DNA from: an uncultured Bacilli bacterium
Lineage (GTDB): Bacteria > Bacillota_I > Bacilli_A > RF39 > UBA660
Length of the DNA: 64,000 nt
Direction of reading: 5' to 3'
NCBI GenBank assembly: GCA_934167875.1
Contig: CAKPMC010000006.1
Coordinates: 16,646-80,645 of the forward strand
The notes beneath the pieces were generated by a model. That model did no database searches and had not been told where the DNA came from. It was given only the letters and a program-made list of their open reading frames with translations. Shown here piece after piece: positions 1 to 64,000 of the stretch. Every line of letters begins with the position of its first letter. The first letter of the stretch is position 1. The position numbers were made by a program, and so were the translations under genes.

Positions 1-635
1 GTTATATCTTTTTAGGTAAAGATCAAACAAAAGGTTCTATAGTTGGTTCTATTTTATTTCCTATTCTTGTTAATCTAACTGCCAATATTAATCAATACAT
101 AAATATTGATACTAGTAATATTTTATTATCAGTAATATTTGGCGGTATTTTATATGGCTTTGGTGCCGGATTAGTATTTAAAGCAGGTTTTACTACTGGT
201 GGAACTGATGTTATTAATCAAATAATATCTAAATATTTTCATGTTAGTATGGGAAATGCTATGTTAATGAGTGATGGTCTTATTGTTTTAGCAGGTGGTT
301 TCTTCTTTGGTATCACTAAACTTATGTATGCTATTATTGTCGTATATATAATAGGTATAATGACAGATAAAGTTTTATTAGGAATATCTAATTCAAAAGC
401 TTTTTATATAATCACTAATGAAGATGAAAAAATAAGAGATTACTTAATAAATGAACTTCATCATGGTGTTACTATTTTTAGTGTAAAAGGTGGTTATACC
501 CATAAAAAGGATGAAGTAATTCTTTGTGTAGTACCAACTAATGAATATTATCGTGTTAAAGAAGGTATCCGTGAAATAGATGAACAAGCATTCTTTGTAA
601 TTTGTGATGCTTATGAAGTATTTGGAGGAGAATAA
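1..635 (+). CDS. YitT/DUF2179-family membrane protein, C-terminal part (gene begins upstream of window)
   Basis: Open frame from the window start. The last ~100 aa (GISNSKAFYIITNEDEKIRDY...EIDEQAFFVICDAYEVFGGE) closely parallel the C-terminus of the next ORF. Confidence 0.55.
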   Translation, partial: YIFLGKDQTKGSIVGSILFPILVNLTANINQYINIDTSNILLSVIFGGILYGFGAGLVFKAGFTTGGTDVINQIISKYFHVSMGNAMLMSDGLIVLAGGFFFGITKLMYAIIVVYIIGIMTDKVLLGISNSKAFYIITNEDEKIRDYLINELHHGVTIFSVKGGYTHKKDEVILCVVPTNEYYRVKEGIREIDEQAFFVICDAYEVFGGE

Positions 636-1524
636 AATGAAACTATTTAAAAAAGGAAAAGATAGTGCTCTAAGTATCTTAGAAACAGTTAAAAAAAAGA
701 AATTAGTTAGAAGATATATATTATTGATATTATCATTATTTATATCAGCATGCTATTTTAATTTGCTACAATTACCTACTCAAATAGTAACTGGTGGAAG
801 TAGCGGTGTTTCAATTATTCTAAATTATTATTTCAATTGGGATCCATCTCAAGTTATATTTATTATATCAGCAATTTTACTTATAGCAGGTTTTATCTTT
901 CTAGGTTTTGAAAAAACATCCGGTGCCCTTGTAACCACAATTATTTATCCAATGTTTGTTAACCTAACTGCTAATATTTCTGACTATATAGTAGTAGATT
1001 TATCAGATAAAATATTAATATCTATTTTTATAGGCTTACTTGCTGGTATAACTACAGGTATGGTATATAAAGCCGGTTTTAGTAACGGTGGCTTTTCAAT
1101 AATTAGTGAAATAATATCAGAACGAAAAAAAATTCCCATTTCCAATATCAGTTTTATAATTAATTTTATAATTGTTATACTTGGTGGAGTCAGCTTTGGT
1201 TGGACTATGGTAATGTATGCTGCTATTATTTTATATATTAATAGTGTAATATTAGATCGGGTTCTAATCGGTGTATCCAAAAATAAGGCACTATATATCA
1301 TAACTTCTGAGGAAGAAAAAATGAAAGATTATATTATGAATAGTTTAAAACATGGAATTACTATTTTTGATGTTAAGGGTGGCTTTTTAGAAAAGAAAAG
1401 AAAAGTATTAATGACAGTAATACCTAATCATGATTATTTTAAATTAAAAGAAGGAATAAAAGAAATAGATAAAGAAGCATTCTTTATTGTAACTGATTCT
1501 TATCAAGTATATGGAGGAGAGTAA
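604..1524 (+). CDS. YitT-family integral membrane protein (DUF161 + C-terminal DUF2179)
   Basis: Multiple TM segments, GGxxGGxS-like motifs, conserved C-terminal soluble domain ending ...FFIVTDSYQVYGGE. Confidence 0.6.
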   Translation: MMLMKYLEENKMKLFKKGKDSALSILETVKKKKLVRRYILLILSLFISACYFNLLQLPTQIVTGGSSGVSIILNYYFNWDPSQVIFIISAILLIAGFIFLGFEKTSGALVTTIIYPMFVNLTANISDYIVVDLSDKILISIFIGLLAGITTGMVYKAGFSNGGFSIISEIISERKKIPISNISFIINFIIVILGGVSFGWTMVMYAAIILYINSVILDRVLIGVSKNKALYIITSEEEKMKDYIMNSLKHGITIFDVKGGFLEKKRKVLMTVIPNHDYFKLKEGIKEIDKEAFFIVTDSYQVYGGE

Positions 1525-1619
1525 TCTCCTCTTTTTCCATTAATTAACATCATAAATTAATATAAAAATAGTAAAAATTGTCGAATTTATGATATAATGT
1601 AGAAAATAGATGAAGTTGG

Positions 1620-2330
1620 ATGGTGATAATATTGGAATTAATTAGAATCAAAGATGTGACCAAACAATACAAAAATGGAGTAACAGCTATTTTTGATTTG
1701 AATTTAAAGATAAAAAAAGGTGATTTTGTTTTTATTATAGGTGGAACCGGTTGTGGTAAATCAACCTTAATAAAAATGCTATATAGAGAAGAAAAACCTA
1801 CTCGTGGTGAAATTATAGTAGGTGGATTAAATGTAGCTAAACTAAGAAATAGTAAAGTTTATAAATTAAGAAGAAAATTAGGAATTGTTTTCCAAGACTA
1901 TAGACTTTTACCTAAGTCTACAGTATATGAAAATGTTGCTTTTGCCTTAGAAGTAATAGGAACAAAGAAAGATGAAATTAATAAAAAGGTATTAAGAGCA
2001 TTAGAACTTGTTGGGCTTAAAGGAAAATTAAGAAATTATCCAGATCAGTTATCAGGTGGTGAACAACAAAGAGTAGCTATAGCTCGTGCTATTGTAAATG
2101 AACCAAAACTATTACTTTGTGATGAACCTACTGGAAACCTAGATCCAGAAAAGAGTATGGAAATAATGAAAGTACTTGAGGATATCAATGCTACTTTAGG
2201 TACTACCATCATAATGGCAACTCATGATAAAGATATAGTAAATAAAATGAAAAAAAGAGTTGTTACATTAAAAGATGGAAGACTAGTAAGTGATGTAGAG
2301 AAAGGAAAGTATAATAATGAAGCCATTTAG
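1620..2330 (+). CDS. ftsE: cell division ATP-binding protein FtsE
   Basis: Walker A GGTGCGKST, signature LSGGEQQRVAIARA, Walker B LLLCDEPTGNLD, H-loop ATHD. Followed by ftsX. Confidence 0.85.
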   Translation: MVIILELIRIKDVTKQYKNGVTAIFDLNLKIKKGDFVFIIGGTGCGKSTLIKMLYREEKPTRGEIIVGGLNVAKLRNSKVYKLRRKLGIVFQDYRLLPKSTVYENVAFALEVIGTKKDEINKKVLRALELVGLKGKLRNYPDQLSGGEQQRVAIARAIVNEPKLLLCDEPTGNLDPEKSMEIMKVLEDINATLGTTIIMATHDKDIVNKMKKRVVTLKDGRLVSDVEKGKYNNEAI

Positions 2331-3216
2331 AATGTTTGGTAGAAGTATAAGAGATGCCTTCAAAAGTGTATTTAGAAATTTTTCTTTATCATTAGCCTCT
2401 ATTTCCTGTATTACAATTACTCTAATAGTAGTAGCTATTGCTTTATTGGCATCATTAAATGTAAATAATTTTACTAAAGAAATAAAAGAAGACATTACGA
2501 TAGTTGTTTTCGTAAATAGAGATGTTGAAGAAGAATCGTTAAATAGGATCAAAGCAAAATTAAATCAAATAGATAATATATCATCTATTGAGTATAAATC
2601 TAAAGCTGAATTAAGAAAAGAAATGCAAGCTTCATCAACAATGCTAGATGCAACAATGAAGAATTGGACTGAAGAAGAAAATCCATTAAAAGATACATTT
2701 CAAGTTAAAGTATCAGATATTGAAAAGATAAAGGAAACCGCATCAACAATAGAAAAGTTAGATGGAATAGATTCAGTAAATTACGGAGAAACAATGGTTA
2801 ATAGATTTTTATCAGCTTTTAGAATGATTCAAAAAGGAACTATAGTAGCTGTAATTATGTTAATAATAGTAACCGTTTTTCTAATTGTTAATACTATCAA
2901 ATTAACTATCTTTTCTAGAAAAAGAGAAATTTCAATTATGAGACTTGTAGGTGCAGGGAACTTTTCAATTAAAATGCCATTCGTTATTGAAGGAATGGTA
3001 CTAGGTATGATTGGTTCTATTATTCCTATTTTAATTGTTATATATGGCTATTTTGCCTTATATAAACACTTTGATGGTCAGTTATTCTCACCATTAATTA
3101 AATTAATATCTCCAGAACCATTTATATACATTGTATCTTTAGTTATATTAGTAATAGGTATAGTAGTAGGTATGATAGGAAGTTATAAAGCAGTTAGGAA
3201 GTACTTAAAAGTATGA
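2317..3216 (+). CDS. ftsX: cell division permease-like protein FtsX
   Basis: N-terminal TM helix, large extracellular loop, three C-terminal TM helices. Overlaps the ftsE stop. Confidence 0.8.
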   Translation: MKPFRMFGRSIRDAFKSVFRNFSLSLASISCITITLIVVAIALLASLNVNNFTKEIKEDITIVVFVNRDVEEESLNRIKAKLNQIDNISSIEYKSKAELRKEMQASSTMLDATMKNWTEEENPLKDTFQVKVSDIEKIKETASTIEKLDGIDSVNYGETMVNRFLSAFRMIQKGTIVAVIMLIIVTVFLIVNTIKLTIFSRKREISIMRLVGAGNFSIKMPFVIEGMVLGMIGSIIPILIVIYGYFALYKHFDGQLFSPLIKLISPEPFIYIVSLVILVIGIVVGMIGSYKAVRKYLKV

Positions 3217-4418
3217 TGAAAAAATTGTTTTCTAAGTTTCTACTACTATTAATAATTATTTCTATCATACTCCCTTCAACTGTTAATGCCGCCGATTTAA
3301 CTTATGGTCAAGTATTAGATGATTTGACCAATGCTAAAAAAGAATTAAATAAGAATAATCAATTAATTTCTGATAAAAATAATCAAATAGTTCAAAATAA
3401 CAGTACTATTAAAAATTTAAAATCAGAAGTAGAAAAAATGGGTGCTGAAGCAGTTGAACTTCAACAACAAATAGCAGATGCCAACACTGAAATAGATCAA
3501 AAAAAAGAACAAACTAAAAATTTAATTGTTTACTTACAAATGAGTCAAGGAAGTAATGTTTATTTAGATTATGTACTTGGTGGTGATTCTATAACTGATC
3601 TTGTTTATCGTTTATCTGTAGTAGAACAAATAACAGAATATAATGATAATATGGTTAAAGAATTAGAGGATTTAATAAGTAATAATGAAAAAAGAAAAGT
3701 TGAGTTAGCTAATAAACAAAAAGAATATGAAAACAAAATGACAACTTTAAATAATGAGGTTAATAAACTAACTAATTCAATAGCTAAGTTAGGTGACTTA
3801 TCACCAAGCTTGGAACAACAAGTAAAAGAAAAAGAAAAGTTAGTTAACTATTATAAATCTCAAGGATGTAAAAATCGTAGTGATGTAATAGGTAGAGATT
3901 GTGCTGTAACTAGTTCTAATGCTACTTTTTCAAGACCTATTAAAACAGGTTATGTGACTAGTTTTATTGGTTATAGATGGGGTAGTTTTCATAGAGGAAC
4001 TGATATAGGAAGCTCACTTGGAAGAAATACGCCATTATATTCGATTGGTAATGGTACTATTACTAGTATATGGAATGATGCGTATGGTGCAAAATGTATA
4101 AATGTTCAATATAGAACCTTAGATGGTAAATACTATACAGCTATTTATGCCCACCTAAGTAGATATGCATCAAATATATATGAAGGTATGCAAGTAAATT
4201 CTAATACTATACTTGGTTATATGGGTAATACAGGATATGCTTTTGGAGTACATCTTCACCTAGAAGTATGGCCATGTCGACTATATGGTGATAGTAATTG
4301 TAGCTCATGGAGTAAATATGTATCATTTGCTGAACGTAAATTTAGAGAAGGTTTTAAGGGAGCTGAAAGTGTAATATCATTCCCTAATAGAACATACCAA
4401 ACTTGGTATAATAAATAA
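3213..4418 (+). CDS. secreted coiled-coil M23 (LytM) peptidoglycan endopeptidase, PcsB/EnvC-like FtsEX partner
   Basis: Signal peptide, long coiled-coil region, C-terminal M23 motifs HRGTDIG ... HLHLEV. ATG overlaps the ftsX TGA stop. Confidence 0.75.
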   Translation: MMKKLFSKFLLLLIIISIILPSTVNAADLTYGQVLDDLTNAKKELNKNNQLISDKNNQIVQNNSTIKNLKSEVEKMGAEAVELQQQIADANTEIDQKKEQTKNLIVYLQMSQGSNVYLDYVLGGDSITDLVYRLSVVEQITEYNDNMVKELEDLISNNEKRKVELANKQKEYENKMTTLNNEVNKLTNSIAKLGDLSPSLEQQVKEKEKLVNYYKSQGCKNRSDVIGRDCAVTSSNATFSRPIKTGYVTSFIGYRWGSFHRGTDIGSSLGRNTPLYSIGNGTITSIWNDAYGAKCINVQYRTLDGKYYTAIYAHLSRYASNIYEGMQVNSNTILGYMGNTGYAFGVHLHLEVWPCRLYGDSNCSSWSKYVSFAERKFREGFKGAESVISFPNRTYQTWYNK

Positions 4419-4423
4419 TTAAT

Positions 4424-4463
4424 TTATGAGAGAAAAATTTTAAAATATTTTTCTCTTTTCTAT
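4424..4463 (+). terminator. rho-independent terminator after the M23 peptidase gene
   Basis: AGAGAAAAAT...ATTTTTCTCT stem followed by TTTTC. Confidence 0.4.
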
Positions 4464-4517
4464 TGTGGTTAAAAAGAAATAATATTATAATAAATTAAAT
4501 CAGGGAGTAGTATTATT

Positions 4518-5714
4518 ATGGTTGAAAAATTAGAACAAATTTATTTAATGGATAAAAACTTTAAATTTGTCCAAAGAACTAAAGACAAATTTATCTATAA
4601 GTATGAAGATAAAGAATTAGAACAATTAAATATTCTAGAACTTTTATTTTCTGAAGAAGAACAAAGAATTAAAAAAATAGATATCTATACTTTTTCAGGA
4701 TTAGAACCAATAGAAACTATGCATATTATAAGGGGTACAGACAATATCACTGAGGTTGATTATTATCCTAATGGATATGAGAATCTAACTATAGATAAAA
4801 TAAGCGAGCCTTATAGTATTAGTGTTTATCTTCAATTTAGTGAATTAGATGGTAATAATTACCAAGAATACAAAGAAATAGAATTGGTAAAAAAGGGTCA
4901 TAAAAAACACAAAGTATTATCTCAAATTCCATTAGAAGAAAATTACTATATTACTAAAGATAGTAGAATTCATTATATTTCTTCTAATAGTATAAGCAAA
5001 CTAAAAAGATTAACAGAGTTTTTAGTACCATCAATAAAAGAGATAGAAAAAAGATTATTTAATCCAGAAAGTATTGAATCATTAGAGAATGAAGATGATA
5101 ATGATCAAGCTATATTAGAACCTATTGATGGAACATATCCTGAACAAATGTATATATATGATCGTAATTATAATTTATTAGGAAAAAAATCTGGTGCTAT
5201 AGTATATCAAAATACTGAAGATGAAATTAAAGAGTTAGAAATTTATTTTACTGACGATAAGAGCAAATTAAAAGAAGTAAGATTAATTGATTATAGTGAT
5301 TCATATTTAGAAGGAATCAAAGTAAAATCTAAACGTAGAATAATTAGATTTTTGGTTACTAAAGATAATAAAATAAATGTAACATTATGTAATCGTAGAA
5401 AAGAACCAATGATAATAAATAGTCACACTATAGATAGAAATAATATTGCTGCTAGAGCCATAATAAATCAAAGTAATGAAATAGAAAAATTAGAAGTAAA
5501 AATCCAAAATCAATTAGGAACTTTCAATTTAACTAAATCACCTACTAAAAATATGGAATTTATTGATAAAAATAATGTTAGTTATCTAATTTCCTCAAAT
5601 TCTTTTGAACAGTTTAGAGTGTTTATAAGATATGTACCATTTATTCTAGGAGCATTAGAAAACAAATTAATCCCAGTTGACGAAGAAAAAAGTCCTATAT
5701 TAATTAAAAAGTAA
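4518..5714 (+). CDS. hypothetical protein (398 aa), first gene of the accessory segment
   Basis: Long ORF with RBS GGGAG. No motif recognised. Confidence 0.35.
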   Translation: MVEKLEQIYLMDKNFKFVQRTKDKFIYKYEDKELEQLNILELLFSEEEQRIKKIDIYTFSGLEPIETMHIIRGTDNITEVDYYPNGYENLTIDKISEPYSISVYLQFSELDGNNYQEYKEIELVKKGHKKHKVLSQIPLEENYYITKDSRIHYISSNSISKLKRLTEFLVPSIKEIEKRLFNPESIESLENEDDNDQAILEPIDGTYPEQMYIYDRNYNLLGKKSGAIVYQNTEDEIKELEIYFTDDKSKLKEVRLIDYSDSYLEGIKVKSKRRIIRFLVTKDNKINVTLCNRRKEPMIINSHTIDRNNIAARAIINQSNEIEKLEVKIQNQLGTFNLTKSPTKNMEFIDKNNVSYLISSNSFEQFRVFIRYVPFILGALENKLIPVDEEKSPILIKK

Positions 5715-5922
5715 AAGCTATCATCTTACAGCTTTTACTTTTTACTATTACATAATTTTTATATCTACATTCAATTAATAATCAACTCAATAATGTTGTT
5801 TAATTATTTTTAGAAATATGATATCATAAGCTTAATACAGAAAGATGATCCGAGATTAAAGATTCCATGTGAAGAAGTAGTAGATTTTGAAAATAAAGAA
5901 TTTTATCAAAATTTAATTAATC

Positions 5923-5977
5923 AAATTGTGGCAGCGAGCGTAAATCAATATGCATTTGCTGCAGCAGCCCACAATTT
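5923..5977. repeat. imperfect inverted repeat AAATTGTGGCAGC...GCTGCAGCAGCCCACAATTT
   Basis: 9-bp perfect outer arms AAATTGTGG/CCACAATTT plus inner CAGC/GCTG pairing. The arms resemble the AAATTTGTGG cassette core found at 7439-11239. Confidence 0.5.
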
Positions 5978-6087
5978 GGTATAAATAAAAGATTTATTTT
6001 AATGATAAGTGCAGTAGAAAGAAAAGTAAAAAATATAAATTAAAACAAATTTCATTAAAACCACTTGTTAAAAAGATAAAACAAAAA

Positions 6088-6513
6088 ATGTATCTTCCAG
6101 AGATGACAGTAGATGATTTCTTTACTACACAAGAAGAAAGAGATTTAAAAAGTAAAGAACACGTTGAAATGGTTGATATTAATGATATATCAGATTTTCC
6201 TAATCATCCTTTTAAAGTTATAGTAAATGAAGATATGTTAAATATGAGTAAGAGTATTGAAAAATATGGGGTGTTAGTACCGGCTTTAGTTAGACCAAAA
6301 GAAAATGGTAAATATGAAATGATTTCAGGTCATAGAAGAAAGAAAGCATTAGAAATTTTAGGAATACAAGAAATAGAAAAGATTACTGATAAATCTAGAG
6401 AAGAATTAATATTAACTAAAGAATCTGATAAAACTTACTGGTTTAATGGAAATTTAACTTATAATATTACTTTTAGGCTGAATATTTGCAATGACCATTA
6501 TTGGAGATATTAA
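6088..6513 (+). CDS. ParB/Srx-like N-terminal nuclease-domain protein, probably truncated
   Basis: VPALVRPKENGKYEMISGHRRKKALEILG matches the ParB N-terminal domain GxRR box. The C-terminal 30 aa is low-complexity with no HTH domain. Confidence 0.45.
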   Translation: MYLPEMTVDDFFTTQEERDLKSKEHVEMVDINDISDFPNHPFKVIVNEDMLNMSKSIEKYGVLVPALVRPKENGKYEMISGHRRKKALEILGIQEIEKITDKSREELILTKESDKTYWFNGNLTYNITFRLNICNDHYWRY

Positions 6514-6552
6514 ATTACTTAAGTGATTCTTTACTTATAAAAACCGATATAT

Positions 6553-7140
6553 TTAATAATTACTTTTTAATCTTTTTTGAATAATTTGGCTTTTTCGTTT
6601 CGTTTCATTTGTTAAATCTTCTAATGTGAATCCAAGCAATTGTGAAAGATATAGTATTTCTACTAATAATTTTTTTACAGTTTCTTTTTCAAGCTTTTGG
6701 ATTAAATCATTTCCTAATTTATAAAGTGTCAGAAATGTTTCTATAATATCTTTGTTACTTGTTGCAGAAAAATTTTCACTTAAAGATACATTTGTAATGT
6801 TACAAAAATATAATATCATAAATAAACAATCAATATATTCTTCTAATATATGATTTTTTTCACCAGTTTGATTTATTGACCAAAATTTAAAACATCTTGT
6901 TTCGTTAGCTAGTTCCCCAAATTCTACCAATAATTCAAGTTTATATTTTTTTATAATTTCAGGAGATTTGATATCAAATTGTAATGAAAATAAATCATCT
7001 AAATATTTTGTTTCTTTATATATTTCTTCTATGTTTAGCATAAATGTCACTTCTTTCTTAAAATCTATAGATTGATTATGAGTATTGTTAATTAATCGGA
7101 TTATATGATGTATTTTATCATTAAAATTAGTATTTAGCAA
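6553..7140 (-). CDS. all-alpha NTP-pyrophosphatase, dimeric dUTPase-like (tentative)
   Basis: Pattern ...LELLVEFGELANE..CFKFW....EEYIDCLFMILYF resembles dimeric dUTPase/MazG-like motifs, which are typical of phage and plasmid cargo. Confidence 0.3.
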   Translation of the reverse strand: MLNTNFNDKIHHIIRLINNTHNQSIDFKKEVTFMLNIEEIYKETKYLDDLFSLQFDIKSPEIIKKYKLELLVEFGELANETRCFKFWSINQTGEKNHILEEYIDCLFMILYFCNITNVSLSENFSATSNKDIIETFLTLYKLGNDLIQKLEKETVKKLLVEILYLSQLLGFTLEDLTNETKRKSQIIQKRLKSNY

Positions 7141-7430
7141 CTAACTGATGTTGTAACATACATCTAATGGAGATTTTGCTATGTTTCAAGATAATACTAA
7201 CTTAAACTTGTATAAATTATTTTATGATGTTGCTAAATAGGAAAGTATTTTAAATGTTGTTCAAAAAAATAATTGATATTACGGACACGGATTTAGAAAT
7301 TGAACATTATATCAATTAAATACCATAATAATAGAAAAGGGAGTTAAGATGACTTCCTTGTTTTATTGTAAAATAAGTGTTAAAATAAGTTACTAGAAAA
7401 CATTTAGTTTTACTTAGTTTTATTTAGTGT

Positions 7431-7463
7431 TATTTAGTAAATTTGTGGCCGGCATGTGTGTCC
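7431..7463 (+). repeat. cassette-boundary core, R-type copy 1 (TATTTAGTAAATTTGTGGCC...)
   Basis: Direct repeat shared with 7940, 9201, 9694 and 11228. Confidence 0.6.
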
Positions 7464-7571
7464 TATGCGTGTTCACAAAAAAAAGACCTATCAGTTAAGT
7501 GCTAGGCCACGAATTTTTGCTGATTGGACACGAATTTATTGGTTGATATGAGTCGTAATAAGGAGGGCATT

Positions 7572-7843
7572 ATGTTTAAATTAGAATCAAAATATACACC
7601 TAGTGGAGATCAACCACAGGCAATTAAGGAATTAGTAGAAGGAATTAAAGAAGGAAAAAGAGGCCAAGTTTTACTAGGGGCAACGGGGACAGGAAAAACT
7701 TTTACGATTGCTAATGTAATTAAAGAAGTTAATAAACAACCCTAGTACTTGCCCATAATAAAACACTTGCTGGACAACTTTATTCAGAATTAAAAGAATT
7801 GTTTCCAAATAATCACGTATGTTACTTTGTTTCTTATTATAGA
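7572..7843 (+). pseudogene. uvrB: uvrB 5' fragment A (promoter-proximal ~90 codons, frameshifted and truncated)
   Basis: [55 protein letters not shown] is near-identical to the N-terminus of intact UvrB at 11361. A 1-nt deletion near 7741 gives an in-frame stop at 7745, and homology continues in another frame to ...TTCTTATTAT at 7840. Confidence 0.8.
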
Positions 7844-7877
7844 AAAATCATAAAACCCCTTTTATTTCAATAATTTT

Positions 7878-7977
7878 AGTTTTATTTAATCCCTCGAAAA
7901 TACCATAAAAAGACTAAATAAAACTGGATAATGAAATGTAAATTTGTGGTCGAAATTCGTATTTATCCGTGTCTACT
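7878..7977 (+). repeat. L-type boundary: 13-bp-stem hairpin (AGTTTTATTTAAT...ACTAAATAAAACT) plus core AAATTTGTGGTCGAAATTCGTAT
   Basis: Near-identical 75-nt segment at 9655-9730. Confidence 0.6.
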
Positions 7978-8056
7978 AAAAAATTGAAAATAACGATAAT
8001 ATGTGATATATTATTAATCAATAAAAAGGGACTTTTTTAACATTGATGATTAAGGA

Positions 8057-9202
8057 ATGATTATAATGATTAAATATTATAAAGAACTAGAAAATAGATT
8101 GAATTATTATTTACCATTAGTAGATATTCAAGATAAAGGGAAAAAAGTATTATTTGATTATAAGACACCATTTTCATTTGTAGAAAAATATGAAGATTTA
8201 TTTAAAAATAGTGAATTTCTAATTACTATTTTTAAAGGGTTTAATATTGATGAATGGTTTCGAAATAATATATATATTGATTATGATAATGCCTGTTCTA
8301 TTTCTAGTGAATTTGAAAGTATAGAAGAAGAAATTTATTGCATATTAGAAGAATATGGGAAAATAAATTTTTCTTCTAGAGCAATAGAAAATTATTTATA
8401 TCTAATTAAAAGATTATCCATTTTATATATAGATTTATTTCCAAATAATAAACAATATTATACTTCACTTAATAATACAATAGTTGCAGCAATAGAAGAA
8501 TTAAAAAAATACAATACTATTCACTATATTCCAGATAAAGTAGATAATCTATATCAACCAGATGCATGGTATATAACACCTAATGGTTATTTATATAATG
8601 CCGGAAAATATGGACATAACGGTAGGGATTTAACGTTCAATTATAATAAAATGAAATATTTTATAAATAATAATGAAAATATATTAGACAATCATAAAAT
8701 TTCAAACGGATATTTAAATCTGTCTAAAAAAATAAAAGAAAATGGTTATATATCTGCAGGACAATTTAAGGTGTTTTTAAATTATATAAGTCAACCAGCC
8801 TATTTAGAGTCAATTAATGGAATACCAGTAACGAGAGAAAACCATATAATCCAATTAATTTTAGGTATAATTAATGCTCAAGCATGCTTTTATAGATTTT
8901 TTGAAGATTTATTTATATATACTGAAAAACCAGAAAATGAAATACATAAAATAATAAATTGGACTAATGATGATATAGGAGATGTATTAGTTAGGTGCTG
9001 TGGTTTTCATAAAATTGAATCAATGCTGGAAAAAACTATTACAACTAGTTGTATAAATTATGAAAATGAGTTGGAGGAATATATAAATAATGGGTGGAAC
9101 ATAGTATTTATACCACCATTTATTATTGATAAAGATAACCATTGTCTAAAAGAATATCCAGAAGATTTTTTAGTTATAAAAAGATTGTTGAAAACTATCT
9201 AG
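8057..9202 (+). CDS. hypothetical protein (381 aa), cargo of cassette 1
   Basis: Own TTGAAA-17-TATATT promoter at 7985-8013. No recognisable domain. Confidence 0.45.
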   Translation: MIIMIKYYKELENRLNYYLPLVDIQDKGKKVLFDYKTPFSFVEKYEDLFKNSEFLITIFKGFNIDEWFRNNIYIDYDNACSISSEFESIEEEIYCILEEYGKINFSSRAIENYLYLIKRLSILYIDLFPNNKQYYTSLNNTIVAAIEELKKYNTIHYIPDKVDNLYQPDAWYITPNGYLYNAGKYGHNGRDLTFNYNKMKYFINNNENILDNHKISNGYLNLSKKIKENGYISAGQFKVFLNYISQPAYLESINGIPVTRENHIIQLILGIINAQACFYRFFEDLFIYTEKPENEIHKIINWTNDDIGDVLVRCCGFHKIESMLEKTITTSCINYENELEEYINNGWNIVFIPPFIIDKDNHCLKEYPEDFLVIKRLLKTI

Positions 9203-9240
9203 TTTTATTTAGTAATTTGTGGCAAAATTCATCCTCATCC
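9201..9240 (+). repeat. cassette-boundary core, R-type copy 2 (AGTTTTATTTAGTAATTTGTGGCAAAATTCATCC)
   Basis: Direct repeat of the 7431 and 11213 elements. Confidence 0.6.
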
Positions 9241-9324
9241 AAAAAAAGACATATTTTTAATGTTATGAAAATAGATTAGGACACGAATTTGTTGGTTGAT
9301 ATGAGTCGTAATAAGGAGGGCATT

Positions 9325-9633
9325 ATGTTTAAATTAGAATCAAAATATACACCTAGTGGAGACCAACCACAAGCGATAGATGAGTTAGTTAAAGGAATAG
9401 AAAATGGCGAAAAACACCAAGTTTTACTAGGTGCAACTGGAACTGGAAAAACTTTTACGATTGCTAATGTAATTAAGGAAGTTAATAAACCAACCTTAGT
9501 ACTTGCCCATAATAAGACACTTGCGGGACAACTTTATTCAGAATTAAAAGAGTTGTTTCCAGAAAATCATGTATGCTATTTTGTTTCTTATTATAGGAAC
9601 CCATCGAAAACTATCTTATTCAGTACCTTTTAG
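9325..9633 (+). pseudogene. uvrB: uvrB 5' fragment B (in-frame 103-aa truncated copy retaining the Walker A GATGTGKT)
   Basis: [90 protein letters not shown], then diverges at the same TTCTTATTAT point (9594) as fragment A. Confidence 0.8.
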
Positions 9634-9730
9634 ATTTATTTAGTACCTCAAAGATACTATAAAAAGACTAAATAAAACTAGATAATAAAATGTAAATTTG
9701 TGGCCAAAATTCGTATTCATTCGTATTTAT
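9632..9730 (+). repeat. L-type boundary: hairpin (AGATTTATTTAGT...ACTAAATAAAACT) plus core AAATTTGTGGCCAAAATTCGTAT
   Basis: Parallels 7878-7977. Confidence 0.6.
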
Positions 9731-9822
9731 AAAAAATAATAAATTTAAACTAATATATTTTTATTATTTTTTTTGTAAGATTAAAGTTATAATAATAAAA
9801 ATATGATAAAATAATATGAGAG

Positions 9823-10533
9823 GTGATTTTAGTGAAATTAAATGATATTGAACAATTAACAAATGAAGAAATAGAAAAGATATATGAAAAATGTTTAGAA
9901 TATGCAAATAGAATTAAAAATCCAGATTTAAAGGAATGTTGTTTAGAAATTTATAATGATTATAAATCAAAACTTATAGCAAAACCAGCTACTGGAGATC
10001 CATGTCATCATTTTTTTAGAGGTGGTTTAATATATCATAGTTATTGCGTAACCAGAAATGCTATTATGATTGCAGAATTGTATGATTATATAAAATTAGA
10101 TATGGACTTAATAATATTTGGTTCATTATTACATGATATAGGAAAGACAAATGATTATAAAGATTTTGATTCTATAGAAAAAGGTGAAACAGGAATACTA
10201 AGTAGTGGTTCATATATGGTGGGTCATTCATACGAAGGAACTCATATTGTTGAAAATTATTTAGAAAAATATAATTTAGAAGATAAGTTTAAATATCAAG
10301 TTTTACATATGATAGGAAGTCATATGAAAGAATTTAGTGAATGGGGAGTATTAACATCACCAAAAATGTTAGAAGTAATAGTAATTAACTATGGTGATTC
10401 AATGGATGCTAGATTAGATAAAACAAGAAATGGTATTAATAATTCTGAAAAAGGTGAATTATATTATAATGAAAATCAAACGGCAAAATTTTATAAATCA
10501 ATAAATCCATATTACGAAAATGATAATTTATAA
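9823..10533 (+). CDS. HD-superfamily phosphohydrolase (YhaM-like HD domain), cargo of cassette 2
   Basis: HHFFRGGLIYHSYCV ... LLHDIGK ... HSYEGTH ... SHM ... D: an HD metal-binding motif series. Confidence 0.55.
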   Translation: MILVKLNDIEQLTNEEIEKIYEKCLEYANRIKNPDLKECCLEIYNDYKSKLIAKPATGDPCHHFFRGGLIYHSYCVTRNAIMIAELYDYIKLDMDLIIFGSLLHDIGKTNDYKDFDSIEKGETGILSSGSYMVGHSYEGTHIVENYLEKYNLEDKFKYQVLHMIGSHMKEFSEWGVLTSPKMLEVIVINYGDSMDARLDKTRNGINNSEKGELYYNENQTAKFYKSINPYYENDNL

Positions 10534-10663
10534 TTAAAATAAATATGCATCAAAAAGAAAAATTATAAAATATAAAAAAATATTCAAGAAGAAAATTTAA
10601 CTAATGATGGAATTAACGAGCTGATTATGGAACATTATATTTTCATAAATAAAGGAGTAAAAA

Positions 10664-11086
10664 ATGCAAAAAAAATTAAGTTTTATGACCTTGAATGATG
10701 TAAATATTGGAATAAGTAAAATTGAATTAAATAAATGGGATTTAATAATTATTGATAAATCTGGTAAATATTGTTTAAAAATCTGTGTGCAATATAATTG
10801 GAAAGATATCAATAACATAAAAACTGGTCAAAAACAAGAAATTGATTTTAACGAATATTGTTTAGCTGAAAACAATGAATCTGCTTTGATTTGGCCATCT
10901 AATTCCTATGTAGAAAAAATAAGTGATGATTCTATATGTTTTAATTTGGAATTTAAAAATTTATCTAATTCGACGCATTATATGAATAAAAGAGGTTGTT
11001 TTGATATTCAGTTAAATTCTCTTGAGGCTAAGGTTTTTATTGATTATAAAGATGCAATAGATGATTCTGTCATATATAATCTATAA
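10664..11086 (+). CDS. hypothetical protein (140 aa), cargo of cassette 2
   Basis: ORF with RBS AAAGGAG. No motif recognised. Confidence 0.35.
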   Translation: MQKKLSFMTLNDVNIGISKIELNKWDLIIIDKSGKYCLKICVQYNWKDINNIKTGQKQEIDFNEYCLAENNESALIWPSNSYVEKISDDSICFNLEFKNLSNSTHYMNKRGCFDIQLNSLEAKVFIDYKDAIDDSVIYNL

Positions 11087-11212
11087 AAAAAAGAAGTTGT
11101 TATGATAGAAAATAAAATAATGTATAATAATATATTGGAAGCATTAATTTTGCTTCCTTGTTTTATTATCAAAATAATGTTAAAATGAATTATTGAGAAA
11201 GACTTTAATTAC

Positions 11213-11360
11213 TTATTTTTATTTAATAAATTTGTGGCCGAAATTCGTATCCAAGAAAAAAAGATACATTTTTGATGCTGTAAAAATAGGTTAGGATACG
11301 AATTTTTAAAAATAGGATACGAATTATCTGGCTGGTAGTAGTCATAGTAAGGAGGACCAT
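11213..11360 (+). promoter_or_regulatory. uvrB upstream region: R-type core copy 3 plus dyad AAATTCGTATCC-N43-GGATACGAATTT(+GGATACGAATT), RBS AGGAGG
   Basis: Seen directly in the sequence. The same half-site GGACACGAATTT precedes both uvrB fragments (7526, 9279). Confidence 0.5.
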
Positions 11361-13319
11361 ATGTTCAAAATTCATTCAAAATATACACCGAGTGGTGATC
11401 AACCCCAGGCAATTAAGGAATTAGTAGAAGGTATTAAAGAAGGAAAACGCGACCAGGTTTTACTAGGAGCAACGGGAACAGGAAAAACTTTTACGATTGC
11501 TAATGTAATTAAAGAAGTTAATAAACCAACCCTAGTTTTAGCTCATAATAAAACACTTGCGGGACAACTTTATTCAGAATTAAAAGAATTGTTTCCTAAC
11601 AATCACGTATGCTATTTTGTATCCTATTATGATTATTACCAACCAGAAGCCTATGTTCCATCTACAGATACCTATATAGAAAAAGATTCATCTATTAATG
11701 ATGAAATTGATGAACTTCGTCACTATGCAACAAGCTCTCTTTTATCTTATGATGATGTCATTGTAGTAGCCAGTGTAAGTTGTATTTACGGTATTGGTGA
11801 AGTAGAAGAATATCGAAACAAAATGCTAAGCATAGGAGTAGGAGATAATGTAGAAAGAAACACTATCATGACGAAACTAGTAGAAATGATGTACGAAAGA
11901 AATGATTTTGATTTTAAGCGTGGTACCTTTAGAGTAAAGGGTGATGTTCTAGAAATCATACCAGCCTATGAAAACACAAAAGGGTATAGAATTGAGTTTT
12001 TTGGTGATGAAATAGATAGAATTAGTGAAATAGATTCTCTAACTGGAGCAGTTATTCAAAATAAAAAAACATTAACTATTTTTCCAGCCAGTCACTTTGT
12101 AACTAGTGATGAAAAACTAATAGAGGCAGTGAAAAGAATTAAACTAGAATTAGCTGATAGGATTCAATATTTTAAAGATAATAATAAACTACTAGCAGCA
12201 GAAAGAATAGAACAGCGTACAAACTATGATATAGAAATGTTAACTGAAACAGGATTCTGTCGTGGTATTGAAAACTATTCTCGTCATATGGCTTTACGTG
12301 GTGAAGGAGAAACCCCAACTACTTTAATGGATTTCTTTCCAAAAGATTTTTTATTAGTAATAGATGAATCCCATGTAACACTTCCTCAGGTAAGGGGAAT
12401 GTATAATGGTGATAGAGCTAGAAAAATGAATTTAGTAGAGTATGGCTTTAGACTACCAAGTGCACTAGATAATAGACCATTAAAATTTGAGGAATTTGAG
12501 AAAAAAATCAATCAAGTTATTTATGTATCAGCAACTCCAGGAGATTACGAATTAGAAAAGACTAGTAATCAGTTTATTGAACAAATTATTCGTCCAACTG
12601 GACTTCTTGATCCAACAATTGAAGTAAGACCAAGTAAAGGTCAAATTGATGATTTAATTGGTGAAATTAAAGCTAGAATTGCGAAAAACGAACGTACTTT
12701 AATAACCACTCTAACAATTAGAATGGCAGAAGAATTAGCGAATTACCTAAAAGATATTGATATTAAAGTGGCATATTTACATAGTGAAGTAAAAACATTA
12801 GAAAGAATGCGCATTATTAGAGATTTAAGATTAGGTAAATATGACTGTATTGTTGGAATCAATCTATTACGTGAAGGAATTGATATACCAGAAGTTAGTT
12901 TGATAGCAATTATGGATGCTGATAAAGAAGGATTCTTGCGTAGTGAAAGAAGTTTAATTCAAACAATTGGTAGATGTGCTAGAAATGCTAGTGGTCATTG
13001 TATTATGTATGCTGATAAAATAACAGACAGTATGGATAAGGCTATTAAAGAAACAATGCGTCGTCGTACAATTCAGGAAGAATATAATAAAGAACATGGT
13101 ATTACGCCACAGACAATCAAAAAAGAAATTAGAGATTTAATTAGTAATGTCGATGACAACAAAGAAAAACAAACATCTCCTAAGAAGAAAGATAAAAAAG
13201 AATTATTAAAAATGATAGATGAAATCGAAGAATCTATGAAACAAGCAGCAAAGGAATTAGATTTCGAACGTGCTATGCAGTTAAGAGATGCATTATTTGA
13301 ATTAAAGAGTGAATTATAA
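11361..13319 (+). CDS. uvrB: excinuclease ABC subunit B
   Basis: Full-length 652 aa with helicase motifs, beta-hairpin region [10 protein letters not shown], and C-terminal UvrB-UvrC interaction domain ...[10 protein letters not shown]... Confidence 0.95.
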
Positions 13320-14158
13320 TGAAAAAGTTTAAGAAAATATATATAGAAATCACGAATATCTGTAATCTTAATTGCTCTTTTTGTAGTAAAGATAATCGTA
13401 TAAAAGAAAGTATTTCGCTAACGAATATGGAAGAACTATTAAAGAAAATTAATGATTATACGGATTATGTTTATCTTCATGTAAAAGGTGAACCATTACT
13501 ACACCCAAAGTTAAAAGAAATCTTAGATTTATGTGAAAAATATCATAAAAAAGTAAATATTACGACGAATGCTACACTTCTAAAATCCAAAGAAACAATC
13601 CTATCTCATACAGCTATTCGCCAAATTAATTTATCAGTACATAGTGAAAATCAAGAAAAAAATTATTTAGAAGAAATCTTTGAAGTAACTGATAAACTGA
13701 AAGAAAAGAATATTGTTTATCGTTTTTGGACTATGAATGATAATAATCTAAATAAAAAATCAACAGAATTAGTGGAAAAAATAATAAATCATTACAAGTT
13801 GTCCCCAGAAATTGTGGAAAAAATAAAAACAGACAACAATATTAAAATAAATAGTAACACTTATGTGAATAAAGCTAATCAATTTGTTTGGCCTAATATT
13901 AATAATGATTATTATAACGATAAAGGATATTGTTACGCTTTAAAAGATCAATTAGCTATTTTAGTAGACGGTACTGTTGTACCATGCTGTTTAGATAGTG
14001 ATGGCATCATTAATTTAGGAAACATTTATAGTAATACTATAGAAGTTATTATAAATAGTAGTCGCTATCAAAAAATGAGAAGTGGTTTCTGCAATCGTAA
14101 AGTAACTGAAGAACTATGTAAACACTGTAGTTACAAAGAAAGATTTGACATTAATTAA
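13319..14158 (+). CDS. radical SAM / SPASM-domain enzyme (279 aa)
   Basis: CNLNCSFC (CxxxCxxC) near the N-terminus plus GEPLL. The C-terminal Cys-rich region PCCLDSDG...CKHC is SPASM/twitch-like. ATG overlaps the uvrB TAA. Confidence 0.65.
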   Translation: MKKFKKIYIEITNICNLNCSFCSKDNRIKESISLTNMEELLKKINDYTDYVYLHVKGEPLLHPKLKEILDLCEKYHKKVNITTNATLLKSKETILSHTAIRQINLSVHSENQEKNYLEEIFEVTDKLKEKNIVYRFWTMNDNNLNKKSTELVEKIINHYKLSPEIVEKIKTDNNIKINSNTYVNKANQFVWPNINNDYYNDKGYCYALKDQLAILVDGTVVPCCLDSDGIINLGNIYSNTIEVIINSSRYQKMRSGFCNRKVTEELCKHCSYKERFDIN

Positions 14159-14188
14159 ATTATAAATATAATAGAAAAGGTGATTTGA

Positions 14189-14656
14189 ATGAAAATAGTA
14201 CAAAATGAAGTATGTTATGTAGAAAGAGAAGATATTTATAATTTAAGAATGTTTCCTCAGTATGTTGTTTCTGAAATTAACTTTAGATCTAATTCTAAAT
14301 ATATAAAATTTGAAAATCCTAGATCAATAAATTATTTCTCAGAAAGTGATTTTATAATCGACTATACTGAAATATGCAATTTATCATTAGCAGAAATAAC
14401 TCTAAAGATAGAAAAATTAAAACAAAGTTTAAGTAATTTAGCTGGTGAATGGTTATATGCTTCTGAAAATTTAAGAGAAAGTTTGGATAGGAATAGAGAT
14501 TATAATTATAAAATTAAGTCAATTAAATACATACTAATGTCTATGGAAAAATATATGAATAATAAAGAAACTTATGATGAAGAAATAGAACAGTTATCAT
14601 TTACTAAAAGTAAATTAAAAGAACCTATAAAAGCTTTAGAATATCATTATCAGTAA
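14189..14656 (+). CDS. hypothetical protein (155 aa)
   Basis: ORF with RBS AAAGGTG. Confidence 0.35.
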   Translation: MKIVQNEVCYVEREDIYNLRMFPQYVVSEINFRSNSKYIKFENPRSINYFSESDFIIDYTEICNLSLAEITLKIEKLKQSLSNLAGEWLYASENLRESLDRNRDYNYKIKSIKYILMSMEKYMNNKETYDEEIEQLSFTKSKLKEPIKALEYHYQ

Positions 14657-14726
14657 GATATTGACATGATTGCTTATATATAGTAAAATAATCCTCCTGA
14701 TTAAAATTAGGAGAAAAGGTGATTAT

Positions 14727-15023
14727 ATGGGTATATATAATAAAGTATATATAGGGCATGTTGAAACAGTTAATCTTGATGTAAGTGTACACCAATCACC
14801 AATAGAGTCTAAAGTAATTGCACTCCAATTGAATAATATTGATAAAAACAGAAATATTATAACTTATAAACCATTAAGACAATATAGTGAATATTATAAG
14901 TTAGTTAGTGTAGAGGAAAAACCATTAACAGGTACTTTTGGTAATATTGTTGGTGATAAGGATATTAATTTTGCCTTAAAGAAAACTGGAAAACAGGAAG
15001 TAAAAAAACTGAGAAAGTGTTAA
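14727..15023 (+). CDS. hypothetical protein (~98 aa; track ORF 14670 probably starts at the internal Met after RBS AGGAGAAAAGGTG)
   Basis: ORF only. Confidence 0.3.
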   Translation: MGIYNKVYIGHVETVNLDVSVHQSPIESKVIALQLNNIDKNRNIITYKPLRQYSEYYKLVSVEEKPLTGTFGNIVGDKDINFALKKTGKQEVKKLRKC

Positions 15024-15107
15024 ATGCACTTTCTTTTTCTATAAACATTTAACTGATTGCTATAAAGAACTTATTTTGTTAAAATTGTTGTAAAGGAGAG
15101 GAATGAA

Positions 15108-15497
15108 ATGAAAAATAGACAATATAAATTATTACTATTTTTTGGATTGTTAGTAATGTACTATATCTTTGCTTTAAACAATATAACCATTCCTTGTTTA
15201 TTTAATAAGATAACTAATTTATATTGTCCAGGATGTGGTGTTACCAGAATGTTATTATCCATTTCAAAATTAAATTTTTACCAAGCCTTTAGATATAATC
15301 AATTAGTATTTATATTTTTGCCCTTTATTTTATTACTATTAATAGACTTTTTATTAAAATGGCTGAAGAATCAAAATAATTACATATATTTAAGAATAAA
15401 TAATAAAGTATGGGTAGTTTTGTTAATAATCGTTTTAGTATTTGGAATACTAAGAAATATTCCCCTCTTTGATTATCTAAAACCAATTATTATATAG
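15108..15497 (+). CDS. small membrane protein, DUF2752-like (CPGCG motif)
   Basis: LYCPGCGVTRM plus 3-4 TM segments. Confidence 0.35.
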   Translation: MKNRQYKLLLFFGLLVMYYIFALNNITIPCLFNKITNLYCPGCGVTRMLLSISKLNFYQAFRYNQLVFIFLPFILLLLIDFLLKWLKNQNNYIYLRINNKVWVVLLIIVLVFGILRNIPLFDYLKPIII

Positions 15498-15619
15498 GAT
15501 TATTTATTTGAAAAGTTACTTAGCTGGGTAACTTTTTTAAATACAAATAATTAATTGTCTTGTCAAACAAATGTTTCATTGATATAATAAAAATGTATTT
15601 TCATAAAAAAGAAAATTTG

Positions 15620-15628
15620 TGGTATAAT
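15620..15628 (+). promoter_or_regulatory. extended -10 (TGgTATAAT) promoter for uvrA
   Basis: AAATTTGTGGTATAAT lies 23 nt upstream of the uvrA ATG. Confidence 0.4.
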
Positions 15629-15651
15629 AACATGCAGAAAAAGGTGATAGT

Positions 15652-18459
15652 ATGGATAAAATTATTATAAAAGGTGCTAGAGAAAACAATTTAAAAAATG
15701 TGGATTTAGAGTTACCAAAAAATAAATTAATAGTAATGACTGGGGTATCAGGAAGTGGAAAATCTTCTCTTGCTTTTGATACTATTTATGCCGAAGGCCA
15801 AAGAAGATATGTAGAAAGTTTATCGGCTTATGCAAGACAGTTTTTAGGAGGAACAGAAAAACCAGATGTAGATTCTATTGAAGGATTATCTCCTTCTATT
15901 AGTATTGACCAAAAAACAACCTCTAAAAACCCTCGTTCAACAGTAGGAACAGTAACGGAAATTTATGACTACTTAAGACTTTTATTTGCAAGAATTGGAA
16001 TCCCTTATTGCCCAGAACATCATATTCCAATATCAAGTCAAACTGTTGATGAAATTGTAGATAAAGTATTAGAAAATGAAATAGGTACTAAGTTAATTAT
16101 TATGGCGCCAGTTGCTCATGGTGAAAAAGGTACTCATAAAGATTTATTAGAAGACCTAAGAAAAGAAGGTTATGTAAGAGTAAGAGTAAATGGAGAAATG
16201 CTTGATTTAAGTGAAGAAATTACGCTAGAAAAAAATAAAAAAGATAACATTGATGTAATTATTGATAGAATTGTTTTAAAAGATGGCATTCGTAGTCGTT
16301 TATCAGAATCTATTGAACAAGCTATCAAACTATCAAAGGGAAAAGTAGTAATTGATTATGTTGGTAATAAAGAAGTAATCTATTCTGAAAACTTTGCTTG
16401 TCCATACTGTGATTTCTCACTTCCAGAATTAGAACCAAGAATGTTCTCATTTAATGCACCATTTTGTAGTTGCCCTGACTGTAAAGGCCTTGGTGTGAAA
16501 CTAAAAATGGATCCTGATTTAGTAGTACCAGACGCTACTAAAAGTTTAAATAATGGAGCTATTAAAACTTTAACAGATGATCCTGAAGCACTTGATTTTA
16601 AACGATTAGAATGTTTATGTAAGCATTATAAAATAGATATGAATAAATCATGGAATAAACTATCTAAAAAAGAACAGAATTACATTTTATATGGTAGTGA
16701 TGAAGTAATCCATTTTCAGTATCATTCTAAAAGTGGTAACCTTTATAATCAAAAAGATTTCTATGAAGGAATTATCAATAATCTAGAAAGAAGATACATG
16801 GAAACAAGTAGTACCTGGATTCGTGATTGGTTAGAAAATTATATGTTAGAAACCATATGTGAAACCTGTCATGGAGCAAGACTTCAAGATAATGTCTTAT
16901 CAGTTTTAGTAGGTGGAAAAAACATTTACGAAGTTACTTGCATGAGTATTAAACAATTAATTCCATTCTTTGAAAATCTAAAATTAACGAAATCTCAAAA
17001 AGAAATATCAGGATTATTAGTAAAAGAAATTTTATCTCGATTAACATTCTTAAAAAATGTAGGACTTGAATATTTAACGTTAAGTCGTTCTGCTGGCACC
17101 TTATCAGGTGGAGAAGCCCAAAGAATAAGACTTGCTACACAAATAGGTTCAAAACTAACAGGAGTTCTTTATGTACTAGATGAACCAAGTATAGGATTAC
17201 ACCAAAAAGATAACGAAAAATTAATTAAATCATTATTAGAAATGAGAGATTTAGGAAATACTCTAATCGTAGTAGAACATGATACTGATACAATGTTAGC
17301 CAGTGACTTTTTAGTAGATGTAGGACCTGGTGCTGGAGATCATGGTGGAGAAATCATTGCTGCTGGTACTCCAGAAGAAGTAATGAAAAATGAAAACAGT
17401 ATTACTGGTCGTTATTTAAGTGGTAAAGAAAAAATAGAAGTACCTACTACTAGAAGAAAAGGTACTAAAAAGTTTATTGAAATTAAGGGTGCAAGTGAAA
17501 ATAATTTAAAAAATATTAATGTTAAATTTCCACTAGGAACCTTTACTTGTGTTACCGGTGTATCAGGAAGTGGAAAAAGTACCTTAGTAAATCAAATTTT
17601 ATGTAATGCTGCTTATCAAAAAATATATAATTCCAAAGTGAAACCAGGTAAACATAAAAAAATAACCGGTTTAGAAGAAATTGATAAGGTAGTTGAAATT
17701 AGTCAAAATCCAATCGGTAGAACGCCAAGAAGTAATCCAGCTACCTATACAGGAGTATTTGATGAAATCAGAGATTTATTTACAACTACGAAAGAAGCTA
17801 AAATGTATGGCTTTGGAAAAGATCGTTTTTCTTTCAATGTAAAAGGTGGTCGTTGTGAAGCTTGCCGTGGTGATGGTGTTAAAAAAATAGAAATGCATTT
17901 CTTACCAGATGTATATATTCCTTGTGAAGTATGTCATGGTACAAGGTATAATAGTGAAACTTTAAGAATAAAATATAAAGACAAAAATATTGCGGAAGTA
18001 TTAGATATGCGTGTAAGTGAAGCACTTGAATTCTTTGAAAATGTTCCTAAAATCAAATCTAAACTTCAAGTGTTAGAAGATGTGGGAATTGGTTACATTA
18101 AATTAGGACAAAGTGCTACAACCTTATCAGGTGGAGAAGCTGGACGTGTAAAACTAGCTAAAGAATTACAGAAAAAGCCAACTGGTAAAACACTTTACAT
18201 TATGGACGAACCTACAACAGGTCTTCATAGTGCTGATATTAAGAGATTACTTGCAATTATTCAAAAAATAGTAGATAATAAAGATACCGTAATAGTAATT
18301 GAACACAACCTAGATGTTATAAAATGTGCTGATTATATAATTGATTTAGGACCTACTGGTGGCGATGGTGGTGGTGAAGTAATAGCTACTGGAACACCAG
18401 AAGAAATTGCCAAAGTAAAGGAATCAGCTACAGGAGAATTTTTAAAGAAAATGTTATAG
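15652..18459 (+). CDS. uvrA: excinuclease ABC subunit A
   Basis: 935 aa with two ABC modules (GVSGSGKSS / GVSGSGKST, two LSGGE signatures) and zinc-finger cysteines. Confidence 0.95.
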   Translation: MDKIIIKGARENNLKNVDLELPKNKLIVMTGVSGSGKSSLAFDTIYAEGQRRYVESLSAYARQFLGGTEKPDVDSIEGLSPSISIDQKTTSKNPRSTVGTVTEIYDYLRLLFARIGIPYCPEHHIPISSQTVDEIVDKVLENEIGTKLIIMAPVAHGEKGTHKDLLEDLRKEGYVRVRVNGEMLDLSEEITLEKNKKDNIDVIIDRIVLKDGIRSRLSESIEQAIKLSKGKVVIDYVGNKEVIYSENFACPYCDFSLPELEPRMFSFNAPFCSCPDCKGLGVKLKMDPDLVVPDATKSLNNGAIKTLTDDPEALDFKRLECLCKHYKIDMNKSWNKLSKKEQNYILYGSDEVIHFQYHSKSGNLYNQKDFYEGIINNLERRYMETSSTWIRDWLENYMLETICETCHGARLQDNVLSVLVGGKNIYEVTCMSIKQLIPFFENLKLTKSQKEISGLLVKEILSRLTFLKNVGLEYLTLSRSAGTLSGGEAQRIRLATQIGSKLTGVLYVLDEPSIGLHQKDNEKLIKSLLEMRDLGNTLIVVEHDTDTMLASDFLVDVGPGAGDHGGEIIAAGTPEEVMKNENSITGRYLSGKEKIEVPTTRRKGTKKFIEIKGASENNLKNINVKFPLGTFTCVTGVSGSGKSTLVNQILCNAAYQKIYNSKVKPGKHKKITGLEEIDKVVEISQNPIGRTPRSNPATYTGVFDEIRDLFTTTKEAKMYGFGKDRFSFNVKGGRCEACRGDGVKKIEMHFLPDVYIPCEVCHGTRYNSETLRIKYKDKNIAEVLDMRVSEALEFFENVPKIKSKLQVLEDVGIGYIKLGQSATTLSGGEAGRVKLAKELQKKPTGKTLYIMDEPTTGLHSADIKRLLAIIQKIVDNKDTVIVIEHNLDVIKCADYIIDLGPTGGDGGGEVIATGTPEEIAKVKESATGEFLKKML

Positions 18460-18468
18460 GGTGAGAAA

Positions 18469-18885
18469 ATGAAAAATAATATAAAAGGGATAAGTTATAA
18501 AATTATAGATTGGAGTCTACATTTTATAACCTATGCTATCATTTTAGTATTTGTAGCGACTTTTTTTGATAGTTTTAAAATAGATGATACTCATTTATAC
18601 CTATATGGTATCCTAGCAACTTTAATTATATTTATCTTAAATAAAACAGTTAAACCAATTATTTTTAGATTAACTTTACCAATAACTGGTTTAACGCTAG
18701 GATTATTTTATCCATTTATTAATGTAATTATCTTGAAACTAACTGAGTGGATTTTAGGACCTCATTTTGAAATAGAAGGTATATGGACAGTTTTCTTTTT
18801 AGCCATTCTAATATCAGTAATGAATATTATAATAGAAAACATAGTAATCACACCAATTATGAGGAGGATAAAGAAAAATGGATAG
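18469..18885 (+). CDS. small integral membrane protein (YvlD/DUF360-like)
   Basis: 138 aa with 4 TM segments. Confidence 0.35.
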   Translation: MKNNIKGISYKIIDWSLHFITYAIILVFVATFFDSFKIDDTHLYLYGILATLIIFILNKTVKPIIFRLTLPITGLTLGLFYPFINVIILKLTEWILGPHFEIEGIWTVFFLAILISVMNIIIENIVITPIMRRIKKNG

Positions 18886-19690
18886 AGTAGCATTGGATTT
18901 AGGATTTATACAAATATATTGGTATTCAATCTTTATCTTTTTAGGAGTTTTTTTTGCTAGTTTAGTAATACTAAGAGAATGTAAAAAACAGAATATTAAT
19001 CAAGAATTTATTATCAATTTAATCTTTTATGGGGTTATTTTTGGACTTATTGGTGCTAGATTATATTATGTTTTATTTAATTTAGACTACTATCTTAAAT
19101 ATCCAATCGAAATATTTGAAGTATGGAATGGTGGTTTAGCTATTCATGGAGGTATTTTATTTGGTTTACTAACAGTGATAATATATTGTAAAAAATATCA
19201 TGCTAAAACTCTAAAAGTTTTAGATATACTAGTTGTTGGTTTAATATTAGGACAGGCTATTGGTAGATGGGGAAACTTTTTTAATGGCGAAGCTTATGGC
19301 GGTATAACTACTTTAGAACATCTACAAAAATTAGGTTTACCTGAATTTATTATAAATGGAATGTATATAAATGGTGCATATCATCAACCAACATTTATCT
19401 ATGAATCAATTTGGACCTTTTTTGGTTTTCTAGTGTTGTTAGTAGTTAGAAGATATAAATACTTAAAAACTGGTCAATTAACTGGTGTATATCTAGTTTG
19501 GTATTCAGTAGGTAGAATAGTAATAGAAGGAATGCGCACTGATAGTTTAATGCTAGGTAATTTTAGGGTAGCTCAATTAGTGTCAGGATTATTAATAATA
19601 CTAGGAATTCTAATGATAATATTCTGTAAAAAGGGTACAAGATTTGATAACCTATATAAAGATGAAGAAAAAACTGATATTTTATTTTAA
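18878..19690 (+). CDS. lgt: prolipoprotein diacylglyceryl transferase
   Basis: Lgt signature IGRWGNFFNGEAYG; polytopic membrane protein. Confidence 0.85.
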   Translation: MDRVALDLGFIQIYWYSIFIFLGVFFASLVILRECKKQNINQEFIINLIFYGVIFGLIGARLYYVLFNLDYYLKYPIEIFEVWNGGLAIHGGILFGLLTVIIYCKKYHAKTLKVLDILVVGLILGQAIGRWGNFFNGEAYGGITTLEHLQKLGLPEFIINGMYINGAYHQPTFIYESIWTFFGFLVLLVVRRYKYLKTGQLTGVYLVWYSVGRIVIEGMRTDSLMLGNFRVAQLVSGLLIILGILMIIFCKKGTRFDNLYKDEEKTDILF

Positions 19691-19702
19691 AGGAGGACAT
19701 TT

Positions 19703-20608
19703 ATGGACTACAACACAGTAATAATTGGATCAGGTGTAGCTGGAATGACAGCTGCCATATATCTAAAAAGGGCACGTAAGAGTGTATGTATATTAGAAAA
19801 TAGTGTTCCTGGTGGCCAAATAACATTAACTTCTACAGTTGAAAATTATCCAGGTTTTAAATCTATATCTGGTTCTGATTTAGCTTTAAATATATATAAT
19901 CAAGTGCTTGATTTAGGTGTTGATTATATATACAAAAAAGCTTGTAAAGTACAAGTGGTAAACGATAAAATAAAAATATTAACACCCGATGCTGAAATTA
20001 CTGCAAATAATTTAATCATAGCTACCGGACGTTCACCACGAAAATTAGAAGTAAAGATGGAAGATAGATTAATAGGAAATGGTGTTAGTTTTTGTGCTAC
20101 CTGTGATAGCAGTCTATATAAAAATAAAAAAGTAGCCGTGATTGGTGGCGGAACTTCTGCACTTGAAGAAGCAGTTTATCTTTCTAAAATCTGTGATAGT
20201 GTTACACTAATTCATAGAAGAGATGTTTTTACTGCTCCAGAGGCTCTTATAGAAACAGTAAAATCAACTAAAAATATAAATATAATAACCAATAGTGTGG
20301 TAAAAGAATTTAAAACTAACGATAATAAACTATCAAAAATAATATTAGAAGATAAAAATAAAAATTTAACAGAAATCGATGTTGATGGTTGTTTTGAATA
20401 CATAGGCCAAGTTCCTAATACTGATATTTTTAAAGATCTTAATATCTTAGATGAAAAGGGTTATGTAAATGTTAATGATAATTACGAGACCTCAATTCCT
20501 GGAATTTATGCCGTTGGTGATTGTATAAAAAAAGACTTATACCAAGTAATAACTGCTTGCAGTGATGGTGCTACAGCCGCTAATAGAATTATCAAGAGTA
20601 AAAGATAA
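19703..20608 (+). CDS. trxB: thioredoxin-disulfide reductase
   Basis: FAD motif GSGVAG, redox CATCD, NADPH site GGGTSALEEA. Confidence 0.85.
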   Translation: MDYNTVIIGSGVAGMTAAIYLKRARKSVCILENSVPGGQITLTSTVENYPGFKSISGSDLALNIYNQVLDLGVDYIYKKACKVQVVNDKIKILTPDAEITANNLIIATGRSPRKLEVKMEDRLIGNGVSFCATCDSSLYKNKKVAVIGGGTSALEEAVYLSKICDSVTLIHRRDVFTAPEALIETVKSTKNINIITNSVVKEFKTNDNKLSKIILEDKNKNLTEIDVDGCFEYIGQVPNTDIFKDLNILDEKGYVNVNDNYETSIPGIYAVGDCIKKDLYQVITACSDGATAANRIIKSKR

Positions 20609-20680
20609 TTCTTTTTTTTGAAGTAAAAAATATGATATACTATCAAGTGTAATTAACAGAATTTTAAATAAACTAAAAAG

Positions 20681-21637
20681 GTGAAACATATGAAGAAAAA
20701 AATAGTAGTATTTGGCGGCGGAACAGGATTATCAAGTCTACTAACAGGACTAAAGGATTTTCCAGTAGAAATAACGGCTGTAATAACAGTATCTGATAAT
20801 GGAAGATCAACTGGTAAATTAAGAGAAGAATTTTCAACTCCAGCCGTTGGCGATATTAGAAAAGTGTTAACTAATTTATCTGATTTACCAGAAGAAATAA
20901 AAAGCATAATGGAATATCGTTTTGAAACATACAGTGATTTAGATGGCCACCCTTTAGGAAATTTAGTACTTACTGCAATGTTAAATAAAACCAAAAATCT
21001 AAAGAAAAGCATTGAATATCTCAGTAAACTTTTAGATGTTAAACACAAGGTACTTCCACTATCTGAAGATTACCTAACACTAATGGGTGAAACATATGAT
21101 GGTAAGATAATAGAGGGAGAAGCTAATTTAACCAAAGCACATACTAAATACAAAAAAATATTTTATAAAGAAACACCTCATGTAGAAAAAGATGTGTTAA
21201 AAGCAGTAAAAGAAGCTGATTTAATAATATTATCAATGGGTAGCTTATATACTAGTATATTGCCACATTTATTATGTAAACAAATAATAGAAGCTATCAA
21301 TACTTCCCAAGCTAAAGTAATGTATTTATGTAATGCTATGACTCAACCTGGAGAAACAGATAACTTTGGTGTTAGTGACCATATAGATATTTTAGAAAAA
21401 TATTTAGGAACAAATTCTATTGATGTAGTAGTTGCTAGCAATACTAAACTAGATAGTAAAATATTAGAGAAATATGAAACTGAGGAACAAAAAGATCCTG
21501 TCGTAATAGATTATGAAAATTTAAAAAATAGAAAACTAGAAATAATAGAATCAGATTTACTAACAACTAAAGATAATACTATTAGACATAATAGTTTAAA
21601 ACTAAGTTCCATTATTTTTTCATATTTAATGAGGTGA
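20681..21637 (+). CDS. yvcK: gluconeogenesis factor YvcK (CofD-like UPF0052)
   Basis: VVFGGGTGLSSLLTGLK N-terminal motif. Followed by whiA as in the Bacillus yvcK-whiA arrangement. Confidence 0.75.
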   Translation: MKHMKKKIVVFGGGTGLSSLLTGLKDFPVEITAVITVSDNGRSTGKLREEFSTPAVGDIRKVLTNLSDLPEEIKSIMEYRFETYSDLDGHPLGNLVLTAMLNKTKNLKKSIEYLSKLLDVKHKVLPLSEDYLTLMGETYDGKIIEGEANLTKAHTKYKKIFYKETPHVEKDVLKAVKEADLIILSMGSLYTSILPHLLCKQIIEAINTSQAKVMYLCNAMTQPGETDNFGVSDHIDILEKYLGTNSIDVVVASNTKLDSKILEKYETEEQKDPVVIDYENLKNRKLEIIESDLLTTKDNTIRHNSLKLSSIIFSYLMR

Positions 21638-21641
21638 TAAT

Positions 21642-22586
21642 ATGTCTTTTACCACAACAATCAAAGAAGAAATTTCAAGAATTCCTAATACTAGATCAGA
21701 AAGTATAGCTGAATTATCAGGTTTTTTTAGAAATAATGGTACTTGTACTGATACAACTATCGATCTAGTTACAGAAAATGCTACAGTTGCTAAAAGAATA
21801 TATCAGTTAATTAAAGATTTATATGATATAACTTGTGAAATTGAAAATAGAAAAAGTCTAAACTTTAGTAAAAATAATTTATATTTAATAATGATTAATG
21901 AAAAGGTAAATTTTATTCTAAAAGATTTATCTATAATTAATGAAAATGGTGATTTTTTAGATACTCCAAATGAATTTATAGTAGATTCAGAAGATGAAAT
22001 TAGAGCCTATTTAAGGGGAGCTTTTTTAGCAAAAGGTAGTATAAATGATCCTAAAACAGCTAGATATCATTTGGAATTATTAATAGAAGAATTAGAAGAA
22101 GCAAAATTTATATCAAACCTATTAAATAGTTTTGATTTAAATAGTAAAATTTTATCTAGAGATAAGGGATATATGGTTTATATTAAAGAATCAGAAAAAA
22201 TAGGCGATTTCTTGAGAATAATAAATGCAAATCAGGCTGTTCTTTACTATGAGGATATTAGGATATATCGTGATCATAAAAATATGACCAATCGTCTAAA
22301 CAATTGTGAACAAGCTAACATTGATAAAGTAGTAGAAACTGCTACTAAACAAATTGAAGATATAGAATACTTAAAAGAAAATTTAGGTATTGAACTATTA
22401 GATGAAAAAACCAAAGAAGCAATTGAATACCGTTTAAAGTATCCAGAATCTTCGCTTCTAGAATTAAGTGAAATTATAAGTTATGAAACAGGAAAACCAA
22501 TTACTAAATCAGGTTTAAATCATCGTTTTAGAAAAGTAAGAGAATTAGCTAATAAAATGAAAGAAGGTAGTAATAATGAAAATTAA
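21642..22586 (+). CDS. whiA: sporulation/cell-division transcription regulator WhiA
   Basis: Around 314 aa with C-terminal HTH. Conserved position after yvcK. Confidence 0.8.
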   Translation: MSFTTTIKEEISRIPNTRSESIAELSGFFRNNGTCTDTTIDLVTENATVAKRIYQLIKDLYDITCEIENRKSLNFSKNNLYLIMINEKVNFILKDLSIINENGDFLDTPNEFIVDSEDEIRAYLRGAFLAKGSINDPKTARYHLELLIEELEEAKFISNLLNSFDLNSKILSRDKGYMVYIKESEKIGDFLRIINANQAVLYYEDIRIYRDHKNMTNRLNNCEQANIDKVVETATKQIEDIEYLKENLGIELLDEKTKEAIEYRLKYPESSLLELSEIISYETGKPITKSGLNHRFRKVRELANKMKEGSNNEN

Positions 22587-23094
22587 ACCTATTAGCATCA
22601 ATGGTAATTTATGTAAAGAGTTTAATAGTGTTGATATAGAAGATTTATCCGTTTTATCAGGTGGATATATCATTACACCTAATGGTGAAATAATATTGGT
22701 AAAAGATACTGATCAACATCAGGTAATTTTCTCAGATTATATAAATGCTTATTTAGAAAATAATGATTATATAAAATATAATACATTAACAGCTACAAAA
22801 ATGTTATGTGAGATTGGCTGCTGTGTATATGCTGGTGTTAGATTAGAGTATTTCAAAAATAAATTAGAAAAAATGACACAAAGTATGGCCAGTTTAACAT
22901 TCCCCAATGATCCTAGTGACTTAACTGATAGTCAAAAGCAAATAATTAAAACATTGTTGAAAACTAATAAATCGCTATTTGGATCTAGTGAGAAAATATT
23001 AATTCAATATGGTAGTTTTCCTGATAACGTATATAATATAGAAGAAGTAAATGTATTTCTAAATAGTAATATAAAAAATAATAGTATTCAATAA
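22576..23094 (+). CDS. hypothetical protein (172 aa)
   Basis: ORF overlapping the whiA stop. Confidence 0.35.
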   Translation: MKIKPISINGNLCKEFNSVDIEDLSVLSGGYIITPNGEIILVKDTDQHQVIFSDYINAYLENNDYIKYNTLTATKMLCEIGCCVYAGVRLEYFKNKLEKMTQSMASLTFPNDPSDLTDSQKQIIKTLLKTNKSLFGSSEKILIQYGSFPDNVYNIEEVNVFLNSNIKNNSIQ

Positions 23095-23103
23095 TGTCTA
23101 CTA

Positions 23104-23688
23104 TTATTTTTTTATTATTTTATCTACTAATCCATATTTTAAAGCTTCATCACTATCCATAAAATTATCTCTTTCTGTATCTAAAGCAATTGTTTCCAAG
23201 CTTTGATTAGTATTTTTTGATAGTATTTTATTAAGCTTATCTCTAAGTTTTAATATATGTTCAGCAGCAATTTTTATTTCTGTAGCCTGCCCTTGAGCAC
23301 CACCTAAAGGTTGATGAATCATAACTTCAGCATTAGGAAGTATATAGCGCTTTCCATTCTCTCCAGAAGATAAAAGAAATGCAGCCATACTTGCAGCCAT
23401 ACCTATACATATTGTTGATACATTACTCTTAACAAAGTTCATAGTATCATAAATAGCCATTCCTGCAGTAACAGATCCACCTGGTGAATTAATATAAAGA
23501 CTAATATCATCATGATTAATAGAATCTAAATATAAAAGTTGAGCAACAATACTATTAGAAAGATTATCATCAATCTCTCCACTAAGTAAAACAATACGAT
23601 TCTTAAGTAATCTAGAAAAAATATCATAACTTCTTTCACCATTAACTTCTTTATCTACAACCATTGGTACTAAATTCATTTTTATCAC
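23104..23688 (-). CDS. clpP: ATP-dependent Clp protease proteolytic subunit
   Basis: [14 protein letters not shown] and catalytic Ser/His/Asp context. Confidence 0.9.
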
Positions 23689-23745
23689 CTATAATTATAA
23701 TAGTGTAAACTTAATAAAAATATACATTTATTAGTTAGACAAAAT

Positions 23746-24660
23746 GTGCTACAATATCCTTATCATAGGGTAGAAGGTGAATTGATGTTAGAAGAAGTAA
23801 AAACAATATTAATAAACCAAAAAGAAAAAGAATTAAACCAGATTGAAGTAATAAATAAACAAATAGCAGAGTTAAATCAAAAAGAAAAACAAAATAATTT
23901 TACTGCCATAGATAAGCATATAATTGAATTAGAAAATGAAATAGCTAGAATAAATCAAAGTTTAATAACTAAATTATCAACTTCTAAAAAATTAAAAAAA
24001 TTATATGATGAATATTATCAATTATCAGCCAACAAAATTAAAGTTCTTGAGGAATTTAATAATGAAAGAGAGAAATTAATTATTGAATTATCAAAATTAA
24101 TAAGTAATGCTGGTTTAATAGAACAAGAAATAATAAATATTAAAAAAGCTAGTACCCTTCAAGAGTTAGGACTTAACGAAGAAACAGCTAAAAGTTTATT
24201 AAGAAAGAACCATAATCACTATGAAGATTCAGCTATTCAAAAAGTTTTTTCTAAAGTAGTATTAAGAAAACCGTCAACTAGAGAAGAAATCTTTAGAATA
24301 ATGCAAGAATTATATCAAACTAACTCATCTGTATTCGTTCTAGAAATGCAGAAAATTAGTCCAACTGATTTAGCTAATCAATTAATAGAAATAGGTATCG
24401 TTATAGATAAAGATAAATTGAATTTAATGAATAAAGTATACTATTATCTAAAACAGACTAATAAGATATTACCAACTATGCAAGATATAGAAATAAATGA
24501 CCGACTAGATCATTACTACTGTAATGAAATAGAAAAAGTACTAGCTAACATTGAAAATTATCCAAATATTAATTCAACTGCTTTATCACAAATGTTATCC
24601 TTAACTGCTATAGTATCAATAGCTAAAGAAAATAAAAAAACACAAAGAATAAATAAATAA
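23746..24660 (+). CDS. hypothetical coiled-coil protein (304 aa)
   Basis: Heptad-rich ORF. Confidence 0.35.
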   Translation: MLQYPYHRVEGELMLEEVKTILINQKEKELNQIEVINKQIAELNQKEKQNNFTAIDKHIIELENEIARINQSLITKLSTSKKLKKLYDEYYQLSANKIKVLEEFNNEREKLIIELSKLISNAGLIEQEIINIKKASTLQELGLNEETAKSLLRKNHNHYEDSAIQKVFSKVVLRKPSTREEIFRIMQELYQTNSSVFVLEMQKISPTDLANQLIEIGIVIDKDKLNLMNKVYYYLKQTNKILPTMQDIEINDRLDHYYCNEIEKVLANIENYPNINSTALSQMLSLTAIVSIAKENKKTQRINK

Positions 24661-24677
24661 ATAAAAGGGGAATTATC

Positions 24678-26327
24678 ATGAATGAAATAAAAGTTAAAAT
24701 AAATAATACTACAATTGATGTTAATCGTGGTATTACTTTAGAAGAATTAGCTAAAAACTATCAAAATAATTTTAAATATGAAATAATTTTAGCTAAGGTA
24801 GATGGTATTTATAAAGAATTAACAGAGACAATTCATAAAGACTGTACTATTGAATTTTTTGATTTAACAGATCGTGGTGCTAATCAAGTTTATCTGAATG
24901 GATTAATTTACTTAACTGTATATGCCTATAAACTATTATTTGGTAGAACTAATGATATAAAAATAAATCATTCTCTTGATAAGGGATTATATATAGAAAC
25001 ATCATTAAAACTACAGGAAGAAGATTTAGTTAAACTAGAAGAAAAGATGAAAACATTAGTAAATAGTAATTTACCTATAACCAGATTAACTGTATCTAGA
25101 ATGGATGCTATTGACTATTTTAATAGTGTTAATGATCATGTTAAAGCTGAGATAATGAAATATATCACTTCTACTCATTTAACTTTATATAAATTGGAAA
25201 ATAATTATGATTACTTTTACAGTATGATGCCAACTTCATCCAAAGTTTTATCTCATTTTGAATTAACTTATTTAAATGAAGATGGCTTTGTCTTAAGATT
25301 CCCAACTATTTATATGAAAAATGGTATTAAACCATATGAACATAGAGAAAATATCTTTAATTTATTTAAAGAGTCAAGAAAGTGGGCTAAGAACTTAAAT
25401 TTAGAAAATGTCGTTGACTTAAATAGAAAAGTATCGTCAGGTAGTATTCTAGAATTAATTCAAATGGATGAGTTAATGAAAAATTATGAATTAATGGAAC
25501 TAGCCAAAAAAATAATATCTAATGAGAATGCTAAAATAGTATTATTAGCTGGACCATCATCAACTGGTAAAACCACAACCACTAATAAACTTACTTTATG
25601 TTTAAAAAGTTTAGGTAAAAATCCTAAAATGTTATCTATGGATGATTTTTTTGTAGATAGAAAAGATACTCCAGTAGATGAAAATGGTGAATTAGATTAT
25701 GAAAGGTTAGAAACAGTAGATTTAGCTTTATTTGAAAAAACTATAGAAAGCTTACTTTCTAACAATGAAACTATTTTACCAAGCTTTAATTTTGTTTTAG
25801 GCGAAAAAGAATTTAAAACTAAAATGAAAATGGATAAAGATGATATTCTGTTAATTGAAGGAATCCATGCCTTAAATCCTAAAGTGTTAGAACATATTCC
25901 AAAAGAAAAGAAAACAACAGTTTATTTGTCAGCACTAACAGAATTAAATATAGATAATCATACTCGTATTTCAACTACTGATAATAGATTACTACGTAGA
26001 ATAGTAAGAGATAATAGAACTAGAGGTAATAATGTTGAAGAAACTTTGAAAAGTTGGCCTAAAGTAAGAAAAGGTGAGGAAAATTATATTTTCCCATTCC
26101 AAGATGAAGCAGATTATACTTTTAACACAGCTATGATATATGAACTTGGTGTATTAAAAACATTTGTAGAGCCATTATTATATTCTGTAGAACCAACATC
26201 ACCATATTATAATGAAGCAATTCGTTTAATTAACTTTTTAAGATTATTTTTGCCAATCTCATCAGAAAGTATACCAAAAGATTCAATTATAAGAGAATTT
26301 ATCGGTGGCGGTTGTTTTAAAGTATAA
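24678..26327 (+). CDS. TGS-domain / uridine-kinase-family (PRK-like P-loop) nucleoside kinase fusion protein
   Basis: N-terminal TGS-like region and P-loop LLAGPSSTGKTTTTNKL within a Udk-like domain. Confidence 0.6.
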   Translation: MNEIKVKINNTTIDVNRGITLEELAKNYQNNFKYEIILAKVDGIYKELTETIHKDCTIEFFDLTDRGANQVYLNGLIYLTVYAYKLLFGRTNDIKINHSLDKGLYIETSLKLQEEDLVKLEEKMKTLVNSNLPITRLTVSRMDAIDYFNSVNDHVKAEIMKYITSTHLTLYKLENNYDYFYSMMPTSSKVLSHFELTYLNEDGFVLRFPTIYMKNGIKPYEHRENIFNLFKESRKWAKNLNLENVVDLNRKVSSGSILELIQMDELMKNYELMELAKKIISNENAKIVLLAGPSSTGKTTTTNKLTLCLKSLGKNPKMLSMDDFFVDRKDTPVDENGELDYERLETVDLALFEKTIESLLSNNETILPSFNFVLGEKEFKTKMKMDKDDILLIEGIHALNPKVLEHIPKEKKTTVYLSALTELNIDNHTRISTTDNRLLRRIVRDNRTRGNNVEETLKSWPKVRKGEENYIFPFQDEADYTFNTAMIYELGVLKTFVEPLLYSVEPTSPYYNEAIRLINFLRLFLPISSESIPKDSIIREFIGGGCFKV

Positions 26328-26365
26328 TATGTGTTAAAATAACTCCTCACAAAGGAGTTATTTAT

Positions 26366-26758
26366 ATGAAAGTAAGATATTATATTGTTGAAAACTGTTA
26401 TGAGTTTATAGATACCTTGGAAAGAGAATTATGTCAAAAAGGTATTTCATATGTAAGAATAGATACAGAAATTCATTTTTTAGATCAAATTATTAGATTT
26501 TTAGACTTCGATCTTGATATGGATTTAATAGTAAAATTATATTTTTCTAAATTAGAGCTAAGATCAACTAATGACATTACTTTGTTTACTGATCTAAATC
26601 AAAATGATTATTTAGATTTTATACCACAAAATAATACTTATCAACAATATCATACAAAATTTACACACAATAATCATACTTATCAACAGCTAAATAAAAG
26701 AATGTTAAAAAATCAATCAAACAATGCCAATCAAAAATTAAAAAGGTATAAAAAATAA
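26366..26758 (+). CDS. hypothetical protein (130 aa)
   Basis: ORF with RBS AAAGGAG. Confidence 0.3.
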   Translation: MKVRYYIVENCYEFIDTLERELCQKGISYVRIDTEIHFLDQIIRFLDFDLDMDLIVKLYFSKLELRSTNDITLFTDLNQNDYLDFIPQNNTYQQYHTKFTHNNHTYQQLNKRMLKNQSNNANQKLKRYKK

Positions 26759-26781
26759 GATATCCACAATTTTGTGGATAT
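26759..26781 (+). terminator. perfect palindrome GATATCCACAATTTTGTGGATAT (copy 1)
   Basis: Immediately follows the stop at 26758. The identical palindrome recurs at 27787. Confidence 0.4.
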
Positions 26782-26799
26782 AAATATATATCAATTTAA

Positions 26800-26830
26800 T
26801 TGACAAAATCCCCCGGGGGGGGGGTAGAAT
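26800..26830 (+). promoter_or_regulatory. sigma-A-type promoter TTGACA-19-TAGAAT with a C5G10 homopolymer in the spacer
   Basis: TTGACA at 26800-26805, spacer AAATCCCCCGGGGGGGGGG (19 nt), TAGAAT at 26825-26830, RBS AAGGGAGG, ATG at 26859. Confidence 0.55.
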
Positions 26831-26858
26831 AAAAATATAAAATAAAAAGGGAGGAAAT

Positions 26859-27779
26859 ATGGAAAATAAACAAAAAAGTAAATTAGGTTTAGGAATATTA
26901 ATAGGAGTACTAATTGCAGTTATTATTTTACTTACGGGATATATTGTTTATGATAAAGTTATAGCCAAAGATAAAAATAATACTGAAGAAAAAAATCAGG
27001 ATAATATTACTCCAACGAATACTCCAGCTGAAATATCAAAAACAGAACCAGTTAATTTGAATGATGAAAAAATATCAGCCTTAATAAGTTATATAATGAA
27101 CGTTTATGATAATGAAACTGAAATGTATGGAACATATAAAGTAGAAACTGGTCGTAATAAAGTTGGGTTATTCTATCATAAAAATGATAAACAAATAATT
27201 GATAATATAGATTCTAATGTTAAATTAGAAATGTTATCATCAAAAATATACAATGAATATATGAAATCTCTAGCATCATCAGGAGTATATGAAAAAACAT
27301 TTACCAAAACAGAAATTGATAAATTATATCATGAGTTATTTGGATCACATGCAAGTAGCATAAAATATACTAGTAATACCTGTCCAACATTAAAAGAAGA
27401 AAATGACAAAGTACAAGTAATGAGTAGTTGTGGTAATGTTATTGGGCCAGGATTTCACTATTCTATTTTAACTCAATTCTATAAGGCTGAAAAAACCAAT
27501 GATGAATTATATTTATACCAATTAGTTGGTTATCCAAAATACGATGACGAAAATGATACTAATATTCCACATAATATTGATGATAGTTTCATCATATATA
27601 AAGATTATGATTTAACTACTAAAACATCAGGTACTAATACTAATTTAGGAACGGCTAATGAAAATGGTGGTTATAACTATGATTTAACTAAAATTAAAAG
27701 CGAATTAGATAGTTATAAATATACTTTAAAATTAGAAAATGGTAACTATTATTTCTATAGCGTCGAAAAGGAAAAGTAA
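26859..27779 (+). CDS. N-terminally membrane-anchored extracellular protein (306 aa)
   Basis: Basic N-terminus and TM helix LGLGILIGVLIAVIILLTGYIVY, then a Thr/Asn-rich linker and a globular region. Confidence 0.45.
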   Translation: MENKQKSKLGLGILIGVLIAVIILLTGYIVYDKVIAKDKNNTEEKNQDNITPTNTPAEISKTEPVNLNDEKISALISYIMNVYDNETEMYGTYKVETGRNKVGLFYHKNDKQIIDNIDSNVKLEMLSSKIYNEYMKSLASSGVYEKTFTKTEIDKLYHELFGSHASSIKYTSNTCPTLKEENDKVQVMSSCGNVIGPGFHYSILTQFYKAEKTNDELYLYQLVGYPKYDDENDTNIPHNIDDSFIIYKDYDLTTKTSGTNTNLGTANENGGYNYDLTKIKSELDSYKYTLKLENGNYYFYSVEKEK

Positions 27780-27786
27780 AATAAAA

Positions 27787-27816
27787 GATATCCACAATTT
27801 TGTGGATATCTTTTTT
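27787..27816. terminator. bidirectional rho-independent terminator: palindrome GATATCCACAATTTTGTGGATATC + TTTTTT (copy 2)
   Basis: Sits between convergent genes, A-run before and T-run after. Confidence 0.55.
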
Positions 27817-28567
27817 AAACAATATCATCAGCTAAGTTAACTACATTAGAAGTAATAATATAAGAATTATCCATGATATTATCACCTAAATAGTTTTTAA
27901 TTTCCTTATACTCATTCGAACTACTAATATCTCCCAGCATAATTGAATGATTTTTATTTACTTGATTATTAATATTGTTATAGCATTCTAATAATGAAGC
28001 ATCTTGTACAGAAATAGAATAAAAATCTAAATCTAATCCCCAAAAGTATTCTTCACTGTTTCTAATAACTGCTCCTGTACGAGCCTTATCAATTCTATCT
28101 TTAATATTTAAAACAATTTCCTTACATGGACTTTTCATATAAATATTATCATTAGGATAATTATTTATGATTTGAACAATTTTGTCTATAAAAATATTAT
28201 TGTTTTCCCCATGATTTTCAAGATTTAAAACTAATAATTTTGTGGTTGTTTTAAATAATTCTAATAACTCCTCTAATGTTATGATATTATGTTTTTTAAC
28301 TTTAGTACCAAGATTATATTTGCTAATATCAGCTAAAGTTAGATCAGAAATTTTATGTTTAGGATGTCCCATAAAACTATTATCATTATAAACAATAATA
28401 TTACCATCTTTAGTAAGATTTAAATTAACTTCAATTCCATCCACATAATCAGTATTGATAGCAAGCAAAAAAGCATCCATAGAATCACTAGGAGTATTTT
28501 TAGTATTAGTACCACTTCTAACTAATATTTTCATAATTCCACCTCTATTAAATATATGCAGAACCAA
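27815..28567 (-). CDS. glycerophosphodiester phosphodiesterase (GDPD)-fold protein with substituted catalytic motifs
   Basis: GDPD-like layout, but the canonical motifs are substituted: HRG is VRSG, ExD is EVN and HD is YND. Confidence 0.45.
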   Translation of the reverse strand: MVLHIFNRGGIMKILVRSGTNTKNTPSDSMDAFLLAINTDYVDGIEVNLNLTKDGNIIVYNDNSFMGHPKHKISDLTLADISKYNLGTKVKKHNIITLEELLELFKTTTKLLVLNLENHGENNNIFIDKIVQIINNYPNDNIYMKSPCKEIVLNIKDRIDKARTGAVIRNSEEYFWGLDLDFYSISVQDASLLECYNNINNQVNKNHSIMLGDISSSNEYKEIKNYLGDNIMDNSYIITSNVVNLADDIV

Positions 28568-28620
28568 TATTGAATATATATTTTTATAATGTTATAATTA
28601 AACTATAATAGGAGAAAATT

Positions 28621-28791
28621 ATGGAAAATAGTGAAAGTAAAGTTACTAATAAGAGTAATAATAAATTTTTAATAATAATAATAATCTTATCAGTAATAAT
28701 AGTTGTACTTGCTACTTTATTAATCTTAAATGTAATGAAAAAAGATAATAAAGATAATGGTATAGTAAATTCTACTGAAAAACTGATGTAA
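28621..28791 (+). CDS. small single-TM protein (56 aa), not in the ORF track
   Basis: RBS AGGAGAAAAT, MENSESKVTNKSNNKFLIIIIILSVIIVVLATLLILNVMKKDNKDNGIVNSTEKLM. Ends 15 nt before the serpin ATG. Confidence 0.3.
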   Translation: MENSESKVTNKSNNKFLIIIIILSVIIVVLATLLILNVMKKDNKDNGIVNSTEKLM

Positions 28792-28805
28792 CTTCGGCTT
28801 ATAGA

Positions 28806-30206
28806 ATGTCAAGTAATAATCTAGAGAACTTTGATTTATCTTTTCTAAAATTAGAAAATAATAACAGTAATATGATTTATAGTCCCATATCTATAAAATA
28901 TGCTCTAGAAATGTTAGCAGATGGTAGTAATGGTACTACTAAACAACAAATAAATGCAATAATAGGAGATTATAAAGCTAACAAATATTCAAATAGTTCT
29001 AATTTATCATTTGCTAATGCCTTATTTGTGAAAGATACATACAGAAATAGTATAAAAGAAGAATATACTTCTATGTTAACTACTAAGTATAATGCAGAAA
29101 TTATATATGATTCATTTACTAATCCCAATAATATAAATTCATGGGTAAATGAAAAAACACTTGGTTTAATCAACAATGCTGTTGATAGTGATTCTTTAAA
29201 AAATAATTTTATTTTGTTTAATGCCTTAGCTATTAATATGAACTGGAAATATAAATTACAGTCTGGCTCAACAGATCCTAATGTTCCAGATATATATTAT
29301 AATGTAAATTATTTACATGAAGATTATTCAGCAGGTATATCACCACTATTTGATGAAGAATCATATCATAGTCTTAAATTCAATAATAACAAGCAAGTTA
29401 AGTCAGTTGAGATTGGTGCTAGTATAAATAATTATGATATAGTTAATACTTTAGGAAGAGATAATATTAAGAAAACTATTACTGAAGAGTTAATTGAATA
29501 TCTAAATGGTGAAAATCCAATTTGGGAAGGTGACAAATCTGAAGAAAATATCAACAATTACGTTGAAGAATTTATTGATTCACTAGATTCAAACTATAAA
29601 GATGTCAAAGTATCTACAGATTTTGAGTTATATACTGATGACAATATTAAAGTTTTTGCTAAAGATTTAAAAGAATATGATGGTAAAAGCCTACAATATA
29701 TAGGTATAATGCCCAAAGAAGAGGAATTAAGTAGTTACATAAAAAATAGTACTTCAACAAGTATCAATAACTTAATAAATAATTTAAAAGAAATTAAATT
29801 AGAAAATTTCACCACTGGAAAAGTAACTAAAATAACTGGATATATTCCATTATTTAAATTTGATTATGAGTTAAACTTAACAGATGATTTAAAAAAATTA
29901 GGTGTAACTGATGTATTTGATGAATCCAAGGCAGATTTATCGAACTTAACTAATGATACAAATGCCTATATTTCTGAAGCTTCACATAAATCAACAATCG
30001 AATTTTCCAATGATGGTATAAAAGCTTCGGCTGTAACAGAAGTTGGTGGTTTGGGAGACGCTTCAGGTGGCTTTGAACATCTTTACGAAGTACCAGTAGA
30101 AATAATAGATATGACTTTTGATAAACCATATATGTTCTTAATAAGAGATAAATCAACAGGAGAAATTTGGTTTGCTGGTACAGTATACGAACCAATTAAT
30201 AAATAA
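28806..30206 (+). CDS. serpin (serine protease inhibitor) family protein
   Basis: N-terminal SPISIKYALEMLADGSNGTTKQQI, hinge/RCL ...GIKASAVTEVGGLGDASGG..., C-terminal KPYMFLIRDKSTGEIWFAGTVYEP serpin signature. Confidence 0.8.
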   Translation: MSSNNLENFDLSFLKLENNNSNMIYSPISIKYALEMLADGSNGTTKQQINAIIGDYKANKYSNSSNLSFANALFVKDTYRNSIKEEYTSMLTTKYNAEIIYDSFTNPNNINSWVNEKTLGLINNAVDSDSLKNNFILFNALAINMNWKYKLQSGSTDPNVPDIYYNVNYLHEDYSAGISPLFDEESYHSLKFNNNKQVKSVEIGASINNYDIVNTLGRDNIKKTITEELIEYLNGENPIWEGDKSEENINNYVEEFIDSLDSNYKDVKVSTDFELYTDDNIKVFAKDLKEYDGKSLQYIGIMPKEEELSSYIKNSTSTSINNLINNLKEIKLENFTTGKVTKITGYIPLFKFDYELNLTDDLKKLGVTDVFDESKADLSNLTNDTNAYISEASHKSTIEFSNDGIKASAVTEVGGLGDASGGFEHLYEVPVEIIDMTFDKPYMFLIRDKSTGEIWFAGTVYEPINK

Positions 30207-30221
30207 TTTGAATAAATTTAT

Positions 30222-30258
30222 CAAACCTTGCTTTTTAAAAGGCAAGGTTTTATTATGA
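30222..30258 (+). terminator. rho-independent terminator after the serpin gene
   Basis: AAACCTTGC-loop-GCAAGGTTT then T-rich. Confidence 0.5.
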
Positions 30259-30339
30259 CAACTTTTGTCTACCAAACCATGAATATATTGAAGAAAACAT
30301 GAGAAAATTATATAATGAAATAGAAAGGATGATACAAAT

Positions 30340-31344
30340 ATGAAAGTAGCAATTAATGGTTTTGGTAGAATTGGAAGACTTGCTTTTCGTCAAATATTTC
30401 ATAAACCTGGCTTTGAAGTAGTAGCAATTAATGACTTAACTTCACCTGAAATGTTAGCCTATTTATTAAAATATGATTCTGCCCAAAAAAAATATGAATT
30501 AGCCGATACTATCAGTCATACCGATGACTCAATAATAGTTGATAATGAGGAAATTAAAATTTTTAAAGAACCTGATCCTAATAATTTACCATGGAAAGAA
30601 TTAGATGTTGATGTAGTACTAGAATGTACTGGTTTCTTTACTTCTAAAGAAAAATCAGAAGCCCATATAAATGCCGGAGCTAAAAAAGTAATAATTTCTG
30701 CACCAGCTGGTGATATTCCAACTATCGTTTATGGCGTTAATGAAAATACATTAACTAATGAGGATAATATTATTTCAGCAGCATCATGTACAACTAACTG
30801 TCTAGCACCTATGGCTAAATTTTTAAATGATTATGCCCAAATAGAATCTGGTATTATGACTACTATCCATGCCTATACTGGTGATCAAATGTTATTAGAT
30901 GGTCCTCACCGTAAAGGAAACTTAAGAAGAGCTAGAGCAGCAGCAGTTAATATTGTTCCTAACTCTACAGGAGCGGCTAAGGCTATTGGTCTAGTTATCC
31001 CAGAATTAAATGGTAAGTTAATTGGTAGTGCTGAAAGAGTACCAGTAACCGATGGTTCACTAACTATTTTAGATGCTGTAGTAAATAAAAATGTTACAGT
31101 AGAAGAAATTAATAATTATATGAAACAAAAATCATCAGAATCATTTGGTTATACTGAAGAAGATGTAGTATCAAGCGATATTATTGGTGATACCCACGGT
31201 TCCATTTTTGATGCAACCCAAACTAAAGTAATATCATTAGGAAATAATCAAACCTTGGTCCAAGTAGTTGCTTGGTACGACAATGAAAACTCATACACAT
31301 CACAAATGGTAAGAGTTGCAAACTATTTAATGACTAAAATGTAA
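30340..31344 (+). CDS. gap: glyceraldehyde-3-phosphate dehydrogenase
   Basis: [11 protein letters not shown] motif, catalytic SCTTNCLAP. Confidence 0.9.
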
Positions 31345-31415
31345 GATATAAGAGGAGCTTTCCTCTTTTTTTCTTTTGATTATATGGTATAATGTTAATA
31401 GAAAATGGTGATATA

Positions 31416-32597
31416 ATGAAAAAAACTATTGAAGATTTTGATTTAAATAATAAAAGAGTAATAATAAGAGTAGATTTTAATGTACCAATTAAAGATGGTA
31501 TTATAATTGATGATAATAGAATAAGAGAAAGTTTAAAAACGATTAATTATGCTATTGATCATAATGCTAAAGTTATTTTATTATCCCATTTAGGTCGTAT
31601 AAAAAATGAAAGTGATAAGGAAAAAAATAGTTTAAGAATAGTAGCTTCTAGATTAAGTGAATTATTAAAAAGAAATGTAATTTTTATTTCCGAAACTAGA
31701 GGACCAGAACTTGAAAAAATAATATCTAATTTGAATAATAAAGATGTTGTTTTATTAGAAAATACACGTTATGAAGATTTACCTGATAAAAAAGAAAGTA
31801 CTAATAATCAAGAACTGGCAGCGTACTGGGCTTCATTGGGTGATATTTTTATAAATGATGCTTTTGGTACTATTCATAGAAGTCATGCTTCAAATGTTGG
31901 TATTGCTAGTATTTTACCTAGTGGTATAGGTTTCCTTGTAGCAAATGAATTAGATGCTCTTAAAGCCTTAGATGAACCAGTAAGACCATATATAGTAATA
32001 CTAGGAGGAGCTAAAGTATCAGATAAATTAGGAGTAATTAATAATCTAATTAAAAAAGCTGATAAAATTATTATTGGTGGTGCAATGGCATTTACCTTTT
32101 TAAAAGCTAAAGGACTAAACATTGGTAAATCATTAGTAGAAGATGACTACTTATCATATTGTAAAGATTTAATGATAAATTATCCTAACAAACTAGTTTT
32201 ACCTATTGATGTAGTTGTATCTAATGAAATTAGTGCTGCGTCATCAAATAAAACGGTATCTATAAACAATATTTGTGATAATGAAATAGGACTTGACTTA
32301 GGTAAAGAAACAATTGATATAATAAAAAATGATCTAAAAGATGCCAAAACAGTAGTTTGGAATGGACCACTAGGTTATTATGAAATACCTGCTTATCAAA
32401 CATCAACTAAAGAAATATTAAAGTATCTAACAGAAAATAATATTAACACAATTTTAGGTGGTGGCGATATAGTAGCAGCTAGTAGCGAACTTGGCTATAA
32501 AGATAAAGTAACTCATGCTTCAACTGGCGGTGGAGCAACATTAGAATATTTAGAGGGAAAGGTTTTACCAGGTCTTAAGATAATAGATGAGAAATAA
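31416..32597 (+). CDS. pgk: phosphoglycerate kinase
   Basis: RVDFNVP N-terminus and C-terminal GGGA motifs. An extended -10 TGgTATAAT at 31385-31393 suggests the start is the internal Met at 31416. Confidence 0.9.
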   Translation: MKKTIEDFDLNNKRVIIRVDFNVPIKDGIIIDDNRIRESLKTINYAIDHNAKVILLSHLGRIKNESDKEKNSLRIVASRLSELLKRNVIFISETRGPELEKIISNLNNKDVVLLENTRYEDLPDKKESTNNQELAAYWASLGDIFINDAFGTIHRSHASNVGIASILPSGIGFLVANELDALKALDEPVRPYIVILGGAKVSDKLGVINNLIKKADKIIIGGAMAFTFLKAKGLNIGKSLVEDDYLSYCKDLMINYPNKLVLPIDVVVSNEISAASSNKTVSINNICDNEIGLDLGKETIDIIKNDLKDAKTVVWNGPLGYYEIPAYQTSTKEILKYLTENNINTILGGGDIVAASSELGYKDKVTHASTGGGATLEYLEGKVLPGLKIIDEK

Positions 32598-32609
32598 TAA
32601 GGAGATAGC

Positions 32610-33632
32610 ATGAAAAATTTAAAAAAGAACAGTATTATTTTATTAGCCATTACCATTGTTGTACTTATTTGTGTTTTAAAAGATGATTTCAGTAATATTA
32701 TAAACACATTAAGTGGAGCTAACTATGGATGGATTATAATCGCTCTATTATGCTTTTTTGTTGGTATAGGATTTGAGGCTAAAGCTTATCAAGAAATAAT
32801 TCAAGGCTATGAATATGATTATACCTTTAAAAAATCATATCGTATGTTATTAATAACTAAATTTTTTAATGGTATTACTCCTTTTTCATCAGGTGGTCAA
32901 CCAATGCAAATATTCATGTTAAAAAAAGATGGAGTTAGAATAACTAAAGCTACCAATATTATTATTCAAAATTTTATAATTTATCAAGCAGCCTTAGTAA
33001 TGTTTGGTATTATTGCTATTATTATTAATAATTCTCTTAAATTATTTACTCAAGTAACTATTTTAAAACAGTTAGTAACATTAGGCTTTATAATTAATAC
33101 TCTTGTTATGATAGGTTTAATAATAATTAGTTTTAGTAATAAATTTAATCATTTCATTGTAAGTAAAAGTATTAATATTTTAAGTAAGATGAAATTAATT
33201 AAAGACAAAGAAAAAATGCAAGAAAAATGGCGTGAAAAAGTAGATGATTTTCATGAAGGAGCCGAATATTTAAAGAAAAACAAAATGTTATGTTTAAGAA
33301 CTTTTGTATATAATCTAATTTATTTAGCTTTAAATTATGTAATGCCATATTTTGTTATATTAGCTCTAGCTAAAACAGTAACCGATGCAACACCATTAAA
33401 AGCAATTTGTGCATCAGCTTATGTTCTAATAATGGGTTCATTTGTACCAATTCCTGGTGCTAGTGGTGGCATTGAATATGGTTATTTAAAATTCTTTGGT
33501 AATTTTATTGGTGGCACTTTGTTAAAAGCATCTTTATTAATATGGCGTACAATTTCATATTACTTGCCAATGTTAATAGGTGGAATTTTATTTAATATCA
33601 ATATAAAAAGAGGCGAAGAAAAATGCGAATAG
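32610..33632 (+). CDS. flippase-like polytopic membrane protein (UPF0104 / LPG-synthase TM-domain family)
   Basis: About 8 TM segments. Paired with a downstream GT4 glycosyltransferase. Confidence 0.5.
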   Translation: MKNLKKNSIILLAITIVVLICVLKDDFSNIINTLSGANYGWIIIALLCFFVGIGFEAKAYQEIIQGYEYDYTFKKSYRMLLITKFFNGITPFSSGGQPMQIFMLKKDGVRITKATNIIIQNFIIYQAALVMFGIIAIIINNSLKLFTQVTILKQLVTLGFIINTLVMIGLIIISFSNKFNHFIVSKSINILSKMKLIKDKEKMQEKWREKVDDFHEGAEYLKKNKMLCLRTFVYNLIYLALNYVMPYFVILALAKTVTDATPLKAICASAYVLIMGSFVPIPGASGGIEYGYLKFFGNFIGGTLLKASLLIWRTISYYLPMLIGGILFNINIKRGEEKCE

Positions 33633-34888
33633 GAATATTTACTGAAACATACACTCCTTATATTAGTGGTTTAGTTACTAGTGAAGTTATGCTTAAAAAG
33701 GGTTTAGAAAAACTAGGACATGAAGTTTATGTAGTAACAGCAAATCTAGAATCATTTCATTATGAATATGATGAAAAAGAAAGAGTTTTAAAAGTACCTG
33801 GCATTCCAACCGGTATATATGATTCAAGATTAACGGCGGTTTATCCATTAAAAGCCGTAAATAAAATTAAAAGTTGGAATCTTGATATAATTCATTCTCA
33901 AACTGAATTTGCTATAGGAACTTTTGCTAGAATAATGGCTTATCAATTAGATATACCTTTAGTTCATACTTACCATACTATGTATGAAGATTACATTCAT
34001 TATATAACTAAAGGTTATTTTGACAAATCAAGTAAGAAAATAGTTGAATATTTAACTCTTTTCTATTGTGATAAAACAGCTAGTGAATTAATTGTTCCTA
34101 CTAAGAAAACTTATGATTTATTTAAAGAAAAGTATCAAGTAGATAGAAATATTCATATAATCCCAACTGGAATAGAATTAGAAAGATTCTACACTGAACA
34201 GATTGACTCTAAAAAATTAGAATCATTGCGTAAAAAAGAAAAAATTAAAAAAGATGATTTTGTATTATTATTTATAGGCAGATTAGCCCAAGAAAAAAAT
34301 GTTGTTTATATAATAGATGTAATTAAAGATATTATTCCAAAATGTCCTAAAATAAAGTTGTTAATAGTTGGTGATGGACCAGATTTTGAAGAATATAAAG
34401 AATTAATAACTAAATATAAAATAGAAGATAATGTTATTATGACAGGAAAGGTTCCTTGGGAAAAAGTTCCGTATTATTATCACTTAGCTGATTTATTTTT
34501 AACTGCGTCACATACAGAAACTCAGGGTTTAACAGTAATTGAAGCTATGGCTTCAAGTGTACCTCCTATATGTATAGACGATGAAAGTTTCAGAAATACT
34601 GTTGTTGATGGTTTAAATGGTAGAATATTTAATACAGAAGAAGAATGTAAAAACATTATCATCGAATTATATAATGATCCTCAAAAATTGGAAAGATTAT
34701 CTAAACAAGCAAGAATTAATTCAGATCGTTTCAGTTCTAAATATTTTGCTGAATCAGTTTTAGATGTTTATAAATATGCAATAGTTAATAAAAAACAGCG
34801 TACAGGCTTATTTGGAAAACTAGTAGATAAGGTAAAAGGCTCTAAGGAAGAAGTAAAGGATACTAAAGATGAAGTTGATAATAAGTAA
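33623..34888 (+). CDS. GT4-family glycosyltransferase (glycolipid synthase-like)
   Basis: GT-B fold motifs; the E(x7)E region ...TASHTETQGLTVIEAMASSVPPI. Confidence 0.7.
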   Translation: MRIGIFTETYTPYISGLVTSEVMLKKGLEKLGHEVYVVTANLESFHYEYDEKERVLKVPGIPTGIYDSRLTAVYPLKAVNKIKSWNLDIIHSQTEFAIGTFARIMAYQLDIPLVHTYHTMYEDYIHYITKGYFDKSSKKIVEYLTLFYCDKTASELIVPTKKTYDLFKEKYQVDRNIHIIPTGIELERFYTEQIDSKKLESLRKKEKIKKDDFVLLFIGRLAQEKNVVYIIDVIKDIIPKCPKIKLLIVGDGPDFEEYKELITKYKIEDNVIMTGKVPWEKVPYYYHLADLFLTASHTETQGLTVIEAMASSVPPICIDDESFRNTVVDGLNGRIFNTEEECKNIIIELYNDPQKLERLSKQARINSDRFSSKYFAESVLDVYKYAIVNKKQRTGLFGKLVDKVKGSKEEVKDTKDEVDNK

Positions 34889-35543
34889 CCATAAAAATGG
34901 TTTATCAGATGAAAAATTAAATGATTATCTATTAAATATAAATAATCTTGATACATCAAATATTAAATTAATAATTTGTCCAAGTACAAAACACTTAGCA
35001 GCTTTTAAAAATAGTAATTGTATAATAGGAAGTCAGGACATAGAAAATAACAATTTAGAATATTTAAAAAATAATCGAGTTGAATATACTATTGTTGGAC
35101 ATTCTTATAATAGAAAAAAATATAATGAGACAAACACTGAAATTAATATAAAAGTAAAGGAATTAATCAAAAATAATATTATGCCTATTTTATGCATTGG
35201 CGAAGAAACTATGAATCAGTCTAATATCTACCAAATATTAGATGAACAGTTAGAAGAAGGTTTAAAAGATATTAAACAGAAGTTAATCATAGCATATGAA
35301 CCAGTCTGGGCAATTAGTAGTGGTAATATACCAAGTAATGATATTTTAATAGACAGAATCAATTATATTATAAAAAAAGTAGTTGAAATAACTGGAAATA
35401 TGCCATTAATGATTTATGGTGGTAGTGTTAATGAAAAAACTATCTTATCTCTAAAAGAAATAACTGAAATAGATGGTTATTTAATAGGTGTAATTAGTTT
35501 AGAAATAGATAAATTAAAAAGAATAATTGAGGTGGTTAGATGA
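34869..35543 (+). CDS. tpiA: triosephosphate isomerase-like protein (short, divergent)
   Basis: AYEPVWAISSG (cf. AYEPVWAIGTG), GHSYNR (cf. GHSERR), YGGSV. Only 224 aa. Confidence 0.6.
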   Translation: MKLIISNHKNGLSDEKLNDYLLNINNLDTSNIKLIICPSTKHLAAFKNSNCIIGSQDIENNNLEYLKNNRVEYTIVGHSYNRKKYNETNTEINIKVKELIKNNIMPILCIGEETMNQSNIYQILDEQLEEGLKDIKQKLIIAYEPVWAISSGNIPSNDILIDRINYIIKKVVEITGNMPLMIYGGSVNEKTILSLKEITEIDGYLIGVISLEIDKLKRIIEVVR

Positions 35544-35707
35544 TAGCTAGTATTTTTACAGATATATGGGACAAAATTAATCAAGTATTTGGTGATTTTT
35601 ACGATTTTATCATGGAAAATTATGATAAACCATTTTTATGGATTATATTATTTGGTGTTTTATTATTGATTGCTTATGCAACAATAGCTAATTTGACAAA
35701 TAAATAG
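35540..35707 (+). CDS. small membrane protein (55 aa), not in the ORF track
   Basis: ATG overlaps the tpiA-like TGA. One TM segment WIILFGVLLLIAYATIA. Confidence 0.3.
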   Translation: MIASIFTDIWDKINQVFGDFYDFIMENYDKPFLWIILFGVLLLIAYATIANLTNK

Positions 35708-35741
35708 CTAATTCGACAAATATTGACATATGTTGTCAATA
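35685..35741 (+). promoter_or_regulatory. Spo0A-box-like direct repeats (TAGCTAATTTGACAAATA / TAGCTAATTCGACAAATA) plus palindrome TATTGACA-N5-TGTCAATA upstream of spo0A
   Basis: TTCGACA is the reverse complement of the 0A-box TGTCGAA. Lies about 70-120 nt upstream of the spo0A ATG. Confidence 0.4.
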
Positions 35742-35808
35742 TTAGCTGTATCATTTTGTTGAATATTATTATATAATAATACTTGCGTGAAGTACGAAAG
35801 GAGACAAA

Positions 35809-36582
35809 ATGGAAAAAATCAGAGTACTTATGATCGATGATAACATCGAGTTAGTAAGCATGATTAAGGAGTACTTTAATAATCACGCTAGTATAGAGAT
35901 TGTATTAGAAGCAAATGATGGACAAGAAGGTATTGATTTAGCCAAAAAGTATCAACAAAATTATGATGTTATTATTTTGGATTTAATTATGCCTAAGAAA
36001 GATGGCTTATCAGTATTAGAGGAATTAAAAATTGAAAATATTGATAAAAAGATAATTGTTTTAACTTCTTATAATGCTCAAGATATGATTAGAAAAGTAT
36101 CAGAGTTAGGAGTAAATTATTTTATCTTAAAACCATTTGAATTAACAGACTTAGAAAAAAGAATTGAAGATTGCCGTGAAATTAAAAATTATAATAATAC
36201 TTCGATTGATATTTATCATAATAATCTTCAAATATCAATTACTAAAATTCTACATGAATTAGGAATACCATCTCATATTAAAGGGTATCAATATATAAGA
36301 GAGGGAATATCAATTCTTTATGAAAAACCTGAAGTCATTGGTGGAATAACCAAAGAATTATATCCTGATATAGCTTCAAAGTTTGATACAACAGTATCCC
36401 GAGTAGAACGAGCTATTCGCCACGCCATTGAGGTAAGTTGGAATAGAGGAGATTGGGATTTAATGGAAGAAATATTTGGTCACAGTGTTGATATTGATAA
36501 AGCTAAACCAACGAACTCAGAATTCATTGTAACGGTAGCCGATAAATTAAGATTAGAATTTCAAAAGGACTATATTAAGTGA
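35809..36582 (+). CDS. spo0A: sporulation master regulator Spo0A
   Basis: Receiver domain (D..LIMP.KDG) plus Spo0A C-terminal DNA-binding domain [13 protein letters not shown]...[13 protein letters not shown]. Confidence 0.85.
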
Positions 36583-36643
36583 AATAGTTCTTTTTTCTTT
36601 ACATTTTTACTAAAATAATGTATAATATGTCTACGAAAAAGAG

Positions 36644-37939
36644 GTGATGGCTATGGATTTTGCTTTGTTTTTAAAGATGCATTATAATCAAATAGCAGAG
36701 TTAATTAACAACTATAGCTATATAAAAAATAAAGACGTTCAAAAAGAAATTGTAGATATTATTGAAAATGAAGTTTCTAAAGATAAGAATGTATCATTTA
36801 GTACAATAGAAAGCATAGTTTCAGAAAAATACTCTTGTCAATCAAACAAACAACCATCAGATGATAAAGATACTTTAATAGCACTTATTGATCAATTAAA
36901 TAATTATGATGCCGATTTAACTATAGAAGATTACATTCAATTAATTAATGATAATGCTGAGATAGAAGAATGGTTATCAGAATTAGTATCAAGTTTTGAA
37001 GTTAACGATAATGACGAATTAATCATTCCTGCAAATGAAAAGAATAAAAACATAGTAAAGATTTATTGTAGAGAAAATGGTATTTCAATCCAAGGAGAAG
37101 TATCAAATTATTCAGAAAATAATTATAATCAACATTTATATGAAATAAATGAAAGAGCTCTGTTAACAAAAGAAGAAGAATATGAGCTAGCAATAAGAAT
37201 TAAAAATGGCGATAAAGAGGCAAAAAATAAATTGATTGAATCTAATTTACGTTTAGTAAAATCAATAGCCAAAAGATATTTAAATAGAGGTATATCATTG
37301 GATGATTTAATTCAAGAAGGTAGTTTAGGTTTAATAACTGCAGCAGAAAAGTTTGATCCTGATAAAGGATATAGATTTTCAACATATGCAACTTGGTGGA
37401 TTCGTCAAGGAATTTTACGATCTATTTACAATAAAGGAAAAAGCATAAGATTACCAATCAAACTAGAACTAGAAATTAATGAATATTATAATATAAAATC
37501 AAAGTTAATTAAAGAATTGTTTCGTGAACCAACTGATGAGGAAGTAGCGCAAAGAATGAATTTGAGTATAGATAGAATAAAAGAGTTTAAAGTTTATGAT
37601 CGAAAAACAATTTCATTAGATTTAAAAGTTGGTAATGATGAAGATGACTGTTTAGGAGATTTTGTAGCCATAAATAATGGTATGACTACAGAAGATTATG
37701 TGTTAGAAGTATTATTACAAGAAGATGTACAAAAAGTACTATCAAAGTGTTTAACACCATTGGAAAAAGAAATTATAGAATTACGATTTGGAATTAATAG
37801 GAATAACCCTATGACGCAAAATGACATTGGTAAGAATTATAATGTCAGTCATCAGAGAATATGTCAAATAGAAACAAGAGCCATTCAGAAATTAAAAAGA
37901 TTATCAAGCACTAAAAAATTAATAGACTATTATCAGTAA
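36644..37939 (+). CDS. sigma-70 family sigma factor, SigA paralog with extended N-terminal domain
   Basis: Regions 2-4 present ([16 protein letters not shown]..., [11 protein letters not shown]-terminal HTH). The N-terminal ~190 aa is homologous to the N-terminus of the next gene. Confidence 0.7.
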
Positions 37940-37951
37940 AGGAGTGATTAT

Positions 37952-39298
37952 ATGGAAATGTCAGTATATTTAAAAAAACATACTAAAGAAATAGCTGAAC
38001 TTATTGAAAAGTATAGTTATGTTGAAGATGTTAATGTACAAGAAGTAATACTTAGTATTATTGAAAATCATCTTAAAAAAAATCAGAATGTATCATTTGA
38101 AAATATCACTAAATCTGTTGACAAATTTTTTGAAGTAAAAGATGCTAAAAAATTATCACCAACAGAGTTAACTAATAAATATGTAAGACAGTTGATTGAA
38201 GGTGGCACAGAAAATATTTTGTTACCATTCTCTAAAAGACTAGTTGCCTATAAAGTTCAATTAGATCCAGAAGATTATTTAGAAATTATTAAAAACAATA
38301 AAATAATAAAAACGGAGTTGCAAGAATTAATTGATAGTTATGACACTAATGACAAAAATGAAGTTATTTTACCCAAAAATTTTGCTAATTACCATTTAAG
38401 AAACTTAATAGAAGGATATTGTTTATTAAATAAAATAGAAATATATGAACCTCAACTAATTGAAAATGATCCTACAATGACAGATGATATAAGATTGTAT
38501 TTAAAAGAAATAAGTAAAGTACCATTATTAACTAAAGAGTTAGAATATAAATATGCTGTTGCTACCAAAGCTGGTGATGAAATAGCTAGAAAAAAATTAA
38601 TTGAATCTAATCTACGTTATGTTGTAGCTATAGCTAAAAAATATATAGGTAGTGGAATGACCTTATTAGATTTAATCCAAGAAGGAAATATTGGCTTAAT
38701 GAAAGCTGTAGATAAGTATGATCCTGAAATGGGATATAGATTTACTACATATGCAACCTGGTGGATACGACAAGCTATTACTCGTTCGATAGCTGATCAG
38801 TCTCGAACTATTAGAATACCAGTTCATTTACATGATAGAGTCAACAAAATGAATAGAGTATCAAAATACTTATATCAAAAGTTAGGCCATGATCCAAGTG
38901 ATGAAGAACTAGCAAAAGAATTAAATTTAACTGTTAAAGATATATTAGATATGAGACAGATAAGTCAAGAATTAGTATCATTAGAAAGACCTATAGGTGA
39001 GGATGAAGATGATACTGTTGGCCAATTTATAAGTGATGATAAACCAACACCAGAAGAAGAAGCAATCAATAATAAATTTCAAGAAGAAGTAATTAAACTA
39101 TTAGATTGTTTGACAGAAAGAGAAAGAAAAGTTATCGAACTTCGTTTTGGAATAGGAGTACCTGAACCTATGACACTTGAAGAAGTTGGCCACATATTTG
39201 GTGTAACAAGAGAAAGAATTCGCCAAATAGAAGCCAAATCATTAAGAAAATTAAGAAGTCCACTTAGGTCAAAGCACTTAAGAGGATATATTGATTAA
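37952..39298 (+). CDS. sigA: primary-like sigma factor (RpoD/SigA-like)
   Basis: Regions 1.2-4.2 match the RpoD consensus closely ([67 protein letters not shown]). Confidence 0.8.
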   Translation: MEMSVYLKKHTKEIAELIEKYSYVEDVNVQEVILSIIENHLKKNQNVSFENITKSVDKFFEVKDAKKLSPTELTNKYVRQLIEGGTENILLPFSKRLVAYKVQLDPEDYLEIIKNNKIIKTELQELIDSYDTNDKNEVILPKNFANYHLRNLIEGYCLLNKIEIYEPQLIENDPTMTDDIRLYLKEISKVPLLTKELEYKYAVATKAGDEIARKKLIESNLRYVVAIAKKYIGSGMTLLDLIQEGNIGLMKAVDKYDPEMGYRFTTYATWWIRQAITRSIADQSRTIRIPVHLHDRVNKMNRVSKYLYQKLGHDPSDEELAKELNLTVKDILDMRQISQELVSLERPIGEDEDDTVGQFISDDKPTPEEEAINNKFQEEVIKLLDCLTERERKVIELRFGIGVPEPMTLEEVGHIFGVTRERIRQIEAKSLRKLRSPLRSKHLRGYID

Positions 39299-39299
39299 A

Positions 39300-39330
39300 G
39301 ATACAAATCATTGTATCTTTTTTCTTATCT
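39300..39330 (+). terminator. rho-independent terminator after sigA
   Basis: AAGATACAA-loop-TTGTATCTT + TTTT. Confidence 0.5.
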
Positions 39331-39405
39331 TTTATTACTTCAATTGACATTATTTTGAAAGAAAACTATAATAGAATTATAAATAATGTAAGGAGGATAC
39401 GATTT

Positions 39406-40680
39406 ATGGAACGAAAAATATATTCTGATTTACTTAAATGGAAAAAGGATTCTAATAGAAAGCCCCTTTTAATTTATGGCAATAAGCAGATTGGTAAAAC
39501 CTATACAACTATAGAATTTGGAGAAAGGGAATATAAAACAGTAGCATACATTAATACTTATAATAATCAACAATTATTAAGTATCATGCAAAAAGAAAGA
39601 ACTATTGATAAAATAATAGCTAGACTATCTTTATTAGTAGGAGAAACTATTTTAAAAAATGATACTTTAATTATATTAGATAATGTTGTAGATGAAGACA
39701 TTGTTAAAGCAGTTAAAAAATTTGGTAAGGAACAAAATGATTACCATATTATTATGATAACTTCTTTAAAAGAAAAATTGTTAACTTTTAAAGGCGAAGA
39801 ACTACAATATAAATACATGTTTGCTATGGATTTTGAGGAATATTTACGTGCTGTTGGCAATGTTGAACTAATTGATTTCATTAAAACATCATATCGCAAT
39901 AATAAACCGATGCCTTTTCATAATATAGCTATGGATTATTATGAAGAATACTTAATGACTGGTGGATTACCAGAAAGTGTTCAAGCTAACATCAATAAAG
40001 AAACAGATTTAAAAGTTAGAATTATTCATGAAAAACAGTTAGATTGCTATAAAGAACAGTTATTATATATGAATAATTTAATTGATGTATCAAGAGCTAA
40101 TGAAGTATTAAACATTTTACCATATCAGTTATTAAAACCAAATCGTAAATTCCAATACGGTTTAATGAGAACAGGTGGACGTAGCAAAGATTATGAAAAA
40201 GCTATAGAATTTTTAACCAACAATGGTATTATTTACAAGTGTCATAAAATAAGTGAGGTAAAACCACCTCTTAGTAAATGCAAAGATCCAGAAAGCTTTA
40301 AATTATATTTAAATGATACAGGTGTTTTATTTATGATGATGCACCTATCTAAATTAAAACTATTTACTGATGATAACTTAAAATATATTCTATATGAAAA
40401 TAACTTAGCAGATACTATTATTTCATGTGGATATAATCTATATTATTACCAGTCAGATGGCAAAGCAGAAGTACCTTTTGTTGTTCAAACTAGAGCTGGT
40501 AAAGTAATTCCAATAGAAATAGTAAATAAGAACCTATCAAAAGCAAAATCTTTATCTTTATTTATGAGTAAATTTAATATTAATGAAGCAATTCGTTTTA
40601 CTGATGATAATTTTAGTATTAAAAAAGGAATCAAGTATGTTCCTATTTATGCATCTTTTTGTCTTAAAGAAAATTTATAG
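39406..40680 (+). CDS. AAA-family ATPase (AAA_14 + DUF4143-like)
   Basis: P-loop GNKQIGKT. Start taken at the Met after AGGAGG. Confidence 0.5.
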   Translation: MERKIYSDLLKWKKDSNRKPLLIYGNKQIGKTYTTIEFGEREYKTVAYINTYNNQQLLSIMQKERTIDKIIARLSLLVGETILKNDTLIILDNVVDEDIVKAVKKFGKEQNDYHIIMITSLKEKLLTFKGEELQYKYMFAMDFEEYLRAVGNVELIDFIKTSYRNNKPMPFHNIAMDYYEEYLMTGGLPESVQANINKETDLKVRIIHEKQLDCYKEQLLYMNNLIDVSRANEVLNILPYQLLKPNRKFQYGLMRTGGRSKDYEKAIEFLTNNGIIYKCHKISEVKPPLSKCKDPESFKLYLNDTGVLFMMMHLSKLKLFTDDNLKYILYENNLADTIISCGYNLYYYQSDGKAEVPFVVQTRAGKVIPIEIVNKNLSKAKSLSLFMSKFNINEAIRFTDDNFSIKKGIKYVPIYASFCLKENL

Positions 40681-40694
40681 AAAAGAGGAAAATA

Positions 40695-42194
40695 ATGAAA
40701 CCAGTTTTATTAACTATTATTGATGGATTTGGAATAAGAGATGAAATTAAAGGTAATGCAGTGAAATTAGCAAGTAAACCAAATTATGATTACTTATGGA
40801 ATAAATATCCTCATAGTACATTAGAGGCAAGTGGTGAAGCTGTTGGTCTACCTGCTGGGCAAATGGGAAATTCAGAAGTAGGTCATATGAATATAGGCGC
40901 AGGGCGTCTTGTTTATCAACCTCAAGAACTAATAAATTCTAGTATTAGAAATAAAGAGTTTTTCCATAATGAAGAAATCTTAAAAGTAATAACTCATGTT
41001 AAACAAGAAAATTCTAAATTACACATTATGGGTCTAGTTAGTGATGGTGGAGTACATTCTCATATTAATCATTTATTGGCATTATTAGATATGTGCAAAC
41101 AAAATAATATTGAAAAATTATATCTTCATTTATTTACTGATGGCAGAGATGTAGATCCACATAGTGCCAAAAAATATATAGATCAAGTACAGAACAAGTT
41201 AAACGAAATTGGTATAGGCAAGATCTCTAGTATAAGTGGAAGATATTATGCTATGGATAGAGATAATAATTATGATCGTTTAATAAAAGCTTATGACGTT
41301 ATTATTAATGATAGTGAAGTTATTCAAACTTCTATTGATGATTATATTACTGATAGTTATAATCGTGGAATAAGCGATGAATTTTTAATACCAGCTAGTT
41401 TTGATCCAAATGGTAAAATTACCGAAAATGATGGTGTTATTGTTTTTAATTATCGTAAAGATCGTTTAAGAGAATTGCTAACAGCCCTAACTAATCATGA
41501 TTTTAATGAGATGGAAGTGACTAAGTTCAATAATCTTAAATTAGTTACTATGTTACCTGTAGTGGAGTCAGTTAAAGCACCTCACGCCTTCAATGATCCA
41601 TCACTAAAAAACATTTTAGGTGAATATATTGCTGATCAAGGATTATCCCAATTAAGAATAGCTGAAACAGAAAAGTATGCTCACGTTACCTTCTTTTTTG
41701 ATGGGGGTAAAGAAAAAGATTATCCTAATGAGAAAAAAATATTAATACCATCACCTAAAGTAGCAACTTATGATTTAAAACCAGAAATGAGTATTGAAGA
41801 AGTAACAGAATCATTGCTTAATGAATTAAATACTAATAAATATGACTTAATTATTTTAAACTTTGCCAACTGTGATATGGTTGGACATACTGGAAGTTTG
41901 GAAGCAGCAATCAAAGCTGTAGAAGCTGTAGATAAAAATTTAGGAAAACTATATCAAAAGATTCAAGAACTTAATGGTACAATGTTAATAACAGCTGATC
42001 ATGGTAATTGTGAATTAATGATTGATGAAAATGATAATGTTATAACATCTCATACAACTAATAAAGTACCATTTATAATATGTAATGAAAACTATAAACT
42101 TAAAGATGGAAAACTTGGTGATATTGCTCCAACTATTCTAAAAATAATGGATTTAAAAATTCCAGAAGAGATGACTGGAAATAGTTTAATTTAG
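40695..42194 (+). CDS. gpmI: 2,3-bisphosphoglycerate-independent phosphoglycerate mutase
   Basis: 499 aa with iPGM motifs ILDGFG, SEVGHMN, ADHGN. Confidence 0.9.
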   Translation: MKPVLLTIIDGFGIRDEIKGNAVKLASKPNYDYLWNKYPHSTLEASGEAVGLPAGQMGNSEVGHMNIGAGRLVYQPQELINSSIRNKEFFHNEEILKVITHVKQENSKLHIMGLVSDGGVHSHINHLLALLDMCKQNNIEKLYLHLFTDGRDVDPHSAKKYIDQVQNKLNEIGIGKISSISGRYYAMDRDNNYDRLIKAYDVIINDSEVIQTSIDDYITDSYNRGISDEFLIPASFDPNGKITENDGVIVFNYRKDRLRELLTALTNHDFNEMEVTKFNNLKLVTMLPVVESVKAPHAFNDPSLKNILGEYIADQGLSQLRIAETEKYAHVTFFFDGGKEKDYPNEKKILIPSPKVATYDLKPEMSIEEVTESLLNELNTNKYDLIILNFANCDMVGHTGSLEAAIKAVEAVDKNLGKLYQKIQELNGTMLITADHGNCELMIDENDNVITSHTTNKVPFIICNENYKLKDGKLGDIAPTILKIMDLKIPEEMTGNSLI

Positions 42195-42209
42195 TGTTTA
42201 TAATTATAC

Positions 42210-42245
42210 TAAAGATTGATAATGACCTATCAATCTTTTAATATG
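42210..42245 (+). terminator. rho-independent terminator after gpmI
   Basis: AAAGATTGATA-loop-TATCAATCTTT. Confidence 0.5.
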
Positions 42246-42330
42246 TTTTAAACTAACTATAGATAAAGAAGACACTTTAACTAATCAAAATTTTGTGTAA
42301 AAAAATGAAAAAAATTTTATTAAAAAAAGC

Positions 42331-42492
42331 TTGATTTCCTTATATATATTGTGTTATACTTATCCATGTGTGGCTGCTTAGATGTGTGAGGTTGCTGATA
42401 CGCCAGGTTAAGTTGTTAAAATTTTACTTAGCGAATTCAGGTTTTTACACGGAGCAAGTCTATACTAGATATAGGCGAAGGGAGGATTCGAA
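42331..42492 (+). promoter_or_regulatory. S10-operon promoter (TTGATT-18-TGtTATACT) and ~130-nt GC-enriched leader
   Basis: The leader 42361-42492 is conspicuously GC-rich and structured relative to its flanks. This is the position of the L4-responsive S10 leader in other bacteria. Confidence 0.4.
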
Positions 42493-42810
42493 ATGTCAAA
42501 AGACAAAGTTCGCATAAGATTAAAAGCATATGATCATAGAATTCTAGACAATGCTGCAAAGAAAATAGTTGAAACAGTTAAACGTTCTGGTGGAGAAATC
42601 AGTGGACCAGTACCACTTCCAACAGAAATCGAAAAATTCACTATTTTACGTGCTGTACACAAATACAAAGACAGTCGTGAACAATTTGAAATGCGTACGC
42701 ATAAGAGACTTATTGATATCAAGAACCCAAGCAAGGAAACTATTGATGCATTAGCACATTTAGATTTACCAAGCGGTGTTGATATTCAAATCAAAGTTGA
42801 ACAAAATTAA
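42493..42810 (+). CDS. rpsJ: 30S ribosomal protein S10
   Basis: Sequence identity to S10. Confidence 0.95.
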
Positions 42811-42826
42811 TTAGGAGGAAAGTAAA

Positions 42827-43576
42827 ATGAAAGGAATCTTAGGGAAAAAGATAGGAATGACTCAAGTTTTTACACAAAGCGGTAAGTTAATTCCTGTTAC
42901 AGTCATTGAAGTTGAACCAAATGTTGTAACTCAAATTAAAACAGTTGAAAAAGACGGATATGATGCCATCCAATTAGGATGTGAAACAGTAAGAGCAAAA
43001 GTAAGCAACAAAGCTAAAATTGGTCATACAAACAAAGCTAATACAGAACCTAAGCGCTTCTTAAGAGAAATCAGGGGAGTAAATGTTAATGATTACACAT
43101 TAGGACAAGTAATCGATGCTAGCTTATTTGCAAAAGGAGAAATCGTTGATGTAAGTGGAGTTAGTAAAGGTAAAGGGTTCCAAGGTGTTATTAAACGTTA
43201 TAACCAATCTCGTGGACCAATGGGACATGGTTCTCAATATCATAGAGGTGTTGGTTCATTAGGTACATTGTTACCAATGCACGTATTAAAAGGTAAAAAA
43301 TTACCAGGACATATGGGTAATGTAGCATGTACAATTCAAAATCTAGAAGTTGTAGATGTTGATTTAGAAAATAATGTTATCTTAGTTAAAGGTAATGTAC
43401 CAGGTCCTAAACAATCTTTAGTTATGATTAGAACATCAGTTAAAAAAGGTGAAAAGATTAACGAAACTGAAGAATTAATTTCTTATGTTGAAGTAGTTGA
43501 AACACCAGTTGAAGCTGCTGAAGAAGTAGCAGAAACTGAAGTAACTGAAGAAACTCAAGAAGAAGTAAACGAATAA
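42827..43576 (+). CDS. rplC: 50S ribosomal protein L3 (with ~40-aa acidic C-terminal extension)
   Basis: L3 core plus tail [37 protein letters not shown]. Confidence 0.9.
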
Positions 43577-43635
43577 TCACTGCAGATTAAATAATAATTA
43601 AAAATTTTAAATTGTAGTGAAAGGAGGAATTAAAG

Positions 43636-44232
43636 ATGGAAAAACTAAAGGACATTAAATTAAACAAAGAATTACTTAACATTGAACCAAATGAAAAAGT
43701 TTTATATGATGCCATCATTTTACAAAGAGCATCATTAAGACAAGGAACTCACTCAACAAAAACTCGTAGTGAAGTAAGCGGTGGTGGAAGAAAACCATGG
43801 CGTCAAAAAGGAACAGGACATGCTCGTCAAGGATCTATCCGTGCAGTACAATGGGTAGGTGGAGGAAGATATGGTACTCCAGTTCCAAGAGATTACTCAA
43901 AGAAACAAAATCGTAAAGAAAGAAGATTAGCATTACAAACAGCTTTCTTAAATCTTTACAATAATAAAGGATTAGTAGTAGTTGATGAAATTAAAGTTGC
44001 TACTCCTAAAACTAAAGAAATGGTTAATATGTTAAATTCATTAGAATTAATGAACAAAAAAGTATTAATCGTAGTAAATGAATTAGAAGAAAACTTAATC
44101 TTAGCTTCTCGTAACTTATTAAATATCGCATTAATTGAAGCAAATGAACTTAATGTATTAGATTTAAGTTATGCAGATGTAGTATTAACTACTAAAGAAG
44201 GATTAAAATCTATCGAGGAGGTGCTTAAATAA
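43636..44232 (+). CDS. rplD: 50S ribosomal protein L4
   Basis: [19 protein letters not shown]. Confidence 0.9.
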
Positions 44233-44516
44233 TGAATACAAAGTATTTAGAAATCGTAAAAGCGCCAGTTATTACAGAAAAATCTGCTAACTTAGGACAA
44301 GAAAGAGGACAATATGTTTTCAAAGTTGATCCTAAAGCAAATAAAACTGAAATAAAACAAGCAATTGAAAAATTATTTAACGTAAAAGTACAAGAAATTC
44401 GTACAGTTAATGTTAAACCAAAGAAAAGAAGAGTTGGACGTTACGCTGGACTTACAAACCGTAGCAAAAAAGCTATCGTTACACTAGCTGAAGGTCAAAC
44501 AATTGAACTTAATTAA
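44232..44516 (+). CDS. rplW: 50S ribosomal protein L23
   Basis: Conserved order and sequence. Confidence 0.9.
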
Positions 44517-44537
44517 TAATTTAAAGGAGGGTTACTC

Positions 44538-45368
44538 ATGTCAGTAAGAAACTATAAACCAATTACTCCAGGACAAAGAAAAAGAAGTACTTTAGTTAAT
44601 TCAGAAATTACTAAAACTACTCCTGAAAAAAGTCTAGTAGTTAGTTTAAAGAAAAACGGTGGTCGTAACAATCAAGGTAGAATTACAGTAAGACATCAAG
44701 GTGGCGGAGCAAAAAGAAAATATCGTGTTATTGATTTCAAACGTAACAAATTAGATATTCCAGGAACTGTAGCAAGCATTGAATACGATCCAAACAGAAC
44801 AGCAAATATTGCTTTAATTAATTATAACGATGGTGAAAAGAGATATATCATCGCTCCAAAAAATTTAAAAGTAGGAGATGTTATTGTATCAGGAGAAACA
44901 GCTGATATCAAAGTAGGAAACGCACTTCCTATTATGAATATTCCAGTTGGTACTATGATTCATAATATCGAGCTTCGTCCAGGTAAAGGTGGAGAATTAG
45001 CACGTAGTGCTGGATCATCTGCTCAAATCTTAGGACGTGAAGGAAACTATGTAATGGTTAGACTTTCAAGTGGTGAACAAAGATTAATCTTAGGAACTTG
45101 TTTTGCTACTATTGGTGAAGTTGGTAACGAAGACCAAAACTTAGTAAGATTAGGTAAAGCTGGACGTACTCGTCATAAAGGAATTCGTCCTACAGTACGT
45201 GGATCAGTTATGAACCCTAATGACCATCCACATGGTGGTGGTGAAGGTCGTGCACCTATCGGTCGTAAAGGACCTGTTACTCCTTGGGGTAAACCAGCAC
45301 TTGGATATAAGACAAGAAAGAATAAAGCGTCTGATAAATTTATCGTACGTCGTCGTAATAGTAAGTAA
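44538..45368 (+). CDS. rplB: 50S ribosomal protein L2
   Basis: Conserved sequence. Confidence 0.95.
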
Positions 45369-45382
45369 AGGAGGAGATTATT

Positions 45383-45652
45383 ATGGCAAGAAGTGCAAAG
45401 AAAAAGCCTTATGTATTCGAAAGATTATTAGCTAAGGTTGAAAAGTTAAATGAAACTGGAAAAAAAGAAGTCATTAAAACATGGTCACGCCGTTCAACAA
45501 TCTATCCTGCATTTATTGGACATACATTCGCAGTACACAATGGAAAAGAATTTATTCCAGTATATGTTACTGAAGATATGGTAGGACACAAACTTGGTGA
45601 ATTTTCACAAACTCGTAAGTTTGGTGGACATGGCGACAATAAGAAAAAATAG
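45383..45652 (+). CDS. rpsS: 30S ribosomal protein S19
   Basis: Conserved sequence. Confidence 0.95.
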
Positions 45653-45671
45653 TGACTAGGAGGAGAAAAAT

Positions 45672-46004
45672 ATGGAAGCAAGAGCAATCGCAAAGACTCT
45701 TAGAGTATCACCTATTAAAACTCGTTTAGTTGTAGATTTAATTCGTGGTAAAAATGTTAACGATGCATTAAACATCTTAAACAATATGAATAAAAAGCCT
45801 GCTCGTCTTACAAAAAAAGTTCTTGAATCTGCTATCGCTAACGCTGTTAATAATAATGGTGCTAAGCAAGAAGAGCTTTATGTAAAAGAAGCAAGAGTAG
45901 ATGCTGGTCCAGTGATGAAGAGACATATGTTTGACTCACGTAGTCACATTGGACATAACGATAAAAGAACAAGTCACATCGTAATCGTTGTGGCAACTAA
46001 GTAG
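45672..46004 (+). CDS. rplV: 50S ribosomal protein L22
   Basis: Conserved sequence. Confidence 0.9.
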
Positions 46005-46023
46005 GCAAAGGAGGGTTAGAAAC

Positions 46024-46677
46024 ATGGGTCAAAAAGTAAATCCTAATGGATTAAGACTTGGAATCAATAAAGATTGGGACTCAAAATGGTACGCTAATAA
46101 AAAAGACTTTTCTAAATATTTAGCTAACGATGTTAAAATCCGTGAATATTTTGAAAAAGATCAAAAAGCAAATGGTATCAGTAAAGTTCAAATCGAAAGA
46201 AATTCTAAAAGAACAGAAGTTATTGTTCACACTGCTAAGCCTGGTGTCATCATCGGTCGTGGTGGAGAACAAATCGAAGCAATGAAAAAAGACTTATCTA
46301 AATTAGTAAATGAAGATATTCAAATTTCAATTGTTGATATTAAAAAACCTGATATTAATGCACAAATCGTTGCTGATTCAATCGCAGCACAAATTGAAAA
46401 CCGTGCATCATTCAGAATGGCTCAAAAAAGAGCTATCCGTAACGCTATGAAAGCTGGAGCTAAGGGTATTAAAACTTTAGTATCTGGACGTTTAGGTGGA
46501 GCAGATATGGCTCGTAGCGAAGGATATACAGAAGGAACAATTCCTCTACATACTTTAAGAGCAGATGTTGATTATGCTACTAGTGAAGCAGATACAACAT
46601 TTGGAAAAATTGGTGTTAAAGTATGGATTTATAAAGGAGAAATTCTTCCATCTAAGAAGACTAAAGGAGGTAATTAA
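46024..46677 (+). CDS. rpsC: 30S ribosomal protein S3
   Basis: [13 protein letters not shown] start after RBS GGAGGG; the track ORF begins earlier at an upstream Met. Confidence 0.9.
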
Positions 46678-46679
46678 TT

Positions 46680-47111
46680 ATGTTAATCCCATCAAGAACT
46701 AAATATCGTCGTGTTCATAGATTACCTTACGAAGGTCATGCAAAAGGAAATACAACATTAACACAAGGTGAATATGGACTACAAGCTAAAGAAGGTGCTT
46801 GGATTACAGCAAATCAAATCGAAGCAGCTCGTGTAGCTATGACACGTTATATGAAGCGTGGTGGAAAAGTATGGATCAACATCTTCCCACACATGCCAGT
46901 TACTAAAAAACCTATTGGTACTCGTCAAGGTAAAGGTAAAGGAAACGTTGAACTTTGGGTAGCAGTAGTAAAAGAAGGAAAAATTATGTTTGAAATTAGT
47001 GGAGTAGATGAAGCTACAGCTCGTGAAGCTTTAAGACTTGCTTCTCATAAACTTCCAATTAAAACAAAATTTGTAAAAAAAGAAAATGGTGGTGAATTAA
47101 ATGAAGGTTAA
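46680..47111 (+). CDS. rplP: 50S ribosomal protein L16
   Basis: Conserved sequence. Confidence 0.95.
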
Positions 47112-47304
47112 AGAAATTAGAGAACTAACCACTGAACAAATCGTTGCAAAGGTTAAGGAAGCTAAAGAAGAATTATTCAACTTACGTTTCCAACAAGCAA
47201 CAGGAAATTTAGAAAAACCTTCAAGAATTAGAGAATTAAGACACGATGTAGCAAGATGCAAGACTGTATTACGTGAACGTGAGCTTAACGAGGAGGTTAA
47301 GTAA
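47101..47304 (+). CDS. rpmC: 50S ribosomal protein L29
   Basis: Conserved sequence. Confidence 0.9.
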
Positions 47305-47306
47305 AA

Positions 47307-47564
47307 ATGGAAAAAGTACAAAAAGAATTGGTTGGTACAGTAGTAAGTGCTAGCAACAATAAAACAATTACTGTTCTAGTTGAAACTTACAAAAAACATC
47401 CAAAATATGGAAAAAGAGTTAAATATTCAAAGAAATATGCAGCTCATGATGAATCAAACAAAGCTAAAGTAGGAGATACAGTTAGAATAGTTGAAACAAA
47501 ACCAATTTCTAAAACTAAACACTTCTATTTAGCTGAAATCGTAAAAGAAGCAGTTATTCTATAA
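47307..47564 (+). CDS. rpsQ: 30S ribosomal protein S17
   Basis: Conserved sequence. Confidence 0.9.
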
Positions 47565-47590
47565 CTCTTAGGTGAAGGAGGAAATAATTT

Positions 47591-47959
47591 ATGTTACAAC
47601 AAGAAAGCCGTTTAAAAGTTGCTGACAACTCAGGTGCTAAAAGCTTATTAGTAATCAGAGTACTTGGTGGAAGCAAAGTAAAAACTGGTAATATCGGTGA
47701 CATAGTTGTTGGTACAGTAAAAGATGCCACACCTAATGGAACTGTTAAATCCGGAAAAGTTGTAAAAGCAGTTATCGTAAGAAGTAAACAAGGTCTTCGT
47801 AGAGATGACGGAAGTTACATTAAGTTTGATGATAACGCTTGCGTAATTATAAAAGATGATAAGAGTCCAGTTGGAACTCGTATCTTCGGACCAGTAGCAC
47901 GTGAATTACGTGACAAAGATTTCATGAAAATAGTATCTTTAGCTAAAGAAGTGCTATAG
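47591..47959 (+). CDS. rplN: 50S ribosomal protein L14
   Basis: Conserved sequence. Confidence 0.95.
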
Positions 47960-47971
47960 AGGGAGGATATT

Positions 47972-48283
47972 ATGAAACTTAAAGTTGGAGACAAAGTAGT
48001 AGTAATAGCCGGATCTAGTAAAGGTAAAGAAGGAAAGATTACTAAGACTTTCAAAGATGAAAATAAAGTAATCGTTGAAGGTGTTAATATCGTTAAAAAA
48101 CACAAAAAAGGAAATGGCCAAGAAACTGGTGGAATCCTTGAAGTAGAAGCACCAATCAATGCTTCAAACGTAATGTTAATCGACACTAAAACTAAAAAAA
48201 GAACTAGAATCGGTTACACTATCGATGAAAAATCAAATAAAAAAATTAGAATTTCAAAAAAATCAAACGAAAAGATTGATTAG
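47972..48283 (+). CDS. rplX: 50S ribosomal protein L24
   Basis: KOW motif. Confidence 0.9.
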   Translation: MKLKVGDKVVVIAGSSKGKEGKITKTFKDENKVIVEGVNIVKKHKKGNGQETGGILEVEAPINASNVMLIDTKTKKRTRIGYTIDEKSNKKIRISKKSNEKID

Positions 48284-48301
48284 TTGGAAGGAGGGTAATA
48301 T

Positions 48302-48841
48302 ATGAACCGCCTAAAAGAAAAATATCTTAATGAAGTAGTTCCAAGCTTAAAAGCAAAACATGATTATAAGTCAATCATGGAAGTTCCAAAATTAGAAAAA
48401 ATCGTAATTAACATGGGTGTAGGAGATGCTACATCAAACTCTAAATTATTAGAAGCAGCAGTTAAAGACTTAGAAGTAATCGCAGGTCAAAAACCAGTTA
48501 TTACTAAAGCTAAGAAATCAATTGCTGGATTCAAAGTAAGAGAAGGACAATCAATTGGATGTAAAGTAACATTACGTGGAGAAAACATGTATAACTTTAT
48601 GGATAAATTAATTTCAATTGCACTTCCTCGTGTACGTGACTTTAGAGGAGTTTCTCCAAAGGCATTTGATGGTAGAGGAAACTATACAATGGGAATTAAA
48701 GAACAATTAATCTTCTCAGAAATCGATTATGATAATGTTGTAAAAGTACGTGGTATGGATATCGTATTCGTTACAACTGCAAAATCTAATGAAGAAGCAT
48801 TTGACTTATTAAATGAACTTGGAATTCCTTTTAGAAAGTAA
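48302..48841 (+). CDS. rplE: 50S ribosomal protein L5
   Basis: Conserved sequence. Confidence 0.95.
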
Positions 48842-48853
48842 TAGGAGGATATT

Positions 48854-49039
48854 ATGGCAAAGAAAAGTATGATCGTTAAAGCTAATCGTAAGCAAAAATT
48901 TAAAGTTCGTGAATATACTCGTTGCGAAAGATGTGGAAGACCACATGCAGTAATGAGCAAGTTCGGAATTTGCCGTATTTGCTTTAGAGAATTAGCAAGT
49001 AAAGGACAAATACCAGGTGTTAAGAAATCAAGCTGGTAG
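48854..49039 (+). CDS. rpsZ: 30S ribosomal protein S14 type Z (zinc-binding, 61 aa)
   Basis: [23 protein letters not shown]. Confidence 0.9.
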
Positions 49040-49060
49040 ACTTAGGAAGGAGGATTAATT

Positions 49061-49462
49061 ATGGCTGTTGTTACAGATACAATCGCAGACATGCTAACTC
49101 GCATTCGTAATGCAAACAGTATGCGTTATACTGAAGTAAAAGTACCTGCTTCTAATCTAAAATTAGAATTAGCTAGAATTTTAAAAGAAGAAGGATTTAT
49201 TAAAGATTATAAAGTTTTAGATGAAACTGCTCAAGGAACAATTGAGATTTCATTAAAATATGGACCAAAGAAAGAAAGAGTTATCACAGGACTTAAACGT
49301 ATTTCTAAACCAGGTCTTAGAGTATATGCTAAGGCTGACGAAGTACCTAAAGTATTAAATGGTTTAGGTATAGCTATCATTTCTACTTCAAAAGGAATTA
49401 TGACTGATAAAGAAGCTAGAAAAGAAGGTTTAGGTGGAGAAGTTTTAGCTTATATTTGGTAA
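49061..49462 (+). CDS. rpsH: 30S ribosomal protein S8
   Basis: Conserved sequence. Confidence 0.95.
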
Positions 49463-49488
49463 AAAACATTATATAAGGAGGTGCAAGT

Positions 49489-50025
49489 ATGAGCCGTATT
49501 GGTAATAGAAAAATTATAGTACCTGCAGGTGTTACTGTTACAAATGAAAATAACAAAGTTACAGTAAAAGGACCAAAAGGAGAATTATCATTAGACTTAG
49601 TAAAAGGAATTGAAGTAAACATTGAAGAAAATACTTTAACTGTTACTCGTCCTAATGATGAAAAAGCTATTAAAGCAATGCATGGAACAACAAATGCAAA
49701 CATCGAAAATATGATTAAAGGTGTAACAGAAGGGTTCCAAAAAGGTTTAGAGATTATTGGTGTAGGTTATCGTTTCAATGTAAAAGGTAATACATTAGTA
49801 ATCAATGCTGGATATTCTCATCCAGTAGAATTAGCTATTCCTACAGGATTAACTGTTGAACAAGTTTCAAATACTGAAATCACTGTAAAAGGAATAGACA
49901 AAGTTTTAGTTGGAAAATATGCAGCTGAAATTAGAGAAGTAAGACAACCTGAACCATACAAAGGAAAAGGTATTCGTTACAAAGATGAATTCATTCGTCG
50001 TAAAGAAGGAAAGAAAGCTGCTTAA
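49489..50025 (+). CDS. rplF: 50S ribosomal protein L6
   Basis: Conserved sequence. Confidence 0.95.
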
Positions 50026-50052
50026 TAAATAAGTAGAAGGGAGAAGTTACTT

Positions 50053-50409
50053 ATGATTAATAAAGTATCTCGTAATGAAATGCGTGTAATGAGACATTCA
50101 AGAGTACGTTCAAAAATTTCTGGTACTCCTGAAACTCCTAGATTATGCGTATTCCGTTCAAATAAAAACATTAGTTGTCAAATCATTGATGATGAAAATG
50201 GTGTTACTTTAGCAAGTGCTTCATCATTAAGTTTAAAACTTAAAAATGGTGGAAATATCGAAGCAGCTACAGCAGTAGGAAAAGCTATCGCTGAAGCAGC
50301 TAAGAAAGCAAAAATTACTAAAGTAGTATTCGATAGAGGTGGATACCTTTATCACGGACGTGTAGAAGCATTAGCTAATGCTGCACGTGAAAATGGATTA
50401 GAATTCTAA
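50053..50409 (+). CDS. rplR: 50S ribosomal protein L18
   Basis: Conserved sequence. Confidence 0.9.
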
Positions 50410-50422
50410 TAGGAGGGTATTT

Positions 50423-50932
50423 ATGCAAAATAGAAACAATGACCCTAAACAAAAACAATTCGAAGAACAAGTAATTGAAGTAAAATCTGTTGTTAAAGTT
50501 AACAAAGGTGGACGTCAAAGAAGATTCTCTGCATGTGTTGTTGTTGGGGATAGAAAAGGTCAAGTTGGATTAGGTATTGGAAAAGCAAACGAAGTACCTG
50601 ATGCAATCAAAAAAGCAATTCAAGCTGCCAATAAAAATATCGTTAAAATACCTTTAGTTGATGGAAGAACAATAGAGCACGAAGTAACTGGAGTAAATGG
50701 TGCAGCAAAAATATTCTTAAGACCTGCTGCAGCTGGTACTGGAGTTATCGCTGGTGGAGCTGTTCGTGCTGTATTAGAACTTGCTGGAGTTAAAGACATT
50801 TTATCTAAATCACTTGGATCTCGTACTAAACTAAACATGGCTACTGCTACAATCAATGCTTTAAAATCTGTTAAATCTGCAGAAGAAGTTGCAAAATTAA
50901 GAGGAAAAACAGTAGAGGAGATTTTAGGATAA
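50423..50932 (+). CDS. rpsE: 30S ribosomal protein S5
   Basis: Conserved sequence. Confidence 0.95.
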
Positions 50933-51375
50933 TGAAATTACATGAATTAGTAGCAAATGAAGGAGCAACTCAAGCTAAGAAAAGAGTTGGTCGTGGATCA
51001 GGTAGCGGTTTAGGAAAAACAAGTGGCAAAGGACAAAAAGGTCAAAAAGCACGTAGTGGTGGCGGAAAAGGAGCAACCTTCGAAGGAGGACAATTACCTT
51101 TATATAGACGTTTACCAAAACGTGGATTCTCAAATGCAGAGTTTAAAACAGTTTATGCTAGTATCAACTTAAGTGATTTAAATAGATTTGAAGATGGTAC
51201 AGTAGTTACACCTGCTTTATTAAAAGAAGTAGGATTAGTTAAAAAAGGATTAGATGGAATTAAAGTACTAGGTTCTGGAAACTTAGAAAAGAAATTAACT
51301 ATTCAAGCTAATAAGTTCTCAGCTAGTGCAATTGAAAAAATTGAAAAGAGCGGAAGTAAAGCTGAGGTGATCTAA
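50932..51375 (+). CDS. rplO: 50S ribosomal protein L15
   Basis: ATG overlaps the rpsE stop, with no rpmD between them. Confidence 0.9.
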
Positions 51376-51376
51376 T

Positions 51377-52657
51377 ATGTTTCATACTATGAAACAATTA
51401 TTTGCACCAACCAACAAAGATTTAAGACAAAGAATTTTATTTACGCTTGGTGCATTAATGATCTTTGTAATTGGAACATCAATTAGAGTTCCAGGTACAG
51501 ATGAAATAACAAGTAATCTAGGATTTCTAGAATTAATGAATGCTATGGGTGGTGGTTCTTTAAAGAACTTCTCAATCTTTGCATTAGGTGTAATGCCTTA
51601 CATTACAGCATCAATTATTATGCAATTATTACAGTTAGATATTATTCCTTACTTTAGTGAACTTGCTAAAGAAGGACCTGTAGGAAGACAAAAGATTAAT
51701 CAAATTACTCGTTATATGGGTATAATCTTTGCTTTCATTGAAGGATTCGCATTCTCATTTGTGTTCTTTAGAGCATCAAGTGCCCTAGATCACTTATACA
51801 TTGCAACAATCCTTACAGCAGGTACTGCCTTTACATTATGGTTAGGAGATCAAATTACACAAAAAGGTATTGGAAATGGTATGAGTTTAATTATCATGGC
51901 TGGTATCATTAAAGAACTTCCAACTATGTTTGTATTGGCATTCCAAGGATTAATATTAAATTCACAATTAGCTTCATGGCTAGGAATATTATTATTTGTA
52001 TTATTTGTTATTGTATATTTCTTAATTATCATTGGCGTAATTTGGGTACAAGAAGCCGATCGTAAGATTCCAATTCAATATGCTAATAAATCAACAAGTG
52101 CATATGGTAATCAACAATCTTATATGCCAATAAAAATTAATTCAGCTGGAGTTGTACCGGTAATCTTTGCATCAAGTTTCTTGATGATACCTGCAACAAT
52201 CGCTCAATTTACTAAAAATACAGGATTCATAAACTTCTGTAATAACTATTTAAGTTATAATACACCAGTAGGATTTTTAATATATGTATTCTTAATTTTC
52301 TTCTTTGGATACTTCTATACATTTATCCAAATTAAACCAGAAGAATTAGCTAAGAACCTACAACAAAATGGTGGTTTTATTCCAGCTGTAAGACCTGGAA
52401 AAGAAACAGAAGATTATGTATCAAAAGTATTATCAAGATTAACCGTAGTTGGTTCTATCTTCTTAATAATAATTGCTGGACTTCCAATATTATTTACAGC
52501 ACTTGTTAATCTTTCTGATAAAGTAAGCTTATCAAGTCAAGTAACAATAGGTGGTACTGGATTATTAATCGTAGTTGGAGTAGCTCTTGAAACTTATAAA
52601 CAATTAGAGGGAAGTTTAGTAACTCGTAGTTATAAGAAGAGTTATAGGAGAAGATAA
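51377..52657 (+). CDS. secY: preprotein translocase subunit SecY
   Basis: 10 TM helices, conserved position. Confidence 0.95.
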   Translation: MFHTMKQLFAPTNKDLRQRILFTLGALMIFVIGTSIRVPGTDEITSNLGFLELMNAMGGGSLKNFSIFALGVMPYITASIIMQLLQLDIIPYFSELAKEGPVGRQKINQITRYMGIIFAFIEGFAFSFVFFRASSALDHLYIATILTAGTAFTLWLGDQITQKGIGNGMSLIIMAGIIKELPTMFVLAFQGLILNSQLASWLGILLFVLFVIVYFLIIIGVIWVQEADRKIPIQYANKSTSAYGNQQSYMPIKINSAGVVPVIFASSFLMIPATIAQFTKNTGFINFCNNYLSYNTPVGFLIYVFLIFFFGYFYTFIQIKPEELAKNLQQNGGFIPAVRPGKETEDYVSKVLSRLTVVGSIFLIIIAGLPILFTALVNLSDKVSLSSQVTIGGTGLLIVVGVALETYKQLEGSLVTRSYKKSYRRR

Positions 52658-52660
52658 AAA

Positions 52661-53314
52661 ATGAATATTATTTTGTTAGCTCCACCTGCTGCTGGTAAAG
52701 GAACACAAGCAGAATTATTAACAGAGGAGTATAATTTAAATCATATTTCAACAGGTGATCTATTAAGGGAAGCATCCCAAGAACAAACAGAGTTTGGAAA
52801 CAAATTAAAAAGTATGTTGGAAAGCGGTAATCTAGTTAGTGATGAAATAGTATTAGAAGTATTAGATAAATATTTAGATAAAACTAATAATTTCAATTTG
52901 CTACTAGATGGCTTTCCACGAGATATCTATCAAGCAGAAAAATTAGATGAACTTCTAAAATCAAAAGGAAGTAAAATCGATTACGTTTTTCTACTAAATG
53001 TAGATAAAGATACCCTGCTTTATAGAATAACCGGTCGAAGACTATGTAAAAGTTGCGGAGCAATCTACAATGTCAATATAGATCCGTTAAAACCAAAAAT
53101 TGATTCAATATGTGATAAGTGTGGAGGTAATTTGATAGCTCGTAAAGATGATAATGAAGAAACATTCGAAGTTCGTTATCAAGAATATGAGCATCAAACT
53201 AAACCACTAATAGATTATTATCTACGTCAAAATAATCTTTATGAAATAGATAGTAGTATTAGTAAAGAAGATACTTTTAGACAAATTAAATCAATCTTTG
53301 AACAATCAAAGTGA
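52661..53314 (+). CDS. adk: adenylate kinase (Zn-binding LID)
   Basis: P-loop GPPAAGKGTQ; LID cysteines CKSCG...CDKCGG. Confidence 0.9.
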   Translation: MNIILLAPPAAGKGTQAELLTEEYNLNHISTGDLLREASQEQTEFGNKLKSMLESGNLVSDEIVLEVLDKYLDKTNNFNLLLDGFPRDIYQAEKLDELLKSKGSKIDYVFLLNVDKDTLLYRITGRRLCKSCGAIYNVNIDPLKPKIDSICDKCGGNLIARKDDNEETFEVRYQEYEHQTKPLIDYYLRQNNLYEIDSSISKEDTFRQIKSIFEQSK

Positions 53315-53473
53315 TAAAAGAATCATTGAACTTACAGAAAACATTGTTTCCTGCATATCAATATCAAGCCTTAAAAAGAAGTAATTACTATATATAGTAA
53401 TTCTTCTTCTGCAAGGTTATATACCATCTTGCACTTTGATAAAAGATGGTTAAAAAGACGGGAGAGTGATAAA

Positions 53474-53689
53474 ATGGCAAAGGATGATATAATTGAAGTA
53501 GAAGGAAAAGTCCTAGAAATTATTCCAGGTGGAAAATTTAAAGTTCAATTAGAAAATGGCCACATTGTGGAAGCCCACGTTTCTGGTAAAATCCGAATGA
53601 ATTACATTCGCATTCTACCAGGTGATACCGTAACTATAGAATTAACGCCTTATGATTTAACACGTGGGAGAATAACCTATAGAAAGTAG
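53474..53689 (+). CDS. infA: translation initiation factor IF-1
   Basis: [13 protein letters not shown]... The track ORF starts at an upstream in-frame Met. Confidence 0.9.
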
Positions 53690-53701
53690 GAGGGAATAAA
53701 A

Positions 53702-53815
53702 ATGAAAGTAAAACCATCAGTAAAGAAAATGTGTGCAAAATGTAGAATAATCAGACGTAAAGGTAAAGTAATGGTTATTTGTGAAAATCCAAAGCACAAA
53801 CAAAAACAAGGATAA
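53702..53815 (+). CDS. rpmJ: 50S ribosomal protein L36 (37 aa), not in the ORF track
   Basis: [37 protein letters not shown] after RBS GGAGGG. Confidence 0.85.
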
Positions 53816-53833
53816 TAAATAGGAGGTGTATTT

Positions 53834-54199
53834 ATGGCACGTATTAAAGGAATTGATTTACCTAACGAAAAACACGTATCAATAGCATTAACTAGTATTT
53901 ATGGTATTGGAAGAAAATTAGCACTTACAATTTGTAATGATGCAAAAGTTGATCCATCTAAGAAAGCAAAAGACTTAGATCAAGATGAGCAAACAAGACT
54001 TCGTGATGAGGTAAATAAATATCTAACTGAAGGAGATCTTCGTCGTGAAGTTAATATGAACATCAAAACTAAGATGGAAATTAACTCATATCAAGGAACT
54101 CGTCATAAAAAAGGATTACCAGTAAGAGGACAAAGAACTAATAGAAATGCTCGTACTCGCAAAGGTAAACCAAAAACAATAGCTAATAAAAAGAAATAA
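53834..54199 (+). CDS. rpsM: 30S ribosomal protein S13
   Basis: Conserved sequence. Confidence 0.95.
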
Positions 54200-54224
54200 A
54201 AATTAATATAAAGGAGGAGAGACT

Positions 54225-54608
54225 ATGGCCTACAAGACAAGAAAAAGAAAAGTCAAAAAGAATGTACCTGAAGGAATGGCACATATTCATTCAACATTTA
54301 ATAATACTATCGTAACAATCAGCGATAAAGAAGGAAATGCAATCAGTTGGGCATCAAGTGGAGCAATCGGTTATAAAGGAAGTAAGAAATCAACTCCATT
54401 TGCAGCTGGTCAAGCAGCAGAAGCAGCTGGAAAAGCAGCATACGATATGGGAATGCGTAAAGTTGAAGTATTCGTAAAAGGTATGGGACCAGGACGTGAA
54501 ACAGCAATTCGTTCATTACAAACAGCTGGATTAGAAGTAACAGCTATCTCAGATGTAACTCCAATTCCACATAATGGATGTCGTCCACCAAAACGCCCTC
54601 GTGGGTAA
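54225..54608 (+). CDS. rpsK: 30S ribosomal protein S11
   Basis: Conserved sequence. Confidence 0.95.
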
Positions 54609-54630
54609 TTAAAATAAGGAGGTTAGTTTC

Positions 54631-55581
54631 ATGTTACAATTTGAAAAACCAGTATATAAAATAGTAGAAAACGTAGAAAGTAATTTCTATGGAAAATTCG
54701 AACTTGAACCATTAGAAAGAGGATTTGGTACTACATTAGGTAATGCTTTAAGAAGAGTAATGCTATCTAGCTTACCAGGATCAGCAATAACTAGTGTTAA
54801 AATTGATGGTGTTAGCCATGAATTCCAAACTATCGATGGTATCAGAGAAGATGTAGCATTAATCGTTTTAAATTTAAAGGGAGTAGTTATTAAAAACCAT
54901 TCTAATGAAAATAAAATAATCCGTTTAAATGCTACTAAAGAAGGTGTCGTTACTGCTGGAGATTTTGAGCATGATAGCGATATCGAAATTTTAAACCCTG
55001 ATAAAGAGATAGCTACTATCGCTAAGGGTGGAAAATTAGTTATGGAAATGACAGTAGGAAACGGTAGAGGTTATGTTAAGAGTGATGACAACAAAAAATT
55101 ATTAACAGATAAAAAAGTTGGAACAATCGCAATTGATTCTCTATATTCACCTATTGAAAGAGTTGCATACGAAGTTGAACCTGCTCGTGTTGGACAAAAC
55201 GAAAACTATGATAAATTAGTATTAAGCGTATGGACAAACGGTTCTATTAGACCAGAAGAAGCAGTAGCTTTAGCATCTCGTATCTTAATTGAACATTTTG
55301 AAATTTTAACAGATTTAAGTAGTATAGCTGATATGAGTGGAATTATGATTGAAAAAACAGAAGATCCAAAAGTAAAAGCTTTAGAAACTACTATTGAAGA
55401 CTTAGATTTCTCAGTAAGAGCTTATAATTGCTTAAAGAGAGCTGGAATTCATACATTACAAGACCTTGTTAACAAATCAGAATCAGATATGATGAAGATT
55501 CGTAACTTAGGTAAGAAATCATTAAAAGAAGTATTAGATAAAGTAAGAGACTTAGGTTTAGTACTACGTGATGAAGATTAA
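54631..55581 (+). CDS. rpoA: DNA-directed RNA polymerase subunit alpha
   Basis: Conserved sequence, alpha-CTD. Confidence 0.95.
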   Translation: MLQFEKPVYKIVENVESNFYGKFELEPLERGFGTTLGNALRRVMLSSLPGSAITSVKIDGVSHEFQTIDGIREDVALIVLNLKGVVIKNHSNENKIIRLNATKEGVVTAGDFEHDSDIEILNPDKEIATIAKGGKLVMEMTVGNGRGYVKSDDNKKLLTDKKVGTIAIDSLYSPIERVAYEVEPARVGQNENYDKLVLSVWTNGSIRPEEAVALASRILIEHFEILTDLSSIADMSGIMIEKTEDPKVKALETTIEDLDFSVRAYNCLKRAGIHTLQDLVNKSESDMMKIRNLGKKSLKEVLDKVRDLGLVLRDED

Positions 55582-55599
55582 TAAGTAAGGAGGATCAAG

Positions 55600-55944
55600 A
55601 TGGCTTATAGAAAATTAGGTCGTGATAATAAACATAGAAGAAGCATGCTTGCTAACTTAACTAAAGATGTTATCATGAATGAAAAAATCGTTACAACTGA
55701 AACAAGAGCTAAAGAAGTTCGCTCTTTAGTTGATAAAATGATTACTTATGGAAAAAATGGTAGCTTAGTATCTAGAAGAAAAGCTTTAGCTTTCTTACAA
55801 AATGATACAGTAGCTGTTAAAAAAGTATTTGACGAATTAGCTCCACGTTACAAAGATCGTAACGGTGGATATACTAGAATTTTAAAACTTTCTGAAAGAA
55901 GAGGAGACGACGCTTTAGAAGTTATTCTAGAACTAGTAAAATAA
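55600..55944 (+). CDS. rplQ: 50S ribosomal protein L17
   Basis: Conserved sequence. Confidence 0.95.
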
Positions 55945-55949
55945 TTTTA

Positions 55950-55985
55950 AGACTATCGAAAGATAGTCTTTTATTATATAATAAT
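55950..55985 (+). terminator. rho-independent terminator after rplQ
   Basis: AAGACTATC-GAAA-GATAGTCTT + TTTT. Confidence 0.5.
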
Positions 55986-55998
55986 GCTAGGTGATAAA

Positions 55999-56787
55999 AT
56001 GTATAAACTAATAGCAATGGATTTTGATGGTACTTTATTAACTACTGATAAAAAAGTTACTGATTATACAAAGAAAGTATTATTAGAATTAAAACAACTA
56101 AATTATATTATAGTTGGGGTAACCGCAAGAACACTAGACAGTGTGAAAAGTGTTGCTGATATTAATATGTTTGATTATCTAATTTTAAATAACGGTGGAT
56201 ATATTTATGATATTAAAAATAATAGTGGAGAGTATCAAGATATGATTAGTAAACAGGACTATACCAGTATTACTGAGCAACTAAAAGATCTAAGTAAAAG
56301 AATTGATTACTGTTCTAAGAACTTTTATTACTATTATAAAGAAACACTTGGCGATGAACGTCCATTTATTAAAAGAATAACTTCATTAGATGAAATCAAT
56401 GAAAAAATACTAAGAATGAATATTCATATATCAAATGAAGATACAATAGATTATTGTCTTAATTCAATAACTAATAACTATAAAGATTTAAAGTGTTTTA
56501 TAATGGAAGATTCTGATAATGCTGGAAAATGGTTAGTTGTTAGTCCCAAAAATATAGATAAAGGAGTATCATTAAAAAAATTGGGTAATAAACTAAAAAT
56601 TAATAATGATGAGATGATATTTTTTGGTGATGGACCTAACGATTTAGAGGTAATTAAATTAGTTGGTTGTGGAGTAGCCATGTCTAATGCTATTGATATA
56701 ATTAAATCAGAAGCTAAATACATAACACTATCCAATAATCAGGACGGTATAGCCATATTTTTAGAAAAATATTTATTAAAAAGGTAG
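55999..56787 (+). CDS. Cof-type HAD-IIB family hydrolase
   Basis: DFDGTLL motif I, ...FGDGPND motif. Confidence 0.7.
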   Translation: MYKLIAMDFDGTLLTTDKKVTDYTKKVLLELKQLNYIIVGVTARTLDSVKSVADINMFDYLILNNGGYIYDIKNNSGEYQDMISKQDYTSITEQLKDLSKRIDYCSKNFYYYYKETLGDERPFIKRITSLDEINEKILRMNIHISNEDTIDYCLNSITNNYKDLKCFIMEDSDNAGKWLVVSPKNIDKGVSLKKLGNKLKINNDEMIFFGDGPNDLEVIKLVGCGVAMSNAIDIIKSEAKYITLSNNQDGIAIFLEKYLLKR

Positions 56788-56873
56788 TTTTACATCATTA
56801 TTATCAAATTTTCTATGTAAAAAGTGCTTTAAAAACACAAAAAACAATGCTATAATGAAATTAGGGTGGTAAT

Positions 56874-57626
56874 ATGAAAGCTTTAGTAACAGGTGCATCA
56901 AGTGGAATTGGTAAAGAAATTGCCATATATCTTGATAAATTAGGATATGAAGTAATATTGGTAGCTAGAAATAAAGAAAAATTAGAAAGTGTTGCCAAAA
57001 CTTTAACTCATAAGCCTAAAATTATTGTGATGGACTTACAACAGGTAGAAGATATAAAATCTTTATATGTATTGGTAAAAAATGACGACATTGATATTTT
57101 AGTAAACAATGCCGGCTTTGGATTATGTGGTAACTTCACTGATATAGAATTATCAAAAGAATTAGAAATGATTGATATTAATATTAAAGCAGTGCACATA
57201 TTAACCAAATTGTTTTTAAAAGATATGAAAAGGAAAAATAGGGGCTATATTCTTAATGTTGCTTCATCAGCTGCTTTTGAATCAGGTCCATTAATGGCCA
57301 CTTACTATAGTACTAAATCATATATCTATAGATTAACTGAAGCTATAAATTATGAGTTAAAAAAGGAAAAAGTAAATGTTAACGTATCTTGTTTATGTCC
57401 TGGACCAGTAGATACTAATTTTAACAATGTAGCTAATGTTAAGTTTTCAGTTAAACCATTAAAAGCAGACTATGTAGCTAAATATGCTGTAGATAAAATG
57501 TTCAATAATAAAATGCTTATAATTCCAGGGTTAAAAATGAAATTAGCTAAATTTTTTGGTAGATTTTTATCAGATAAAGCCCTTATGAGAATGACCTATC
57601 GAATTCAAAGAAGAAAAATCAAATAA
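56874..57626 (+). CDS. short-chain dehydrogenase/reductase (SDR)
   Basis: TGASSGIGK, NNAG, YxxxK (YYSTKSY). Confidence 0.75.
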   Translation: MKALVTGASSGIGKEIAIYLDKLGYEVILVARNKEKLESVAKTLTHKPKIIVMDLQQVEDIKSLYVLVKNDDIDILVNNAGFGLCGNFTDIELSKELEMIDINIKAVHILTKLFLKDMKRKNRGYILNVASSAAFESGPLMATYYSTKSYIYRLTEAINYELKKEKVNVNVSCLCPGPVDTNFNNVANVKFSVKPLKADYVAKYAVDKMFNNKMLIIPGLKMKLAKFFGRFLSDKALMRMTYRIQRRKIK

Positions 57627-57629
57627 GAA

Positions 57630-57652
57630 TACTAGAAATAGTATTTTTTTCA
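57630..57652 (+). terminator. rho-independent terminator after the SDR gene
   Basis: AATACTA-GAA-TAGTATT + T7. Confidence 0.45.
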
Positions 57653-57704
57653 TTGAATTAAATACAGTAATCGAGTATAATAATAAAGCAAATGAGGTGG
57701 TAGA

Positions 57705-58514
57705 ATGGCAAATATTTTAGAAATAAAAAAATTAAATTTCAGCTATGGTAAAACTACCATTTTCAAAGATTTTGATTTATCAGTACCGGAAGGTAAATAT
57801 ATAAGTATAGCTGGAAATAATACTAGTGGTAAAACTACTTTAATCAAAATAATTAGTGGTATTCTTCCAAGTAAAAATACCGTTACTATAGGTTATTCTT
57901 ATGTAGATAATAATCGTATACAAGATCATACCAAAGAATTAGGAATTGTTTTTGGTGATAATATAAATACATTTTTATTTGAAGATGTCTATAAAGAAAT
58001 GGCCTTTCCTCTAGAAAATTTAAATATGGCCCCAGCAGAAATAGAAAAAAGAATTTTAGAACTAGCTAAAAGTTTTGGAATATCTAAATTACTAGACAAA
58101 AAAACCATAGATTTAACTCAATCAGAAAAACAAGAAATTTTATTAGTATTATCACTTCTTCATAAACCAAGAATTTTGCTACTAGATAATCCTTTTTCTA
58201 TGATGGATAGTAACACTAAGGCTAAAATTAAAAAGGCTTTAAAAGATTATCAAAAAAATAATAAACTAACTATTGTATTAACTACTACTAATCTAGAAGA
58301 TACCATAGATACTGATTATTTATACATTATAAATGATGGCGATATTTTAATAGAAGGAGAGCCACTAACAGTATTAAAAGAAGACACAATGTTAAATCAT
58401 TTAGGATTATATAATTCATTCATGGTAGATCTATCATTAAAATTAAAATTCTATGAGTTATTAGATGATGTAGAACTAGATATGGACAGGATGGTGAATA
58501 CATTATGGAAATAA
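57705..58514 (+). CDS. ecfA1: ECF-transporter ATPase-like subunit EcfA1 (degenerate motifs)
   Basis: Position after rplQ as in Firmicutes. Walker A GNNTSGKTT is present, but the Q-loop, signature (LTQSEKQ), Walker B (LLLDNP) and H-loop are degenerate. Confidence 0.55.
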   Translation: MANILEIKKLNFSYGKTTIFKDFDLSVPEGKYISIAGNNTSGKTTLIKIISGILPSKNTVTIGYSYVDNNRIQDHTKELGIVFGDNINTFLFEDVYKEMAFPLENLNMAPAEIEKRILELAKSFGISKLLDKKTIDLTQSEKQEILLVLSLLHKPRILLLDNPFSMMDSNTKAKIKKALKDYQKNNKLTIVLTTTNLEDTIDTDYLYIINDGDILIEGEPLTVLKEDTMLNHLGLYNSFMVDLSLKLKFYELLDDVELDMDRMVNTLWK

Positions 58515-59314
58515 CTTTAAAAAATGTTAGTTACCGCTATAAAAATAAAAAATTACTTGAAAGAATTAATTTAAAAATAGAAGATAATCATATTACTGGT
58601 ATCATAGGTGAATACAAATCTCTACTATGCGAATTAATTGATTCTCTAAAAAAACCATCAACTGGTTCTATTTTAGTAGGAGCACTAGAAATAAATAAAG
58701 AAAATCTAAAAACAGTACGTAAAGAAGTTTCATTAATTAGACAAAATGCTTATGATCAATTTTTTACAGATAATGTAAAAGAAGAGATGATGTTTTTAAT
58801 ATCTAGACTAAATTATAAGCCAAGAGATTTAAATAAAAAAATGAATCAGGCATTATTACTAGTAGGTCTTGATAAGAGTTATTTGAATAAATCAATTCAA
58901 AGTCTATCTAGTGGTGAAAAAAAATTATTTCAAGTAGCCATAAGTTTAATATACAATCCAAGTATTATTATATTTGATGAACCATTTGCTACTCTAGATT
59001 ATTCAAATCAAAAGAAGTTATCCAAACTAATCAAATTACTTAAAGAAAAATATAATAAAACAGTAATTATAGCTAGTAATAATTGTGATTTATTATATGA
59101 ATTAACGGACGACATAGTAATACTAAAAAAAGGTCATATTATAGCTGCTGATGATACAGTTAAAGTATATCAAGATATTGAATTACTAAAAGATAATGAA
59201 ATAGAAATGCCTAATTTAGTTAAATTTACAATGTTAGCAAAGGCTAAAAAAGTCAAATTATCTTACCATCGAGATATACGTGATTTGATAAAGGATGTGT
59301 ATAAACATGTTTAA
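58505..59314 (+). CDS. ecfA2: ECF-transporter ATPase-like subunit EcfA2 (Walker A lost)
   Basis: Signature LSSGEKK and Walker B IIIFDEP are present, but Walker A is GIIGEYKSLL (no GK[ST]). Confidence 0.55.
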   Translation: MEITLKNVSYRYKNKKLLERINLKIEDNHITGIIGEYKSLLCELIDSLKKPSTGSILVGALEINKENLKTVRKEVSLIRQNAYDQFFTDNVKEEMMFLISRLNYKPRDLNKKMNQALLLVGLDKSYLNKSIQSLSSGEKKLFQVAISLIYNPSIIIFDEPFATLDYSNQKKLSKLIKLLKEKYNKTVIIASNNCDLLYELTDDIVILKKGHIIAADDTVKVYQDIELLKDNEIEMPNLVKFTMLAKAKKVKLSYHRDIRDLIKDVYKHV

Positions 59315-59957
59315 TAAGAATTCCATTATCAAAGAAGTAAATATTATTAATAAATTAGTATGTTACTTACTAATATTAATAGCTTTAATAATATGTAGGG
59401 AACCAATATTCATAGTATTTGTTAACTTAACACTGTTGATAATAACTAGACAATATTCAAAACTGTTTAAAACTAATTTAGTAATCATGTTTTTATCAAT
59501 ACTATCTATCTTTTTTCCACAGATTTTGTGGATAACTAAAATGGGAATCTTAATTATATATACAGTATTGTTGAAAAAAGTAACTCAAACAGTTGAATTA
59601 AGATATGTGCTAGAAAGCACATTATATCGCTTTCAAAGTAAAAAAATAACTTATAAAATTTTATATGCAATTTACTTTATTAAGTATTTTAAGAAAAATA
59701 TAAAGAGAATGTTAGTATTAAAAGATGATTATAGTATGCCTTTAAATTATAAATTAATTAAATTTATAATAAAACATGCTTATAATAAGACTAAAAATCA
59801 AATGAAAGTATTCATTGAAGTAAATAAATTGCGATTTTATAATGATTCTAAAAATAGAACTTATATTGAAAAAAAAGAAACATGGGAATCATGGGATACT
59901 AATTATTTAATTGCTCATATAATTATAATGTTATTAACAGTTTTTTATGGGAGGTAG
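59295..59957 (+). CDS. ecfT: ECF-transporter transmembrane T-component-like protein (short, divergent)
   Basis: Polytopic membrane protein in the syntenic ecfT position before truA. Confidence 0.4.
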   Translation: MCINMFNKNSIIKEVNIINKLVCYLLILIALIICREPIFIVFVNLTLLIITRQYSKLFKTNLVIMFLSILSIFFPQILWITKMGILIIYTVLLKKVTQTVELRYVLESTLYRFQSKKITYKILYAIYFIKYFKKNIKRMLVLKDDYSMPLNYKLIKFIIKHAYNKTKNQMKVFIEVNKLRFYNDSKNRTYIEKKETWESWDTNYLIAHIIIMLLTVFYGR

Positions 59958-59959
59958 TT

Positions 59960-60691
59960 ATGCGCTATAGAATTGATTTTTCATATGATGGTACCAATTT
60001 TAATGGTTATCAACTTCAACCCAATTTAAGGACTGTTCAAAATGAATTAGAAAAGGCAGTTAGTTACTTAAATAGACAAACTTATACTCAAGTTCAATCA
60101 TCGGGAAGAACTGATAAAGGTGTTCATGCTCTAAACCAGGTTGCCCATTTTGATTTAGACGTAGAAATACCACTATACAAAATCAAGAGAGGTCTAAATT
60201 CTAATTTACCTGCTGATATACATATTATTGATGTTAGATCTGTATCAAATAATTTTCATGCTAGATTTTCAGCTAAAAAAAAGGAGTACATATATAAAAT
60301 AAATATTGGTGAATATAATCCTATGATGAGAAATTATATTTATCAATATAATAAAGATCTAGATCTAAATAAAATGAAAGAAGCAATTAAATATTTTGAA
60401 GGAACACATGATTTTACGTCATTTGTATCTAGTGAAGATGCAAGAGAAAATAAAATAAGAACTATTTTAAAAACATCTATTAAAGAAAAAAATAATATAG
60501 TTGAAATAAGCTTTCAAGCTGATGGCTTTATGAAATATCAAGTAAGAAATATGGTAGGTCTTCTATTATATATTGGTAGTGGTAAGAAAGAACCTAAAGA
60601 TGTAGTAAGTATTATTGAAGCCAAAGATAGAACTAAATCAGTAAAAACAGCTCCACCTGAAGGATTATATTTGAAAAAAGTATGGTATTAG
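59960..60691 (+). CDS. truA: tRNA pseudouridine(38-40) synthase
   Basis: GTNFNGYQLQP ... RTDKGVHA catalytic Asp motif. Confidence 0.9.
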   Translation: MRYRIDFSYDGTNFNGYQLQPNLRTVQNELEKAVSYLNRQTYTQVQSSGRTDKGVHALNQVAHFDLDVEIPLYKIKRGLNSNLPADIHIIDVRSVSNNFHARFSAKKKEYIYKINIGEYNPMMRNYIYQYNKDLDLNKMKEAIKYFEGTHDFTSFVSSEDARENKIRTILKTSIKEKNNIVEISFQADGFMKYQVRNMVGLLLYIGSGKKEPKDVVSIIEAKDRTKSVKTAPPEGLYLKKVWY

Positions 60692-60850
60692 GATAAATAA
60701 TACTATAAAAAGTTTAAAAAAAGTAGATTTTAATTGACTTTGACACCTGTTTATAATATAATTTTAACTGGTACATTTTATAGATTCCATATTTTTGATT
60801 AAGTCGTGGGAAAACTTAATTGAAACGGAAAAAGTAAAAGGAGAAAAATT

Positions 60851-61279
60851 ATGACAAGTTTTATGCAAACAAAAGAAACTGTTGATCGCAAATGGTATAT
60901 TATTGATGCCAAAGATCAACCATTAGGAAAAGTAGCTGCAAAAGCTGCTCACATGTTAAGAGGTAAACATAAACCTACTTACACACCACATGTTGACTGT
61001 GGAGATTACATTATCATTATTAATGCAAAAGATGTTAAATTAACTGGTAACAAGTTAGACCAAAAAATGTATTATAATCATTCTATGTATCCAGGTGGAT
61101 TAAGAGAAAGAACTGCAAGAGTAATGAAAGAACAATATCCAATTGAAATGATGGAAAGAGCTGTAAAAGGAATGCTTCCACATAACAGATTAGGACGCGC
61201 AATGTACAAAAAATTATTCGTATATGAAGGAGAAACTCATAATCAACAAGCTCAAAAACCTGTTGTTATTGAGTTATAA
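60851..61279 (+). CDS. rplM: 50S ribosomal protein L13
   Basis: Conserved sequence. Confidence 0.95.
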
Positions 61280-61291
61280 TAGGAGGATAAT

Positions 61292-61711
61292 ATGGCAAAA
61301 GATAAAGTTTATACTGGAACTGGTAGAAGAAAAACTAGTGTTGCTAGAGTTAAATTAATTCCAGGAAAAGGTAAGGTAACAATCAATGGTAAAGATGTAC
61401 ATGAATATTTACCATATGAAACTCTTATTATGGATTTAATGCAACCATTAGTACTTACTAACACAAATGAAATGTTTGATGTTGAAGTAAATGTAACTGG
61501 TGGTGGATTCTCTGGTCAAACAGGAGCAATTCGTTTAGGAATTACTAGAGCACTTTTAAGTTATGATTCAACAACAGCTAAAGATTCTGAAAATAGCTTC
61601 AGAAAGCCTTTAAAAGCTGCTGGATTTATTACTCGTGACGCTCGTAAGAAAGAACGTAAAAAACCAGGATTAAAGAAAGCACGTCGTGCACCACAATTCT
61701 CAAAACGTTAG
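61292..61711 (+). CDS. rpsI: 30S ribosomal protein S9
   Basis: Conserved sequence with C-terminal ...FSKR. Confidence 0.95.
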
Positions 61712-61715
61712 AATA

Positions 61716-61760
61716 TTGGATATCAAAAAGTATTGGCAATCAGCCAATACTTTTTTTATA
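61716..61760 (+). terminator. rho-independent terminator after rpsI
   Basis: AAAAAGTATTGGC-AATCA-GCCAATACTTTTTTT. Confidence 0.6.
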
Positions 61761-62093
61761 CATAAAAAAAGACTATCAAATAGTCTAAAGATAGATATCA
61801 TTATTAGATGTATTAACAAATTTAGTTTCATTAAAAGCATCAATAATAGAAAAATCAGAAATTCCATTATCTCTAAAAAAATGTTCATAATCACATAAAA
61901 TATTAGAATAATGAATAATACGATTGACAGCCAAATTAGTATAACTGACATCCCTAACTTTTTCTTCTATCTTTTTACCATGAATATACATGCTTGCATC
62001 TCCTTTTAAAATTACGGCATGTATTAATGATATCAAAACTAACCAAAAAAATAGTAATTTATATTTAAAACGACATTTTTCGATGAAAAAAGT

Positions 62094-62834
62094 TTAATTA
62101 TTAATAATCATATCATCAGTAATTAATTTTTTTAACTTATTTTTTCTATGTTCTGTTAACAATTTAACATCATACTGTCCAACTCGAATAACGCTATTAT
62201 TCCAATCTAAATAATTAATGTTATCCAAATTAATGATACAACTTCTATGAATTTTGAAAAAATGTGGATCATCCTCCAGTTTTTTACCTATCTGAATAAT
62301 ACTTTCATTAATTTTATATGAATTATACTTGGTATAAAGAAAAGTATAATTATCATTTAAATCTTTTTCAAAGTAACATACATCGTCATAATGCACATGA
62401 AATACTTCACCATTATATTGGAAAGTATAATTATTAAAATCATTAACTATTCCATATATTATATCAAGTGTTTCAATAAGTCTTTTTTCAACAGGTTCTC
62501 TTTTACATATAAAATCAAGCATTAAAACTTTACTAGTAAATCCAGTATTTCTAAGATAAGAATAACTGGTAATAACTATTAAAGGGCTCATCCAATCGCC
62601 GCTTTCTCTAATATTACGTGCCAAATCAAGCCCAGATTTACCAGGTACTTCAATATCCATAATATATATTTTTTTACCAGAAATATTCCTAAATTTAGTT
62701 TCCAAGTTTTTACTATAATGGTCAAATATATACAACTTTATATCTTGCTTCTTACTTTTGAAGTAACGATTTAAAGCTTTCTTGTATAAATTCTGCATAT
62801 TTCTACTATCTTCATAAATTATAATGTTAATCAT
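62094..62834 (-). CDS. LytTR-family (AgrA/LytR-type) two-component response regulator
   Basis: Receiver domain (DIEVPGKSGLDLA) and C-terminal LytTR domain (...FFKIHRSCIINLDNI...). Confidence 0.7.
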   Translation of the reverse strand: MINIIIYEDSRNMQNLYKKALNRYFKSKKQDIKLYIFDHYSKNLETKFRNISGKKIYIMDIEVPGKSGLDLARNIRESGDWMSPLIVITSYSYLRNTGFTSKVLMLDFICKREPVEKRLIETLDIIYGIVNDFNNYTFQYNGEVFHVHYDDVCYFEKDLNDNYTFLYTKYNSYKINESIIQIGKKLEDDPHFFKIHRSCIINLDNINYLDWNNSVIRVGQYDVKLLTEHRKNKLKKLITDDMIINN

Positions 62835-62968
62835 ATTGCTTCAACTCCAAAAAAATTCTAACATATTTACTTCAAAGCAACTAAATAACCATACGAAAGG
62901 TCAAAAATAGTTGCTTTTTTGTATAAAAAATAATATAAAAAGGCATATATTTAACTAGGTGAGACAAT

Positions 62969-63634
62969 ATGACCTTAAAGAAATATAGTTTAATAATTAT
63001 TTTACTATTTATATTAGGACTATGTTTATTAATAAAAGTAGATGCATCCATTAATGAACTACCACTTCTAGGTAGAGTTATCTTTGTAGACCCAGGACAT
63101 GGTGGCAGAGACCCTGGTACCAGTTATGGAAAAATAGAAGAAAAAGATATTGTATTAGAAATATCAAAAAAATTAAGAGATGAGTTAATGGAAAAAGGAG
63201 CAATAGTTTATATGACTAGAGAATCAGATGATGATTTATCTAGTAAATGGGATACCAAAAAGAAAAGAGGTGATTTATATCGTCGCATTCTCATGTATAA
63301 AAAATATAATGCCGAACTCTACTTATCAATACATATAAATTATTATAGTAATACCAAAGAACAGGGTGCCGAAGTACTATATAATTCTATAAATCCTGAA
63401 AATAAAATTTTTGGCGAAATACTTATGAATAATTTTAAAACTAAATTAGGTTCTAAAAGAATTTTAAAAAAAACCGACTTATATATGTACAAAAATACTA
63501 CCACCCCGGGTGTATTAATAGAGTGTGGTTTCTTATCAAATCCCAATGAACGCTACCTCATGCAAAAATCATCTTATCAAAAAAAACTATCCGAAATAAT
63601 AACGGATAGTGTTATAACGTATTTTAATAGTTAA
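62969..63634 (+). CDS. cwlD: N-acetylmuramoyl-L-alanine amidase CwlD-like (Amidase_3)
   Basis: Signal/TM, then VDPGHGGRDPG ... HINY Amidase_3 motifs. Conserved position downstream of rpsI as in Bacillus. Confidence 0.75.
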   Translation: MTLKKYSLIIILLFILGLCLLIKVDASINELPLLGRVIFVDPGHGGRDPGTSYGKIEEKDIVLEISKKLRDELMEKGAIVYMTRESDDDLSSKWDTKKKRGDLYRRILMYKKYNAELYLSIHINYYSNTKEQGAEVLYNSINPENKIFGEILMNNFKTKLGSKRILKKTDLYMYKNTTTPGVLIECGFLSNPNERYLMQKSSYQKKLSEIITDSVITYFNS

Positions 63635-64000
63635 CCTTTTCTAAATAAGTATTAGGATAATAATGGGAAATAATTTGTTTATAATTATAACCAGCCTTAG
63701 CCATAGCTTCAGCCCCATATTTACTTAAACCAAGTCCATGTCCATGCCCACGTGTAGTAAATGTAGTATAAGTATCTTCTACACTAACTGTAAAATCATT
63801 AGAATCAAGTCCCAATCTTTTACCTAGAATAAGTCCATCAAAAACTTTATCATTAAACTTAATATATTTAACCCTATGACCAATAGTTTTCATAAGTATT
63901 TCTATCTTAGTATCTTTAGTAATAGGCATATTAAGCAATTTACTTAAATAACTATTAGGAACAACTCTTCTACTTACAAGATCATTACTAGTTTCCCAAT
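63624..64000 (-). CDS. SpoIID/LytB-domain protein, C-terminal part (gene continues beyond the window end)
   Basis: TTRGHGHGLGLSKYGAEAMAKAGYNYKQIISHYYPNTYL. The reading frame stays open upstream to position 64000. Confidence 0.65.
   Translation of the reverse strand, partial: WETSNDLVSRRVVPNSYLSKLLNMPITKDTKIEILMKTIGHRVKYIKFNDKVFDGLILGKRLGLDSNDFTVSVEDTYTTFTTRGHGHGLGLSKYGAEAMAKAGYNYKQIISHYYPNTYLEKVNY

Follow-up and report, generated by a model that had tools for sequence, protein, structure and literature searches.

Inverted boxes in the uvrB leader of an uncultured Bacilli bacterium as probable arm-type sites of small integrative elements

The intact uvrB gene of an uncultured Bacilli bacterium is preceded by an inverted repeat whose half-sites recur before truncated uvrB copies in the same 64-kb stretch of DNA (64,000 nucleotides, hereafter the window). 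What are these boxes for? The initial annotation left two answers standing, half-operators of a damage-responsive or other regulator, and recombinase arm-type sites. Here we weigh both, together with further readings, against the positions of the boxes, the elements that carry them and related loci in other genomes.

Boxes before uvrB and the damage-regulon question

The two arms of the dyad, AAATTCGTATCC at 11241-11252 and GGATACGAATTT at 11294-11305, proved to be exact inverted partners when checked in the window, as first described, and the spacer between them measured 41 nt (11253-11293) instead of 43 nt. The third half-site starts at 11315 and matches over the first 11 nt that had been given for it. 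Half-sites before every other uvrB copy were likewise found at 7505, 7526 and 9279, together with the variant GGACACGGATTT (Table 1). Moreover, AAATTTGTGGCC is also a box variant (reverse complement GGCCACAAATTT), and boxes in reverse orientation lie 3' of each truncated uvrB copy as well (7940-7973 and 9694-9728). The box consensus is G-N-N-(A/C/T)-A-C-(G/A)-A-A-T-T-T, about 11-12 bp. At 0-1 mismatch the 12-mer was confined to 7283-11326 within the window; when up to 2 mismatches were allowed, 20 matches were found versus 11 expected, 12 of them inside the same ~4 kb. Exact AAATTTGTGG occurs five times in the window, always on the + strand, at 7439, 7940, 9694, 11228 and 15613.

Boxes located 5' of a repair gene invite the reading that a host regulator of uvrB, responsive to damage (SOS-like), uses them as operators, and a near-Cheo match (GACCATATGTTC, 11355-11366) beside the gene and a copy of AAATTTGTGG at the uvrA promoter point the same way. 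However, the near-Cheo match, the only one by uvrB, spans the start codon and is kept neither in the other copies nor in relatives, and our scan for GAAC-N4-GTTC at ≤1 mismatch gave 11 matches versus 12 expected, in line with the earlier statement that uvrB has no Cheo-type box. The boxes themselves do not fit the CGAAC-N4-GTTCG palindrome. At uvrA, AAATTTGTGG at 15613 indeed runs into TATAAT of the extended -10, as had been reported, but this 10-mer has no partner box nearby, overlaps TGnTATAAT and doubles as the extended -10.

The distribution of the boxes argues still further against a damage regulon. Confinement of the motif to one locus had been named beforehand as the observation that would speak against a regulon, and the box scan of the window finds the uvrB locus only. 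Boxes also follow truncated copies, with no uvrB gene there for them to control, occur inside an integrase gene, and move with a horizontally mobile cassette. In four relatives, leftmost uvrB leaders that look uninterrupted (L049/L047, L051/L054, L068 and L069) have the same promoter and a ~25-nt leader with zero boxes; on this comparison the boxes are evidently not a native feature of uvrB. The SOS-like operator reading is thereby largely refuted, and we give it almost no chance of being correct.

Three stacked elements at codon 90

Three elements lie stacked at uvrB codon 90 in the window, and every one of them has a left end (LJ) and a right end (RJ) (Table 1). RJ comprises a promoter, boxes, an RBS and the element's own uvrB codons 1-90, and each truncated copy among the three uvrB 5' copies of the window is followed by a conserved LJ. 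Elements 2 and 3 (1.75 and 2.04 kb) have kept LJ and RJ, lack a recombinase and are stacked with the decayed, integrase-bearing element 1; its counterpart in L062 retains an integrase ORF where the window has only a 3' remnant. When the cargo was compared with PADLOC, Pfam and PHROGs, the HD domain alone was recognised and no known defence system matched.

Table 1. Features of the uvrB locus, with positions in the window
Feature	Position	Strand	Description
Element 1, decayed	6083..7840	+	Remnants 82-85% identical to parB, integrase end and RJ of L049; Pfam
ParB_N remnant of element 1	6083-6513		
dUTPase gene of element 1	6553-7140	-	
Integrase 3'-end remnant of element 1	7266-7318		Holds box GGACACGGATTT at 7283-7294; sole integrase trace in the window
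Terminator of element 1	7337-7359		
RJ0 of element 1			S 7439-7474; forward boxes GGCCACGAATTT 7505-7516, GGACACGAATTT 7526-7537
uvrB fragment A	7572-7840		Frameshifted
Element 2, '378-aa cassette'	7841..9594	+	No integrase; LJ-A boxes 7940-7973
ORF of element 2	8057/8066-9202		No assigned identity
RJ1 of element 2			Truncated; degenerate S 9213-9239; one forward box, GGACACGAATTT 9279-9290
uvrB fragment B	9325-9594		
Element 3, 'HD cassette'	9595..11630	+	2.0 kb; LJ-B, cargo, terminator, RJ2, uvrB codons 1-90; no integrase
Left junction LJ-B (P' arm)	9595..9728	+	Variable 30 nt, inverted pair TAGATTTATTTAG / CTAAATAAAACTAG, then three reverse boxes
Reverse boxes of LJ-B			AAATTTGTGGCC 9694-9705; AAAATTCGTATTC 9706-9718; ATTCGTATTT 9719-9728; 100-135 nt after the break
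HD-domain gene of element 3	9823-10533		
140-aa ORF of element 3	10664-11086		
Cargo terminator hairpin	11137-11157	+	Followed by the inferred uvrB promoter (whole part 11137..11186)
Inferred uvrB promoter	11158-11186	+	-35 TTGTTT 11158-11163, 17 nt, extended -10 TGtTAAAAT 11178-11186
Site S of right junction RJ2	11228..11252	-	Two adjacent reverse boxes, AAATTTGTGGCC 11228-11239 and GAAATTCGTATCC 11240-11252
Forward box pair of RJ2	11294..11326	+	GGATACGAATTT 11294-11305 (right arm of the dyad) and GGATACGAATTA 11315-11326; 21 bp start to start
Pre-RBS block, RBS and start	11329..11363	+	Conserved CTGGCTGGTAGTAGTCATAGT; RBS AAGGAGG 11349-11355; uvrB ATG 11361
Intact uvrB	11361..13319	+	652 aa; first 90 codons element-derived, now chimeric
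Crossover region in uvrB	11616..11635	+	Codons ~86-92; TTTGTATCCTATTAT, break, GATTA

The two ends follow a regular plan. At the right junction, two reverse boxes form site S (three in some lineages) and two forward boxes lie ~40 nt further on; at the left junction, three reverse boxes stand in tandem 100-135 nt past the crossover; and elements that bear an integrase have one extra box inside the 3' end of its gene. In RJ2, GAAATTCGTATCC is the left arm of the reported dyad. Site S recurs in the window at 7439, 7940, 9213 (degenerate) and 9694, and also in L004, L005 and L046-L050. Across lineages its first box, TTTGTGRC, varies less than the others and may be a separate kind of site. Two forward boxes are found ~45-75 nt 5' of the RBS-proximal ATG in seven RJs of several lineages, with a spacing of 21-22 bp in six of the seven, while those of L053 are adjacent (12 bp). 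In six independent LJs, no nearly invariant stretch is longer than the box block TAAATTTGTGG-C-AAATTCGTAT, and similarity stops directly after this block, which thus forms the outer limit of the conserved sequence.

In every truncated copy, homology to uvrB ends after TATTAT at codon 90. The core, TTTGTATCCTATTAT with GAT after the break, shares only TTTGT with the boxes, which are repeated on both sides of the crossover; no core-type integrase sites around it were recognised by eye. The LJ boxes lie at +100 to +135, and the RJ boxes are ~320-400 bp from the crossover with the 270-nt uvrB 5' copy intervening. In characterised attP sites (lambda, Tn916), arm sites lie within ~200 bp of the core, so that the RJ boxes are farther away than usual and the LJ boxes typical. 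Tn7-like ends (TGTGG terminus) and IS200/IS605-type hairpin ends were also considered, and were rejected because site-specific integration agrees with the 270-nt duplications of uvrB, the neighbouring tyrosine integrase and the leftmost leaders without boxes.

Alternatively, site S itself could be the recombination site, exchange between two S sites moving the cargo in an integron-like way, with the dyad as a folded or duplex substrate. S sites flank every cargo, all in direct orientation, and the dyad as single-stranded DNA can form a 12-bp stem (z = -2.1). Moreover, directly past the break of L059 the S-type box stands as two inverted copies spaced 7 bp apart, and in L068 the HD cargo is joined to a different RJ. 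However, conservation extends ~100 nt to the left of the S site of RJ (terminator, promoter, phased repeats) and ends directly to the right of that of LJ; this pattern fits one element reaching from LJ to codon 90, not a cassette between two S sites. A crossover at S rather than at codon 90 was also set aside in view of the leftmost uvrB fragments, which have no S site upstream. In addition, the HD cassette carries along a uvrB 5' copy of its own, the integrase belongs with lambda and Tn1549 Int and not with IntI, and the L068 hybrid breaks within the shared promoter, which fits gene conversion. We consider exchange between S sites very unlikely.

Lineage co-variation and the integrase of related elements

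The sequence of the box differs by element lineage, and all copies change together. The box of the window's RJ2 lineage is GGATACGAATTT; that of RJ0 and L049 is GGACACGAATTT, including the copy within the integrase coding end; that of L051 and L054 is (T/G)GCAACGAATTT, again including a copy at the integrase 3' end; and that of L053 and L059 is CGTTACGAATCC, with the reverse partner ATTCGTAACG. Such concerted change of sites located in the leader, in the left end and in a gene is shown by comparison of the lineages.

Co-variation of reverse and forward boxes would also be expected if the dyad acted in RNA, as a long-range leader hairpin that adjusts how well the replacement uvrB mRNA is translated or how stable it is. 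TTGTTT-17-TGNTAAAAT is kept both in box-free leaders and in the RJs of all lineages, and because the inferred promoter (-10 at 11181-11186) sits 5' of the boxes, these fall in the uvrB leader, between -10 and RBS, and are probably transcribed. The minimum-energy fold indeed pairs 11236-11252 with 11294-11310. However, its folding energy is ordinary (z = -1.4; 18 of 200 shuffles were as good), and folding of the leader as RNA and as DNA gave nothing above background. Co-variation is equally seen in the direct repeats, in the copy within the integrase gene and in the LJ copies, all of which are without a pairing partner, and the LJ boxes have one orientation only. A function of the dyad as an RNA hairpin is thus highly improbable. 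As a point against arm-type sites, an RJ box set could not be recognised in two elements, the Fic cassette of L005 and a Fic-encoding element that lies 5' of the uvrB fragment in L048; RJ is therefore dispensable for uvrB expression, and it is not universal.

Related loci connect the boxes with an integrase. In L049, whose UvrB is 98% identical to that of the window, a box-free uvrB 5' fragment is followed by LJ, parA, parB-Spo0A_C, an 869-aa ORF, a tyrosine recombinase, a terminator, RJ and intact uvrB. Homologues of this recombinase lie directly 5' of uvrB or of a 90-aa uvrB fragment in L051, L053-L057, L059 and L062, and in all of these loci, as in L049, the tyrosine integrase gene abuts the upstream side of RJ. 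The hosts of this element family are uncultured low-GC Bacilli, and several of the samples are Hadza stool metagenomes. Our box motif scans covered viral, genome and metagenome collections; matches in L002 (viral) and L003 (genome) lay inside GC-rich coding regions and were discarded as chance. The uvrB N-terminus, when searched against viral contigs, returned ordinary uvrB/helicase relatives and no phage with the junctions.

Full-length members of the integrase family are predicted to consist of three domains as in lambda Int, the N-terminal one being an arm-binding domain. P0114 matches Arm-DNA-bind_4 (PF14657) with 26.9 bits (cut-off 22.3), and P0039, P0043 and P0085 score ~17 bits, below that cut-off. 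In the AF2 model of P0043, a beta-sheet and a helix at the N-terminus (residues 10-65, pLDDT ~90) precede SAM-like and catalytic domains, and in structure the closest matches are Tn1549 Int and lambda Int at full length (392 alignment columns for the latter). By sequence, the best PDB match of the catalytic domain is also Tn1549 Int (6EN0, E = 9e-5). The L049 and L062 copies consist of the catalytic domain only, and P0006 and P0009 are without the arm-binding domain; for the window's own GGAYACGAATTT lineage no full-length integrase was recovered, and the nearest copies (L049, P0006 and P0009) are N-terminally truncated.

The integrase is not the only element protein with genes near the boxes. 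In L049, ParA and a ParB_N-Spo0A_C fusion are encoded directly 3' of the LJ boxes, and a ParA-ParB pair recurs after LJ in L054, L059, L066, L068 and L070. The boxes might hence be operators or centromere-like sites of another element protein (this fusion, an excisionase or a repressor), controlling partition, parAB expression or excision. Tandem repeats 5' of parA are typical of plasmid partition operators, and the box core ACGAA has CGAA in common with the Spo0A '0A box', TGTCGAA. However, this likeness covers just 4-5 nt, and boxes are present in L054 and L059, whose ParB has no Spo0A_C match. Boxes also persist without parAB in elements 2 and 3 of the window, in the L005 Fic cassette and in the second L054 element, and the integrase is the one gene that consistently adjoins RJ. 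We judge this alternative rather unlikely.

Of the two answers in the initial annotation, arm-type sites are thus favoured, by the integrase adjoining the module in relatives, the arm-binding N-domain in the family, the boxes on both sides of the crossover and the co-variation by lineage. It is reasonably probable that the dyad represents arm-type integrase-binding sites in the right-end recombination module (P arm of attR) of a small integrative element; binding of the integrase to the boxes, and a role of the boxes in recombination, are what we infer from these findings. As comparison of the loci shows, elements of this family enter uvrB at codon ~90 through site-specific recombination by the tyrosine integrase. 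The gene is kept alive by the replacement promoter, RBS and codons 1-90 that each element brings, the old 5' end stays behind as a truncated copy, and repeated insertion into the sole intact uvrB copy has built up the three-element stack of the window. According to our model, the boxes would be bound by the N-terminal arm-binding domain of the family's lambda/Tn916-type integrase, and bridging of these arm sites to the uvrB core would form integrative and excisive complexes. Cassettes 2 and 3 would be cis-mobilizable, with the integrase coming from a related element.

Several features are in accordance with known arm-site systems. Like lambda Int (P1/P2/P'1-3) and Tn916/Tn1549 Int (DR2), the uvrB elements have several 10-12-bp repeats in both arms around a core; those of the P' side follow one another at roughly one helical turn, and those of the P side point both ways. 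As with lambda and Tn1549 Int, the integrase has arm-binding, core-binding and catalytic domains, and its gene abuts the P arm. Unlike in lambda and Tn916, the P-arm boxes lie in the probably transcribed leader of the target gene and are split from the core by the 270-nt uvrB 5' copy and the RBS, and binding is predicted; the box sequence itself we take to be unrelated to the arm sites of lambda or Tn916.

Cassette mobility, accretion and mosaic uvrB genes

Integrase-less cassettes do appear to move. L066, L069 and L070 contain segment 9595-11360 of the HD cassette at 99-100% identity, and the uvrB 5' copy of the cassette is 94-99% identical among these three, although the uvrB body of L069 is just 73% identical to that of the window. 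In L069 and L070 the genes on either side are different. Moreover, the HD cassette is missing from L061, and the 378-aa cassette is missing from L068, a strain of the same species. Comparison of these loci establishes, at the level of sequence, horizontal spread of an HD cassette without integrase between genomes.

Elements that have lost integration genes but kept attL and attR, and that stack in tandem at one target, are known as CIMEs (PMC5704250). In such accretion, exemplified by ICESt1/ICESt3-CIME at fda of Streptococcus thermophilus, newcomers enter the att site that holds the intact end of the target gene, and cis/trans mobilization by a related integrase-bearing element is expected (PMC5704250). 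The uvrB elements behave as a CIME-like accretion array, and elements 2 and 3 agree with the definition in that work (PMC5704250), by which integrase and transfer genes are absent, both att junctions are kept and related elements stand in tandem at one target; with regard to mobility, we found presence/absence polymorphism (L061, L068) and a near-identical HD cassette in the unrelated backgrounds of L069 and L070. In contrast to ICESt1/ICESt3-CIME, the target is the 5' part of a gene at codon 90 and not a 3' end, which obliges every element to supply a promoter, an RBS and 90 codons. The uvrB cassettes are also very small, with one or two cargo genes, and one of them is near-identical despite 27% uvrB divergence.

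An integrative element in the 5' part of a repair gene has a precedent in SpyCIM1, which resides in the 5' part of mutL in Streptococcus pyogenes. Both are tyrosine-integrase islands at the 5' region of a Firmicute DNA-repair gene; however, uvrB is restored intact by a full replacement 5' end, with no sign of growth-phase excision or of a mutator switch. As in integron arrays, the uvrB cassettes are short, ordered and recombinase-free, have a conserved recombination end, and the newest stands beside the insertion point. In contrast to integrons, the integrase here is of the lambda/Tn1549 type and resembles Tn1549 and lambda Int more than IntI, the sites are not attC hairpins (the LJ boxes have one orientation), each cassette duplicates 270 nt of the target, and there is no fixed platform with attI and a Pc promoter.

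A broader reading is that uvrB codon 90 serves as an integron-like collection point in gut Bacilli, at which ~2-kb integrase-less cassettes (~135-nt left end, ~200-nt right end) are swapped among distant genomes by a lambda/Tn916-type integrase supplied in trans, and that an integrase or accessory protein bound at the leader boxes could make uvrB expression depend on the element's state. We offer this as speculation and think it distinctly unlikely; if it were true, each capture would swap the promoter, the leader and the N-terminal 90 residues of a repair protein in an essential pathway.

Our results can help to avoid a wrong annotation, in that an apparent 'operator' of a repair gene is here the footprint of mobile DNA; the uvrB regulon and promoter would otherwise be misannotated in these gut Bacilli. 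Elements that target uvrB at codon ~90 had no earlier description in the searchable full-text literature, and what is new here is the target itself, along with an integrase family whose left and right ends are conserved. Even at 2 kb and with no recombinase of its own, an element can spread among genomes. Every insertion produces a chimeric UvrB, and the locus offers a small example, open to testing, of a core gene in conflict with mobile DNA.

The uvrB genes themselves are mosaic. Identity between the uvrB genes of the window and L049 is 87.8% before codon 90 and 95-98% after it. In the window, the first ~25 nt of the uvrB 5' end are of the HD-cassette type and the remaining 5' end is species-typical. 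A sharp drop of identity at the uvrB ATG between the window and L066/L069/L070 had suggested a second recombination site in RJ; this idea was dropped because alignment places the switch after the first ~25 nt of coding sequence, a position in keeping with gene conversion. Judged from the alignments, the L068 hybrid and the chimeric uvrB 5' end of the window both appear to fit homologous gene conversion, and the retained uvrB 5' fragments seem to be donors that restore the species-typical N-terminus by conversion.

Junctions of the uvrB array and their boxes

In all three uvrB 5′ ends of the window, homology is lost past TATTAT at codon 90. Behind each break lies a conserved left junction (LJ) of ~135 nt, which holds an inverted TAGTTTTATTTA pair and then the S site, AAATTTGTGGYC-RAAATTCGTATYY-ATYCGTRTY, a tandem of half-sites (boxes) in reverse orientation. 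Cargo genes follow, and a right junction (RJ) of seven ordered parts sits 3′ of the cargo. RJ0, RJ1 and RJ2 precede fragment A, fragment B and intact uvrB, respectively.

Features of the uvrB array and lineage forms of the boxes
Feature	Position or contigs	Description
uvrB 5′ end, fragment A	7572-7840	
uvrB 5′ end, fragment B	9325-9594	
Intact uvrB	11361-13319	
Cargo past LJ-A		381-aa ORF ('378-aa cassette'), function unassigned
Cargo past LJ-B		HD-domain protein and 140-aa ORF
RJ part 1		terminator hairpin
RJ part 2	11158-11186	predicted extended -10 promoter, TTGTTT-17-TGtTAAAAT
RJ part 3		phased TTATTTAGT repeats
RJ part 4		S site, boxes reverse-oriented
RJ part 5		spacer, ~40 nt
RJ part 6		two forward boxes, 21 bp apart
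RJ part 7		conserved pre-RBS block, RBS, uvrB ATG
Dyad, left half	11241-11252	AAATTCGTATCC
Dyad, right half	11294-11305	GGATACGAATTT
Third half-site	11315-11326	GGATACGAATTA
Related 12-mers, fragment A	7505, 7526	ahead of the fragment
Related 12-mer, fragment B	9279	ahead of the fragment
Variant box	7283-7294	
Reversed tandem boxes	7940-7973, 9694-9728	behind the truncated uvrB copies
Recombinase remnant	7266-7318	3′ end, L049 type
parB remnant	6083-6348	L049 type
TTTTATTTAG/A repeats, RJ	7405-7438, 9196-9212, 11209-11227	~10-bp phasing
TTTTATTTAG/A pairs, LJ	7876-7889/7912-7925, 9632-9648/9666-9679	inverted
Box form	window RJ2, L004, L050	GGATACGAATTT
Box form	RJ0, L049	GGACACGAATTT, one copy inside integrase coding end
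Box form	L051, L054	(T/G)GCAACGAATTT, including copy in integrase 3′ end
S form	L051, L054	AAGTTTGTGAC-TTTTATGTGTKGC, in LJ and RJ alike
Box form	L053, L059	forward CGTTACGAATCC and GGATACGAATTT; reverse ATTCGTAACG

The initial annotation had reported a dyad with a third half-site upstream of intact uvrB. Both are in place and the dyad halves are exact reverse complements, but the spacer counts 41 nt rather than 43. The recurrence of the half-site before the other uvrB copies and the variant box were also confirmed, and AAATTTGTGGCC belongs to the variants because its reverse complement is GGCCACAAATTT. From the order of the RJ parts, the dyad thus consists of the inner, reverse-oriented S box and the first of the two forward boxes of RJ2, and its place is the leader of the replacement 5′ end of uvrB. 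A motif scan of the 64-kb window showed that the 12-mer with 0-1 mismatch is confined to the uvrB array. The 10-mer AAATTTGTGG has five exact copies, all on the + strand, four of them in the array and one at the uvrA promoter. That copy does overlap the extended -10, as had been claimed; it lacks a partner box, and chance is its simplest explanation (~0.3 copies expected by composition, an estimate).

Both truncated copies (7572-7840; 9325-9633) retain RBS and ATG. Fragment A keeps its promoter and has a frameshift near 7737; RJ1, ahead of fragment B, has no promoter, and fragment B is an open 102-aa frame, Walker A motif included, that reads into the LJ. A second repeat motif, TTTTATTTAG/A, stands directly upstream of every S site, and 6 of its 15 matches in the window fall in these junctions; it could be an excisionase site, a host-factor site or a bent-DNA tract.

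Variation of the boxes among lineages

The leftmost uvrB fragments of four independent backgrounds (contigs L049/L047, L051/L054, L068 and L069 of relatives) share the same promoter and a ~25-nt leader in which no boxes were found, and these leaders are taken to be native. The uvrB genes of the window and of L049 are 95-98% identical past codon 90 and only 87.8% ahead of it, which is the mosaic expected with an element-supplied 5′ end. Control of uvrB by a damage-responsive regulator, as proposed initially, is not supported, since within the 64-kb window the boxes occur only at the uvrB locus and since they are absent from the box-free leaders. An SOS operator was rejected on these grounds and for want of a Cheo-type LexA box, whose absence was confirmed by scan; LexA-consensus matches at one-mismatch stringency are at chance level. 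The boxes are very probably an element-borne cis-acting sequence and not a host operator.

Box copies within one element change jointly between lineages. The change extends to direct and inverted repeats, to one copy within a coding region and to those on the opposite arm, and such co-variation points to one shared DNA-binding protein and not to a hairpin. An RNA hairpin is also disfavoured by its ordinary folding energy (z = -1.4) and by box copies that stay unpaired. The box block is the best-conserved stretch of six unrelated LJs, and similarity ends directly past it. Such asymmetric conservation around S, together with the box-free leftmost leaders, disfavours integron-like exchange between two S sites. 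In L059 (10504-10532), directly past the uvrB break, an S-type box occurs twice, in inverted orientation around a 7-bp spacer, AGTCACAAAAT-GGCTAAT-ATTTTGTGGTG, with ATTTTGTCTCC on the uvrB side, which is a hint that TTTGTGRC might belong with core-type and not arm-type sites.

A tyrosine recombinase and the putative role of the boxes

Pattern scans of genome and metagenome collections added seven contigs with the S site, each of low GC (0.23-0.30), and S adjoins uvrB or a uvrB fragment in every contig with neighbouring sequence (L046 is too short to tell). In L049, whose UvrB is 98% identical to that of the window, a box-free uvrB 5′ fragment is followed by LJ, parA, a parB_N-Spo0A_C fusion, an 869-aa ORF, a tyrosine recombinase, a terminator, RJ and intact uvrB. 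The window keeps remnants of such recombinase and parB genes, and in the strain-level relative L062 an integrase ORF still occupies the place of the former. A protein search gave 142 relatives of the L049 recombinase. In all examined contexts reaching past the gene (L051, L053, L054-L057, L059), uvrB or a uvrB fragment of ~90 aa comes directly after it, and two or three such elements often form an array. Family members of full length (P0043, 408 aa; P0039, P0085, P0114) carry an N-terminal Arm-DNA-bind_4-like domain, then SAM-like and catalytic domains; in the AF2 model of P0043, residues 10-65 are confidently predicted as a beta-sheet and a helix, and Tn1549 Int and full-length lambda Int are the nearest structural matches. 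A caveat is that the N-terminus is cut short in many copies, among them every one of those nearest to the window's lineage; these truncations also suggest widespread decay.

This architecture, the link to the integrase and the co-variation of the boxes are established. Among the initial readings, recombinase arm-type sites are best supported, by integrase association and lineage co-variation, and we consider it fairly probable from the sequences that the boxes are bound by the integrase N-domain. The main weakness is that RJ boxes lie ~320-400 bp from the crossover. The ParB-Spo0A_C fusion or another accessory protein is a possible alternative binder, in keeping with parAB lying 3′ of the LJ in several elements, but the boxes are kept in cassettes without parAB. 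The fusion in L049 (7340-8275, - strand; Pfam E = 2e-39) joins a ParB N-terminal domain to a Spo0A C-terminal DNA-binding domain, adjoins ParA and matches PHROG families of unknown function.

With arm-type boxes, the predicted order in a circular attP is integrase, terminator, promoter, S, forward boxes, RBS, uvrB(1-270), core, LJ and S, and its recombination with the core of intact uvrB would give the observed junctions. Newcomers would insert at the intact copy because in this copy alone the core is flanked by uvrB sequence left and right, and hence the newest element would be closest to uvrB. Element decay grows leftward, which fits this order.

The locus belongs with lambda/Tn916-type integrase systems bearing arm-type repeats, with that role of the boxes being inferred here, and the array resembles tandem accretion of CIMEs. 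Three features are unusual: the P-arm boxes lie within the leader of the gene; the integrase-less cassettes are very small and widely spread; and the target is the 5′ part of uvrB, so that each element must carry promoter, RBS and 90 codons. Full-text literature searches turned up no account of integrative elements targeting uvrB.

Integrase-less cassettes and neighbouring loci

L069 and L070 have the stretch 9595-11360 (LJ-B, HD gene, 140-aa ORF, RJ2) at 99-100% identity but amid different flanking genes, and in L069 identity drops to 73% for the uvrB body. The HD cassette always sits past uvrB codon 90, and the uvrB 5′ copy that it carries shows 94-99% identity among L066, L069 and L070. Within the window's species, L061 has no HD cassette and L068 no 378-aa cassette. 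These properties fit the definition published for cis-mobilizable elements that have accreted at a single att site (PMC5704250).

The exact sequence of the 233-aa HD protein (9832-10533) occurs in 102 blocks of a public collection, many from Hadza gut metagenomes, and the cassette is therefore common. The protein has only weak Cas3-HD-like PADLOC matches and one PHROG family of unknown function. Compared with L066, L068, L069 and L070, the 5′ end of intact uvrB (11361-11630) is chimeric: over its first ~25 nt (MFKIHSKY) it matches the HD cassette's own copy exactly, and the species-typical version seen in L068 follows. In L068, an RJ0-type junction has taken the place of the whole RJ 3′ of the HD cargo, and the break falls within the shared promoter. 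Both look like gene conversion from upstream fragments that were retained, which may restore the native N-terminus of UvrB. Across RBS and ATG of intact uvrB, GACCATATGTTC (11355-11366) departs from the Cheo LexA consensus GAACATATGTTC at one position; it is common to the HD-cassette copies of L066, L069 and L070 and missing from fragments A and B and L068.

Four genes lie between uvrB and uvrA (13319-15497): a radical SAM/SPASM gene, two ORFs without assigned function and a DUF2752 protein. The start of the first overlaps the uvrB stop, and its radical SAM domain gives weak matches to PADLOC pVip models. Directly behind uvrB come the holin-like gene and lgt in L054, and lgt in L069; this interval may be a second variable region. 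Elsewhere, two copies of the palindrome ATATCCACAATTTTGTGGATAT (26758-26781, 27788-27813), whose half-site resembles a DnaA box (TTATCCACA), flank a 306-aa ORF (26859-27779), and a T-run behind the second copy makes it terminator-like. Upstream of this ORF, an intergenic C5 then G10 run (26812-26826) may reflect phase variation or else an artefact of assembly.

Follow-up and report, generated by a model that had tools for sequence, protein, structure and literature searches.

Does the block of five cytosines and ten guanines that lies between the two hexamers of a putative promoter in this uncultured bacterium act as a hypermutable element, and does its length set the expression of the gene downstream? 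The block belongs to the 64,000-nucleotide stretch analysed here (hereafter the window), and the initial annotation had read it as a candidate phase-variation switch in front of a membrane-anchored surface protein. The anatomy on which that reading was built, a TTGACA and a TAGAAT hexamer held 19 nt apart, was recovered by direct reading of positions 26800-26830, and the elements of the locus are as follows:

26800 to 26805, plus strand: −35 hexamer TTGACA, a perfect consensus, read directly from the sequence
26806 to 26824, plus strand: promoter spacer AAAT-C5-G10, 19 nt, read directly from the sequence, with AAAT at 26806-09
26810 to 26814, plus strand: C5 run, variable within the species (C5, C4, CCCCT, CCCAC, CACC) and not kept in related species
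26815 to 26824, plus strand: G10 homopolymer, the proposed hypermutable element, found as G7, G9, G10, G11 and G12 within the species and as G6-G12 in relatives
26825 to 26830, plus strand: −10 hexamer TAGAAT, a 5/6 match to TATAAT, with TA(G/T)AAT in all relatives
26849 to 26854, plus strand: strong Shine-Dalgarno sequence GGGAGG, 4 nt 5′ of the ATG, read directly from the sequence
26859 to 27779, plus strand: 306-aa ORF with an N-terminal signal-anchor helix (residues ~9-38) and no lipobox Cys, a disordered Asn/Lys/Thr linker (residues 35-58) and an alpha+beta ectodomain

From TAGAAT to the ATG at 26859 there are 28 nt, which include an A-rich stretch of 18 nt in front of GGGAGG. The window has a GC content of 27.8%, and its G runs become rarer with every residue: runs of one to five Gs number 6947, 1511, 120, 17 and 1, respectively, with each added G lowering the count approximately 5- to 17-fold, and they are followed by a single run of ten. 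The longest G run after G10 has five residues, G10 is the sole run above that length within the 64 kb, and the only C5 of the window is the one that abuts it. With G at a frequency of 0.163, chance would produce approximately 10−3 runs of ten Gs per window, which bears out the earlier claim that such a run is highly non-random at ~28% GC. As the criterion for a hypermutable homopolymer we used a run of ~8-9 or more G or C residues that stands far above the genome background, and G10 is such a run. Elsewhere in the window, Tandem Repeats Finder picked up no repeat of note, and no A/T run exceeds eight residues.

A promoter scan in which spacers of 16-18 nt were allowed found no promoter-like site in the intergenic region 26782-26858, and TTGACA/TAGAAT is therefore the only good promoter candidate there, although out of register in the allele carried by the window. 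Judged by its hexamers it is predicted to be the functional promoter, with a likewise predicted start site. The window holds four convincing intergenic TTGAC(A/T) promoters with a good −10 hexamer (14145, 14661, 39344 and 60734), all with spacers of 16-17 nt; because of these, and by analogy with porA and tp0126 (see below), the 19-nt allele of the window is probably in a low or off state.

If the tract is hypermutable, its length should differ between otherwise identical strains, and the comparison of strains that had been proposed at the outset found that it does. The exact 306-aa protein, or variants at least 90% identical to it, occurs on dozens of metagenome contigs, with Hadza and Nepal human-gut assemblies among their sources. 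We collected the alleles from 21 independent same-species metagenome or MAG contigs that span the promoter (ENA, NCBI and Logan), comparing the region from TTGACAAAAT to TAGAAT. The window is identical to ERZ28613878 scaffold_564, and its allele is the same record as L001. Nine tract alleles were found, covering G7-G12 plus variants of the C run and spacers of 15-21 nt:

C5G10, 5 contigs, spacer of 19 nt
C5G11, 6 contigs, spacer of 20 nt
C4G11, 3 contigs, spacer of 19 nt
C4G10, 2 contigs (L002, L160), spacer of 18 nt
C4G9, 1 contig (L145), spacer of 17 nt
CCCCT-G10, 1 contig, spacer of 19 nt
CCCCT-G12, 1 contig, spacer of 21 nt
CCCAC-G10, 1 contig, spacer of 19 nt
CACC-G7, 1 contig (an NCBI MAG, L135), spacer of 15 nt

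Counted by spacer length (n = 21), this corresponds to one contig at 15 nt, one at 17 nt, two at 18 nt, ten at 19 nt, six at 20 nt and one at 21 nt, so that 16 of the 21 have spacers of 19-20 nt and 3 of the 21 have spacers of 17-18 nt. The 17-18-nt alleles, which had been predicted from the loss of one or two Gs, thus exist in nature as C4G9 and C4G10. The 45 nt on each side of the tract are invariant among the 21 contigs, and the G10 allele of the window shows 0 differences over 1,910 flanking nt from three contigs that carry G11 (L003, L005, L007). A linked SNP in the upstream gene, together with an A5/A6 frameshift in a serpin gene, distinguishes two lineages, and both G10 and G11 are found in each; this homoplasy implies that the length change occurred repeatedly. 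Every allele was taken from an assembly of short reads, where the length of a homopolymer is prone to error, and several alleles are set apart by substitutions in the C run, a kind of change that slippage by itself does not produce. A scan of JGI metagenomes for further alleles of the exact window promoter gave 0 matches.

The reading that we favour, at a probability of roughly three in four, is that G10 is a hypermutable repeat in the spacer of a sigma-70-type promoter, and that slippage in it varies the expression of the membrane-anchored protein, as in a contingency locus. Slipped-strand mispairing at replication would add Gs to the tract or remove them, and the number of Gs would change how far apart the −35 and −10 hexamers stand and also their angular phasing. 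The changed geometry would alter the use of the promoter by the RNA polymerase holoenzyme, and the outcome would be a heritable and reversible variation of expression within the population, either on/off or graded. Alleles with 17-18 nt would be the likely on states and the 19-nt allele of the window a low or off state. In clones, slippage would be expected to be frequent and reversible, and expression would, if the known systems are a guide, follow the length of the tract and spacer. The design that had been recognised in the window, that of a promoter-spacer phase-variation switch, is supported by length polymorphism on identical flanks and by the conservation of tract and hexamers, and from these we infer switching itself.

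Since most of the sampled populations stand at 19-20 nt, the gene is probably in a low or off state in most cases. The predominance of these spacers (16/21) can be taken in either of two ways: most gut populations have the gene switched off, as would be plausible if it encodes an antigen or a phage receptor, or the geometry of poly(dG) shifts the optimum away from 17 nt and our assignment of on and off states is wrong.

The same clustering at 19-20 nt, without toggling around 17, is what one would expect if the tract were a real but slowly evolving strain polymorphism, in which the G run served some other role (setting the strength of the promoter as a rigid or A-like spacer, or binding a regulator) and expression were fixed per strain or regulated. 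We consider this unlikely, although it is the strongest of the competing explanations. The alleles with C-run substitutions do track lineages, as it would have it, whereas G10 and G11 do not, as both are found on backgrounds identical over 1,910 nt and within each of the SNP lineages. Homopolymers are also known to work together with regulators, in opc and in the tpr genes of T. pallidum (PMC7864442); here, however, no regulator gene is adjacent, the 130-aa protein encoded upstream having no Pfam match, and because lengths span G7-G12 in one species and G6-G12 among paralogues, no particular length or sequence-specific site is conserved. That contigs break at the tract also speaks against slow evolution.

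These breaks deserve attention, as they bear in addition on whether the length differences are real. Thirteen of the 21 Logan contigs that cover the 5′ end of the gene start inside the G run (9 at G7, 2 at G4 and 2 at G10), and the contigs tied to such breaks are L008, L009, L011, L138-L144, L148, L150, L151 and L165. In sample ERR7738959, the left contig ends with a 31-mer composed of C, G10 and a further 20 nt, whilst the right contig starts at G7 followed by 24 nt; in a k = 31 graph these ends indicate two branch points at the tract, which reflect either a mixture of tract variants in the reads or recurring read errors. More generally, the contig breaks could reflect difficulty in sequencing rather than biological heterogeneity. 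We also observed that the breaks recur exactly at G7 (9 of 13) and that a CACC-G7 allele exists in an NCBI MAG (L135).

It is on such grounds that one might attribute the length differences to sequencing and assembly errors around one true length, within an ordinary, weak and fixed promoter. Illumina reads and de Bruijn assemblies are indeed unreliable at G runs of ten or more, 13 of the 21 Logan contigs fail at the tract, and the pair C4G11 versus C5G10 is the pattern that we would expect of a reverse-strand miscall after a homopolymer. A boundary miscall of this kind cannot, however, yield C4G9 or C4G10, and the consensus alleles range from G7 to G12 across different assemblers and sources (ENA, NCBI, Logan). 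Furthermore, diverged genes and species keep a run of G9-12 at this place in the promoter, a sign of selection on the run itself, and we regard the error explanation as improbable. A simpler artefact, in which the poly-G itself is spurious, is excluded: the tract sits well inside contigs, between unchanged flanks, in 21 separate assemblies from ENA, NCBI and Logan, and other species have kept it. That C5G10 instead forms a hairpin or terminator on the minus strand, where it reads C10G5 and then ATTTTG, or serves as a MerR-type dyad operator within a 19-20-nt spacer, is barely credible: a terminator scan did flag the block on the minus strand, CCCCCGGGGG is a dyad and MerR-type promoters have spacers of 19-20 nt, but the fold is no better than that of shuffled sequences (−5.2 to −5.5 kcal/mol, z of about −0.5 to −0.6), no minus-strand gene ends at C5G10, the C run, and hence the dyad, is absent in all related promoters, and no HTH/MerR Pfam match was found among the neighbouring proteins.

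What is kept of this promoter in related genomes bears on the reading of G10 as the hypermutable element. Only 12 homologues of the 306-aa protein are detectable, and we examined the loci of those with 86%, 68% and 47% amino acid identity. The contig of the 86% homologue also starts inside the G run. In a sister species, the site between the genes for the 130-aa protein and the GDPD-like protein holds 2-3 tandem paralogues (312 and 317 aa; L012, L013), each with its own promoter of the form TTGACA-AAATTGAC(T)-G11-TAGAAT and a spacer of 19-20 nt. Across an alignment of 13 promoters of the clade, the only conserved blocks are TTGACAAA, the G run, TA(G/T)AAT and a short block in the start region; TTGACAAA does not vary in any of the aligned promoters, orthologous or paralogous, and the DNA 5′ of the −35 hexamer cannot be aligned. 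The pattern TTGACAAA-N-G(6-12)-TA(G/T)AAT precedes the genes at 68% and 47% identity as well as genes that have the same anchor but unrelated ectodomains. In the same 13-promoter alignment, C5 is absent outside the species of the window. The initial annotation had taken the whole C5G10 block as the device, and this holds for the G run and the hexamers, which are kept, but not for C5, in whose place relatives have TGAC(T) and other sequences.

Tract length differs between paralogues as well. For example, two paralogous genes of the 460-aa type in one MAG carry G9 and G12 (L086, L114), a gene for a 225-aa protein (L152) has G6 together with TATAAT, and the MAG with the tandem paralogues (L087) also has a G11 promoter ahead of the gene for a 237-aa P0011-like protein (L132). 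An IS3-family transposase pair lies directly 5′ of the last of these promoters. Common to the family is an N-terminal anchor, M-E-x-K-x-S-K-L-G-L-G-I-x-I-G-V-L-I ... F-I-(I/V)-Y-D-K, and in related low-GC gut genomes this anchor (MENKQKSKLGLGILIGVLI...FI(I/V)YDK) is found on unrelated ectodomains (P0010-P0012; L152, L153, L132), with a G-tract promoter (G6, G11) in some cases and none in others. The promoter of P0010, an ordinary TGnTATAAT one, lacks a G run, which makes the G-run promoter module optional and not obligatory. A search of the window with the leader motif found no more family members, and the species of the window has one copy at the locus. Within its clade, these sequence comparisons suggest, promoter and membrane-anchor leader may act as a module that is placed on different ectodomains, a logic that resembles that of Vlp.

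The protein under the putative control of this promoter was described at the outset as having a single N-terminal transmembrane anchor, and this holds: the hydrophobic stretch covers residues ~10-31. The AlphaFold model (pLDDT 76.5, from a 9-sequence alignment) places a TM helix at residues 9-38, followed by a two-lobed alpha+beta ectodomain. The description as Thr/Asn-rich is mildly true when the composition is compared to the long ORFs of the window (N 9.5% vs 7.2%, T 8.5% vs 5.5%), and the Tyr content is more striking (8.8% vs 4.9%). There are only two Cys residues, both in the ectodomain, and the leader has no lipobox Cys, from which a signal-anchor (type II) topology is predicted. Based on this topology, the ectodomain is predicted to be surface-exposed or extracytoplasmic. 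No tandem repeats were found in 26859-27779.

Upstream, the locus is preceded by a gene of the uridine-kinase family (24678-26327) and by the 130-aa ORF (26366-26758), whose product matches no Pfam entry or other family. Downstream follow a convergent GDPD-like gene (27815-28567, minus strand), a serpin gene and GAPDH. Two hairpins enclose the promoter and the 306-aa gene:

26757 to 26781, plus strand: copy 1 of a 25-nt repeat, with a hairpin (26760-81) 3′ of the 130-aa gene that has the stem ATATCCACA/TGTGGATAT and folds as DNA at −7.0 kcal/mol (z −3.5)
27783 to 27814, no strand assigned: strong bidirectional terminator hairpin common to the 306-aa gene and the convergent GDPD-like gene, −12.4 kcal/mol, z −7.3, holding copy 2 of the 25-nt repeat

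Lacking a T tail on the plus strand, the upstream hairpin would be a weak terminator in that direction, and read-through from the upstream genes could therefore give basal expression that is independent of the tract. Both hairpins contain the exact 25-nt direct repeat AAGATATCCACAATTTTGTGGATAT (26757-26781 and 27785-27809), by which the promoter and the 306-aa gene are thus bracketed. This suggests that the cassette arose by recombination between terminator copies, or can be lost through it. The 2-3 tandem copies of the sister species lie at the site that the AAGATATCCACAATTTTGTGGATAT repeats bracket in the window. Rfam gave no match near the locus, its sole match in the window being an S10 leader (42371-42478).

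The neighbouring serpin locus (28621-30206) shows variation of its own. In the window it is split by an A5 run (~28776-28780) into a 56-aa ORF with the TM anchor and a 466-aa serpin ORF, and in other strains an A6 at this run gives an intact membrane-anchored serpin of 523-528 aa; the A5/A6 state tracks lineage, with no toggling. One contig (L004) has one ATA unit fewer in the (ATA)n repeat that encodes the TM segment, and in two others (L139, L144) the serpin is split elsewhere (207 + 293 aa).

Established switches of this kind allow the proposed behaviour of the G10 promoter to be set against experiment. In Neisseria meningitidis porA, tracts of 11, 10 and 9 Gs between the −35 and −10 hexamers give graded expression (PMC3639595). 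As in our case, porA has a G9-11 homopolymer in a sigma-70 spacer before a surface protein, and strains differ in its length. The porA gene, however, encodes an outer-membrane porin of a Gram-negative pathogen, its high state is a 17-nt spacer whereas most alleles here have 19-20 nt, and its switching and immune escape were established by experiment whereas here we infer them. In Treponema pallidum tp0126, poly-G lies between the −35 and −10 hexamers with an optimum at 17-nt spacing; lengths of 7-11 Gs coexist within isolates, and several genes per genome share the design (PMC7864442). The tp0126 and tpr promoters resemble ours in that poly-G stands in front of surface or outer-membrane protein genes. 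They differ in that the host is a spirochaete pathogen and that the tract of tprE/G/J/L is located 5′ of the start site, not strictly in the spacer, and acts with a CRP-like regulator.

The vlp genes of Mycoplasma hyorhinis, described by Yogev, Citti and Wise, reportedly have poly-A in the −35/−10 spacer and encode lipoproteins with repetitive C-termini. Like the relatives of our locus, vlp genes form a family in which each member has its own conserved promoter and a conserved N-terminal membrane-targeting leader ahead of a divergent ectodomain. They differ from the window in having poly-A instead of poly-G, and the gene described here has one copy at its locus in a walled Firmicute, without a lipobox Cys and without coding repeats. 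The 306-aa protein accordingly has neither the lipoprotein signal of the Vlp type nor its repetitive, size-variable C-terminus. The Vlp system is cited in a recent review (PMC11868660). In the phasomes of Campylobacter and Helicobacter, long G/C runs in AT-rich genomes mark contingency loci (PMC6321876, PMC2823697); those tracts are mostly intragenic and switch by frameshift, on or off, whereas here the proposed effect is transcriptional and there is one tract in 64 kb. A parallel in effect is the T-tract ‘rheostat’ in the Helicobacter pylori sabA promoter, where a homopolymer tunes expression stepwise through DNA geometry (PMC4081817), although that tract lies 5′ of the −35 hexamer and ours lies between the hexamers.

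We then asked how widely this promoter design occurs, by scanning one genome per GTDB species for the pattern TTGACA-N5-13-G≥9-TAGAAT. At least 120 stretches matched (L015-L134), against ~2-3 expected at uniform composition; the species of the window is not among the matches listed. Those listed come mostly from low- to mid-GC MAGs of gut Clostridia, Lachnospiraceae, Bacilli and Treponema, and also from Streptococcus and Moraxella, and among them some MAGs hold several copies (10 loci in SIG415, 4 in Lapin-024 bin7 and 4 in BRZ_GA bin74). In SIG415, all ten copies precede a gene family with a conserved 5′UTR and the signal peptide MKKNYKWLIN... For 92 sites among the matches listed, a Shine-Dalgarno-preceded ORF lay within 300 nt, and 66 of these downstream ORFs (72%) have an N-terminal hydrophobic segment, compared to 172 of 534 (32%) in the background from the same loci (Fisher p = 1.3 × 10−12); many of the 66 segments are clear lipoprotein signals.

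Spacers among the matches listed range from 14 to 21 nt, with 28 sites at 16 nt, 56 at 18-19 nt and a dip at 17 nt (10 sites). This dip may be an effect of gene families and of the G≥9 cut-off, or may arise because reference assemblies mostly capture off states. On this evidence we suggest, tentatively and at somewhat less than even odds, that the locus is one member of a large and largely uncatalogued class of the form TTGACA-short A/T-rich-G9-16-TAGAAT, present in more than 100 species-level genomes, with up to 10 or more copies in some MAGs, and placed preferentially before secreted or surface proteins. Our non-exhaustive literature search returned poly-G promoter switches in Neisseria, Treponema, Moraxella, Campylobacter and Helicobacter and invertons in gut Bacteroidales, and none of this design in gut Firmicutes. 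The type of switch is well known. The evidence from natural variation is unusually good for an uncultured organism, and the range of hosts, the conserved module of promoter and leader, and how broadly the design occurs deserve attention.

The host itself appears equipped for such a promoter. Within the window there is a full primary sigma factor (36644-37939) with regions 1.2, 2, 3 and 4, a PcsB-like M23 peptidoglycan hydrolase (3213-4418), UvrA and UvrB, and the S10 leader is of the Clostridia type; a relative (L153) carries a SASP gene. The hydrolase, the sigma factor and the S10 leader identify the organism as a low-GC Firmicute that has a cell wall and the usual sigma-70 machinery. The NCBI label of a matching MAG protein (MCI5967468.1) is ‘Tenericutes/Mycoplasmatota bacterium’, and the organism to which NCBI gives this name is evidently of a walled Firmicute lineage that uses genetic code 11.

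The locus provides a clean and naturally polymorphic example in an uncultured human-gut Firmicute, with a promoter design that is conserved in its clade and recurs in gut MAGs. It offers a simple sequence signature with which metagenomes can be mined for contingency loci, and also a warning, in that such tracts fragment short-read assemblies and annotation will misjudge the expression state of the genes behind them. Switches built on a promoter-spacer homopolymer are textbook knowledge for a few pathogens, and a 2025 review left open whether multi-locus phase variation is confined to pathogens or whether this impression stems from database bias (PMC11868660). For the organism, the tract marks a surface protein that is likely under fluctuating selection, be it by IgA, phage or niche, and if the wider class is real, multi-locus SSR ‘phasomes’ would be common in non-pathogenic gut commensals and not restricted to pathogens.
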